IMG/VR virus record: IMGVR_UViG_2636415673_000005
DNA from: a virus
Lineage: Duplodnaviria > Heunggongvirae > Uroviricota > Caudoviricetes
Length of the DNA: 22,467 nucleotides
Strand: one strand, 5' to 3'
Shown: positions 1 to 22,467 of the stretch, one piece after another
How the letters are laid out: the number at the start of each line of letters is the position of its first letter
Numbering within the stretch: position 1 is the stretch's first letter
Made by a program: the position numbers and the translations under genes
Notes under the pieces: model-generated
What the model was told of the DNA's origin: nothing
The model's database searches: none
What the model saw: the letters and a program-made list of their open reading frames with translations, nothing else

Positions 1-281
1 AATAAGTGACAGATACATTAATACATAACGAAAAATCTTTTTAGCTACTCATTCATATCAATAGTGCCCTACCATAGGGCACATTATTCGTGGAACTCGT
101 TTATGACAAAAGAATTTTGATGGTCTGCCTGATGCAACAGATATAATTCTGGGAGTGTTGAGTAAGAGTATTCACCGGCGCTCAACACAAATGCCAGCAA
201 GCACGAGAAAGAGCAGGTAAGCCTGAGTGTTCAGGAAATGTTTGAAAAGGCTAATATGTGGCTGGTTTCAGATTAAACGCC

Positions 282-309
282 TTGAACCGTCATATTACTT
301 AAGTACAAT
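282..309 (+). promoter_or_regulatory. Putative sigma70-type promoter (TTGAAC - 16 bp - TACAAT) pointing into the antisense strand of the small membrane-protein gene
   Basis: Seen in sequence: TTGAAC at 282-287, 16-nt spacer, TACAAT at 304-309. No convincing plus-strand coding sequence follows (plus ORF 372-857 uses rare codons and has a His/Arg/Pro-rich translation). Function inferred only from the motif. Confidence 0.3.
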
Positions 310-545
310 CCGCCTAGACTAGCAATCATTCAATAGTAGCACTATCGAGCGCTCGCCAGTCGAGCGCAATCATGCTCCTTGCATACGGCGTGCAGCATAT
401 CACAAAACGATTACGCCATGACGGACTGCAGGCTACTCAATATCTGGCTCGATTAGCGTATTGGCATGATTTAACAGACCCCGGCGCTTATTCCCAGCAA
501 CCTGAAGCGGCACCTCTTCCTGTGTTGCGTTTACAACTCCCTTTT

Positions 546-845
546 TCACCCACGATTAACCAACAGCCAGACCAGCAGACAAGCCACCACCGGCACAGAA
601 AAATCCATCAGGCTTGCCACATCCCACACGCGCGGATCAAAACCACCCCACCACGGCATATGCATACGCTTGCCATGCCCGAACATTTCAATCCAGCGAT
701 ATTCTGCCTGGGTATGTTCACGAGCAATGAAGAACGTACAACCGGCTATCGCCCCGTAAGCCCAGTTTCCGGTAAAAAGACCAACCAGTACCTGCGCAGC
801 CACAGCACAAAGTGCATGAAGGAAAGGTGTTATATCCATTTTCAT
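546..845 (-). CDS. Small hydrophobic (predicted inner-membrane) protein of unknown function, about 99 aa
   Basis: ORF track 546..854 starts at a TTG; I prefer the ATG at 845 (MKMDITPF...) or 839, which has AGGA just upstream. Two clear hydrophobic stretches (LCAVAAQVLVGLFTGNWAYGAIAGCTFFIA and FSVPVVACLLVWLLV). Minus-strand codons look E. coli-like (CTG, GTG, CGT, CCG), whereas the overlapping plus-strand ORF uses rare codons. No family recognised. Confidence 0.45.
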   Translation of the reverse strand: MKMDITPFLHALCAVAAQVLVGLFTGNWAYGAIAGCTFFIAREHTQAEYRWIEMFGHGKRMHMPWWGGFDPRVWDVASLMDFSVPVVACLLVWLLVNRG

Positions 846-851
846 CCTACC

Positions 852-876
852 CAATAAAACGGGGCGCTCGGCCCCT
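852..876 (-). terminator. Intrinsic terminator after the distal fibre gene (GGGGC-gctcg-GCCCC hairpin plus U-rich tail); possibly bidirectional
   Basis: Seen in sequence: 5-bp GC stem at 861-865/871-875 with a 5-nt loop. On the minus-strand RNA it is followed by GUUUUAUU; on the plus strand by UUAAUAUUAUUU. It sits directly after the stop of the 882-1922 gene. Confidence 0.5.
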
Positions 877-881
877 TAATA

Positions 882-1922
882 TTATTTAGACGCAAGCGTC
901 GCCTCAATTGCAGATAATCTTTGTTTTAATTCTGCATTTTCTTCTTCCAGTGCTGTTATTCTGTCGTCTGACTCTCTGGCTACCTGAACAAGCAAGCCAG
1001 TAACACCAGAATAATCTACTGTGTAATAACGTTCACCTTCTTCACCTTCCGATCCGCTTGCACCGTCCTGATATTTCATTGCGGAACCTACAGCTTCTGG
1101 GATTGCTTCCAGAGCTTCCTGTGCAATGACACCAGCATAGGGCATACCGTTTTCTTTAAGCGTGTATGTATAGCCGTTCATTTTACGGATGCGGTCGGTT
1201 GCATTATCGATCACCTGAATGTTGTCTTTCAGATCCCGGTCGGAATGCTGGTTAAATGCGGTGGCATGACATGCACCATTAACGCTTAACATATAGGTGT
1301 TATCGGTATTTTTCTGCGCATAGAACATATAAGCGCCACCATCAACACCGACTTCATAAACAACAGGACGGCTGGAGTTGCCCCACAATTGAGCAGTAAC
1401 ACCAGCATAAGCGGTTCCCTGTGTGTTTAATGTCATGGTTGACCCATGATTGGCATATTTGATCTGTAATGTGTCGGTGTAATTAAATTTAATAAGCGCG
1501 TTACTTCCACGCTTGCTGTATGACATAAGGCAGTTACCCATTTTGAGGTATCCGCTGTCACCGGGAAAAATCATCGTACCGCCATAAAGGTTGGTAAAGT
1601 CCCAGCAAATGTTTGTCCCGTTATCGTTCAGGTTAAGGCGCGCCATTGCGTTACCTGGACTGTCTATCCATTTTTTGAGGTATAGTTCGCAATACGCATC
1701 CTCAACACCTGCCGTCCTGTGAGTTGAGCGGAGTTTTCTCCCAAATATAGCTCCGCTAGTTGGCAATACCTGCTGATACCATGAAGCAGACCAGTCACCA
1801 ACGATTTCATCTTTGCTGTCTACATATAATTTTGTTGCGTAGCTTCCTTGATCGTTTTTTAATTTGCTAACGTCGGATTTTAGCGTTTTGATGTCATCAG
1901 GAATTACTGTCGATGTAGCCAT
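882..1922 (-). CDS. Distal tail fibre / receptor-binding protein with a C-terminal intramolecular chaperone (peptidase S74-like) auto-processing domain
   Basis: 346-aa ORF. The C-terminal ~120 aa (…NQHSDRDLKDNIQVIDNATDRIRKMNGYTYTLKENG…AQEALEAIPEAV… then a coiled-coil tail EEENAELKQRLSAIEATL) matches the pattern of the chaperone domain found at the C-termini of endosialidases and phage tail fibres. GAGGAAG lies upstream of the ATG. The N-terminal ~225 aa is unrecognised. Confidence 0.6.
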   Translation of the reverse strand: MATSTVIPDDIKTLKSDVSKLKNDQGSYATKLYVDSKDEIVGDWSASWYQQVLPTSGAIFGRKLRSTHRTAGVEDAYCELYLKKWIDSPGNAMARLNLNDNGTNICWDFTNLYGGTMIFPGDSGYLKMGNCLMSYSKRGSNALIKFNYTDTLQIKYANHGSTMTLNTQGTAYAGVTAQLWGNSSRPVVYEVGVDGGAYMFYAQKNTDNTYMLSVNGACHATAFNQHSDRDLKDNIQVIDNATDRIRKMNGYTYTLKENGMPYAGVIAQEALEAIPEAVGSAMKYQDGASGSEGEEGERYYTVDYSGVTGLLVQVARESDDRITALEEENAELKQRLSAIEATLASK

Positions 1923-1931
1923 TTTTCTTCC

Positions 1932-2213
1932 TCACATCCAGCCACGAAGTTGATGCTCAACAGCAACCACGTATTCATCGAATAATGATGATATTTGCGA
2001 ATCATTAATGATGCGCACGTTTACAAAATATCCGTCTTCCTTAACACATACCGGTTCGCCATCTTCAGTCAGTTCTCCGGTTTCTTTGTACACGTTACCT
2101 ATCACGTCAATAAGAATATCATCCTGCATCGACTCGTCATCATAATAGCCAATACTCTCCATAAAGGCCGAAAAGTCGGCCCTGTCGGCAAATTTGAGTG
2201 TTAAATCTTTCAT
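1932..2213 (-). CDS. Small, strongly acidic protein (93 aa) translationally coupled to stf; possible fibre assembly factor
   Basis: Its ATG overlaps the stf stop (TAATG at 2211-2215). Composition is 21 Asp+Glu against 7 Lys+Arg. No similarity to lambda Tfa that I can recall. Function is inference from position only. Confidence 0.45.
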   Translation of the reverse strand: MKDLTLKFADRADFSAFMESIGYYDDESMQDDILIDVIGNVYKETGELTEDGEPVCVKEDGYFVNVRIINDSQISSLFDEYVVAVEHQLRGWM

Positions 2214-4588
2214 TAGATTGACTCCCCCACCTGAGCATCAGTCAATGCCTTGTGCCATATTCTGAAATTCCTGACATGACCAAATAAATGACGTAACCCG
2301 GCTGTAGTCTGGCCTCCAATACGGATAATTGCGGTGTTCTGAATACAGGACCATGTGGTTTTTGTTTCGCTGGATATATGCCCGTTACTTACTGAGCACG
2401 TAGACTGCTCTGACTTTACACGCATCCCCATAACCATTTTTTCAAGCGATGCGTTTTCGTTTACCCGTCTGTTAGCTCCTCCAATATCGCAATAAGGAAA
2501 TCCGTCGTAATCTGTTGAACGACCGAAGCCAAGAATAATAGCCGCTCCGGTTTGATGACCGCCGGTATCAAAAACACGTGGCGCTGCATTTGGCGTTTTA
2601 TACCAGTTCTTATGTACCTCACAAAGAACCGTAAAAGGAAGATTATAAAGATTATTCTTAATTGGAACTGTAACTATATCGCTTGCGCGGGTCGCCGCCG
2701 TCGCTCCTGATATAATAAAAGATGATACACAAGGCCCATCTTCTACTTGTGGGGTGGCCAGATAAATATAGTCACCAGATACGGTTGCCCCGCTCTGCTT
2801 AGGAGAATACTGTATCTGAGAGCCTATTTTTAACTCCCCATCAATTGCCTGAATTGTTGCCTCTGCAAAAATCCATCCGGTAGCTTCGTCCTTTCTGACT
2901 CTCGCTGTAATCCTTGAGGCAGCACCGCCTGTCATATTAATTTCAAGCGTTTGTGTATCAATATACGCATCACCAAGAAAAGTTGTTGCGCTACCGTCAT
3001 ATTTATCAAACCGGATACGCAACCTTACCTGCAGTTCTGTTTTAAAACGACATGAGGTTGTCACGTGTTTATTATCGCCTGAGACATCAACTGACTTTGT
3101 TGCAGCAATTGATGCCATATTAATGGCTGAGGTTTGCCCAATCAGAGAATCGTTGCAGACAAACTTTCCATAGGTAAAACCAAAATTATCCGTCCCTGTT
3201 TCGGGCACATCCATATTTGACGATCGCCCCCAACTGGCAGGGCTTTCCGAATTGAGCATGTAGTTTGTTCTTTGCCCCTCAATAAGCAGGCCATCACGTT
3301 CAAATCGTGGCTCGTCAATGGCAGCCTCTGTCAGCACACCAGATTTGTTAATATAGGTTGCTTTCGATGCACGTTTAAACTTAACAATCTTGTCGCCAGG
3401 CATCGTTATTTCATCGTCACCAATAACAATTTTTTTATATGACGGCGAAAAGCCCGTAATCATATCCAGCGAATCGTTAAATGGTATCCACACATCAGGC
3501 AGCGGCTGTAAGACATATTTATACGGCTCCGCAGCCTGGCTTGCGTACTCTCTGGCTGCATCTTCGCTTGCTTTAGCTGCCGTCTGGCTTGCTGCCGATG
3601 CTTTCGCTGAGTTCGCAGCCGCTGTTTCGCTCACCTTTGCGTTGGTTTCACTGGTTTTTGCTGCTTTTTGACTGTTAGCTGATGCAGTGGCAGAAGCAGC
3701 CGCCGCGCTTGCAGAACTGGCTGCGGCACTCTCGCTTTGGGCCGCTGCATCCTGACTGCTTTTCGCCGCAGTTTCACTGGCTTTGGCATTCGTTTCGCTG
3801 GTCTTCGCTGCCGTCTGGCTGGACTTTGCGTTAGTTTCACTCGTCTTCGCAGCTTTCTGGCTGTTAGCCGCAGCAGTTGCTGATCCAGCTGCTGAAGTCG
3901 CAGAACCGGCTGCCGCGCTCTCGCTTTCAGCTGCTGCAGCCTGGCTGTTTTTTGCCGCAGTTTCACTGGCTTTAGCATTCGTTTCGCTGGTTTTCGCTGC
4001 CGTCTGGCTGGACTTTGCGTTGGTTTCGCTCGTCTTTGCGGCTGTCTCACTGTTTTTCGCGTTGGTTTCTGATTTTTTGGCTGCTGTCGCGGAGTTTGCC
4101 GATGCAGTCTTTGAGGTCGCTGCCGCCTGTGCACTATTAGCTGCATTCGTTTCTGAGGTTTTCGCCGCGTTCTTCGATGATGCCGCTGCAGTTTCGGATT
4201 TCTTTGCCGCCGCTGCGCTCTGAGAGGCGGCTTCGGCGTTGCGTGCCACTTCTTCCACCATTGCCTCAAAACGACGCAATGCCTCCGGCATGACATCATC
4301 TTCCGTCATGGCACCGAGAAAATCATTCAGCGTACCTGGTCTGGAGCCTTCATAGACGGTAATGGTCCCGGCATGTGAAGGCGGAAAACCTTCAACCAGC
4401 AGGATGACGCTGTACTGGCCATGCTCAACATCCATGCTGTAACGCCCGGCTTCATCCGGATTTTCAGAGGCCACCGTGTTCACCAGTACCGTGGTGCTGT
4501 TACGCTTTGCCTTCAGTTGAATAGTGCAGTTCTGTATTGGTTTTCCCGCACAATCTTTCAGCACACCTGAGATTTTTACTGCTGCCAT
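2213..4588 (-). CDS. stf: Side tail fibre protein (lambda Stf-like N-terminus, Ala/Ser/Thr-rich repeat shaft, divergent C-terminal domain)
   Basis: N-terminus MAAVKISGVLKD…TIQLKAKRNSTTV…GRYSMDVEHGQYSVILLVEGFPPSHAGTITVYE matches my recollection of the lambda Stf N-terminal domain. Likely start is the ATG at 4588, with GGAG 9 nt upstream; the ORF track begins at a GTG at 4594. The central region is a low-complexity repeat (AAKTSETNAKxS…) and the C-terminal ~400 aa is unlike lambda Stf. Confidence 0.8.
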   Translation of the reverse strand: MAAVKISGVLKDCAGKPIQNCTIQLKAKRNSTTVLVNTVASENPDEAGRYSMDVEHGQYSVILLVEGFPPSHAGTITVYEGSRPGTLNDFLGAMTEDDVMPEALRRFEAMVEEVARNAEAASQSAAAAKKSETAAASSKNAAKTSETNAANSAQAAATSKTASANSATAAKKSETNAKNSETAAKTSETNAKSSQTAAKTSETNAKASETAAKNSQAAAAESESAAAGSATSAAGSATAAANSQKAAKTSETNAKSSQTAAKTSETNAKASETAAKSSQDAAAQSESAAASSASAAAASATASANSQKAAKTSETNAKVSETAAANSAKASAASQTAAKASEDAAREYASQAAEPYKYVLQPLPDVWIPFNDSLDMITGFSPSYKKIVIGDDEITMPGDKIVKFKRASKATYINKSGVLTEAAIDEPRFERDGLLIEGQRTNYMLNSESPASWGRSSNMDVPETGTDNFGFTYGKFVCNDSLIGQTSAINMASIAATKSVDVSGDNKHVTTSCRFKTELQVRLRIRFDKYDGSATTFLGDAYIDTQTLEINMTGGAASRITARVRKDEATGWIFAEATIQAIDGELKIGSQIQYSPKQSGATVSGDYIYLATPQVEDGPCVSSFIISGATAATRASDIVTVPIKNNLYNLPFTVLCEVHKNWYKTPNAAPRVFDTGGHQTGAAIILGFGRSTDYDGFPYCDIGGANRRVNENASLEKMVMGMRVKSEQSTCSVSNGHISSETKTTWSCIQNTAIIRIGGQTTAGLRHLFGHVRNFRIWHKALTDAQVGESI
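3560..4210 (-). repeat. In-frame tandem repeats inside stf (about three copies of a ~189-bp / 63-aa unit, with 21-bp sub-repeats)
   Basis: Seen in sequence: the string gccgcagtttcactggcttt…gctgccgtctggctggactttgcgtt recurs at 3765 and 3954 (period 189 bp), with a more degenerate copy upstream. The spurious ORFs on both strands here (3390-3671+, 3783-4223+, 3631-4299-) are low-complexity artefacts. Confidence 0.7.
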
Positions 4589-4598
4589 ATCCACTCCA

Positions 4599-4626
4599 CA
4601 AAAAAGCCCGCCTGAACCGGCGGGCT
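4599..4626 (-). terminator. Intrinsic terminator between lom and stf
   Basis: Seen in sequence: 8-bp stem AGCCCGCC / GGCGGGCT (4605-4612 / 4619-4626) with a 6-nt loop, followed on the minus-strand RNA by UUUUUUG. Confidence 0.55.
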
Positions 4627-4652
4627 GTCATAACACTGTGTTACCTGGCTAA

Positions 4653-5252
4653 TCAGAATTTATAACCGACACCCACGATGAAACCGTCAGTGCGCCAGTC
4701 ACCACTGCCGGAGCCTTCATAAGCAATATCAATGGCCACGGATTCGGTCGGGTTAAACTGCACGCCAGCCCCCCACGCCAGAGACGTGTTGCTGTGGCGA
4801 CCGTCATCACTTCCAGTCAGCACATCGTGCGTTTTCCCCTTGCTGTCAGTTACGCGGAGATAATCCCCGGAAAAAGTTGAAACACGGCTGTAAGCCACAC
4901 CTGCCATCGCATAAGCACTGAACCATTCATTCACGCGTACAGACGGCCCCGCCATCATGCTGAACCAGCGGTTACGCACTGAATCTTCATGCCAGCGGGT
5001 ATCGCTGTAATGCGTTTTTTGCTCATCTTTGGCATTGGCATAACTGAATGACGTCACCAGCCCCAGCGTGTCCGTAAATTCATAACGGTATTTCACGTTA
5101 ATGCCCTTCAGGTCATCGTTGCCGGGCATATCAGTATGGGTCTGAAGATACCCGGCGCTTAGTGTGGACTGATGCTCTGCTGCGCTCGCTGGCGTACCAG
5201 CGGCGACCAGCCAGACTACTGTGGACAGAATAACAGCACATAATTTACGCAT
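4653..5252 (-). CDS. lom: Lom-like outer-membrane protein (Ail/Lom/PagC family beta-barrel)
   Basis: 199 aa with an N-terminal signal peptide (MRKLCAVILSTVVWLVAAGTPASA), alternating beta-strand pattern and a C-terminal aromatic residue (…GVGYKF). It sits between J and stf exactly as lom does in lambda. GAGAGG lies upstream of the ATG. Confidence 0.8.
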   Translation of the reverse strand: MRKLCAVILSTVVWLVAAGTPASAAEHQSTLSAGYLQTHTDMPGNDDLKGINVKYRYEFTDTLGLVTSFSYANAKDEQKTHYSDTRWHEDSVRNRWFSMMAGPSVRVNEWFSAYAMAGVAYSRVSTFSGDYLRVTDSKGKTHDVLTGSDDGRHSNTSLAWGAGVQFNPTESVAIDIAYEGSGSGDWRTDGFIVGVGYKF

Positions 5253-5273
5253 AATTACCTCTCGCTTTTCTGC

Positions 5274-5300
5274 AATAAAAAAGGCGCCATTTCTGGCGCC
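5274..5300 (-). terminator. Intrinsic terminator between J and lom
   Basis: Seen in sequence: GGCGCC-atttct-GGCGCC hairpin (5283-5300), followed on the minus-strand RNA by UUUUUUAUU. Confidence 0.55.
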
Positions 5301-5319
5301 CGTATCTGGGTTATAAAAT

Positions 5320-8300
5320 TCAGCTAATCGTGATGCCTGCAGTGGCTTTCTTCATCACAACAACCAGCAAATCGCTGATACTTGCTGTGGGATACCAGCC
5401 ATTTACCCACCATGCTGATACAGAAAACTCCAGTGTCATTACGCCACTGCCTGCAGGCATATCAATAACACCCGTGTAAATCAGAGTATTATCCAGAGCC
5501 GTTCGGTTATAAATTTCAGCCCCGTTTTTCTTCACTATCAGGCGGCATGACGAATAAGTATCGCTATTCTCCCGTTCATGTCTGGCACCGCTGAAAGCCA
5601 CCGCTGGAATAACAATTTGCCGGTCAAACGGCTGATCGTCATAAACCCTGACGGTAATGGTCCCTGATGGCCACCGCTCCGGTGCACGGGAGTCCCGGGG
5701 GAAAGCTTTGCCCACTGTTTTAACGAGATCGCCTTCAATCTGGTTCGCGGACAGTTTTCCCAGAACCCGACAGTTCTCGTTAATCGTGACGTTGTTGAGC
5801 GTCCCGGAGTTCGCATTCACGCTACCGCTGATATCGGCATTTTTCGCCGTCAGTCGCCCGTCCGGTGTCAGGGAAAATGCCGGAGGATTACCGCCGCTGG
5901 TAATGGTGGGAGCCGTCAGATATTTCAGGAACACTTCATTCATGAATATCTGATCGCCCTGACCAACAAACATCGGCTTTGTGTTGCCATTCGCAGGATT
6001 AATCATCGCAATCCTGTCTGCCGCCAGCAGCACCTGACTCTGCATGCCGTCGGGGGTGTTCTCAATACCGGCACCGATACCCGCAATATAAAGGCGTCCG
6101 TCCTGCATCTGCTGCAGCTTCACTGCCCACATGCTGTTCAGGTTATTATTTGTATCAACCTGAACCTTCTGTATCTGCTGGATCGCTGCACTCTGGTCTT
6201 CCAGTTTCTTATTGACGGTCTGCGTGATTTCATTGCTGACATCCGTAATGGACGTCCTGATTTCAGCCAGGTCAGGCGCAAGCTGACCGTTATCAATCTG
6301 CGTCCACAGCTCCTGAGCCAGATGGGTTTTCCCTATCTCGCCTTTGAAAAAATCCAGATAGCCGGATGCATCATCACTCGGCTGACCAACAGCCTCCACG
6401 AATGCCGATTTGCCAACGGTGTTCACACTGCGAACGTAAAAATAATAATCATGGCCCGGTTTGATATTGATACTGGCGGCTATCCAGTACAGCCCCGTGC
6501 CAAGGTAGCGCGCTGTGGTTTCAACCTGCCTGATATCGGTAATCCGCTTTTCCGAGAACCAGAACTCAAACTGTACCGTCGGGTCATAAACGGCAAGATG
6601 CGGCGTGGCGGTTATCTGAAAATACCCCGGCGTCAGCTCAATCCGCGACGGTGCTACCGGTGCGGCAATCCGGAACGATACCGACGCCGGATCGCCCTGC
6701 TGTCCCCACGCATTTACCGCCCGGACTGTCAGCGTGTACCGCCCCAGCGCCAGTTGCGTGAAGCGGTATGTGGTTTCCGTCGTCCGGGCCGTGCTGACCA
6801 GCCGCTCACTGCCGTCATCCGCTGCCACGGTCAGGCGAAGCAGGAAGCTCACGCCCTTCACCACCTTCGGCGTGTCCCAGCGCGCCAGCACCTGATATTC
6901 CCCGCTGTCTGCGGTGACTTCGGCGGTCAGGTGCTGCACCGCTGGCGGCGTGACACCATTCACCGTGCCGCTCTGGTCGCCGTCAAAGTGCGCCCCGTTA
7001 TCCACGATGGCTTCTTTTTCCGGTACATGCTGCACGGCAGTGATGGCATACGTGCCGTCATCGTTCTCACGGATACTCACACAGCGGAACAGGCGCTGGC
7101 GCAGCGTCGGCAGCTTCAGCCCCCACATACTGTATTCTGCAACGCCGTCAGGAACCCGGTTCACTTTCACCTTAAGTCCGTCGGTGACGGACTGAACCTC
7201 CACGCTGACCGGATTACCACTTCCGTCAACCAGGCTTATCAGCGTGGTACCGGAGGATGGCAGCGTGATTTCACGGTCGAGCGTCAGCGTCCGGGTCTGG
7301 CTGTTCACCGCCAGCACGCGACCACCGGTGCTGATACCGGCATAGTCATCATCGCAGATTTCAATGACATCGCCCGGTACATGGCGAAGCCCTTCAGCAC
7401 CCACGCTGAAATCCACGGTCTGCGTCTCCAGCAGTTCCGTTTTAATCAGCCACAGCCCGGCGCGGTGTGCCTGCCCCCGGCTGGTACAGCCAAAGGCATC
7501 CATCTTCGTGACATTACGACCGTAACGGGCAATGGCCTGCGTATCTTCAACAAGCTCTGTCGCCGTCTCCCAGCCGTTGTCCGGGTCAATCCAGTTCACC
7601 TCAACGGCATTATGGCGGTCCTTCAGGGCGCTGAAGCTGTAGCGGAACGGCGCGCCATCATCCGGCATCACCACATTACTGCGGTTATAGGTCCACACCT
7701 TATCCGACGGTCGGTCCTGCACGAACGTCAGCGTCTGCCCGTTCCATACCGGCATACAGCGCATCGCCGAGCAGAAATCACTGAGCACATCCCACGCCTT
7801 GCGCTGTGTGGTCAGGTACGCATTACAGGTGATGCGCGGCTCCGTGCCGCCAAAGCCGTCCGGCACTGACTGGTCGCAGTACTGGCCGATGACATACAGC
7901 GCCCATTTGTCCACATCCGCCGCACCAAGACGTTTCCCCATGCCGTAGCGTGGATGGGTCAGCATATCCCACAGACACCAGGCCATGTTATTGCTGTATG
8001 CTGGCTTAAACGTTCCGTCCCAGATACCGCTGTATTGCCGAGTCTGCGGGTTATAGTTCGACGGCACCTGCAGAATACGCCCGCGCAGATGATAATTACG
8101 GCTCACCTGCTGGCTGCCGAACTGCTCCGAATCCACCTGTACGCCGACCAGTGCCGTGTTCGGGTAGCACTGTTTCACATCGATGATTTCGGTGTATGAC
8201 GACCAGAGCGTTTTGTTCTGCAGCTGGTCTGTGGTGCTGTCCGGCGTCATCCTGCGCATCCGGATATTGAACGGGCGCGGCGGCAGGTCACCCACCACCA

Positions 8301-8799
8301 CCGATGCTAGATACTGTGAGGTGGTTTTGCCTTTAATGGTGATGTCTTTTTCCGTCACCCAGCCACCATTACGCTGTATCTGAACCAGCAGGCGGACTTC
8401 CGACGGATTCCGGTCCCCCTTTGAGGTGGTTTCCACCAGTGCCTGCACACCGAAGGTAAAGCGCAGACGGTCGATGTTTGCCGACGTGATGGTCCGGGTA
8501 ATCGGCGTGTCGTACTTCACTTCCGTACCCAGCACCGTCTCGGAGCCGGAGGATTCAAATCCCTCCGGCGGTGTCTGCTCCTGCTCACCGGCCCGGAACA
8601 CCACCGTGACGCCGGATATATTGGTATTCCCCTCACTGTCCAGCACCGGCGTACTGTTCAGCAGCACGCTTTTTAATCCATCCACCGGACCTTCAACCGG
8701 CCCTTCGCTGATGGCATCGATCACACTCAGCAGCTGCGTGGACTTCAGGTTGTCCTTCGCTTCGCGCGGGGTATGCCCCTTACTGCTGCCTTTACCCAT
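5320..8799 (-). CDS. J: Tail tip / host specificity protein J (central tail fibre)
   Basis: 1159 aa. The N-terminus [34 protein letters not shown]… and most of the length match lambda J as I remember it; the last ~150-300 aa diverge. GGAG lies 11 nt upstream of the ATG. Confidence 0.9.
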
Positions 8800-8820
8800 T
8801 CGTCATGCTCCATAAACGAT

Positions 8821-8841
8821 AAAACCGCCCGGAGGCGGTTT
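8821..8841 (-). terminator. Hairpin with U-rich tail in the I-J intergenic gap (attenuator/terminator-like)
   Basis: Seen in sequence: AAACCGCC-cgga-GGCGGTTT, followed on the minus-strand RNA by UUUUAUCGUUUAU, then the J ribosome-binding site. Confidence 0.4.
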
Positions 8842-8859
8842 CACATAAAACATTTTGCA

Positions 8860-9501
8860 TCAGCGACCAATCACCACAACCTGACCACCATCCCCTTCGT
8901 CTGCCGTGCTGATCTCCTGAGAAACCACGCGTGACCCCACGCGCATTTCACCGTACAGAACCGGCAGAACATTGCCCTGGGCAACCATGTTATCCAGTGA
9001 AGAAAAATAGGTGTTCTGTTTGCCGTTATCCGTTGTCTGTGTGCGGGGGGTTTTGGGTTTAGGGGCCAGCATCTGTGCAACACCGCCAAGCGTCATACTG
9101 GCACCGAGAGAAAACAGCAGATTACTCGCCATAATTCCTACCCCCGGCATCCATATAGCAACCGCCATAACAGCCGCCCCCAGCACAGCCTGAAACACAC
9201 CGCCACTTTTGGCTCCTGCCAGACGCGGCACGATATGGATCACGGCACCATTTTCCAGCGGCTCATTAAGACGGGCAGACAATTCGGTTTCACCTGCATC
9301 ACGCCCGGCAATGCGTACCTGGTACCAGCCGTCGCTCAGTTTCTGACGAAATGCCGGGATCTGCATGGCCAGCGCCCGGATGGCTTCGGACCCCGTTTTC
9401 ACTCGAAGGTCGATGCGGCGGCCAAATCGTTGTAAATCCCCGTAAAGGCAGATGCGTGCCATGCCCGGTGACGCCAGAGGGAGTGTGTGCGTCGCTGCCA
9501 T
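8860..9501 (-). CDS. I: Tail assembly protein I
   Basis: 213 aa: MAATHTLPLASPGMARICLYGDLQRFGRRIDLRVKTG… …NGKQNTYFSSLDNMVAQGNVLPVLYGEMRVGSRVVSQEISTADEGDGGQVVVIGR. Matches lambda gpI by recollection. Its 5' end overlaps the 3' end of K by 103 nt in another frame, as in lambda. Confidence 0.85.
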   Translation of the reverse strand: MAATHTLPLASPGMARICLYGDLQRFGRRIDLRVKTGSEAIRALAMQIPAFRQKLSDGWYQVRIAGRDAGETELSARLNEPLENGAVIHIVPRLAGAKSGGVFQAVLGAAVMAVAIWMPGVGIMASNLLFSLGASMTLGGVAQMLAPKPKTPRTQTTDNGKQNTYFSSLDNMVAQGNVLPVLYGEMRVGSRVVSQEISTADEGDGGQVVVIGR

Positions 9502-10142
9502 TTGTCGGTGTACCTCTCTCGTTTGCTCAGTTGTTCAGGAATATGGTGCAGCAGCTCGCTGTCACCACAGTAAATGGCGGCATGATTCGGCACCGATGAA
9601 CCAAAACAGCACAGCAGCACATCGCCCGGCTGCGCCGCTGACAACGGCACCTGATACAGCCCTGTGGCCTCCAGATTATCCAGATAGAGATTCTGACCGT
9701 TACGCCACCAGTCATCCCCGCGATGAAAATCCGGCATCTCAATTCCCGCCAGATGGTAAGCGTCCCGGAACAGCGTGTAACAGTCCGTTACCCCGTGCTC
9801 AAAGCGCCGCCCGGTGAGATGCGGCACACAGCGGAATTTATGAATCGCCCCCCGGCAGACCAGCCACCACGGCAAATCACTCTGTACCTGCAGCCGCCGG
9901 TCGGCCTCACTCAGCCAGGGCAGACCACCGGGGTGGCTGTGGACCAGCGCCACAATCTCTCCCTGCATTTCTGCACTCAGCCAGTCCTCCGGCGACATCC
10001 GGAAATACTCCTCCGGCTCACCGGAGATATTCACGCAGGGAAAATATCTTTCCTCCTCCGGCGTTCTCACCACGAAGCCGCACGACTCCGCTGGCGCACA
10101 TCGCCGGGCGTGCGCCAGAATCGCTGATTCTGTCTCTGTCAT
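9399..10142 (-). CDS. K: Tail tip assembly protein K (MPN/JAB-like plus NlpC/P60-like domains)
   Basis: 247-aa ORF MTETESAILAHARRCAPAESCGFVV… with the HSHP metal-binding motif (…VALVHSHPGG…) and a Cys/His region downstream. The internal Met at residue 49 corresponds to a shorter ~199-aa form. Confidence 0.85.
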   Translation of the reverse strand: MTETESAILAHARRCAPAESCGFVVRTPEEERYFPCVNISGEPEEYFRMSPEDWLSAEMQGEIVALVHSHPGGLPWLSEADRRLQVQSDLPWWLVCRGAIHKFRCVPHLTGRRFEHGVTDCYTLFRDAYHLAGIEMPDFHRGDDWWRNGQNLYLDNLEATGLYQVPLSAAQPGDVLLCCFGSSVPNHAAIYCGDSELLHHIPEQLSKRERYTDKWQRRTHSLWRHRAWHASAFTGIYNDLAAASTFE

Positions 10143-10147
10143 GGGAT

Positions 10148-10846
10148 TTACTGCGAAAGTTTGTTAATGGAAAGGAAGCTGCCAAAGTTGCCGACATTAT
10201 TGCGAAACTTACAGCCACTCAGGCATTTGCTGCATTTATCCTTCGTGATATCGGACGTCGGCTGGTCATATTCATCCGCGACCGCCGGACCGCTATAACC
10301 GCACTCATCGCCGCGATAGGTCCAGGTGCAGGTGTTGGCCAGCATGATACGTCCCGGAAAAACAGCGCCATCCGTTTCAGTCGGCGTGGACAGTACAAAA
10401 GAGGCACTGACCGCGCTCAGTTCGCTGCACTGCTCGATGCGCCAGCGGCTGATCACCTCCTGCTCCGGATCGGCTTCGCTGTTTCCGTTGACGAAGTTCA
10501 CCGCATCCAGAAAGCGGGCGTAAACCTTACGCCGGACCACCGTTCCGCCGACCAGACTCTGCAGATCTTCCGCCATCCCGGTGATCATGCCGTGCAGGTT
10601 AGAGACCGCCAGTGTCGGACGGGCAGCACTGCCCTTGCCGTTCATCTCAAATCCACTCCCCTGAATGGGATAGGCCTGATACTGCCGACTCTGCCAGGTG
10701 ACAGACTCACCTTTTTCGTTCTGCTCATTACAGAAAAAGTAGCGATCCCCGCCTACCTCGGTCAGGTCGATTTCCCAGAGCACCACGCTGGCCGACTGCT
10801 CCGCACGAATGCATTCATTCAGCGTTTCCTGTTGTATGTCCTGCAT
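10148..10846 (-). CDS. L: Minor tail protein L
   Basis: 232 aa: [47 protein letters not shown]… with a C-terminal Cys cluster (CSKCLSGCKF). Near-identical to lambda gpL as I recall it. Overlaps M at ATGA. Confidence 0.9.
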   Translation of the reverse strand: MQDIQQETLNECIRAEQSASVVLWEIDLTEVGGDRYFFCNEQNEKGESVTWQSRQYQAYPIQGSGFEMNGKGSAARPTLAVSNLHGMITGMAEDLQSLVGGTVVRRKVYARFLDAVNFVNGNSEADPEQEVISRWRIEQCSELSAVSASFVLSTPTETDGAVFPGRIMLANTCTWTYRGDECGYSGPAVADEYDQPTSDITKDKCSKCLSGCKFRNNVGNFGSFLSINKLSQ

Positions 10847-11184
10847 CAGATCACCACTTCGTCAAACTGACACGAAAAATCGGTATAGGTGATATGTTCT
10901 GTTGCTGACCACGTTCGACACACCACTCTGATTTTTCTGTTAATACCCGGCGGGCGCCAAAAAAAAGATTTATAGCCTTCATGCCGGGCTAAAAATTTTT
11001 CAAATGAATCACGTTCATTCGCCTCAACTTTGAAATCACAGGTGAAAACGCGCAGAGAATGATTAAGTCCATTTGGACTTCGTTGCTCATAACCATCGCC
11101 AAATCTTACAGTTTTTATCGATGGTTTATTTTCTGTTTTCATTCCATCCTCTGGTAACCAGTGAAATTCTTCCGTATTAGCCAC
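10846..11184 (-). CDS. M: Minor tail protein M
   Basis: 112 aa containing …[16 protein letters not shown]…[16 protein letters not shown]…, lambda gpM-like; in the conserved position between the tape measure and L. Confidence 0.85.
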
Positions 11185-14100
11185 TTAACATTCCCCCATC
11201 ACGTCGCATATTTAACAGATTGCCCTGCACCCGCTGATCAACCATCCCCATAAGTGCTTTTATTGCCTGAGGGCCAATCTCTCCATTCTGGCCGTCATTT
11301 TGAACAGTGATTTGGTATACAGGGGCATAGGTAATATCTCCGCCTCCATTACCACTTTTACTATTAACAGCTCTGACACCAAGAGAACCATCGGAAGTTC
11401 GTGTTAATGGCATAATGGCTTCCGGACCAGCCTCACCAAAAACACCAGCCCCTCTTGCAAAAGCAAAAAATTGCGGGGAATCATAAATACCGTTCGAATA
11501 CGTGTTCAATGACGGAGACTCATAAACACCGCCCTTTGCATTCGGAATAAATTTACTAATAGCACTCCCGATAGTTCCTAAAATCCCCCCAGAAGAACTG
11601 TTACTAATGCTGTAGAAAATCCCAGTAATTGAAGCCTTTAATGCTATTCGACTAAGATCCGAAATCACGGAAGTAGCGAAAGAACGAAAATTTGCTTTGC
11701 CTGTCGTGACAAAATCACCCAGCGCATCGGTCATTCCATCAAACATCTGAGTCGTGGTTGATTTTATCTGCTCACTGATATCCTTAGTGTCATCCAGCCA
11801 GTTATTGAATCCCTGGGAGGCACCACTAACCCAGTCTCCTGCCTGAATATCGAGCTGCTCGTTTTTCTGTCTGACAATTTCTTTTTCTCGTTCCAGAGCA
11901 TCATTCAGAGCCTGCATTTTCTCCTGAAAAACATGATTTGACATCCCACGGGATTTATCTGCATAGTCACGTTCAAGTTGCAGACGCTGATTGTTATATT
12001 CACGTTCAATCCGCAGTAATTCCTGCTGGCGTTGCTGATTTTTATCGCCAACCCCATAACCAGCAATCTGAATATCATACCCCTGTTGACGATTATCAAT
12101 CGAAGCCTGCAATGAATCACGCCATGCAGCTATTTCGGCGGATTCCTTGATTAGCCTGTTATTTTTTTCAATCGCAACATTTTTCTCCATCAACGCGGTT
12201 ATTTCTTCCCGGTGTAAGAGAAGCGATTTCTGATCCTTGGTTAATTTCGATGACGGTCGTGACTCCAGGTCGGCAATCTGCTGACGCCACTTAACCAGTT
12301 CCTGTTCAGAGGAACTTAATTTAACGGTTAATTCAGTTTGTGAACTTAGTAACGCATTCTGTTGATTCAGATGATCAATCATTCGTTGGGCAGCATCATC
12401 CGAATAACCTTTCGCCTTTGGTTGCTTTGGATCTTTATAACGCTCATTTATTTGAGCGATAAGATTATTATATTCTTCCTTTGAATACTGACTCTTTAGT
12501 TTTTCCAGTTTTGCAAGTTCACTAGCTCTCTGCTGCTCCCGGGTCTGATATTGTTTTGAAAAGGCATCTGCTCTCTGTCTGAGTTCAATTCCTTCCTGTT
12601 GTCGCTTGTTGTAATCGTTTATTGATGAATTTAGTACGTCCTGAGCAATTTTTTCTGCTTGAAGTACGCCCAATTGCTGCTTTAATCGTGCCAGCCTTTT
12701 ATTTTGAGCTCCGCCATCTCCAATGCCACCTAACCCGAAAACTCCGGGTCGGGTATTTTTTTCTATTTCATCAATTTGACGGAGAACATCTGAGATTTTT
12801 TGATCAAGGGAGGCCTCACGGCCAATATCCAGCATGGAATCCCATGCCCATTTTGCGGAGTCTGCGACAGCTTTCCATGCAGTCTCAAGATAACCAAGAT
12901 TTTCTTTAATCTGGTTGGTGCGCTGGATCATTGAGGATGAGTATGCTTCTGTCGCAATGCGGGCGGCCTCCTGCTGGTTCCCTTCATCCTGTAGCGCCTT
13001 AATCTGGTTATAAGTCGCAATTGTCAGAAAATGGTACTGATCATTAAGTTTTGATATGGCACTGACAGGATCCTTTGCAATTTCATTGAAGTCATTAACC
13101 AGTTGTTCGGTTGATATTCCTGTTACTTCGCTCGTTTTTACTATCGCTGTCGTCACTTGCTCCAGCGAACTGCTCGCTACCTTTCCCGAACGCACAAGCT
13201 GGTTTAATACTGCCGCCGCAGCGCCAGTTGTCGAATCAGCCGCATTCCCGGCACGTTGAACTATATCGGCCAATTGCCCGCTGGTTGTCCCCAACTGATT
13301 TCCGGTAAGAATAAGAGACTTATTAAATTCGTCCTGCTCCTGAGAGCCTTTATAGTAAGCCAGCCCTAAGACGCCAACGGCTGCTGCGGCCAGGGTAAAA
13401 GGATTAATTAATCCCAGCACATAAGAACCAACACCTTTGATCGCCGGGCCAATCCCACCGAACATATCTTTTAGCTGGCCGCCCTGCTGCATTAACACCA
13501 TAAAAGGCGACTGACCAGTGGACAACCCAACAACAATATCCGTCATTTGTGCAGGCAACATGCGCATAGCAAAAGCCGTTTGTTTTGCCGACATTCCGGT
13601 TTTGCTTAATTGAGATTGAGTAACCTCAAGCTCACTCCGCATAGCACGAAGTTTTCCAGAAAGTTCCTCATACATTTCAGGAGAGAGCATCCCCTTAGCT
13701 TTTGCTTCATTGAGCTGTTTCTGTTGTTCTACCAGACGATTAAAAGCAGTTCCGACAGGGTCAAGTTGAGCAATCAGACGTTGCAAAGCAGCAACCTGTT
13801 CATCATGCGCTTTTGCTGCTTCTCGCTCTGCCTGAGCCTCTCCGGTAAGCTCTCGCCGTGTTTCCTGTATTTTTCGGCTATAATTCTCAAACTGAGAACC
13901 ATTTATTTTCCCGGATGCAAACGCAGCATTAAGTTCATCCTGCTGTTGTTCAAGATTTCTTAGCGCCGCAGCCAGAGGGTCGATCTTGTCCAGCATTCTT
14001 TGAAAGGCCTGAGTCTGCGCTTCCTGCTGGGCGGCAGCAAGTTTTCCGGCCTTCTCGGCTTCTCTCTGCGCTTGCGCAACCCCGCTCAATTCCTCTGTGG

Positions 14101-14410
14101 TTTCATTAAGTTTACGGACAAGAAATTCATATTCTTCTTTATCAATAAGCCCTTTATCGAAAAATTTCTTTAATTCAGAATAGCGTCGACCGACAGTATC
14201 AATTGCGGCACCAACTGGATCAATAGCTGCTTTTAATTTTGCGAGCGCGTTCTTCTCATCTTCTGTTGCCTTAGTCACTTTCCCTGCGCTATTTGCAGCA
14301 GTTTCCCCGGCCTGCGTCATTTTGACTAATGAGGAGGTCAGATTGTCAGCATTATTTTTTGCTCCAGTGCTATCAATAATTATTGCGAGACGCGAGGTTT
14401 GCTCTGCCAT
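11177..14410 (-). CDS. H: Tail tape measure protein
   Basis: 1077-aa ORF in the canonical position after G/GT. Mostly alpha-helical, with N-terminal ~70-aa repeats, a hydrophobic/Gly-rich central segment, and a C-terminal region (…MLNSESP…) typical of lambda H-type tape measures. GGAG lies upstream of the ATG. Confidence 0.9.
13570..14230 (-). repeat. Three diverged ~70-75-aa tandem repeats in the N-terminal part of the tape measure protein
   Basis: Seen in translation: [21 protein letters not shown]…, [21 protein letters not shown]…, [21 protein letters not shown]…, each followed by an E/Q/A-rich helix. Boundaries are approximate. Confidence 0.5.
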
Positions 14411-14435
14411 TTATTAAAACTCCAGACAACAAAAA

Positions 14436-14451
14436 GCCCACCGAAGTGGGT
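14436..14451 (-). terminator. UUCG-tetraloop hairpin with U-tract in the gap before the tape measure gene (attenuator-like)
   Basis: Seen in sequence: minus-strand RNA CCCAC-UUCG-GUGGG followed by CUUUUUGUUG, about 25 nt upstream of the tape-measure start codon. Confidence 0.35.
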
Positions 14452-14573
14452 TTCAGGCGACATAATAGTAGATATAGCGATTACGAGGCCACGCAATGCT
14501 TTTCTCCAGGAGCATCATCGATTTAATTAAAGACACCATCACATCTCTGTAACAGAGTGTACGTAATTAACAA

Positions 14574-14894
14574 CTACACACACTGCTCCTGAAAATACTG
14601 GTCATCCAGTGCAAAGATCACTGCTTCAAACTCATCGCGCTCAATCAATACCGGATGAGTGGCTAAATATTCATTTATCTCTGTCAGAGATAAAGGCAAA
14701 GGCACCCCGGTCATTCCAGCATAACGTCGGGCACGGGATATTACCGAATAGGCGTACAACAATTCCTTAAGCACCGGGTCTATTTCTGGTTCCGGTATCG
14801 GTGGCAACCTGAGTTTTTCTCGCTTCCATCTTGCCTTTTCCCCCCTTTCTCCCCCGAACTCCGATAACCACCGCTGGGCGGCTATGGCTTTTTT
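14574..14894 (-). CDS. T-like frameshift extension of the tail assembly chaperone (expressed only as a G-T fusion)
   Basis: The -1 frame is open from the slippery site at 14888-14894 down to the stop at 14574 (…AIAAQRWLSEFGGERGEKARWKREKLRLPPIPEPEIDPVLKELL…). The ORF-track 'start' at 14807 is a TTG, and there is no independent ribosome-binding site. Confidence 0.6.
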   Translation of the reverse strand, partial: KKAIAAQRWLSEFGGERGEKARWKREKLRLPPIPEPEIDPVLKELLYAYSVISRARRYAGMTGVPLPLSLTEINEYLATHPVLIERDEFEAVIFALDDQYFQEQCV

Positions 14895-15343
14895 ATCGTA
14901 TCCTGCTTCTGCTGCTCTTTACCCTGGGCGATGCTGGCTGCTTCTGCAAGGATCTGCCAGTACAACTCTGGATTCTGCTTAAGCAGCGCGATCCCTCGTT
15001 CTGGCGTATATTCCAGTGCAACCTCAGCACCATTAACCAGTTCACCAACCCCTTTCCAGTCTTTCAGCAGATAACGAGCAGCATTATCAATGAGTAAATC
15101 ATCAACAGAATCTACCTCGGAAACCTTTGAAATATCAAACTCCTTCGTTCCGACGTGCAAACTGGCATCCATTTTCTCAATGTGACGACGGATTAATGCA
15201 TTACGGGAGCGATACTGATCGTTATCGCTGCTTGCCACCAACAGTTTTAACCCGTCTATAGGTTTTAAGTCCTTCATTGGCGTAAACCAGCGTTCTCCAC
15301 CGATGATAATTTTCTGATTAAGAATAAACATCCATAACCTCAT
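14882..15343 (-). CDS. Tail assembly chaperone (gpG-like)
   Basis: About 150-aa acidic protein between the major tail protein and the tape measure, ending in the slippery sequence. An alternative start is the ATG at 15331, which has GAGG 5-8 nt upstream. Confidence 0.65.
   Translation of the reverse strand: MRLWMFILNQKIIIGGERWFTPMKDLKPIDGLKLLVASSDNDQYRSRNALIRRHIEKMDASLHVGTKEFDISKVSEVDSVDDLLIDNAARYLLKDWKGVGELVNGAEVALEYTPERGIALLKQNPELYWQILAEAASIAQGKEQQKQDTIKKP
14888..14894 (-). promoter_or_regulatory. Programmed -1 ribosomal frameshift slippery heptamer A_AAA_AAG (G to GT)
   Basis: Seen in sequence: minus strand …ACG AUA AAA AAG CCA UAG. The zero frame stops two codons later, while the -1 frame continues in frame with the downstream ORF (14888-14807 = 81, divisible by 3). 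Confidence 0.6.
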
Positions 15344-15352
15344 TCAATGCGT

Positions 15353-15379
15353 CCCCCTGTAGTGCAGTACCACAGGGGG
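15353..15379 (-). promoter_or_regulatory. 8-bp stem-loop in the major tail / chaperone intergenic region, overlapping a possible ribosome-binding site for the first chaperone ATG
   Basis: Seen in sequence: CCCCCTGT (15353-15360) pairs with ACAGGGGG (15372-15379), with an 11-nt loop. No U-tract follows on the minus strand, so it is not a classical terminator. Confidence 0.4.
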
Positions 15380-15391
15380 AATAACGGAAAA

Positions 15392-16354
15392 TCAACTAAT
15401 CGCATCAGCACTGGCTTTTGCGATCACGGCAGTCGGGGAGCATTTTTTTCTGGTTATCGTAGGTGCTTCATCTGCTGCGGTAATGCTCAATTGAACCTGG
15501 ATAATGTCAGTATTACCCCCATCAGGCCATTCACCTGACACCTGAACCTTCGGGAAACTGAAAGTGTATGCCCCCTCTCCATTCGAAAGCGTGAAGCTGA
15601 ACGGAACTGTTTCTCCAGTCAGTGTTTTACTCCAGATTTCCCACGCGGCTTTAGACCATGAAAGCGTCACCGTACCGGACGGTGTAAAAGTAGTCGGAAT
15701 ATTTGCTCCTGCATAAGGCGAGCCAGTCCCGATACAACGCTGTGTCTGGAGTTTGTTATCGAACTGAATATCAAAACTGTCGATACAAAAACCGTTACCT
15801 CCGGCAACACCATTCAGGCTTACTGCTGAAACCGCCTTAAACGAATAGCGTAACTTTCCTGCACTATCCACAGGTTCGCCTTTGATAAAATTCGTATCAT
15901 CGGCCTTTGATTCCCAGCCCAGCCCGGCAAAGGTTACGGTCGCTGTAATATCGCCGTCGTTAGGGATCTGCATTTTCCATGAGCCAACCTGCGCTCCTCT
16001 GACGACAGAGGCAATTCCGACATCGGACGCATAGGTCGCCAGAGAAAATGTTATTCGCTCATTCCCCATTGTCAGAGAATCGCCTGACCATTCCGCGCCG
16101 AAACAGGATGCAAGAAAATCATCATGTTGACCCCAGCGAAATTTGGTACCAACATCACCGCCGACATCCACAGTGCCAGGCGTCGCCCCCTGAGCCATCC
16201 GGGAGCCACCAATCTCATTATTTTCGCCTTTATTCTGGGTGGGTTTTACTCCCCAGCTTGTGCGTTTTAATAAACTCCAGTCACCACTTGCTGGCGTAGT
16301 GCCTGCAACTGTCTCCCGGATAAATGCCGAGATAACCTTTGCACCTGAACTCAC
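15392..16354 (-). CDS. Major tail (tube) protein
   Basis: 320 aa, Gly/Thr/Ser-rich, immediately upstream of the G/GT chaperone pair, which is the conserved position of the major tail protein. AGGAG lies upstream of the ATG. No sequence-level match recalled. Confidence 0.7.
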   Translation of the reverse strand: MSSGAKVISAFIRETVAGTTPASGDWSLLKRTSWGVKPTQNKGENNEIGGSRMAQGATPGTVDVGGDVGTKFRWGQHDDFLASCFGAEWSGDSLTMGNERITFSLATYASDVGIASVVRGAQVGSWKMQIPNDGDITATVTFAGLGWESKADDTNFIKGEPVDSAGKLRYSFKAVSAVSLNGVAGGNGFCIDSFDIQFDNKLQTQRCIGTGSPYAGANIPTTFTPSGTVTLSWSKAAWEIWSKTLTGETVPFSFTLSNGEGAYTFSFPKVQVSGEWPDGGNTDIIQVQLSITAADEAPTITRKKCSPTAVIAKASADAIS

Positions 16355-16380
16355 AGGAGCCTCCTATGTCATTAATTGCG

Positions 16381-16773
16381 CTAGAGCGCGCGATATGGAA
16401 TTTGAAGATTAAGCTGGAACCAGCCATTCTTTTCGCCGACGGCTATTGAGGAAACAGCCTGGTAACTGAGACGATCGTCATCCTGAAACTCAAACAGTTC
16501 CCGCAATTTATCGGCTGTCTCAGTAATGAGTTTTGAACCAGAACCTGCGGGGACAAATAACTGAATAATGATTATCCCCGTGCGATAAACAACCGGCCCC
16601 GCGCCAATTTCATTAACTCCAGCTTGCCCGGGAATATTACTTAACCGCGCCCAGATTAACTTACCGGAAGGATCGAACGTTGGCCCGTTCGGATACAATA
16701 CGTCTTTTCCATCAATAATCGTCTGTGCCGTCATTCTGGAAATAACCGTATTTCTGATTTCAGTAAACTTCAT
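16381..16773 (-). CDS. Tail terminator protein (gpU-like)
   Basis: 130 aa. The N-terminus MKFTEIRNTVISRM resembles lambda gpU (MKHTELRAAV…), and the position directly upstream of the major tail gene fits. Confidence 0.55.
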   Translation of the reverse strand: MKFTEIRNTVISRMTAQTIIDGKDVLYPNGPTFDPSGKLIWARLSNIPGQAGVNEIGAGPVVYRTGIIIIQLFVPAGSGSKLITETADKLRELFEFQDDDRLSYQAVSSIAVGEKNGWFQLNLQIPYRAL

Positions 16774-17150
16774 TTGTAAGCCTGTAAAACACCATGAAAA
16801 GCGTTGGCATACACGCCAGTTGGCGCTTGTTGTGAATGACCGTTTTCAAGAGCCTCTGCATAAGGAAGGTTATTCTGGATATAAATAACCCCGTAATTTG
16901 CAGCTTTCGAAATAACCCCGATCCCACGCTGAACAGCAATCGTACCGTTCGGATCCACGTTATCAGATATACCAAAATCGGGATGCTGTAACGACACCAG
17001 GTTGTTATTTCTGAAACGTCCGGTATCAACCGGAGCAGCAATATCAATAGCAGTAAGAATCTGAATAGCGATGTAGCGAATCTTCAGCCCTACATCTTCC
17101 TCAATCATCCCGGCAAATATTGACGGTTCTATATCCCATGCCTTTGCCAT
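16770..17150 (-). CDS. Head-tail joining / tail completion protein (HK97 gp10-like)
   Basis: 126 aa with a …VDTGRFRNN… motif reminiscent of the HK97 gp10 family; positioned between the head and tail modules. Confidence 0.45.
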   Translation of the reverse strand: MAKAWDIEPSIFAGMIEEDVGLKIRYIAIQILTAIDIAAPVDTGRFRNNNLVSLQHPDFGISDNVDPNGTIAVQRGIGVISKAANYGVIYIQNNLPYAEALENGHSQQAPTGVYANAFHGVLQAYK

Positions 17151-17534
17151 TTACGCTCTCCTTAACTGGATAGAGTAAACTGATGCGGAAGGATCTACAC
17201 TTGCTGTAATTACCTCGTATCGTTGTAACTGCCTTGATACAGGATCATAAATCTCAATAATATGGTCGACAGCTGGTTTATCCGTAACCTCGCATACCAG
17301 AGCGGTTAATTTAAGGTCACCATGCAAAATATTAATCCCATCAATTCTGCCCAGCTTATAACGTGTCAACACGCCTCGCCCGGTATAGATTGCGGTGGAT
17401 TCGCCGCCAGTTTCCGTCACAGGATCCCAGTGCCGGTGCGTAACGTAAGAACCAGAAAAATCACTCACGGCGTCCGCTAAATCCTCATCAAAAGCAGCGG
17501 CAACCTCTGACTGAATCTCTTCACGAAGCCCCAT
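17151..17534 (-). CDS. Head-tail joining / head closure protein (gpFII-like position)
   Basis: 127-aa ORF in a tightly packed run of small genes between the capsid and tail genes. Assignment is by position and size only. Confidence 0.4.
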   Translation of the reverse strand: MGLREEIQSEVAAAFDEDLADAVSDFSGSYVTHRHWDPVTETGGESTAIYTGRGVLTRYKLGRIDGINILHGDLKLTALVCEVTDKPAVDHIIEIYDPVSRQLQRYEVITASVDPSASVYSIQLRRA

Positions 17535-17929
17535 TATCCCCCCCTCACAACCCTGACTTGTGAGCGACTAAGTCCGTACGGTTTCAGCAGTGCTATCGCA
17601 AGCTGTAAATCGGGTTCAAGCAATGCAGTGCTGTTTGCTGGCAACTCAGAAAATGATTTCGATACACTGACCCCGTCAGCCGACACGGCTTTACTGATAA
17701 CAACGCCAGAATCATTTTTCTGCTGAAACAACTTACCGAATGAGGCAATTCTGGCTGCATATGCTCCCGCAAGTTTTACCTCTTCCGGAATATGGGATGG
17801 GTTAATTTTCAGGTTGAAGCCATTAAGCCAGGCATTAGCCATTAAAACAGCTTTATTTTTAGCGTTCTCACTCGTCCAGGCGTTCCCAAACGCATTATCA
17901 ACGTCATCACAGGTCACGTAAGTGATCAT
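17534..17929 (-). CDS. Head-tail connector/adaptor protein (small alpha-helical protein)
   Basis: 131-aa ORF immediately downstream of the capsid gene cluster. GGAG lies upstream, overlapping the stop of the preceding small ORF. Family assignment is tentative. Confidence 0.4.
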   Translation of the reverse strand: MITYVTCDDVDNAFGNAWTSENAKNKAVLMANAWLNGFNLKINPSHIPEEVKLAGAYAARIASFGKLFQQKNDSGVVISKAVSADGVSVSKSFSELPANSTALLEPDLQLAIALLKPYGLSRSQVRVVRGG

Positions 17930-17932
17930 GTG

Positions 17933-18109
17933 TTACTCCTGAGTTTTCCAGCCCATAGCCTTCCAGTTGTCAACTTCATCAGGATGAACATTAGCGATAG
18001 TTGGTGCGCCGGGAAACATCTGATAATCGGTCACCATAACCACTAACTCAATTTGCGTTTTTTGTGCGGCTTCACGCTGTGCTCTTTGCTCTTTAGTTAA
18101 TCCGGCCAT
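17933..18109 (-). CDS. Small ORF (58 aa) between the capsid and connector genes, not in the supplied ORF track
   Basis: By my reading of the minus strand: ATG at 18109, TAA at 17933-17935, translation MAGLTKEQRAQREAAQKTQIELVVMVTDYQMFPGAPTIANVHPDEVDNWKAMGWKTQE. G-rich ribosome-binding site upstream. Packed between a terminator and the next gene. Confidence 0.3.
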   Translation of the reverse strand: MAGLTKEQRAQREAAQKTQIELVVMVTDYQMFPGAPTIANVHPDEVDNWKAMGWKTQE

Positions 18110-18118
18110 ATGCCCCCC

Positions 18119-18141
18119 ATTAAAAATGGGGCCGAAGCCCC
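18119..18141 (-). terminator. Intrinsic terminator/attenuator immediately after the major capsid gene
   Basis: Seen in sequence: minus-strand RNA GGGGC-UUCG-GCCCC followed by AUUUUUAAU, 10 nt after the capsid stop codon. Confidence 0.5.
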
Positions 18142-18151
18142 GTTTGAATGT

Positions 18152-19291
18152 TTAACCAAGAATCAGACAACCATGTGCCGGCTTCACTGATGAAACACCC
18201 CATGCCAGTCCAACTTCATAGCGCACCTGGCGATACTGACGATACAGTGCAATCTGGAACGTAATCCCTGAAATCGGGTCCGTAACATTCATTACATCAT
18301 CAGCATTATCGCCACCTTCCGGCATTGCCGGAGTACGGGATGCCAGCAGAAACGCGTTGCGATCAAACGCCATATTTGCAGTAAAGGCCCCAACAACTGT
18401 GATGGCAGTATCATCGGCCAGATCCTGACGCAGTCCGGGCGCTGCAAGAGTAATCAGATTGCTGGTCGCTGCTGCCACAACATACTGATTCGGATCACCA
18501 GCGAACGTAACAATCTGACCTGCAGAAATACTCCCCGAACCAGTATCAATGGAAATAAGAACATCGCCTTCTTTTTTCTCTCCATTCACGAGATAACCAG
18601 TTGCAGCAACCTTTGGCGCTCGTTTCACACCTGCCGAACTGTGAATATTGAATCCCTCCAGACGCCCCAACACGCCCTCACGCAGTAGCTGTTCAGTGCC
18701 GGATTCATTCACTTTAAACAATACAGACTGTTTTCCGCGCAAATTAGCAATGGCAGTGGAGCCAAGCACCATCTGCAGATCGGTTGTCGGTGCGCCGTTA
18801 TCCTCCAGAACCTGACGAGCCAGAGCAGCATCAGAAAGATCATCTTTAACACCAAACGGCGTTGTCCCTGCGGTTCCCACGGCGCGGGAAGCACCGAAAT
18901 ACAACGCACCAAGATCAGCCTCAACCTCGTTTGCAAGGGCGCGAAAAGCCTGCTTGAACTGATCAGCCAGAATGGTGTTGTAAGTCCCTGAAGGGCCAAG
19001 AGCCAGTTGTTCTTCACCATTCCATTTAACCGGTGCCATTTTGGATTTAGTAATTTTTACATCAACAGTGCCAATATTTTGATCACCGGTATTCGGAGCT
19101 GACGGCCCCGGTACGATATCTTCGGTTTTCGCCTCAGGCGCAACTGGCGCGGTTACCGTCTGATCTTTTGCTGCGGCGTCAGCTTTTGCGTTTTTTGCTA
19201 CCGCAGGGATAAAACCTACCTGCTCACGGGATACAACATCCAGGGCGGTATAAATAGTCGGGATCAACCCGGTCAGGGTATTTCCAGCCAT
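18152..19291 (-). CDS. Major capsid protein
   Basis: About 380 aa from the ATG at 19291 (MAGNTLTGLIPTIY…) with AAGGAA upstream; the ORF track extends to 19384 without a ribosome-binding site. Position after the scaffold gene and size fit a major capsid protein. Not lambda gpE-like. Confidence 0.65.
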   Translation of the reverse strand: MAGNTLTGLIPTIYTALDVVSREQVGFIPAVAKNAKADAAAKDQTVTAPVAPEAKTEDIVPGPSAPNTGDQNIGTVDVKITKSKMAPVKWNGEEQLALGPSGTYNTILADQFKQAFRALANEVEADLGALYFGASRAVGTAGTTPFGVKDDLSDAALARQVLEDNGAPTTDLQMVLGSTAIANLRGKQSVLFKVNESGTEQLLREGVLGRLEGFNIHSSAGVKRAPKVAATGYLVNGEKKEGDVLISIDTGSGSISAGQIVTFAGDPNQYVVAAATSNLITLAAPGLRQDLADDTAITVVGAFTANMAFDRNAFLLASRTPAMPEGGDNADDVMNVTDPISGITFQIALYRQYRQVRYEVGLAWGVSSVKPAHGCLILG

Positions 19292-19389
19292 AATTAAATA
19301 TTCCTTAAAAATTTGCGTAATTGTGAATAGATGGAGTAATGAGCTATCCAGCCCTGACACCAGCTCCCATCCGGAAGCTGACAAATGTG

Positions 19390-20154
19390 TTAATCAACGA
19401 TTGTGATACCGTCTTTCAATGCGTTTTGCTTACCTGCAACATCCAGTGCATCAAAAGCAGAGCGTTTCATCGTTTTCTGACCAATATCATGCTGTGTCGG
19501 ACGGGAGCCGCCGCCATTGTTGCCACTGGCTTTCAGGATGTAGTCTTTCTGAGGGTAATTTTCGACAAGGAACTCCAGCGCCTCATCAAACTGCGCCAGT
19601 TCGCCAGGCTTCGCGCGGGAATAAATTTTGTTGCCGGAAGCGTCATAAGCAACGATCCTCCCTTCTTCCACTTTGAATGCCTGCCCGAAGCGGGCTTGTA
19701 ATAAATCTGCCGGGATCGCAATTTTATCGGCAATATATTTTGAACCCGCAAAACTACCGCCAATCATAGAATCGTAAAGCTGCTTCTCCAGCATCTGAGA
19801 GCGTTGCTTTTCTTCATCTAATTGCTGCTGAAAATTTTTCGTAATTTCTGCCTTAACCTGGTCAACCTGTCCCGCATCGAGCAGCTTTTTCTGGTCGATT
19901 TTTGACAGCATTTCCAGTGCCTCGATCGCCTTCTTCGGGTCTTCGATAGCGGCAAACTTAGCCAGTTTTTCCTCTGCAGCTTCTTTAGCCAGGCGATGAT
20001 TTTTTGCCTCGCCATTAAGCTCTGTAATTTTTTTTGTCGCCAGCGGTGCATCGAAGCCAATTTCTTTACCATCGTCGTGCACATAAACTGGCAGGCCAGC
20101 AGTATCAATTTCTGCGTATTGTTTTCCGTTAATCTCGACCGTTTTCAGTTTCAT
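19390..20154 (-). CDS. Head scaffolding protein (putative)
   Basis: About 255 aa from MKLKTVEINGKQ…; central charged, coiled-coil-like segment (…KEAAEEKLAKFAAIEDPKKAIEALEMLSKIDQKKLL…QQQLDEEKQRSQMLEKQL…). Lies directly upstream of the capsid gene. Confidence 0.5.
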   Translation of the reverse strand: MKLKTVEINGKQYAEIDTAGLPVYVHDDGKEIGFDAPLATKKITELNGEAKNHRLAKEAAEEKLAKFAAIEDPKKAIEALEMLSKIDQKKLLDAGQVDQVKAEITKNFQQQLDEEKQRSQMLEKQLYDSMIGGSFAGSKYIADKIAIPADLLQARFGQAFKVEEGRIVAYDASGNKIYSRAKPGELAQFDEALEFLVENYPQKDYILKASGNNGGGSRPTQHDIGQKTMKRSAFDALDVAGKQNALKDGITIVD

Positions 20155-20211
20155 ATTAGTACCTGGTTTAAGTCTTCCGACAGTTACGCTGCTCACCATC
20201 CGGATCGCAGC

Positions 20212-20238
20212 AATAAAAAAGGCCACCCGAAGGTAGCC
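20212..20238 (-). terminator. Strong intrinsic terminator between the head-morphogenesis gene and the scaffold gene
   Basis: Seen in sequence: minus-strand RNA GGCUACC-UUCG-GGUGGCC (7 bp including one G-U pair) followed by UUUUUUAUU. Confidence 0.55.
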
Positions 20239-20258
20239 TGTTGTAATAAATGATTTAT

Positions 20259-21354
20259 TTAAATCCCTGCTTTTCTGAATACCTGTGCATCACGCTCACG
20301 GAGCTGCTTCAGCGTCAGCCATTCGCCTTTATCGGTGTAAAATTCATCTGGCGACATACCACCATCCCGAATCAGCTTTGCTCGGGTTTCCCCCACAATC
20401 TGTTTTTGTCTGGTGTAAGGCTGACGCAAAAACCATTCCCTGTAGGTTGTATCTCCGGCCACCACGCCATCCATGCTGGCCCGCTCAGCCGGGGAAATAT
20501 CGCGAACATCAATACCCAGTTCCTTCGCTGATTTCAGAATGAACGTTTCCGTTGAGCGGCAGCAGAAATGAATTTTTCCCGGCCCCTGCAAATAAGGCAC
20601 GCTGTGACCTACAGGTTTATTATTCAGCGTATATTTGAGGCGATCCCTGATTCGACATTGTGGCGTAGTACGATTATCAAGCGTTGATAACCATTGCTTA
20701 CCCTTAATCAAATCATTATTCGCGCTGGCAAAACTCTCACGGGCAGTAGCAGCAAGATGTCCAACCGCTGTTTTTGCAATGCTGGCCGCATTAGCCCGGC
20801 TCATCTGCAATGCACCATCCTGAAATCCCTTACTGACATGTCCCCGAATTTTTCTTGCGATCTGCTCATTGGTATCCCCCAGCAAAAAACCCTGACGCAC
20901 TGTATTTGTTATGCGTCTGAGCCGATCCGCTTCAAGATCTGAGGCCCACTCACTGAGCAGTCGTCCCTGGAATGGTCGCGCCATTGCAGCGGCATAAAGT
21001 GCATCAGGAGAGATACCAACCAGAGGGTGAACATCAGCAACAAAATCAGGTAGCATAGAATCAAACAGACTTAACTGATAACCAGCCTCATAAATTGCCA
21101 GCTCGTTCAGCTCTCCGGAGAGACTGGTAAACATGCTGTTAATAGCAGTGCGGTTAACCTCTCTGACGCTCGCCAGAAGTGACTCCAGGCGCTTAACGGT
21201 AAAACTACCTGGATCGAGGCTGTCCAGTGCTATCAGCAGGCGAGCAGTAAGTTCCGCATCGCTGTCATTCAGTATTTTCACCATTCTGGCAGCCACGCCA
21301 GTGCTATAGCGGGATATCCAGACTGCATGAGCAATTGATTCATCACGCAGCCGT

Positions 21355-21374
<20 letters not shown>
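20259..21374 (-). CDS. Head morphogenesis protein (phage Mu gpF-like / SPP1 gp7-like minor head protein)
   Basis: 371 aa. Position immediately after the portal gene and the motif region …TTPQCRIRD…HFCCRS… resemble Mu-F family proteins. Confidence 0.55.

Positions 21375-22467
<1,093 letters not shown>

Follow-up and report, generated by a model that had tools for sequence, protein, structure and literature searches.

Predicted membrane proteins of PHROG family 1443 encoded behind the tail-fiber genes of a Rac-type Escherichia coli prophage and next to receptor-binding genes of other phages

The DNA analyzed here, referred to as the window, is a stretch of 22,467 nucleotides (IMGVR_UViG_2636415673_000005) from an E. 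coli prophage that is lambdoid and of the Rac type. The chromosome of E. coli strain GN06156 is 100% identical to window positions 1-900, as are other E. coli chromosomes. In GN06156, the prophage site is flanked by ttcA/intR and ompN/uspF, and a sitABCD cargo operon lies immediately to the left of the window. Given an IS inserted in a head gene of the GN06156 prophage, the element may be defective. The late genes of the window run along the minus strand in the order J, lom, stf, a 93-aa ORF, a 346-aa fiber gene and, as the last gene, the small gene that is the subject of this analysis. The features discussed below are the following:

90-276, plus strand: frameshifted pseudogene of the DinI-like family (RefSeq; homologous to phi80 dinL and Chris1 msgA), convergent with the late operon
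277-396, plus strand: conserved noncoding block directly 3' of dinI-family genes, 75 to 86% identical to phi80 and Citrobacter phage Chris1
282-309, plus strand: sigma-70-like motif TTGAAC-16-TACAAT (consensus scan)
372-857, plus strand: antisense ORF of 161 aa, judged spurious
391-447, minus strand: relic of the 3' end of lambda tfa (tail-fiber assembly) and about 20 nt beyond it, 86% identical to lambda 22519-22577
546-839, minus strand: small membrane-protein gene (predicted), 97 aa, PHROG 1443, terminal gene of the tail-fiber/late operon (ORF; RefSeq CDS WP_039720285.1)
840-854, minus strand: 5' leader with alternative in-frame starts (TTG 854, ATG 845) and a Shine-Dalgarno-like AGGA
853-875, minus strand: intrinsic-terminator-like element
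882-1922, minus strand: tail-fiber gene, 346 aa, with a C-terminal Peptidase_S74 intramolecular-chaperone domain (Pfam PF13884, 2.6e-14; phrog_4563, 2e-219)
1932-2213, minus strand: 93-aa ORF (phrog_1361)
2213-4594, minus strand: stf, late tail gene (phage_tail_N)
4653-5252, minus strand: lom, late tail gene
5320-8799, minus strand: J, late tail gene

The tail-fiber label of the 346-aa gene is also found in RefSeq and in phage records. The tfa relic downstream of the small gene, recognized by its similarity to lambda, is a scar left by an earlier replacement of the fiber cassette. When window positions 1-1000 were compared with Rfam, no known sRNA was found, and the sole match, a weak one to IS009, is ascribed to this relic.

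The minus-strand reading frame of the small gene spans 546-854 when counted from a TTG codon and holds in-frame ATG codons at 845 and 839. To place the start, the junction was compared with those of 83 close relatives, in a set of 84 closely related loci drawn from viral and genome collections. The homologous start in this set is the ATG at 839 (ATGGAT, encoding MDIT...), which is preceded, with a spacer of 5 nt, by AGGA at 848-845; in the other junction types, AAGGAGG or AGGAGG stands 5 nt ahead of the homologous ATGGAT. The RefSeq annotation likewise gives 97 aa. These data point to ATG 839 as the most likely start. The first-pass annotation had drawn the gene from 546 to 845, at about 99 aa; the gene stands, but its start was probably set 6 nt too far upstream.

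Across 40 distinct alleles, the variable sites are distributed as 9, 5, and 33 over codon positions 1, 2, and 3 of the minus-strand frame. The 161-aa ORF on the opposite strand is interrupted in 17 of the 40 alleles and has no family match. Judged by this substitution pattern, the small gene is genuine, its coding strand is the minus strand, and it is under strong purifying selection.

The predicted protein matches the PHROG 1443 profile with an E value of 3.3e-58, residues 1-96 aligning with positions 1-96 of the 97 in the profile. Homologs number 567 at an E value of <1e-3 in a single-sequence search and 831 in a profile search. The family comprises 442 representative clusters at 50% identity, with members of 90 to 120 aa, and occurs in alpha-, beta-, gamma-, and deltaproteobacteria. 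An AlphaFold2 model, computed from an input alignment of 28 sequences, has a pLDDT of 93.4 and a pTM of 0.77 and places helices at residues 4-23, 26-53, and 74-96. The product is thus predicted to be a three-helix integral membrane protein, and the earlier description of it as hydrophobic is borne out by three helices in a confident model (mean pLDDT, 93). The charge counts used in the positive-inside rule are ambiguous as to topology, with about five K/R residues in the 40-79 loop versus the strongly basic C-terminal tails of sphingomonad members. The protein itself ends in VNRG; the tail averages 2 to 3 residues with fewer than one K/R, and conservation is concentrated in the 40-79 loop. By sequence reading, no signal peptide or lipobox was found: a basic n-region is lacking, and C11, a nonconserved cysteine, is preceded by L rather than by G, A, or S.

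Among relatives of 56 to 95% identity, 26 positions are invariant. When relatives down to 27% identity are included, E41 and W72 are still invariant, and H8, G29, R40, E41, Q44, A45, E46, and P83 are each retained by 90% or more of the sequences. Close relatives share the stretch MPWWGGFD within the 54-73 loop. The conserved residues lie at the start of helix 1, at the end of helix 2, in the 54-73 loop, and at the start of helix 3, which in the model form one membrane face. For a small membrane protein of a phage, conservation of this kind is unusual.

Database searches linked neither the protein nor its family to a named activity. Searches of Pfam, NCBIfam, and PADLOC with the small protein and 50 distant members gave no match, with only PhoR, VirB3, and Phage_holin_8 appearing below threshold. 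A PDB sequence profile search with the small protein returned only RUS1, at an E value of 0.24, and a Foldseek search of BFVD found nothing at an E value of <0.1 apart from a 42-aa fragment that belongs to the family. A profile search over 5.8 billion proteins, combined with cluster look-ups, revealed no member that is named or carries a Pfam domain. No enzymatic fold was recognized in the profile searches, and the family, profile, and structure searches detected no similarity to a characterized exclusion, conversion, holin, or toxin family. Literature searches found no paper on the family and no published function.

The intrinsic-terminator-like element ahead of the gene begins 6 nt past the TAA (884-882) of the 346-aa fiber gene. 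It consists of a 5-bp stem made up entirely of G+C (GGGGC/GCCCC, 875-871 and 865-861), a CGAGC loop, and the tail GTTTTATT (860-853). In the consensus scan, the same hairpin also scored as terminator-like on the plus strand, where its tail is TTAATATTAT; the folding energy is -10.1 kcal/mol for the minus-strand form and -11.4 kcal/mol for the plus-strand form. In total, seven terminator-like sites were found in the first 3 kb of the window versus 2.3 +/- 1.7 expected, and a scan of the window gave none 3' of the stop codon of the small gene. The first-pass annotation had the gene beginning about 7 nt past the U-tract of a terminator. Both the hairpin and the T-tract are present, but this distance holds only for ATG 845 and grows to 13 nt for ATG 839.

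The small gene and its flanks differ widely in their distribution over E. coli. The gene itself (546-839) is present in 3,835 copies in 1,894 of 5,426 complete E. coli genomes (approximately 35%), with a median of two and a maximum of seven copies per genome. The hairpin junction (825-945) occurs at 906 places in 705 genomes, corresponding to about 24% of the gene copies (906/3,835). A similar picture emerges from the 84 close loci, where the hairpin is present in 23, while the gap is 12 nt with AAGGAGG in 26 and 10 nt with AGGAGG in about 35. Thus, in 61 of the 84 loci (73%), the gene abuts its upstream gene by 10 to 12 nt, with a strong Shine-Dalgarno sequence and no hairpin. In two loci, a C-to-T variant of the hairpin retains the stem pair as G-U. 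Taken together, the junction comparison indicates that the hairpin is a feature of one junction type, 3' of the 346-aa S74 fiber gene, and not a conserved control element of the small gene. The P22-like phage 611R6 carries, behind an O-acetylase gene, a 114-nt relic of the 346-aa fiber gene along with the hairpin and the small gene, so the three travel as a block.

A consensus scan of the window revealed no promoter candidate scoring above 9/12 and no convincing promoter belonging to the small gene between the hairpin and the start codon, so that the gene would have to be transcribed by read-through from the tail-fiber genes. The proposal that it might be translated from read-through transcripts only is therefore reasonable, but this is the normal state of lambdoid late operons. 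The lambdoid late operon is transcribed by a Q-modified polymerase that ignores intrinsic terminators. In GN06156, a gene for a Q-like antiterminator (phrog_753; E value, 4e-79) lies directly upstream of a lambda-family holin gene and is co-oriented with the late genes. In addition, the HK97 annotation lists putative terminators 10 to 12 nt before the late genes I and J, beside morons. In the prophage, the Q-modified, terminator-resistant polymerase of the late operon would transcribe the small gene, and the short terminator would stop only unmodified polymerase, for example on transcripts begun within the tail genes in the lysogen. Read in the plus-strand direction, the hairpin may also terminate convergent transcripts from the dinI/sit side. 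On balance, we consider it probable that the small gene is a terminal, nonstructural accessory gene of the receptor-binding cassette, whose product is a late-operon envelope protein expressed through Q-antiterminated read-through.

The same hairpin could be read in another way, with the gene as an autonomous moron that is active in the repressed prophage from a promoter that precedes or overlaps the hairpin, while the terminator insulates it from the tail operon. Such a unit would fit the definition of a moron (PMC3594210), and several observations lean in this direction. The G+C content of the small gene (52.4%) is higher than those of the fiber gene (44.2%) and the 93-aa ORF (41.5%), so its base composition is unlike that of its neighbors, albeit modestly, and the gene is missing from similar phages, both of which are moron traits. 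The joint movement of the fiber 3' end, hairpin, and gene in 611R6 is also in line with this model. Furthermore, in the P22-like phage Gally, a strong 9-bp terminator is followed by a 190-nt A+T-rich gap with a Shine-Dalgarno sequence and then by the small gene, and in a P1-like Leclercia element, terminators are present on both sides of the gene. From these moron-like layouts, the small gene may be expressed in the prophage state in some contexts. However, the only candidate promoter in the window, a weak minus-strand site at 907-879 (TTGAGG-15/17-AATAAT/TAATAT), matches the consensus at 8 to 9 of 12 positions, which is the chance level, and would place the transcription start inside the 5' arm of the hairpin. 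Moreover, just 13 to 20 nt separate the T-tract from the start codon, the 73% of close relatives described above have neither a terminator nor intergenic space, and the gene is also carried by large, probably virulent phages. Autonomous expression is consequently unlikely as an account of this locus.

On the opposite strand, the first-pass annotation had singled out TTGAAC-16-TACAAT as a reasonable promoter for a transcript antisense to the gene. The motif is present, but with 9 of 12 matches to the consensus and no extended -10 element, it does not stand out from chance: four such promoter-like sites were found versus 5.4 +/- 2.5 in shuffled sequences, and they are not enriched. It lies within the conserved block at 277-396, the 120 nt that follow the dinI-like stop codon. 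In the alignment with phi80 and Chris1, conservation over this block is uniform, without a focus on the hexamers. Downstream of the block, phi80 and Chris1 have no homolog of the small gene, and the convergent gene is a tail-fiber gene or an invertase gene instead. As for the small gene, homology among phages stops 30 nt beyond its stop codon. In E. coli, the flank bearing the motif (270-545) was found at 105 places in 105 genomes, or 2.7% of the gene copies (105/3,835); these copies are all at least 99% identical and are read as one prophage lineage. The alignments hence assign the promoter-like motif to a module of the dinI 3' flank, and not to a dedicated antisense control of the small gene.

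These results bear directly on the suggestion that the locus is laid out like an antisense-controlled small membrane toxin. Under this type I toxin model, a membrane toxin would be made from a read-through mRNA and silenced by an approximately 550-nt antisense RNA starting at the 282-309 motif. The elements of such a layout do occur in the window, as the hairpin precedes the start codon, is usable in both directions, and faces a 9/12 motif on the other strand, and the protein is hydrophobic. The likeness to Hok/Sok, TisB/IstR, and Ldr/Rdl, which consists of a hydrophobic small protein and a convergent motif, is nevertheless confined to this one window. In contrast to the toxins of these systems, which are usually single-helix proteins of <60 aa, the small protein has 97 aa, three predicted helices, and a polar/aromatic motif strongly conserved across classes of Proteobacteria. 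The promoter-like motif occurs at chance frequency and is part of a dinI-flank block that also exists apart from the small gene, and neither the flank (2.7% of the E. coli copies) nor the hairpin (24%) is conserved with the gene. There is no conserved antisense gene, and the conservation pattern, the copy number, and the operon coupling also differ from those of type I systems: the gene is intact at a median of two and up to seven copies per genome, in most copies the coupling to the preceding late gene is tight, and some Proteobacteria have the gene overlapping, or immediately after, a housekeeping gene such as ligA. The toxin interpretation does not survive these comparisons, and we regard it as very improbable.

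Outside this lineage, the small gene was found co-oriented with, and just after, a tail-fiber or tailspike gene in approximately 18 distinct phage contexts. Phages with the gene behind their receptor-binding genes include siphoviruses, myoviruses, podoviruses, and large or jumbo phages and infect several proteobacterial classes. The phage loci include the following:

Lambdoid phages of E. coli: three different junctions upstream of the small gene
Comamonas prophage: gpJ, then a 72-aa ORF, then the small gene
P2/HP1-like Aeromonas prophage: small-gene start codon overlaps the end of the fiber gene
P1-like Leclercia element: small gene 3' of the fiber genes and 5' of lydA/lydB/darA
Salmonella prophage (multi-tailspike phage): small gene flanked by two pectate-lyase tailspikes
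Citrobacter and Enterobacter prophages: gpJ, then a tailspike, then the small gene
Metagenomic prophage contigs: gpJ, then an S74 fiber with an 8-nt overlap with the small gene
Desulfovibrio: 935-aa pectate-lyase and S74 protein, with a 0-nt gap to the small gene
Chelativorans: Laminin_G_3 fiber overlapping the small gene
Leclercia, second locus: Tail_spike_N protein upstream of the small gene
Cobetia phage Carin-5 (155 kb): small gene between tailspikes
Kuttervirus KFSST3: small-gene fragment between tailspike-region genes
Aeromonas jumbo phage ACP1: small gene ahead of a putative tail-fiber gene
P22-like Gally and 611R6: tailspike (and the OafA O-acetylase in 611R6), then the small gene, then int
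Epsilon15-like phiv142-3: fiber, then the small gene, then a membrane protein, holin, and endolysin
phiHAP-1 (P2/HAP-1-like): small gene between fiber-assembly and sheath genes

In phages, therefore, a receptor-binding gene or its small accessory ORF almost always lies immediately 5' of the gene and in the same orientation. A conserved two-gene module of the small gene and downstream 104-aa ORFs was considered and rejected, as no similarity was found for those ORFs. Lambda and HK97 lack the gene, and only some lambdoid phages carry it. Its absence from otherwise similar phages indicates that it is a nonessential, dispensable addition.

Copies are also present outside phages. In at least three Aeromonas species, the gene lies directly 3' of a pirin gene, beyond which, where the neighbors are annotated, RIO1 and lipid-A acyltransferase genes are found. 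In Sphingomonadales and other Proteobacteria, the gene is present as a single chromosomal copy, and its neighbors are ligA, pnp, and other housekeeping genes. The picture resembles that of HK97 gp15 and YebO and would fit a cellular small membrane protein that was recruited by phages. HK97 gp15 is a moron product, an inner-membrane superinfection exclusion protein related to YebO (PMC3594210). Both gp15 and the small protein (as predicted) are small inner-membrane proteins encoded within a lambdoid tail operon or at its end, both genes lie beside intrinsic terminators that require late read-through, and both proteins have cellular homologs. However, the two have no sequence relationship (hhalign probability, 0.3%). 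They also differ in size and architecture, as gp15 has 62 aa, versus 97 aa, three helices, and a conserved loop here, and in gene position, which is between the tail chaperone and tape-measure genes for gp15 and after the receptor-binding genes for the small gene. Finally, exclusion is the known activity of gp15, whereas for the small protein it would be a guess by analogy.

Other parallels come from the position of the gene. Like cor of phi80, N15, and T1 and llp of T5, it is a small gene for an accessory envelope protein (here predicted) directly after the receptor-binding genes; in phi80, cor is at the end of the late operon and is followed by a terminator. Cor and Llp are outer-membrane lipoproteins, each specific for one receptor. 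The small protein, on the other hand, is predicted to be polytopic, lacks a signal peptide and lipobox, and is encoded beside many unrelated receptor-binding proteins, and an hhalign comparison with phi80 Cor gave no profile similarity. The small gene also occupies positions equivalent to the conversion slots that hold gtrABC in P22, genes 21/22 in epsilon15, and fun(Z) in P2. Its place in Gally and 611R6, for example, is the slot used by P22 for gtrABC. Yet the protein has no homology to Gtr proteins, acetyltransferases, or Fun(Z), the last of which is a 528-aa protein encoded on the opposite strand in P2.

Our leading guess is an accessory envelope factor that would act at the inner membrane, in superinfection exclusion or in modification of the envelope or receptor. 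This is suggested because the gene lies in conversion and exclusion slots (cor, gtrABC, and fun(Z)), because lambda and HK97 do without it, which makes it dispensable, and because cellular homologs exist, as for gp15. The occurrence of one conserved protein beside unrelated receptor-binding proteins argues against a receptor-specific exclusion factor, and its presence in large, probably virulent phages likewise counts against a receptor-specific mechanism. Given these virulent-type phages and the stable chromosomal copies in Aeromonas and Sphingomonadales, the role may be general cellular or lytic cycle related rather than one in lysogenic conversion.

Another conceivable role is in lysis or the virion, as a holin/antiholin-like regulator or as a membrane factor for fiber or tailspike maturation or for a DNA channel. 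The gene would be co-transcribed with late structural genes, is present in virulent-type phages, and adjoins lysis genes in the P1-like and epsilon15-like genomes. Moreover, the protein is similar to class I holins in size and in having three helices, and one distant member matches Phage_holin_8 below threshold, at an E value of 0.004. However, lambda and many relatives with the same tail do without the gene, which marks it as dispensable, and a lambda-family holin, endolysin, and spanin are encoded at another place in the prophage lineage; in GN06156, the holin, endolysin, and Rz-like genes are >20 kb away from the small gene. The protein also has no charged C-terminal tail, its conserved part is a polar loop and not the helices, and nonphage chromosomal copies exist. 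A lysis or virion function is accordingly quite doubtful, more so than autonomous expression as a moron.

Extending the accessory envelope function to the family as a whole, one may tentatively picture a cell-derived family of accessory membrane proteins linked to receptor-binding genes. Its conserved interfacial motif (H8, R40, E41, Q44, A45, E46, W72, and P83, plus MPWWGGFD in close relatives) would act on a universal envelope target and thereby bring about receptor-independent exclusion or remodeling, and the gene, a conserved 3' flank present in multiple copies, would double as a homology arm for the exchange of receptor-binding cassettes. We put this forward as a possibility that falls well short of the likelihood we attach to late-operon expression.

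The regulatory layout of the locus is ordinary, in that terminators abutting late genes and overridden by Q are standard in mosaic lambdoid late operons. The interest lies in the protein, a member of an abundant, conserved, and uncharacterized membrane family encoded beside the host recognition genes of very different phages. A role in exclusion, envelope modification, or cassette exchange, if true, would be relevant to prophage-mediated phage resistance and to host range engineering.

Beyond the small gene, the following additional features were noted in the window, which is a Rac-type lambdoid prophage of E. coli.

64-82, plus strand: 8-bp hairpin GTGCCCTA-CCA-TAGGGCAC, followed by ATTATTCGTG
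277-396: conserved block of approximately 120 nt that immediately follows the dinI-like pseudogene
391-447, minus strand: 3'-terminal remnant of lambda tfa (tail-fibre assembly), extending about 20 nt beyond the gene, at 86% identity
1932-2213, minus strand: 93-aa ORF (phrog_1361), flanked by stf and the S74 fibre gene
22206-22328, continuing to the window end: transposase orfA of an ISEc31-like element (IS3 family), 5' end

An Rfam scan of the right end returned a 150-bit match to the sRNA isrC at 22206-22328, which was rejected, as this stretch is the 5' end of orfA. In E. coli GN06156, which is identical to window positions 1 to 900, a DUF4055 (portal-like) head gene is interrupted by the IS, and the prophage is therefore probably defective. 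At the left end, the hairpin closely follows a 795-nt hypothetical gene located before the window and is probably the terminator of that gene.

The block behind the dinI-like pseudogene is conserved to the level of coding sequence in phi80, where it flanks dinL, and in Citrobacter phage Chris1, where it flanks msgA. In all three genomes, including the window, the end of a convergent gene lies opposite the block. Within it lie the TTGAAC-16-TACAAT motif and a 7-bp hairpin (346-364), the latter not conserved. The block might function as part of a 3' UTR, encode an sRNA, or hold a promoter for the dinI module.

The tfa relic indicates that an earlier stf-tfa cassette was replaced by the present fibre cassette. 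A weak Rfam match to IS009 at 452-565 was attributed to this relic. Within the present cassette, the 93-aa ORF may encode a fibre accessory or adaptor protein. A P1-like Leclercia element carries similar ORFs (approximately 92 to 95 aa) downstream of its fibre genes, and in Lambda_2E9-type phages such an ORF directly precedes the small gene (546-839, minus strand), which encodes a PHROG 1443 membrane protein.

Members of the PHROG 1443 family also occur next to chromosomal genes. LigA-like upstream neighbors were found at 4 of the 70 sampled loci, and at L156 and L153 the family member lies directly downstream of ligA (NAD-dependent DNA ligase). The hosts of the ligA-adjoining members are Sphingomonas arvum and one unclassified Pseudomonadota genome, with junctions consisting of a 25-nt gap or a 4-nt overlap. 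In a Burkholderiales genome (L155), the family member starts 1 nt after a 290-aa ORF.

Among E. coli genomes, the small gene is multicopy (median of two and maximum of seven copies per genome), with 57 plasmid-borne places, and in databases many of its entries are incomplete proteins from the ends of contigs. The gene behaves as a dispersed repeat in these genomes and could serve as a 3' homology arm for the exchange of receptor-binding cassettes between coresident prophages.

Follow-up and report, generated by a model that had tools for sequence, protein, structure and literature searches.

A tail fiber cassette downstream of J and lom

The window analyzed here, the whole 22,467-nucleotide stretch of viral DNA designated IMGVR_UViG_2636415673_000005, carries three intact open reading frames (ORFs) on its minus strand, identified by ORF calling, that form a tail fiber module of this prophage which is real yet common. 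The first, stf (2213–4588), encodes a side tail fiber protein of 791 aa from an ATG at 4588 to a stop codon at 2213–2215; an alternative GTG start at 4594 would yield 793 aa. The second (1932–2213) encodes an acidic protein of 93 aa, and its ATG overlaps the TAA stop of stf by one base at the junction ...caatcTAATGaaa (TAATG). The third (882–1922, stop codon at 882–884) starts 9 nt past the TGA of the small ORF, is preceded by GGAAG, and encodes a 346-aa protein (phrog_4563) in which a docking motif, a tip, and an S74 chaperone domain can be recognized. A terminator-like GC hairpin on the same strand directly 3′ of this gene (861–875) likely marks the 3′ end of the fiber operon. A second terminator-like minus-strand hairpin (4605–4626) lies between lom and stf, and the equivalent site in phage 21 is annotated as a terminator.

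The upstream neighbors of stf are J (5320–8799) and lom (4653–5252), the product of the latter being assigned to Ail_Lom by Pfam (E = 3.5e-126); stf thus lies directly after J and lom, as a lambda-type Stf does. A preliminary description of this DNA had proposed that the cassette replaces the lambda stf-tfa pair, and this holds: two genes follow stf, and scans of Pfam, PHROGs, and NCBIfam gave no Tfa/Caudo_TAP match for either the 93-aa or the 346-aa protein. The locus shares with lambda (Ur-lambda) its placement, a homologous N-terminal attachment domain, and a shaft of similar composition. It differs in that the lambda Stf tip and Tfa are missing, their place being taken by a lectin tip like that of a gene transfer agent (GTA) head fiber and then by two unrelated genes.

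A putative glycan-binding tip on a lambda-type fiber

Stf is a full-length match to phrog_1419 ("tail protein") in a PHROG search and is 98–100% identical in phages 2G7b, HannyBb, and Tritos. Residues 5–134 (4187–4576) make up a lambda-type N-terminal tail-attachment domain (PF08400, phage_tail_N; E = 1e-65, 220 bits), followed at residues ~135–359 (3512–4186) by an Ala/Ser/Thr-rich shaft with tandem repeats of 189, 42, and 21 nt (located at 3635–4069), whose length differs among relatives. BLASTP against lambda orf-401 gave 58% identity over 341 residues, with Stf residues 3–329 aligned and similarity ending there. The lambda Stf-like N terminus, the repeat shaft, and the departure of the C terminus from lambda Stf, all of which had been described from the DNA alone, are borne out by these results. 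Scans of Pfam, PHROG, and NCBIfam found no lambda-tip family in the Stf tip, the BLASTP comparator being orf-401.

The C-terminal module of Stf (residues 360–791; 2216–3511) is putatively glycan binding and consists of constant framework segments (360–449, 615–674, and 765–791) interspersed with variable ones (450–614 and 675–764). An alignment of 15 tip types, Bas32, Bas06, and Bas48 among them, defines its conserved framework as LPDVWIPFNDSL...EPRFE..GLLIEGQRTN...RHLFGH.RN.RIWHK. NCBIfam places a GTA_spike_fiber domain at residues 437–637 (NF048003; 50.5 bits against a curated cut-off of 36), PGAP named the RefSeq copy of Stf after the GTA head-spike-fiber domain, and phmmer aligned Stf 403–650 with residues 45–286 of Rcc01080 (E = 1e-7). 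These profile and pairwise matches show the Stf tip to be a homolog of the capsule-binding head-spike fiber of RcGTA, a relationship that is new to this analysis. Rcc01080 (GhsB) binds capsular polysaccharide as a single subunit (PMC7296036, PMC10218006), and it is its polysaccharide-binding region that is homologous to Stf 403–650; residues 2–10 alone were resolved experimentally, and the region homologous to the Stf tip was not (PMC7296036). Rcc01080 differs from Stf in its placement, since the single subunit sits on capsid pentons via an N-terminal Leu-Gly repeat and does not form the end of a trimeric tail fiber.

An AF2 model of the Stf tip is confident for residues 446–618 only, with pLDDT below 50 for residues 362–445 and 619–791. 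Structural matches of this core were carbohydrate-binding modules and a phage baseplate protein, and the one confidently modeled part of the tip is predicted to have a carbohydrate-binding-module fold. A LamG-like assignment of the last Stf domain draws on a sub-threshold Pfam match and the published Bas32 model, because residues 619–791 fall in the low-confidence part of ours.

A predicted self-chaperoned distal fiber

The 346-aa protein begins with the N-terminal motif MATSTVIPDDIKTLKSDVSK (residues 1–20; 1863–1922), a proposed docking peptide common to third-gene products of several phage groups. Residues 21–226 (1245–1862) comprise a variable stalk and a predicted receptor-binding tip, of which residues 92–226 match the tips at the C termini of longer coliphage fibers (phrog_5668 and phrog_6578); some homologs carry the name "pyocin knob domain-containing S74 family peptidase." The remainder (residues 227–346; 885–1244) consists of an intramolecular chaperone domain and a C-terminal coiled coil. 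This chaperone domain, anticipated in the preliminary description, was found by Pfam profile search as Peptidase_S74 at residues 227–278 (PF13884; E = 2.6e-14, 53.7 bits against a gathering score of 22), and the C-terminal domain aligns to the IMC region of S16 gp37 (PDB 6F45). A Ser...Lys pair of the form S-x4-K (S227-D-R-D-L-K232), which we take to be the catalytic dyad on the strength of work on K1F endosialidase and T5 pb1, opens the S74 domain, which gives a predicted mature product of 226 aa, in line with the ~225 aa forecast earlier.

The identification of the 346-aa protein as an S74 self-chaperoned fiber is supported by these matches. A trans-acting chaperone of Stf that is not itself a fiber is a reading suggested by the labels "endosialidase chaperone" and "putative lateral tail fiber chaperone" given to such proteins in ESCO3, Bas06/PeterMerian, JK16, and SECphi27, and by a 234-aa variant that would keep about 115 mature residues. 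We regard it as very improbable. S74 domains act in cis on their own polypeptide and are later cleaved off, as in K1F endosialidase and T5 pb1; residues 92–226 are homologous to receptor-binding tips of long coliphage fibers; and the same Stf framework occurs in phage-21-type loci that have no such gene.

The expectation that new adhesin or depolymerase folds might be found here was not borne out. The Stf tip is of lectin or carbohydrate-binding-module type, the distal tip resembles other coliphage fiber tips with S74, and when Stf and the 346-aa protein were scanned with Pfam, NCBIfam, and PHROG, no depolymerase-type enzymatic domain such as a pectate-lyase-like beta-helix, a sialidase, or an esterase was found.

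The cassette is shared among coliphage groups

Across positions 500–4700, the window is 97.9–98.5% identical at the nucleotide level (97–100% coverage) to 2G7b (Nesevirus), Tritos, HannyBb, and PhiR63_1, which carry the same element as three ORFs annotated tail protein, hypothetical protein, and tail fiber protein; we found no functional study of the cassette from these four phages in the literature. The cassette occurs in 373 of 5,426 complete E. coli genomes (about 7%), and all three proteins belong to existing PHROG families. The order of fiber, ~92-aa ORF, and distal protein recurs in Drexlerviridae, Dhillonvirus, Nonagvirus, and T5-like phages, and in Bas32, Bas06, KarlBarth, EC104, and JenP1 the ~92-aa ORF overlaps the fiber stop and the third gene follows ~9–12 nt on. 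With near-identical copies in sequenced phages and the same order in at least five coliphage groups, the cassette itself is not novel, contrary to what had been implied.

What the third-gene products have in common is their start. They come as 346-aa, 234-aa (also S74), and 574-aa T-shaped types that differ in the remainder, and in lambdoids, Nonagvirus, Drexlerviridae, Dhillonvirus, and T5-like phages these otherwise unrelated proteins open with the motif T-x-x-I-P-x-D-I-x-x-L-K. The N terminus of the 346-aa protein, MATSTVIPDDIKTLK, fits this motif when compared with the Bas32, Bas06, Nonagvirus, and Dhillonvirus versions. The motif, whose common occurrence is newly recognized here, probably docks distal proteins. 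The 3′ two-thirds of the cassette is ~95% identical in a virulent Nonagvirus; in ESCO3, Stf 362–791, the small protein, and the 346-aa protein are kept together at 92–96% amino-acid identity, but the Stf N terminus is merely 33% identical, so the docking partner must be inside the cassette.

Many phages have two receptor-binding proteins that are independent of each other. The 346-aa protein might be an independent second fiber elsewhere on the tail tip or, along the lines of the two alternative tips named as an option in the preliminary description, might compete with the Stf tip, each particle having one or the other. Several observations make an unjoined protein improbable. Its gene moves between phages whose tail tips are unrelated, always together with the small gene and the C-terminal module of Stf (lambdoid, Nonagvirus, Drexlerviridae, Dhillonvirus, and T5-like); an Stf-type tip and the small gene lie immediately upstream in all loci examined; and the sole conserved part is an N-terminal peptide of 15–20 residues, much too small for a baseplate-anchor domain. 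The comparative data instead favor the other option put forward in that description, a two-part receptor-binding fiber.

Bas32 (IrisVonRoten, a T5-like BASEL phage) resembles our locus in having a gp22 fiber, a 92-aa gp23 protein overlapping the fiber stop, and a gp24 starting ~10 nt later. Its Stf-type module is 59% (residues 362–654) and 72% (residues 655–791) identical to the one here, its small protein is 39% identical to the 93-aa protein, and its third protein opens with the same motif, MVTKTVIPTDITKLK, and has a C-terminal S74 chaperone domain. Gp22 has been drawn as the proximal fiber, from which a "galectin-like" domain protrudes, and Gp24 as the distal one (Humolli et al. 2025, PLoS Biol, PMC11990801). 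Separate predictions were made for the two parts, proximal and distal, with the small protein left out (S7 Table, PMC11990801), so fiber attachment is assumed there too. The Bas32 distal fiber is a T-shaped protein of 574 aa with a dual receptor-binding domain, Gp12-like plus T5-like, whereas the one here has 346 aa and a single tip. In tblastn searches, the N- and C-terminal halves of the 346-aa protein matched nothing in the Bas32 locus. A T-shaped distal fiber with a Gp12-like receptor-binding domain was thus not recognized here, and the two proteins have in common only the N-terminal motif and the S74 domain type. Moreover, the Bas32 proximal fiber joins a T5-type tail via a separate assembly protein, in contrast to the lambda Stf-type N terminus found here.

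An almost invariant small protein between variable fibers

The 93-aa protein is highly acidic, as had been described together with its overlap of the stf stop (21 D/E against 7 K/R; pI 4.05). A PHROG search assigned it to phrog_1361 (E = 2.4e-46), and its homologs lie immediately 3′ of a lateral tail fiber gene in 186 phage records, compared with 219 records that have the Stf tip module. The protein did not fall into a known unrelated family, nor did the Stf C terminus prove to be a well-characterized Tfa-dependent domain. AF2 modeled it with a pLDDT of 86.8, and a structural-neighbor search with this model returned no informative neighbor and no functional clue from the fold; likeness to Tfa/Caudo_TAP or T4 gp38/gp57A-type chaperones was found neither in sequence nor in fold. 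A conserved C-terminal R-x-W tail lies in a lower-confidence, unstructured region of the model.

The constant islands of the cassette are Stf 360–449, 615–674, and 765–791, the small protein, and residues 1–20 of the third-gene product. Where the small protein is at least 92% identical, Stf 362–654 varies between 44 and 100% identity and Stf 655–791 between 36 and 100%, and either distal type co-occurs with most Stf tip types. In these alignments, distal fibers and variable Stf tip segments are freely reassorted while the small protein between them hardly varies, a pattern brought out by this analysis. Gene adjacency alone could generate the co-inheritance. A Tfa-type, tip-specific chaperone was considered for the small protein and rejected, since it accompanies such divergent Stf tips without co-variation.

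The small protein is most likely an assembly or joint factor that acts on constant fiber parts. It may be an assembly or capping factor dedicated to Stf, a functional, not an evolutionary, stand-in for Tfa; this is the reading we prefer, and we hold it to be nearly an even call. The earlier suggestion of assembly without a Tfa-type chaperone is correct in that no Tfa-family gene is present, but the 93-aa protein is the best candidate for an assembly factor. The Stf of phage 21 resembles the one here as far as residue ~655 (86% identity across 362–654), its 92-aa gp23 is 54% identical to the small protein and overlaps the stf stop, and the same 97-aa membrane-protein gene lies downstream in both loci; phage 21 differs in the last 135 Stf residues (40% identical) and in being without a distal fiber gene. 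In keeping with a tie to Stf, the small protein is kept in 49 such phage-21-type loci, whose want of a distal gene is brought out by this analysis, and in rV5-like phages, all without a motif-bearing third gene.

That the small protein should survive intact in these phages speaks against a second role, the next most likely, in which it would stay in the virion at the Stf end as a structural adaptor, the socket for the distal-fiber N-terminal peptide and a universal joint of several coliphage families. It also diverges faster between families (39% identity to Bas32) than do the Stf framework and the docking motif, with which it would need to make contact. On the other hand, in all families examined the small gene sits between both fiber genes, the small protein and the docking motif are nearly invariant in the lambdoid population while their neighbors vary, co-variation with the variable Stf tip is absent, unlike what is expected of a tip-specific chaperone, and in the model the R-x-W tail looks like a short binding peptide. 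On balance, we consider the adaptor role rather unlikely, and equally doubtful that the small protein and the 15-residue distal N-terminal peptide constitute an undescribed universal plug-and-socket joint and a new family of fiber-joint adaptors. If true, distal fibers and lectin tips could be exchanged independently of each other through such a joint in at least five coliphage families (lambdoids, Drexlerviridae, Dhillonvirus, Nonagvirus, and T5-like).

A probable composite side tail fiber

We think it probable that the products of the three genes make up a single composite side tail fiber. The sequences show the gene structure, the domain homologies, the synteny across phage families, the common motif, and the reassortment; physical attachment, cleavage, the nature of the receptors as glycans, and what the small protein does are what we infer. 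Stf would be the proximal fiber, fixed to the tail by its lambda-type N terminus and continued by the repeat shaft. Its last ~430 residues would form a lectin-like, polysaccharide-binding module, with the two variable stretches within the constant framework as the most likely binding sites for O-antigen or capsule. The 346-aa protein would be a separate short distal fiber whose trimer folding is aided by its own C-terminal S74 domain, and self-cleavage at S227 would leave a mature protein of 226 aa that has a receptor-binding tip of its own. The N-terminal peptide T-x-x-I-P-x-D-I-x-x-L-K may plug this distal fiber onto a constant element encoded within the cassette, and the 93-aa protein, translationally coupled to Stf, may act on the constant parts of the joint. 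If the Stf module and the distal tip each bind a glycan, the particle would show two different glycan-binding sites per fiber.

Branched lateral tail fibers have been described in DT57C and DT571/2, where LtfB is carried by LtfA and each recognizes its own O-antigen (Golomidova et al. 2016; Ayala et al. 2023). Those fibers, compared here from the literature, differ in their proteins and gene layout, LtfA having a T5 pb1-type N terminus and no small intervening protein being described, but are alike in principle in that a second fiber protein is borne by the first.

A three-gene fibre cassette at the end of a lambdoid tail operon

The distal part of a minus-strand lambdoid tail operon occupies the left 9 kb of the window; in it, J (5320-8799, minus) precedes lom (4653-5252, minus; Ail_Lom, E 3.5e-126) and the three genes of the cassette come next. 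The first, stf, encodes the 791-aa side tail fibre Stf and runs from an ATG at 4588 to a stop codon at 2213-2215 (minus); the ORF call adds two codons back to a GTG. A 93-aa ORF (1932-2213, minus) overlaps this stop by one base, its ATG lying within ...caatcTAATGaaa, and a 346-aa ORF (882-1922, minus) begins 9 nt past the stop of the small ORF, with GGAAG ahead of its start. GC hairpins with T-tracts are located between lom and stf (4626-4605, minus) and 3' of the 346-aa gene (875-861, minus). We checked ORF coordinates, junctions and composition; since the ORFs, the overlap at the stf stop and the acidic composition of the small product were all as found previously, the preliminary description of the cassette is correct in every element.

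A programmed frameshift joining Stf to the small ORF was considered and rejected, as the overlap is of the ordinary TAATG/ATGA termination-reinitiation type. Every family shows the same frame relation between stf and the small ORF, and inspection revealed no slippery site.

Stf carries a lectin-type tip

Stf opens with a lambda-type 'prophage tail fibre N-terminal' domain (residues 5-134, E 1e-65) and has a shaft of tandem repeats with periods of 189, 42 and 21 nt. It matches lambda orf-401 at 58% identity for about 340 residues, with no similarity beyond, which agrees with the earlier view of a lambda-like N-terminus and repeat shaft followed by a C-terminus unlike that of lambda.

Several lines of evidence bear on the Stf tip, comprising the last ~430 residues. 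The NCBIfam GTA_spike_fiber domain matches residues 437-637 (50.5 bits; cut-off, 36), and a phmmer search of PDB sequences matched the tip to Rcc01080, the head spike fibre of RcGTA (E 1e-7; Stf 403-650 aligned to Rcc01080 45-286). Rcc01080 acts as a single subunit and attaches to the capsule of Rhodobacter; its cryo-EM map resolves only the first ten residues, and the part homologous to Stf has no experimental structure (PMC7296036; PMC10218006). The tip is also 59-72% identical to the proximal fibre of the T5-like BASEL phage Bas32 (IrisVonRoten), residues 339-796 of which were modeled as a homotrimer graded very confident (pLDDT 95.4, ipTM+pTM 0.94; Humolli et al., PMC11990801). Our AF2 prediction of Stf 362-791, for which the input homologues were all at least 76% identical, had a mean pLDDT of 52.6 and was confident for 446-618 only, a stretch that ends short of the last domain. 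Based on the GTA_spike_fiber match, the Rcc01080 homology and the model of the Bas32 homologue, the Stf tip is a lectin-type module and putative glycan binder. It is not a Tfa-dependent lambda tip, an identity that would have counted against the preliminary description; a GTA_spike_fiber-type module is found instead.

AT skew is extreme at 3500-4500 (-0.3 to -0.5), and this interval contains long ORFs that look spurious, in the other reading frames and on the opposite (plus) strand (222 aa, 3631-4299; 146 aa, 3783-4223); skew and ORFs are both probably due to the Ala/Ser/Thr-rich repeat shaft. In E. coli GN06156 (NZ_CP095529; locus L004), positions 7332-9707 are 100% identical in DNA to window 2213-4588, and RefSeq/PGAP splits stf there in two: the N-terminal fragment is called a 'pseudogene', and the other piece, of 678 aa, is named 'phage head spike fiber domain-containing protein'. 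The reading frame is uninterrupted throughout in the window, and the split looks like an annotation artefact, of a kind that could mask intact side fibres in genome surveys. Within one Stf tip type, the ORF of IMG/VR locus L013 is truncated at ...VRKFIGEY (742 aa) and those of L066 and similar loci continue ...VRKFIGGFNIY...; some prophages may thus carry a copy with a frameshift.

The third protein, a probable distal fibre with an S74 domain

The C-terminal intramolecular chaperone proposed for the 346-aa protein is detected by the Pfam Peptidase_S74 profile (residues 227-278, E 2.6e-14), and this region aligns to the chaperone part of S16 gp37 (PDB 6F45). At the start of the domain are S227 and K232, which fit the Ser-Lys cleavage site of K1F endosialidase and T5 pb1; the mature distal product would have a predicted length of 226 aa. 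Residues 92-226 are homologous to the C-terminal tips of far longer coliphage fibres, both by PHROG match (phrog_5668, phrog_6578) and by tblastn. Database names for homologues are 'tail fiber domain-containing protein' and 'pyocin knob domain-containing S74 family peptidase'. Profile searches of the 346-aa protein found no enzymatic domain, and a depolymerase reading of the cassette was rejected for want of any such match.

When we extracted the gene following the small ORF from 168 loci, nearly all of the products opened with M-(A/V)-T-x-T-(V/I/N)-I-P-x-D-I-x-x-L-K, whatever comes next. Motif-bearing types include the 346-aa protein of this cassette, a 234-aa protein that also contains S74 (E 4.6e-6), the T-shaped Bas32 type (574-583 aa), a 225-aa protein of phage Bas06 and a split protein of Dhillonvirus. 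A tblastn search with the first 35 residues gave 61 phage records with the motif; in those checked, it lies directly 3' of the gene for the small protein. In a comparison of 23 diverse cassettes, three stretches of Stf (360-449, 615-674 and 765-791) form constant islands together with the small protein and the first 20 residues of the third protein; Stf 450-614 and 675-764 vary, as does the third protein beyond residue 20. The 346-aa and 234-aa distal types each occur with most Stf tip types.

The distal gene moves between phages whose tail tips are unrelated, in the loci examined it never comes without this Stf tip and the gene for the small protein, and the sole constant part of its product is the N-terminal peptide of 15-20 residues. 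Taken together, these observations indicate that the distal protein would dock on a cassette-encoded element. For this reason, the two-part receptor-binding apparatus suggested in the preliminary description is the best-supported reading, and we consider a composite fibre likely: Stf would form the proximal fibre and bear one lectin tip, and a second tip would be contributed by the S74 protein as a plug-in distal fibre. A published figure for Bas32 depicts the same proximal/distal arrangement, with the parts predicted separately, the small protein left out and the attachment not co-predicted (PMC11990801). Multi-protein lateral fibres have been described in T5-like and small siphoviruses (PMC8594841; PMC4728585; PMC10713586; PMC11990801), the cassette is already present in sequence databases and PHROGs, and its domains are of familiar types. 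The modest new points are the shared candidate docking peptide, the mosaic of constant joints and variable tips, and the small protein.

For the third gene with the motif, the annotation of Dhillonvirus KarlBarth (L169 3270-4149) gives two ORFs that overlap, of 98 aa and 196 aa, and their translations show no S74-type motif. The gene could encode a two-piece distal fibre or contain a frameshift.

A narrow family of small acidic proteins

The 93-aa product is highly acidic, as first described (21 acidic and 7 basic residues; pI 4.05), and belongs to phrog_1361 (E 2.4e-46), with no match to a Pfam or NCBIfam family. An exhaustive search of 1.84 billion representatives returned only 52 clusters, all same-family small proteins or fragments with no annotated relatives among them; the family is thus narrow. 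Hundreds of phage genomes and about 7% of complete E. coli genomes encode the small protein, yet the single published structural model omits it.

A Tfa-like, tip-specific chaperone is disfavored because the small protein does not co-vary with the variable Stf tip: among loci in which it is at least 92% identical to the version here, identity ranges from 44-100% for Stf 362-654 and 36-100% for Stf 655-791. A pure adaptor is likewise disfavored, as the small protein is kept where no distal fibre exists. A phage-21-type version (54% identical) occurs at 49 loci, none with a motif-bearing gene after it; the ORF that follows is a 97-aa membrane protein, which here comes after the 346-aa gene. Similarly, rV5-like phages keep the small protein and lack the motif-bearing neighbour. 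We tentatively prefer a factor that assembles or caps the constant Stf framework; a structural socket seems somewhat less probable.

The cassette is shared by temperate and virulent phages

Phages 2G7b, Tritos, HannyBb and PhiR63_1 match window 500-4700 at 97.9-98.5% identity. The cassette is found at a query coverage of at least 80% in 373 of 5,426 complete E. coli genomes, and clinical isolates include identical copies. The virulent Nonagvirus vB_EcoS_ESCO3 has the stretch from Stf residue 362 through the end of the 346-aa gene at about 95% identity, with an Stf N-terminus only 33% identical; the module has been transferred cleanly between temperate and virulent phage. By tblastn, 186 phage records have the small protein and 219 have the Stf tip module. 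In the 60 small-protein records listed, each annotated match adjoins or sits beside a tail-fibre gene. The records span lambdoids, Drexlerviridae (Bas06), Dhillonvirus (KarlBarth), Nonagvirus (JenP1/2), T5-like phages (Bas32, EC104) and rV5-like myoviruses (Bas48). The Eligo lambda-STF engineering paper, the BF23 paper and the Hf4s paper contain nothing about the cassette.

Side tail fibres get lambdoid phages past the O-antigen or capsule layer and thereby set host range. A cassette with two putative glycan-binding sites and freely reassorting parts would help explain how temperate E. coli phages match surface-glycan diversity, and the same cassette is present in virulent siphoviruses. The constant joint elements (Stf 360-449 and 765-791, the small protein and the candidate docking peptide at the distal protein's N-terminus) mark natural places to splice when lambda-based delivery particles or therapeutic phages are to be retargeted.

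Genomic neighbourhood

Right after the terminator-like hairpin of the cassette lies a 102-aa ORF (546-854, minus; phrog_1443), whose phage 21 equivalent is annotated as a putative membrane protein with a signal sequence and two transmembrane domains. Because it comes after the cassette in 346-aa-type and phage-21-type loci alike, it may be a lysogenic-conversion or exclusion gene. Window ~90-276 corresponds to a frameshifted DinI-like gene. Past window position 1, the comparison loci contain the sitABCD iron/manganese transporter operon (L004 403-3852; L003 1-2442), which is just outside the fibre end of the prophage in GN06156 and likewise in phage 21. G+C drops at ~10,500-11,200: it is about 57-63% in the J, I, K, L region and about 43-47% in the tape measure gene and those upstream of it. 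This points to a mosaic junction, where a lambda-like tail tip meets a tail/head module of different origin.

Follow-up and report, generated by a model that had tools for sequence, protein, structure and literature searches.

The lambda-type tail-tip region of the window

The DNA analysed here, referred to as the window, is a 22,467-nucleotide stretch of a Caudoviricetes virus (IMG/VR record IMGVR_UViG_2636415673_000005). The features relevant to gene J, the four segments of its product and the surrounding genes are as follows.

5320–8799, minus strand: gene J, tip attachment (central tail fibre) protein, an intact open reading frame of 1159 amino acids plus stop
6370–8799, minus strand: J residues 1–810, lambda-type body with the hub domains and two FNIII/Ig domains
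5935–6369, minus strand: J residues 811–955, divergent module 1, alpha-helical shaft and upper central straight fibre
5776–5934, minus strand: J residues 956–1008, conserved island, lower central straight fibre
5323–5775, minus strand: J residues 1009–1159, divergent module 2, Ig-like receptor-binding domain (RBD)
8860–11184, minus strand: tail-tip genes I, K, L and M, lambda type, upstream of J (open reading frames and Pfam)
4653–5252, minus strand: lom homologue (Ail/Lom outer-membrane protein), downstream of J (Pfam Ail_Lom, E = 3.5e-126)
2213–4594, minus strand: side tail fibre Stf, 793 amino acids (Pfam phage_tail_N at residues 5–134)
22138–22467, plus strand: start of an IS3-family element (ISEc31) in the portal gene (DUF4055) (LSC52 annotation, open reading frames)

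The open reading frames and Pfam matches follow the lambda gene order M-L-K-I-J, then lom and stf. The I, K, L and M products match Lambda_tail_I, Prok-JAB with NLPC_P60, Phage_tail_L and Phage_min_tail, respectively. A colinear 4.6-kb block (window 6303–10868, lambda 13407–18002) takes in the end of M, then L, K and I, and J as far as residue ~832, with 92% nucleotide identity. The lambda-like part comprises the tail tip only, from the end of M to J; the tape measure protein (1077 amino acids), the tail tube, the P22-type coat and the Mu-F-like head protein belong to another lineage with a GC content of 0.43–0.48. The Lom homologue shares 45% identity with lambda Lom. In BLASTP, Stf aligns with lambda orf-401 only over residues 5–331 (58% identity, low-complexity repeats included), and no alignment to orf-401 was obtained beyond residue 331. 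The C-terminal half of Stf is unrelated to that of lambda, in line with the distinct Stf tip noted in the first-pass annotation of this DNA.

Domain organization of J

The translated open reading frame begins with the same residues as lambda J, and the 1159-residue product is 83% identical to lambda J (P03749; 1132 amino acids, NC_001416) from end to end (BLASTP). The six gpJ Pfam domains occur in order, all above their cut-offs, with E values of 1.9e-31 to 3.4e-43: FNIII-A_GpJ, Phage-tail_3, Ig_J, Ig_J_second, Phage_Tail_Tip (residues 872–1000) and Ig_GpJ_C (residues 1029–1159). The PDB sequence matches include 8iyk, 8xcj and 9wca, with a score of 2170 bits for chain J of 8iyk. J is thus a full-length tip attachment protein of the lambda gpJ type. 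The names used here for the shaft, fibre and receptor-binding domains are taken from the cryo-EM study of lambda J (PMC11101478).

Identity to lambda J is distributed unevenly along the protein. The body (residues 1–810) is identical at 786 of 810 positions (97%), with 95.5% identity at the nucleotide level. Module 1 retains 62 of 145 residues (43%; 62% of nucleotides) and is a long variant carrying a 27-residue insertion relative to lambda. The island that follows returns to 49 of 53 identical residues (92.5%; about 84–95% of nucleotides), and it is 96–98% identical to the corresponding segments of PhiR47_1, 2G7b and PPompW. The RBD falls again to 62 of 151 residues (41%; 51% of nucleotides). 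By Fisher tests against the body, the RBD (p = 2e-61) and the shaft block 811–955 (p = 4e-57) differ in conservation, whereas the island does not (p = 0.09).

The earlier description of J as lambda-like to about residue 830 agrees with the DNA, which stays lambda-like without interruption as far as window 6303 (J residue ~832). The accompanying statement that the last ~150–300 residues differ from lambda is essentially right in the segment identities and the alignment to lambda J, and a C-terminus as conserved as the rest of the protein was not seen. The picture of a single divergent C-terminal region has to be amended: the divergence is real, but it is split into two blocks by the 53-residue conserved island. 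The span originally assigned to it, 5320–5800, contains the RBD block (residues ~1000–1159) and leaves out the first block at 5935–6369.

Replacement of the tip by a non-homologous domain was considered and rejected. Residues 1029–1159 match PF12421 (Ig_GpJ_C) over its entire length, positions 1–135 of 135, with E = 6.8e-37 and 127 bits against a cut-off of 26.2. In a PDB sequence search, the last 200 residues match the chain "A8 gpJ 713" of 9wca with E = 2e-82 and lambda J of 8xcj with E = 2e-60. The tip is therefore a diverged homologue of the lambda domain, and with such matches to solved chains its fold is not in doubt.

J as a mosaic of recombining segments

Nine J genes were aligned, those of the window, lambda, phage 21, PhiR47_1, 2G7b, the O157 prophage PPompW_EH2246, lambda h434, Stx1_499 and 640R1. 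At residues identical between the window and lambda, the same codon is used in 90% of cases in the body, 53% in the shaft, 69% in the island and 42% in the RBD. The GC content is 0.589 in the body, 0.506 in module 1 and 0.503 in the RBD. Because synonymous sites have diverged as much as the protein, the two blocks appear to be old lineages brought in by exchange rather than products of fast local evolution.

The two modules also assort independently. The window shaft (811–955) is 98% identical to that of phage 21, 97% to that of the O157 PPompW prophage and 100% to that of 640R1. The J proteins of PhiR47_1 and 2G7b combine a lambda-type body and a short lambda-type shaft with an RBD of the window's class; phage 21 J combines a lambda-type body and the long shaft with a different RBD; and PPompW J joins a 76%-identical body and the long shaft to an RBD of the window's class. 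All combinations of shaft and RBD modules are seen across the aligned phages. The window's RBD DNA is found at 99% nucleotide identity behind a different shaft in PhiR47_1 and at 90% behind the 76%-identical body of PPompW.

Divergence in place under rapid positive selection would require no recombination, and diversifying selection is known to act on receptor-binding regions (PMC6646904). However, this explanation does not account for synonymous divergence that matches that of the protein, for two divergent blocks parted by a conserved island, or for the occurrence of the same RBD behind a different shaft and behind a different body. In-place evolution was rejected on the synonymous sites and the assortment of modules, and we give it hardly any weight. 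Judged from these nucleotide comparisons, the J C-terminus is the product of module exchange and not of fast local evolution. The modular host-range swapping suggested by the first-pass annotation is upheld by the nucleotide identities, the steps in same-codon use, the independent assortment of shaft and RBD and the unrelated C-terminal half of Stf.

J is accordingly best described as an assembly of four recombining segments: a lambda body (1–810), a phage-21-type long shaft and upper fibre (811–955), a conserved lower-fibre joint (956–1008) and an Ig-like RBD (1009–1159). Homologous recombination within conserved stretches would shuffle the shaft and the RBD separately among lambdoid phages. 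The island 956–1008 is likely the joint at which such recombination takes place between the modules. It contains window residue 992, equivalent to lambda residue 964, and position 964 of lambda gpJ is the fusion point in engineered gpJ chimeras (PMC11338833). The RBD itself may be composite. Residues 1061–1120 show 77–88% nucleotide identity to other alleles of the RBD class, compared with 97–100% for residues 1001–1060, which suggests that 1061–1120 is a smaller exchanged sub-module of separate origin.

Receptor of the window RBD

The window RBD is 98.7% identical to that of PhiR47_1, 94% to 2G7b, 92.7% to PPompW, 64–66% to phage 21, 62% to A8 and 43–45% to h434. It lacks close identity to the LamB-binding RBD allele of lambda (residues ~981–1132), and the two form separate megablast classes. 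By these identities the window RBD belongs to the class of 1A2, PPompW and 2G7b, as a PhiR47_1 sub-allele. The DNA of 1A2 and A8 was taken from the supplement of PMC11338833, a machine-read PDF with frame errors, and 1A2 was compared by frameshift-tolerant alignment over 142 cleanly read RBD codons. The 1A2 RBD agrees with the PPompW allele at 138 of these 142 codons, and the window agrees with 1A2 at 128 of 142, in keeping with its 92.7% identity to PPompW. The four mismatches of 1A2 to PPompW turn up whichever guide sequence is used, also among the 14 to the window, and probably reflect reading errors.

Both of the engineered gpJ chimeras 1A2 and A8 use OmpC (PMC11338833). The host used for 1A2 was MG1655 without lamB and ompC, supplied with OmpC variants from a plasmid; at the top MOI, 76–99% of cells were positive for the delivered reporter with 20 of 23 OmpC variants, whereas delivery did not exceed 2% for G1, G2 and G40 and was 2% for the OmpC of K-12 (MG1655) (PMC11338833). 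Neither 1A2 nor A8 works with every OmpC variant (PMC11338833). In a later preprint, 1A2 was directed at O157 through OmpC (10.1101/2025.02.28.640725). No receptor data were found in the literature for PhiR47_1, 2G7b and 640R1, the phages with the closest RBDs. A 2026 receptor-prediction preprint treats J-like proteins of Drexlerviridae and excludes the lambda J tip.

The first-pass annotation had concluded from the divergence of the C-terminus that the receptor is probably not LamB. The conclusion finds support in the 92.7%-identical allele used in the OmpC-dependent 1A2, but divergence alone is insufficient ground for it. The native receptor of phage 21 is LamB (PMC11336670), yet its RBD is only 48–49% identical to that of lambda. 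The window RBD, at its 64–66% identity to that of phage 21, might by the same token still use LamB and have diverged by drift or by adaptation to LamB variants. Against this stands the far closer 1A2/PPompW allele, which was selected on a lamB-deleted recipient and needs plasmid-borne OmpC, so that continued use of LamB is unlikely, with perhaps a slender chance of being correct. Close identity, in turn, does not guarantee a shared receptor even in the low 90s, since the RBDs of A8 (OmpC) and phage 21 (LamB) are 82% identical and differ in receptor.

The comparison with J proteins of known receptor, also proposed at first pass, thus places the OmpC-dependent 1A2 class nearest, and from it we infer the receptor of the window RBD. 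Because the 92.7%-identical 1A2/PPompW allele works through OmpC in lamB-deleted cells, OmpC rather than LamB is most likely the receptor of the window RBD. Taken as a whole, the description of J as a four-segment mosaic carrying an RBD of the commonest natural class, with OmpC as the likely porin, is one that we hold with reasonable confidence.

The lambda J–LamB complex offers a model of how such an RBD would act. Cryo-EM of lambda J with LamB revealed a trimeric central fibre and a mechanism of tail-tip opening (PMC11101478). By analogy, the three RBDs at the tip of the fibre would insert their distal loops into the trimeric porin, and porin binding would spread the RBDs, twist the fibre, flip the shaft and open the tail tip. 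A trimeric fibre that opens the tail tip on receptor binding is carried over to the window J by homology with lambda.

Differences between the window sub-allele and 1A2

The window RBD differs from PPompW/1A2 by 11 substitutions, clustered at residues 1073–1081, 1118–1120 and 1131–1134: R1073K, R1076K, N1078H, S1079T, T1081I, K1090R, T1109S, S1118H, V1120H, W1131L and G1134N. Specificity hotspots reported for natural J homologues lie at lambda positions 1012, 1048–49, 1077–78 and 1107 (Maddamsetti et al. 2018, PMC6646904), and eight of the 11 substitutions fall within five residues of these four hotspots (permutation p = 0.0035). Receptor use in this RBD family can shift with few substitutions, as the phage 21/A8 pair and the single I1025T change, which confers OmpC use on phage 21, indicate.

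The sub-allele shared by the window and PhiR47_1 might therefore recognize another target than 1A2 does, either other OmpC variants or a porin such as OmpF. The position of the substitutions near the hotspots, the apparently separate origin of segment 1061–1120 and the inability of both 1A2 and A8 to use some OmpC variants all favour such a shift, whereas the overall identity to the 1A2 RBD is high and 1A2 already accepts most of the OmpC variants. We consider a different target rather unlikely. The broader proposal that the target range of the sub-allele differs in some way from that of 1A2 is somewhat less doubtful and may be entertained tentatively on the sequence differences. If it were true, the range might extend to the K-12-type OmpC that 1A2 is unable to use, or to a different porin.

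Abundance of the RBD class in E. coli

Of 5426 complete E. coli genomes, 3372 contain a match to the 453-nucleotide RBD DNA of the window, and the median is two copies per genome. Counted by record, 236 matches have at least 99% identity, 121 have 95–99%, 2285 have 90–95% and 753 have 80–90%. The corresponding lambda piece is found in 98 of the 5426 genomes, always at 99% identity or above, and laboratory strains (e.g. DE3 lysogens) head the list. The phage 21 piece occurs at 90% identity or above in about 1090 records. The window's RBD class is the commonest one in natural E. coli and the lambda tip is the rare one. Within its class, the window's own sub-allele is a minority.

State of the prophage copy

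A prophage of E. coli LSC52 matches the window at 99.97% identity. It adjoins ompN/ydbJ and carries trkG, ynaK and ydaY, features found also in the Rac prophage of K-12. In 242 genomes, 80% or more of the window is present. At its right end, DUF4055 is encoded at 21358–22032 and the transposase domain HTH_Tnp_1 at 22174–22467; most matches in other genomes end at window 22137, and in the LSC52 annotation DUF4055 is split by ISEc31. Since the IS element cuts the portal gene, the prophage is probably defective, and the window copy probably cannot make heads or virions on its own. The earlier statement that this prophage targets a particular receptor is weakened to that extent. At window 5697, in a G5 run (5697–5701) of the RBD coding sequence, the LSC52 copy has also lost one G; its annotation marks a frameshift, which may reflect either a genuine lesion or an error in sequencing.

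It follows that J may be an unused remnant in a defective prophage, its RBD recording how an ancestor docked rather than a present function. The truncated portal gene and the frameshift in the near-identical LSC52 copy speak for a remnant; the intact, full-length open reading frame of the window J and the many genomes that match through window 22137 and carry no IS sequence at the right end speak against it. Recombination with a superinfecting lambdoid phage can, moreover, rescue tail genes. We rate a present-day remnant at about an even chance, perhaps slightly better, and the window J would probably be idle unless rescued through recombination.

Relation to known J proteins

Lambda gpJ (P03749; 8IYK, 8XCJ/8XCK) resembles the window J in length class, in its six Pfam domains and in the gene order around it. 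It differs in a shaft and upper fibre that are 43% identical and 27 residues shorter, and in a 41%-identical RBD that binds LamB. The engineered gpJ 1A2 (Brodel et al., Nature 2024, PMC11338833), equivalent to the J allele of the O157 PPompW prophages (LC567836), carries an RBD of the window's class. PPompW J shares the long shaft with the window, whereas its body is 76% identical and the 11 RBD substitutions lie mostly in the presumed specificity loops. OmpC dependence was measured for 1A2; for the window J it is argued from kinship. The J proteins of PhiR47_1 (PV340566) and 2G7b (NC_049954), each of 1131 amino acids, share the lambda-type body and, at 98.7% and 94%, the RBD, but have the short lambda-type shaft. 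Phage 21 J (OL657228) shares the lambda-type body (97%) and the long shaft (98%), and differs in its 64–66%-identical RBD, for which LamB is the native receptor and OmpC was added by one substitution. The lambda h434 fibre and gpJ A8 (9WCA/9WCB) carry homologous Ig-like RBDs on a lambda J scaffold and both use OmpC, which indicates that OmpC use is common in this J family; their RBDs, 43–45% and 62% identical to that of the window, are of different classes.

The contrast between body and tip seen in the window J is real, ordinary and already described. Exchange of the J C-terminus as a determinant of host range goes back to the lambda h434 hybrid, as cited in PMC11101478. The C-terminal specificity region of J was established as an independent evolutionary module in 2018, with indel peaks upstream of it (Maddamsetti et al., PMC6646904); we take these peaks to correspond to the shaft insertion of the window. 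For 2G7b, a 2020 preprint by Andrews and Fields (10.1101/2020.06.25.171868) reported a distinct host range and a J whose first 982 residues are >97% identical to those of lambda, against 40–60% for the last ~150. The study behind the 640R1-type records, by its title, characterizes phages located in clinical isolates; given that title, they are not counted here as proof of viable virions. The window's RBD class has been used since 2022–2024 to retarget lambda particles to OmpC.

The sole point beyond published work is the exact target range of the sub-allele. For annotation, a "lambda-like J" in natural E. coli usually carries a non-lambda RBD. The minor sub-allele is a candidate for gpJ chimera panels aimed at new OmpC variants. 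Should its target range indeed differ from that of 1A2, natural sub-alleles of the J loops would form a series matched to the polymorphic surface loops of OmpC.

Junction of the tail-tip block

The lambda-like tail-tip block (window 6303–10868) is 92% identical to lambda and gives way to a tape measure, tail and head region of non-lambda type.

~10870–11180: junction where the lambda-like tail-tip block meets the region of non-lambda type

The GC content per 1 kb is ~0.57–0.61 across window 6000–10000, falls to 0.54 near 10500 and is 0.43–0.48 in the non-lambda region. This region encodes a P22-type coat protein and a Mu-F-like protein. Near-identical sequence occurs in the 'vB_EcoS-...R' prophage records and in Salmonella phage SPF_0923.

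Portal gene and the related prophage of E. coli LSC52

The portal gene (DUF4055) is interrupted at window 22138 by an IS3-family element.

21355–22137: part of the portal gene (DUF4055) left of the element
22138–22467: start of the IS3-family element inside the portal gene (ISEc31 according to the matching LSC52 annotation)

In most related genomes the matches to the window end at 22137; the IS sequence is therefore absent at this position in those genomes. The prophage copy in the window is probably defective. In the LSC52 locus (NZ_CM137002, locus positions 1–46466) the prophage adjoins the ompN/ydbJ and sitABCD genes and carries trkG, ynaK and ydaY, a setting and gene content that resemble the Rac prophage region of K-12.

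Lom, side tail fibre and downstream ORFs

4653–5252: Lom, outer-membrane protein of the Ail/Lom type
2213–4594: side tail fibre Stf, 793 aa
3635–3865 and 3824–4054: direct repeats in stf
882–2213: two ORFs following Stf

Lom shares only 45% identity with its lambda counterpart. The stretch comprising the lom 3′ end and the stf 5′ end (window 4236–4780) shows 84% nucleotide identity to lambda and is another small mosaic patch. The N-terminus of Stf is lambda-like and is followed by Ala/Ser/Thr-rich repeats of the 'KTSETNAK' type, which are encoded by the ~190-nt direct repeats (83% identical), and then by a C-terminal half unrelated to lambda Stf. PGAP annotates the LSC52 stf as two separate features, one a pseudogene and the other a 'head spike fiber' protein. 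Of the two ORFs after Stf, the first (93 aa) has no Pfam match and the next (346 aa) contains a Peptidase_S74 (endosialidase chaperone) domain. What follows Stf thus appears to be a second protein of the fibre or spike kind, not a Tfa assembly protein as in lambda.

Receptor-binding domain of gpJ

The region encoding the Ig-like receptor-binding domain of the tip attachment protein gpJ contains a G5 run (window 5697–5701). One G of this run is missing from the LSC52 prophage, which is otherwise 99.97% identical to the window, and the LSC52 gpJ carries a frameshift annotation. The missing base is due to genuine decay of the gene or else to a mistake in sequencing the homopolymer.

A sub-mosaic is also present within the domain (window 5440–5620, J residues ~1061–1120). 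Residues 1001–1060 are 97–100% identical to the PPompW, 2G7b and 640R1 alleles, and residues ~1061–1120 show 77–88% nucleotide identity to them; the PhiR47_1 allele is 97–100% identical to the window across the whole of residues 1001–1120. This identity pattern suggests that a smaller, loop-bearing segment (residues ~1061–1120) was exchanged inside the receptor-binding domain.

Follow-up and report, generated by a model that had tools for sequence, protein, structure and literature searches.

Tail genes and the predicted chaperone pair

The window, by which we mean the whole stretch of viral DNA analysed here (22,467 nucleotides, Caudoviricetes, IMG/VR record IMGVR_UViG_2636415673_000005), carries a block of tail genes on the minus strand in the order tube, G, T and tape measure. 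The features of this block and of the junction between G and T are listed below.

15392..16354, minus strand: gene for the tail tube (major tail) protein, adjoining the putative chaperone pair on its upstream side (Pfam Phage_tube_2, E 1.9e-32; phrog_290)
14882..15343, minus strand: G-like tail assembly chaperone open reading frame (ORF) in the zero frame, which gives 153 aa when counted from its first ATG
14885..14918, minus strand: overlap of 11 codons, the only stretch in which the zero and -1 frames are both open
14894..14888, minus strand: A_AAA_AAG, the slippery heptamer, read as ATA AAA AAG (X_XXY_YYZ phase) and separated from the G stop by a single codon
14574..14888, minus strand: T-like segment in the -1 frame, 104 codons plus TAG, reachable in the window only as a C-terminal extension of G
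14808..14888, minus strand: trans-frame linker AIAAQRWLSEFGGERGEKARWKREKLR, the first 27 -1-frame codons after the slip, with no ATG, GTG or TTG
14861..14887, minus strand: local hairpin CCAUAGCCGCC-CAGC-GGUGGUUAU.CGG, directly 3' of the heptamer (dG -14.7 kcal/mol)
11177..14410, minus strand: tape measure protein gene (Pfam TMP_2, Tape_meas_lam_C and TMP_4; phrog_24)

The tube gene is named 'phage tail tube protein' by RefSeq in identical Escherichia coli DNA, and a gap of 163 nt separates the T-like segment from the tape measure gene. The G ORF alone matched phrog_313 'Tail assembly chaperone' (E 3.1e-46, 159.1 bits). The virtual fusion of G and T scored above G alone against the same family (E 4.9e-51, 174.8 bits), and its residues 5-253 aligned, as a single segment spanning the junction, to positions 13-246 of the 258-position profile. 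This fusion was collinear with the full-length phrog_313 and phrog_8233 chaperone profiles. The original prediction had called this arrangement that of a tail assembly chaperone pair, and both the position between the tube and tape measure genes and the phrog_313 match agree with it.

Other family matches were more limited. The T-frame part matched phrog_1189 (E 1.7e-36), and its match to Pfam PF23812 Phage_TAC_18 (20.3 bits, E 6e-4) fell below the gathering threshold of 27 bits, with two of six family members matching. G had no match in the copies of Pfam and NCBIfam searched, and homologues of G carry the precomputed tag PF27119.1, an entry missing from that Pfam copy. Sequence and profile searches of the PDB returned no match, and an AlphaFold2 model of G built with 27 homologues was of low confidence (mean pLDDT 47.3).

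Anatomy of the slip site

The G ORF ends in GAT ACG ATA AAA AAG CCA TAG, with its stop codon at 14884..14882. Eleven codons ahead of this stop, at 14918, the -1 frame becomes open, and its next stop is the TAG at 14576..14574. Since the zero and -1 frames are jointly open only in 14885..14918, any shift between them must fall there, and A_AAA_AAG is the sole canonical heptamer in that overlap. The original prediction had placed an in-phase A_AAA_AAG in the ORF end ATA AAA AAG CCA TAG, followed by a -1 frame open for about 104 codons to 14574 and free of stops between 14888 and 14807. The sequence is as it described, with all coordinates correct; we counted 104 codons and found no such stop.

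A slip at the heptamer adds 104 codons to G and gives a virtual fusion of 256 aa from the first ATG, with the junction (marked here by a slash) reading ...QDTIKK/AIAAQRWLSEF... The start of G itself probably lies slightly downstream of this first ATG. A GAGG precedes ATG 15331 (M5 of G) with a spacing of 6 nt. All 27 homologues compared keep this methionine, and the majority of them start with it. Given this spacing and invariance, ATG 15331 is the likely true start, so that G is probably 149 aa and the GT fusion probably 252 aa. A fusion of about 256 aa, as had been predicted, is thus correct when counted from the first ATG, but the likely start shortens it to about 252 aa.

The earliest ATG, GTG or TTG of the -1 frame is TTG 14807, which is codon 28 after the slip. 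Gene callers start in this frame at TTG 14759 (61 aa) or GTG 14774 (66 aa), and neither start is conserved. An AAGGA lies 4 nt before TTG 14759. The earlier statement that the T ORF begins at a TTG and lacks an ATG or ribosome-binding site of its own agrees with TTG 14807 as the first start codon, but has to be qualified by this AAGGA.

We compared these features with what would be expected by chance in the window. The string AAAAAAG occurs six times against 5.66 expected, so the heptamer alone shows no enrichment. In the 20 main minus-strand ORFs there are 22 in-phase X_XXY_YYZ heptamers, and a long open -1 frame follows only the A_AAA_AAG at 14894..14888, with 104 open -1 codons compared with 28 or fewer at the remaining in-phase heptamers. 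Across the same 20 ORFs, about 1.5% of codon positions have at least 104 open -1 codons ahead. We regard the comparative data as the decisive support for the predicted G/T frameshift.

Conservation of the frame relation, the slip codons and the linker

Searching with the virtual fusion (tblastn), we found relatives in Klebsiella, Erwinia, Pseudomonas and Acinetobacter phages, and relatives in which both parts were matched always gave two pieces, corresponding to two frames. Scans with the T alignment of one-genome-per-species contigs and of IMG/VR added 92 further loci. The resulting set of 100 related loci (23 distinct junctions) extends from Escherichia to Pseudomonas, covering Enterobacterales and Pseudomonas, and two Acinetobacter phages were analysed separately. 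Wherever a locus of the set yielded both parts, T lay in the -1 frame with respect to G.

The slip codons are likewise conserved. Among seven G proteins with 22-69% identity to the G of the window, Acinetobacter phages included, K152, the lysine encoded by the AAG of the slip site, is one of seven invariant columns, and the zero-frame sequence past K152 cannot be aligned. At the homologous codons, the 23 distinct junctions carry the following sequences.

A_AAA_AAG: 14 of 23 (most Enterobacterales)
G_GGA_AAG, the heptamer of lambda: 4 of 23 (Serratia, Pantoea, Mixta, Pseudomonas and IMG/VR loci)
G_GAA_AAG: 3 of 23 (Pseudomonas)
C_GCA_AAG followed by TAA: 1 of 23 (Erwinia phage Gungnir39)
G_GGG_AAG: 1 of 23 (a Pectobacterium prophage)

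Both Acinetobacter phages have G_GGA_AAG at the aligned codons. The signals on either side of the slip are much more mobile. Across the 23 junctions the G stop lies 0, 1, 7, 20, 24, 25 or 35 codons past the AAG, and the earliest T-frame start codon ranges from codon -17 to codon 59, falling after codon 27 in most lineages and being conserved in none. With both stop and start wandering in this way, the conserved feature is the slipperiness at one codon pair together with the -1 relation. The original prediction had described the frameshift as conserved, and it is so in these respects: the -1 relation holds in 100 loci, the AAG lysine is invariant, and the linker is selected only in the -1 frame, as set out next.

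Conservation of the T-frame protein begins with the residue directly following the slip (AI.AQ.WL.EFGGE.GEKA.W.REKL.LPPIPEPEID). Over the 27 start-less linker codons, pooled pN/pS was 0.23 for the -1 frame, compared with 1.28 and 1.42 for the zero and +1 frames, respectively, with synonymous sites saturated in distant pairs (pS above 0.7). Purifying selection acts on the linker in the -1 frame alone. The linker is translated in that frame, and in the window it can be entered only by a frameshift.

This pattern bears on the possibility that G and T are two separate genes, with T made from an internal start (TTG 14807, GTG 14774 or TTG 14759) and no fusion formed. Gene callers do annotate a 61-aa or 66-aa ORF in the T frame, and the AAGGA before TTG 14759 resembles a Shine-Dalgarno (SD) sequence. 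However, in the 27-43 codons ahead of these internal starts the protein sequence is conserved, and purifying selection acts there in the T frame alone. Most relatives have no start codon in that stretch, and the earliest start shifts by lineage. In addition, two annotation pipelines disagree on the start, and a fusion collinear with full-length phrog_313 and phrog_8233 profiles is hard to reconcile with independent genes. We consider separate initiation quite improbable.

The same alignments allowed us to weigh whether the reading frame is changed by RNA polymerase rather than by the ribosome, through transcriptional realignment on the run of six A residues. Homopolymer runs can cause transcriptional slippage (PMC5009743, PMC3711429), and the site in the window is such a run, but the runs reported to slip efficiently are longer than 7 A or 8 T (PMC3711429). 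Moreover, relatives carry the heteropolymeric G_GGA_AAG or G_GAA_AAG at the same codons, sequences on which the polymerase cannot slip, and conservation applies to the AAG codon and to the phase of the heptamer rather than to a homopolymer. Slippage of the polymerase therefore appears highly improbable. We infer that the slip is ribosomal and of low efficiency, in the range of a few per cent for a bare heptamer.

It might also be argued that the two frames are the remains of one ancestral chaperone ORF, decayed in a cryptic prophage after a 1-nt indel split it. The locus belongs to Rac-type prophages, its K-12 copy lies within a deleted, cryptic element, and rare versions fused in frame exist (P0001 and P0025). 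Against decay, each of the 23 distinct junctions has the -1 arrangement, with synonymous sites saturated (pS above 0.7), it occurs in inducible phages as well, and the slip site sits at the same invariant codon. As for the fused versions, P0001 arose from a deletion between repeats and P0025 is truncated at its N terminus. We find a broken gene extremely improbable as an account of the locus. The in-frame fusion in P0025, a Providencia stuartii protein, has the junction ETIKK/VIEAQKW, which is the one predicted for a product of programmed -1 frameshifting.

Relatives without a canonical heptamer, those with C_GCA_AAG plus TAA, G_GAA_AAG or G_GGG_AAG, can be read in either of two ways: weaker sites suffice, or some of these copies are decaying. 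The three lineages that lack X_XXY_YYZ (Gungnir39, the Pseudomonas phages and the Pectobacterium prophage) keep the -1 architecture and the conserved linker, and the Pseudomonas phages with G_GAA_AAG have a stronger hairpin downstream. We tentatively raise the idea, which we think somewhat doubtful, that at its core the signal conserved across the family is one invariant lysine codon, AAG, and not the canonical two-tRNA heptamer.

Candidate stimulatory elements

Our search for a conserved stimulator at the slip site gave none. The original prediction had proposed looking for a stimulatory stem-loop or pseudoknot downstream of the heptamer, and what we found was a lineage-specific hairpin that folds no better than shuffled sequence. 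For the hairpin at 14887..14861, the z score over 43 nt was -1.5, with 18 of 200 shuffles folding equally well, and it ranged overall from -1.0 to -1.5; the fold of the downstream 88 nt had a z score of 0.08. A relative with 93% T identity already has a disrupted hairpin, and all more distant relatives lack it. We rejected it as a defining part of the site on these grounds, and it is probably incidental. More broadly, folding 50 nt downstream in 16-17 representatives revealed no conserved RNA structure, with most z scores near 0.

An AGGA 6 nt upstream of the heptamer, which follows Q-E/D codons, was considered as an SD-like stimulator and rejected, as it is missing in several lineages. With neither a conserved RNA structure nor a conserved SD-like element, the site appears to be a bare heptamer. 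An Rfam scan of the whole window found nothing at the slip site. The only Rfam match in the window is isrC, located far from the slip site.

Proposed mechanism and comparison with known frameshift systems

Taken together with the gene order and family matches, the alignments make it very probable that G and T are the tail assembly chaperone pair of a Rac-type lambdoid E. coli prophage and that they are made by programmed -1 ribosomal frameshifting. Most ribosomes would reach the TAG of G and release a short G-like chaperone, the full-length YdaY. In a minority, tRNA-Lys on AAA in the P site and on AAG in the A site would slip back by one base and re-pair on AAA AAA, and these ribosomes would go on to read 104 more codons in the -1 frame, giving a GT fusion of roughly 252-256 aa. 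By analogy with lambda, the G part may coat the tape measure protein while the rare T extension recruits the tail tube protein, and these binding partners of the G and T domains are suggested by that analogy. The efficiency of frameshifting would then set a fixed ratio of G to GT.

In function and architecture the pair is a G/GT tail assembly chaperone frameshift. It resembles lambda G/GT in gene order (major tail or tube protein, G, T, tape measure), in having a downstream frame that is -1 and start-less, in placing close to the end of G a heptamer of the form X_XXY_YYZ whose last codon is AAG, and in relying on a bare heptamer, apparently without a conserved stimulator. Some members of the present family even use the G_GGA_AAG of lambda at the homologous codons. 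The lambda heptamer was reportedly shown by Levin and colleagues in 1993 to suffice for frameshifting, and Xu and colleagues are said to have found in 2004 that the G/GT arrangement is conserved without sequence similarity.

There are also differences from lambda. The window has A_AAA_AAG instead of G_GGA_AAG, its tube protein belongs to the Phage_tube_2 family, and the 163-nt gap before the tape measure gene contrasts with the overlap of T and H in lambda. Profile comparison with hhalign, in which each part reached a probability of 0.1%, gave no indication that either is related to lambda G or T, and the PHROG families are disjoint (313/1189 here, 42/39/32165 for lambda G/T). Judged by sequence, the pair is not a homologue of lambda G or T. 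With respect to efficiency, the lambda gpG/gpGT ratio is given as 30:1 in the review by Atkins, whose reference list includes Levin, Hendrix and Casjens 1993 and Xu, Hendrix and Duda 2004, 2013 and 2014 (PMC5009743), and frameshifting of 6-7% was measured for an HK97-like chaperone cluster (GeneTack paper, PMC3711429).

The slip site had also been described as dnaX-type. This is accurate for the heptamer, which is identical to that of dnaX and would act through the same host translation machinery by tRNA-Lys slippage, but not for the stimulators of dnaX, which are absent here in conserved form. In E. coli dnaX (tau/gamma), A_AAA_AAG has an SD-like element on its upstream side and a stem-loop on its downstream side (PMC3711429, PMC4344849); dnaX needs both of these flanking stimulators, and its frameshifting reaches about 50% (PMC3711429). 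The SD element of dnaX lies about 10 nt upstream, compared with a non-conserved AGGA at 6 nt in the window, and its stem-loop lies about 5-6 nt downstream, whereas the hairpin in the window abuts the heptamer and is not conserved. The outcome of the shift differs as well, since it truncates the dnaX product and here extends the product by 104 residues.

Acinetobacter phage vB_AbaS_TRS1, a distant relative, has the same protein family and the same -1 arrangement. Its T part is 39% identical to that of the window, and its G aligns with the invariant slip-site lysine. It differs in using G_GGA_AAG and in having a G that runs 26 codons past the slip site. For the members of the set that retain only A_AAG, such as Gungnir39 (GCA AAG TAA), there is a precedent in Bacillus subtilis cdd, in which a -1 frameshift at CGA_AAG was reportedly described by Mejlhede and colleagues in 1999, a paper cited by the Atkins review (PMC5009743). 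That gene is not a phage chaperone, and the window, unlike cdd, has a full heptamer.

The locus in E. coli prophages and its current annotation

The G ORF is the full-length form of YdaY, the RefSeq name of a gene of the E. coli Rac prophage. Several E. coli chromosomes, as well as induced phages of the vB_EcoS series, carry DNA with 100% identity to that of the window, and 1074 of 5426 complete E. coli genomes contain matching DNA. The ydaY copy of K-12 MG1655 has lost its 5' part to a deletion that left the heptamer and the entire -1 frame intact, with the -1 frame unannotated.

In intact prophages, RefSeq and GenBank list YdaY, often as a K-12-style 119-aa model, and sometimes a 'hypothetical protein' of 61 aa or 66 aa. 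Among the records of E. coli and close-relative phages that we inspected, none had a slippage annotation at the G/T pair. In contrast, TRS1_18/TRS1_19 of vB_AbaS_TRS1 is annotated as a joined (slippage) tail assembly chaperone CDS. The G/GT class of frameshift is already textbook knowledge, no slippery site of E. coli is better known than A_AAA_AAG, and slippage is already annotated within this protein family in TRS1. Gurvich et al. 2003 (EMBO J 22:5941) reportedly put forward ydaY itself as a candidate gene in which A_AAA_AAG frameshifting is utilised. What is left as new is an annotation gap at a widespread E. coli prophage locus and a natural series of slip sites.

Implications

The G/T pair is mis-annotated in the records inspected, with inconsistent starts and missing slippage. 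Correct annotation would give YdaY a predicted function, that of a tail assembly chaperone, and would add a GT product of 252-256 aa. The interchangeable slip sites at one homologous codon pair also offer a possible test set for frameshift predictors. If the more tentative suggestion that the AAG codon is the conserved core were true, one-tRNA slippage on A_AAG, together with a stop codon or a hairpin, could replace the heptamer in tail chaperones, and the strength of the heptamer and the strength of the stimulator would trade off against each other in a way that holds the ratio of G to GT.

Initiation of the upstream chaperone ORF

The region between the tube gene and G, the upstream tail chaperone ORF, contains one strong predicted structure.

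15353..15379, minus strand: hairpin with a 12-bp stem, CCCCCUGUGGUA / UACAGGGGG, located after the tube gene stop and ahead of the start of G

Folded within 70 nt, this hairpin reached -24.2 kcal/mol (z -2.5) and was equalled by 1 of 200 shuffles. Because its 3' arm holds GGGGGA, the candidate Shine-Dalgarno sequence for the first G ATG (15343), the hairpin would bias initiation towards the second ATG (15331).

The tube gene itself contains a heptamer of the slippery type.

15449..15443, minus strand: in-phase A_AAA_AAA, 16 codons 5' of the tube stop

It is probably incidental, since the -1 frame stays open for just 12 codons beyond it.

Variation at the frameshift junction

Four Pseudomonas relatives (L017, L018, L004 and L005) carry a hairpin located 3-6 nt 3' of the slip site, which could act as a compensating stimulator. 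In the lineage whose site is the weaker G_GAA_AAG, a stronger downstream hairpin, GCCCGCUUCC...GGGAAAGCGAGUGGGC, reached -15.7 to -17.2 kcal/mol with z about -1.1. L017, with the canonical G_GGA_AAG, has a similar structure, the strongest of these (-18.5 kcal/mol, z -2.8).

An E. coli protein, P0001, is an in-frame fusion of G with T, the -1-frame segment, and appears to derive from a deletion between repeated GCAGAAGCAG motifs, which lie immediately 5' of the heptamer. In L062-L066, a lineage 93% identical in T, the G stop has changed from TAG to TTG, so G is extended by 35 zero-frame codons over the T linker, the start-less first part of T.

Annotation of YdaY

G corresponds to full-length YdaY, and the loci concerned are 2493..3160 in L101 (E. 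coli K-12 MG1655) and 1760..2427 in L102. The YdaY ORF is 149-153 aa long in intact prophages, yet RefSeq uses the truncated 119-aa K-12 model, and the -1 frame is either without annotation or given as a 66-aa hypothetical protein. K-12 retains the heptamer and the entire 104-codon -1 frame.

A small RNA at the head-gene end

The head-gene end of the window has a full-length match to an Hfq-binding sRNA.

22206..22328, plus strand: isrC, Rfam RF01387 (150 bits, E 5e-37)

The T/tape measure junction

Downstream of T, the intergenic region contains both a small ORF and a terminator-like hairpin.

14411..14573, minus strand: gap of 163 nt from the T stop to the tape measure start
about 14539..14453, minus strand: ORF of 28 aa, MVSLIKSMMLLEKSIAWPRNRYIYYYVA, within this gap
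14450..14437, minus strand: terminator-like hairpin CCCAC-UUCG-GUGGG with a U-run, 3' of the 28-aa ORF and shortly 5' of the tape measure gene

K-12 retains this hairpin, with a slightly altered loop. Klebsiella and Pseudomonas relatives carry one to four additional ORFs at this junction, so moron-type insertions may occur at this site.
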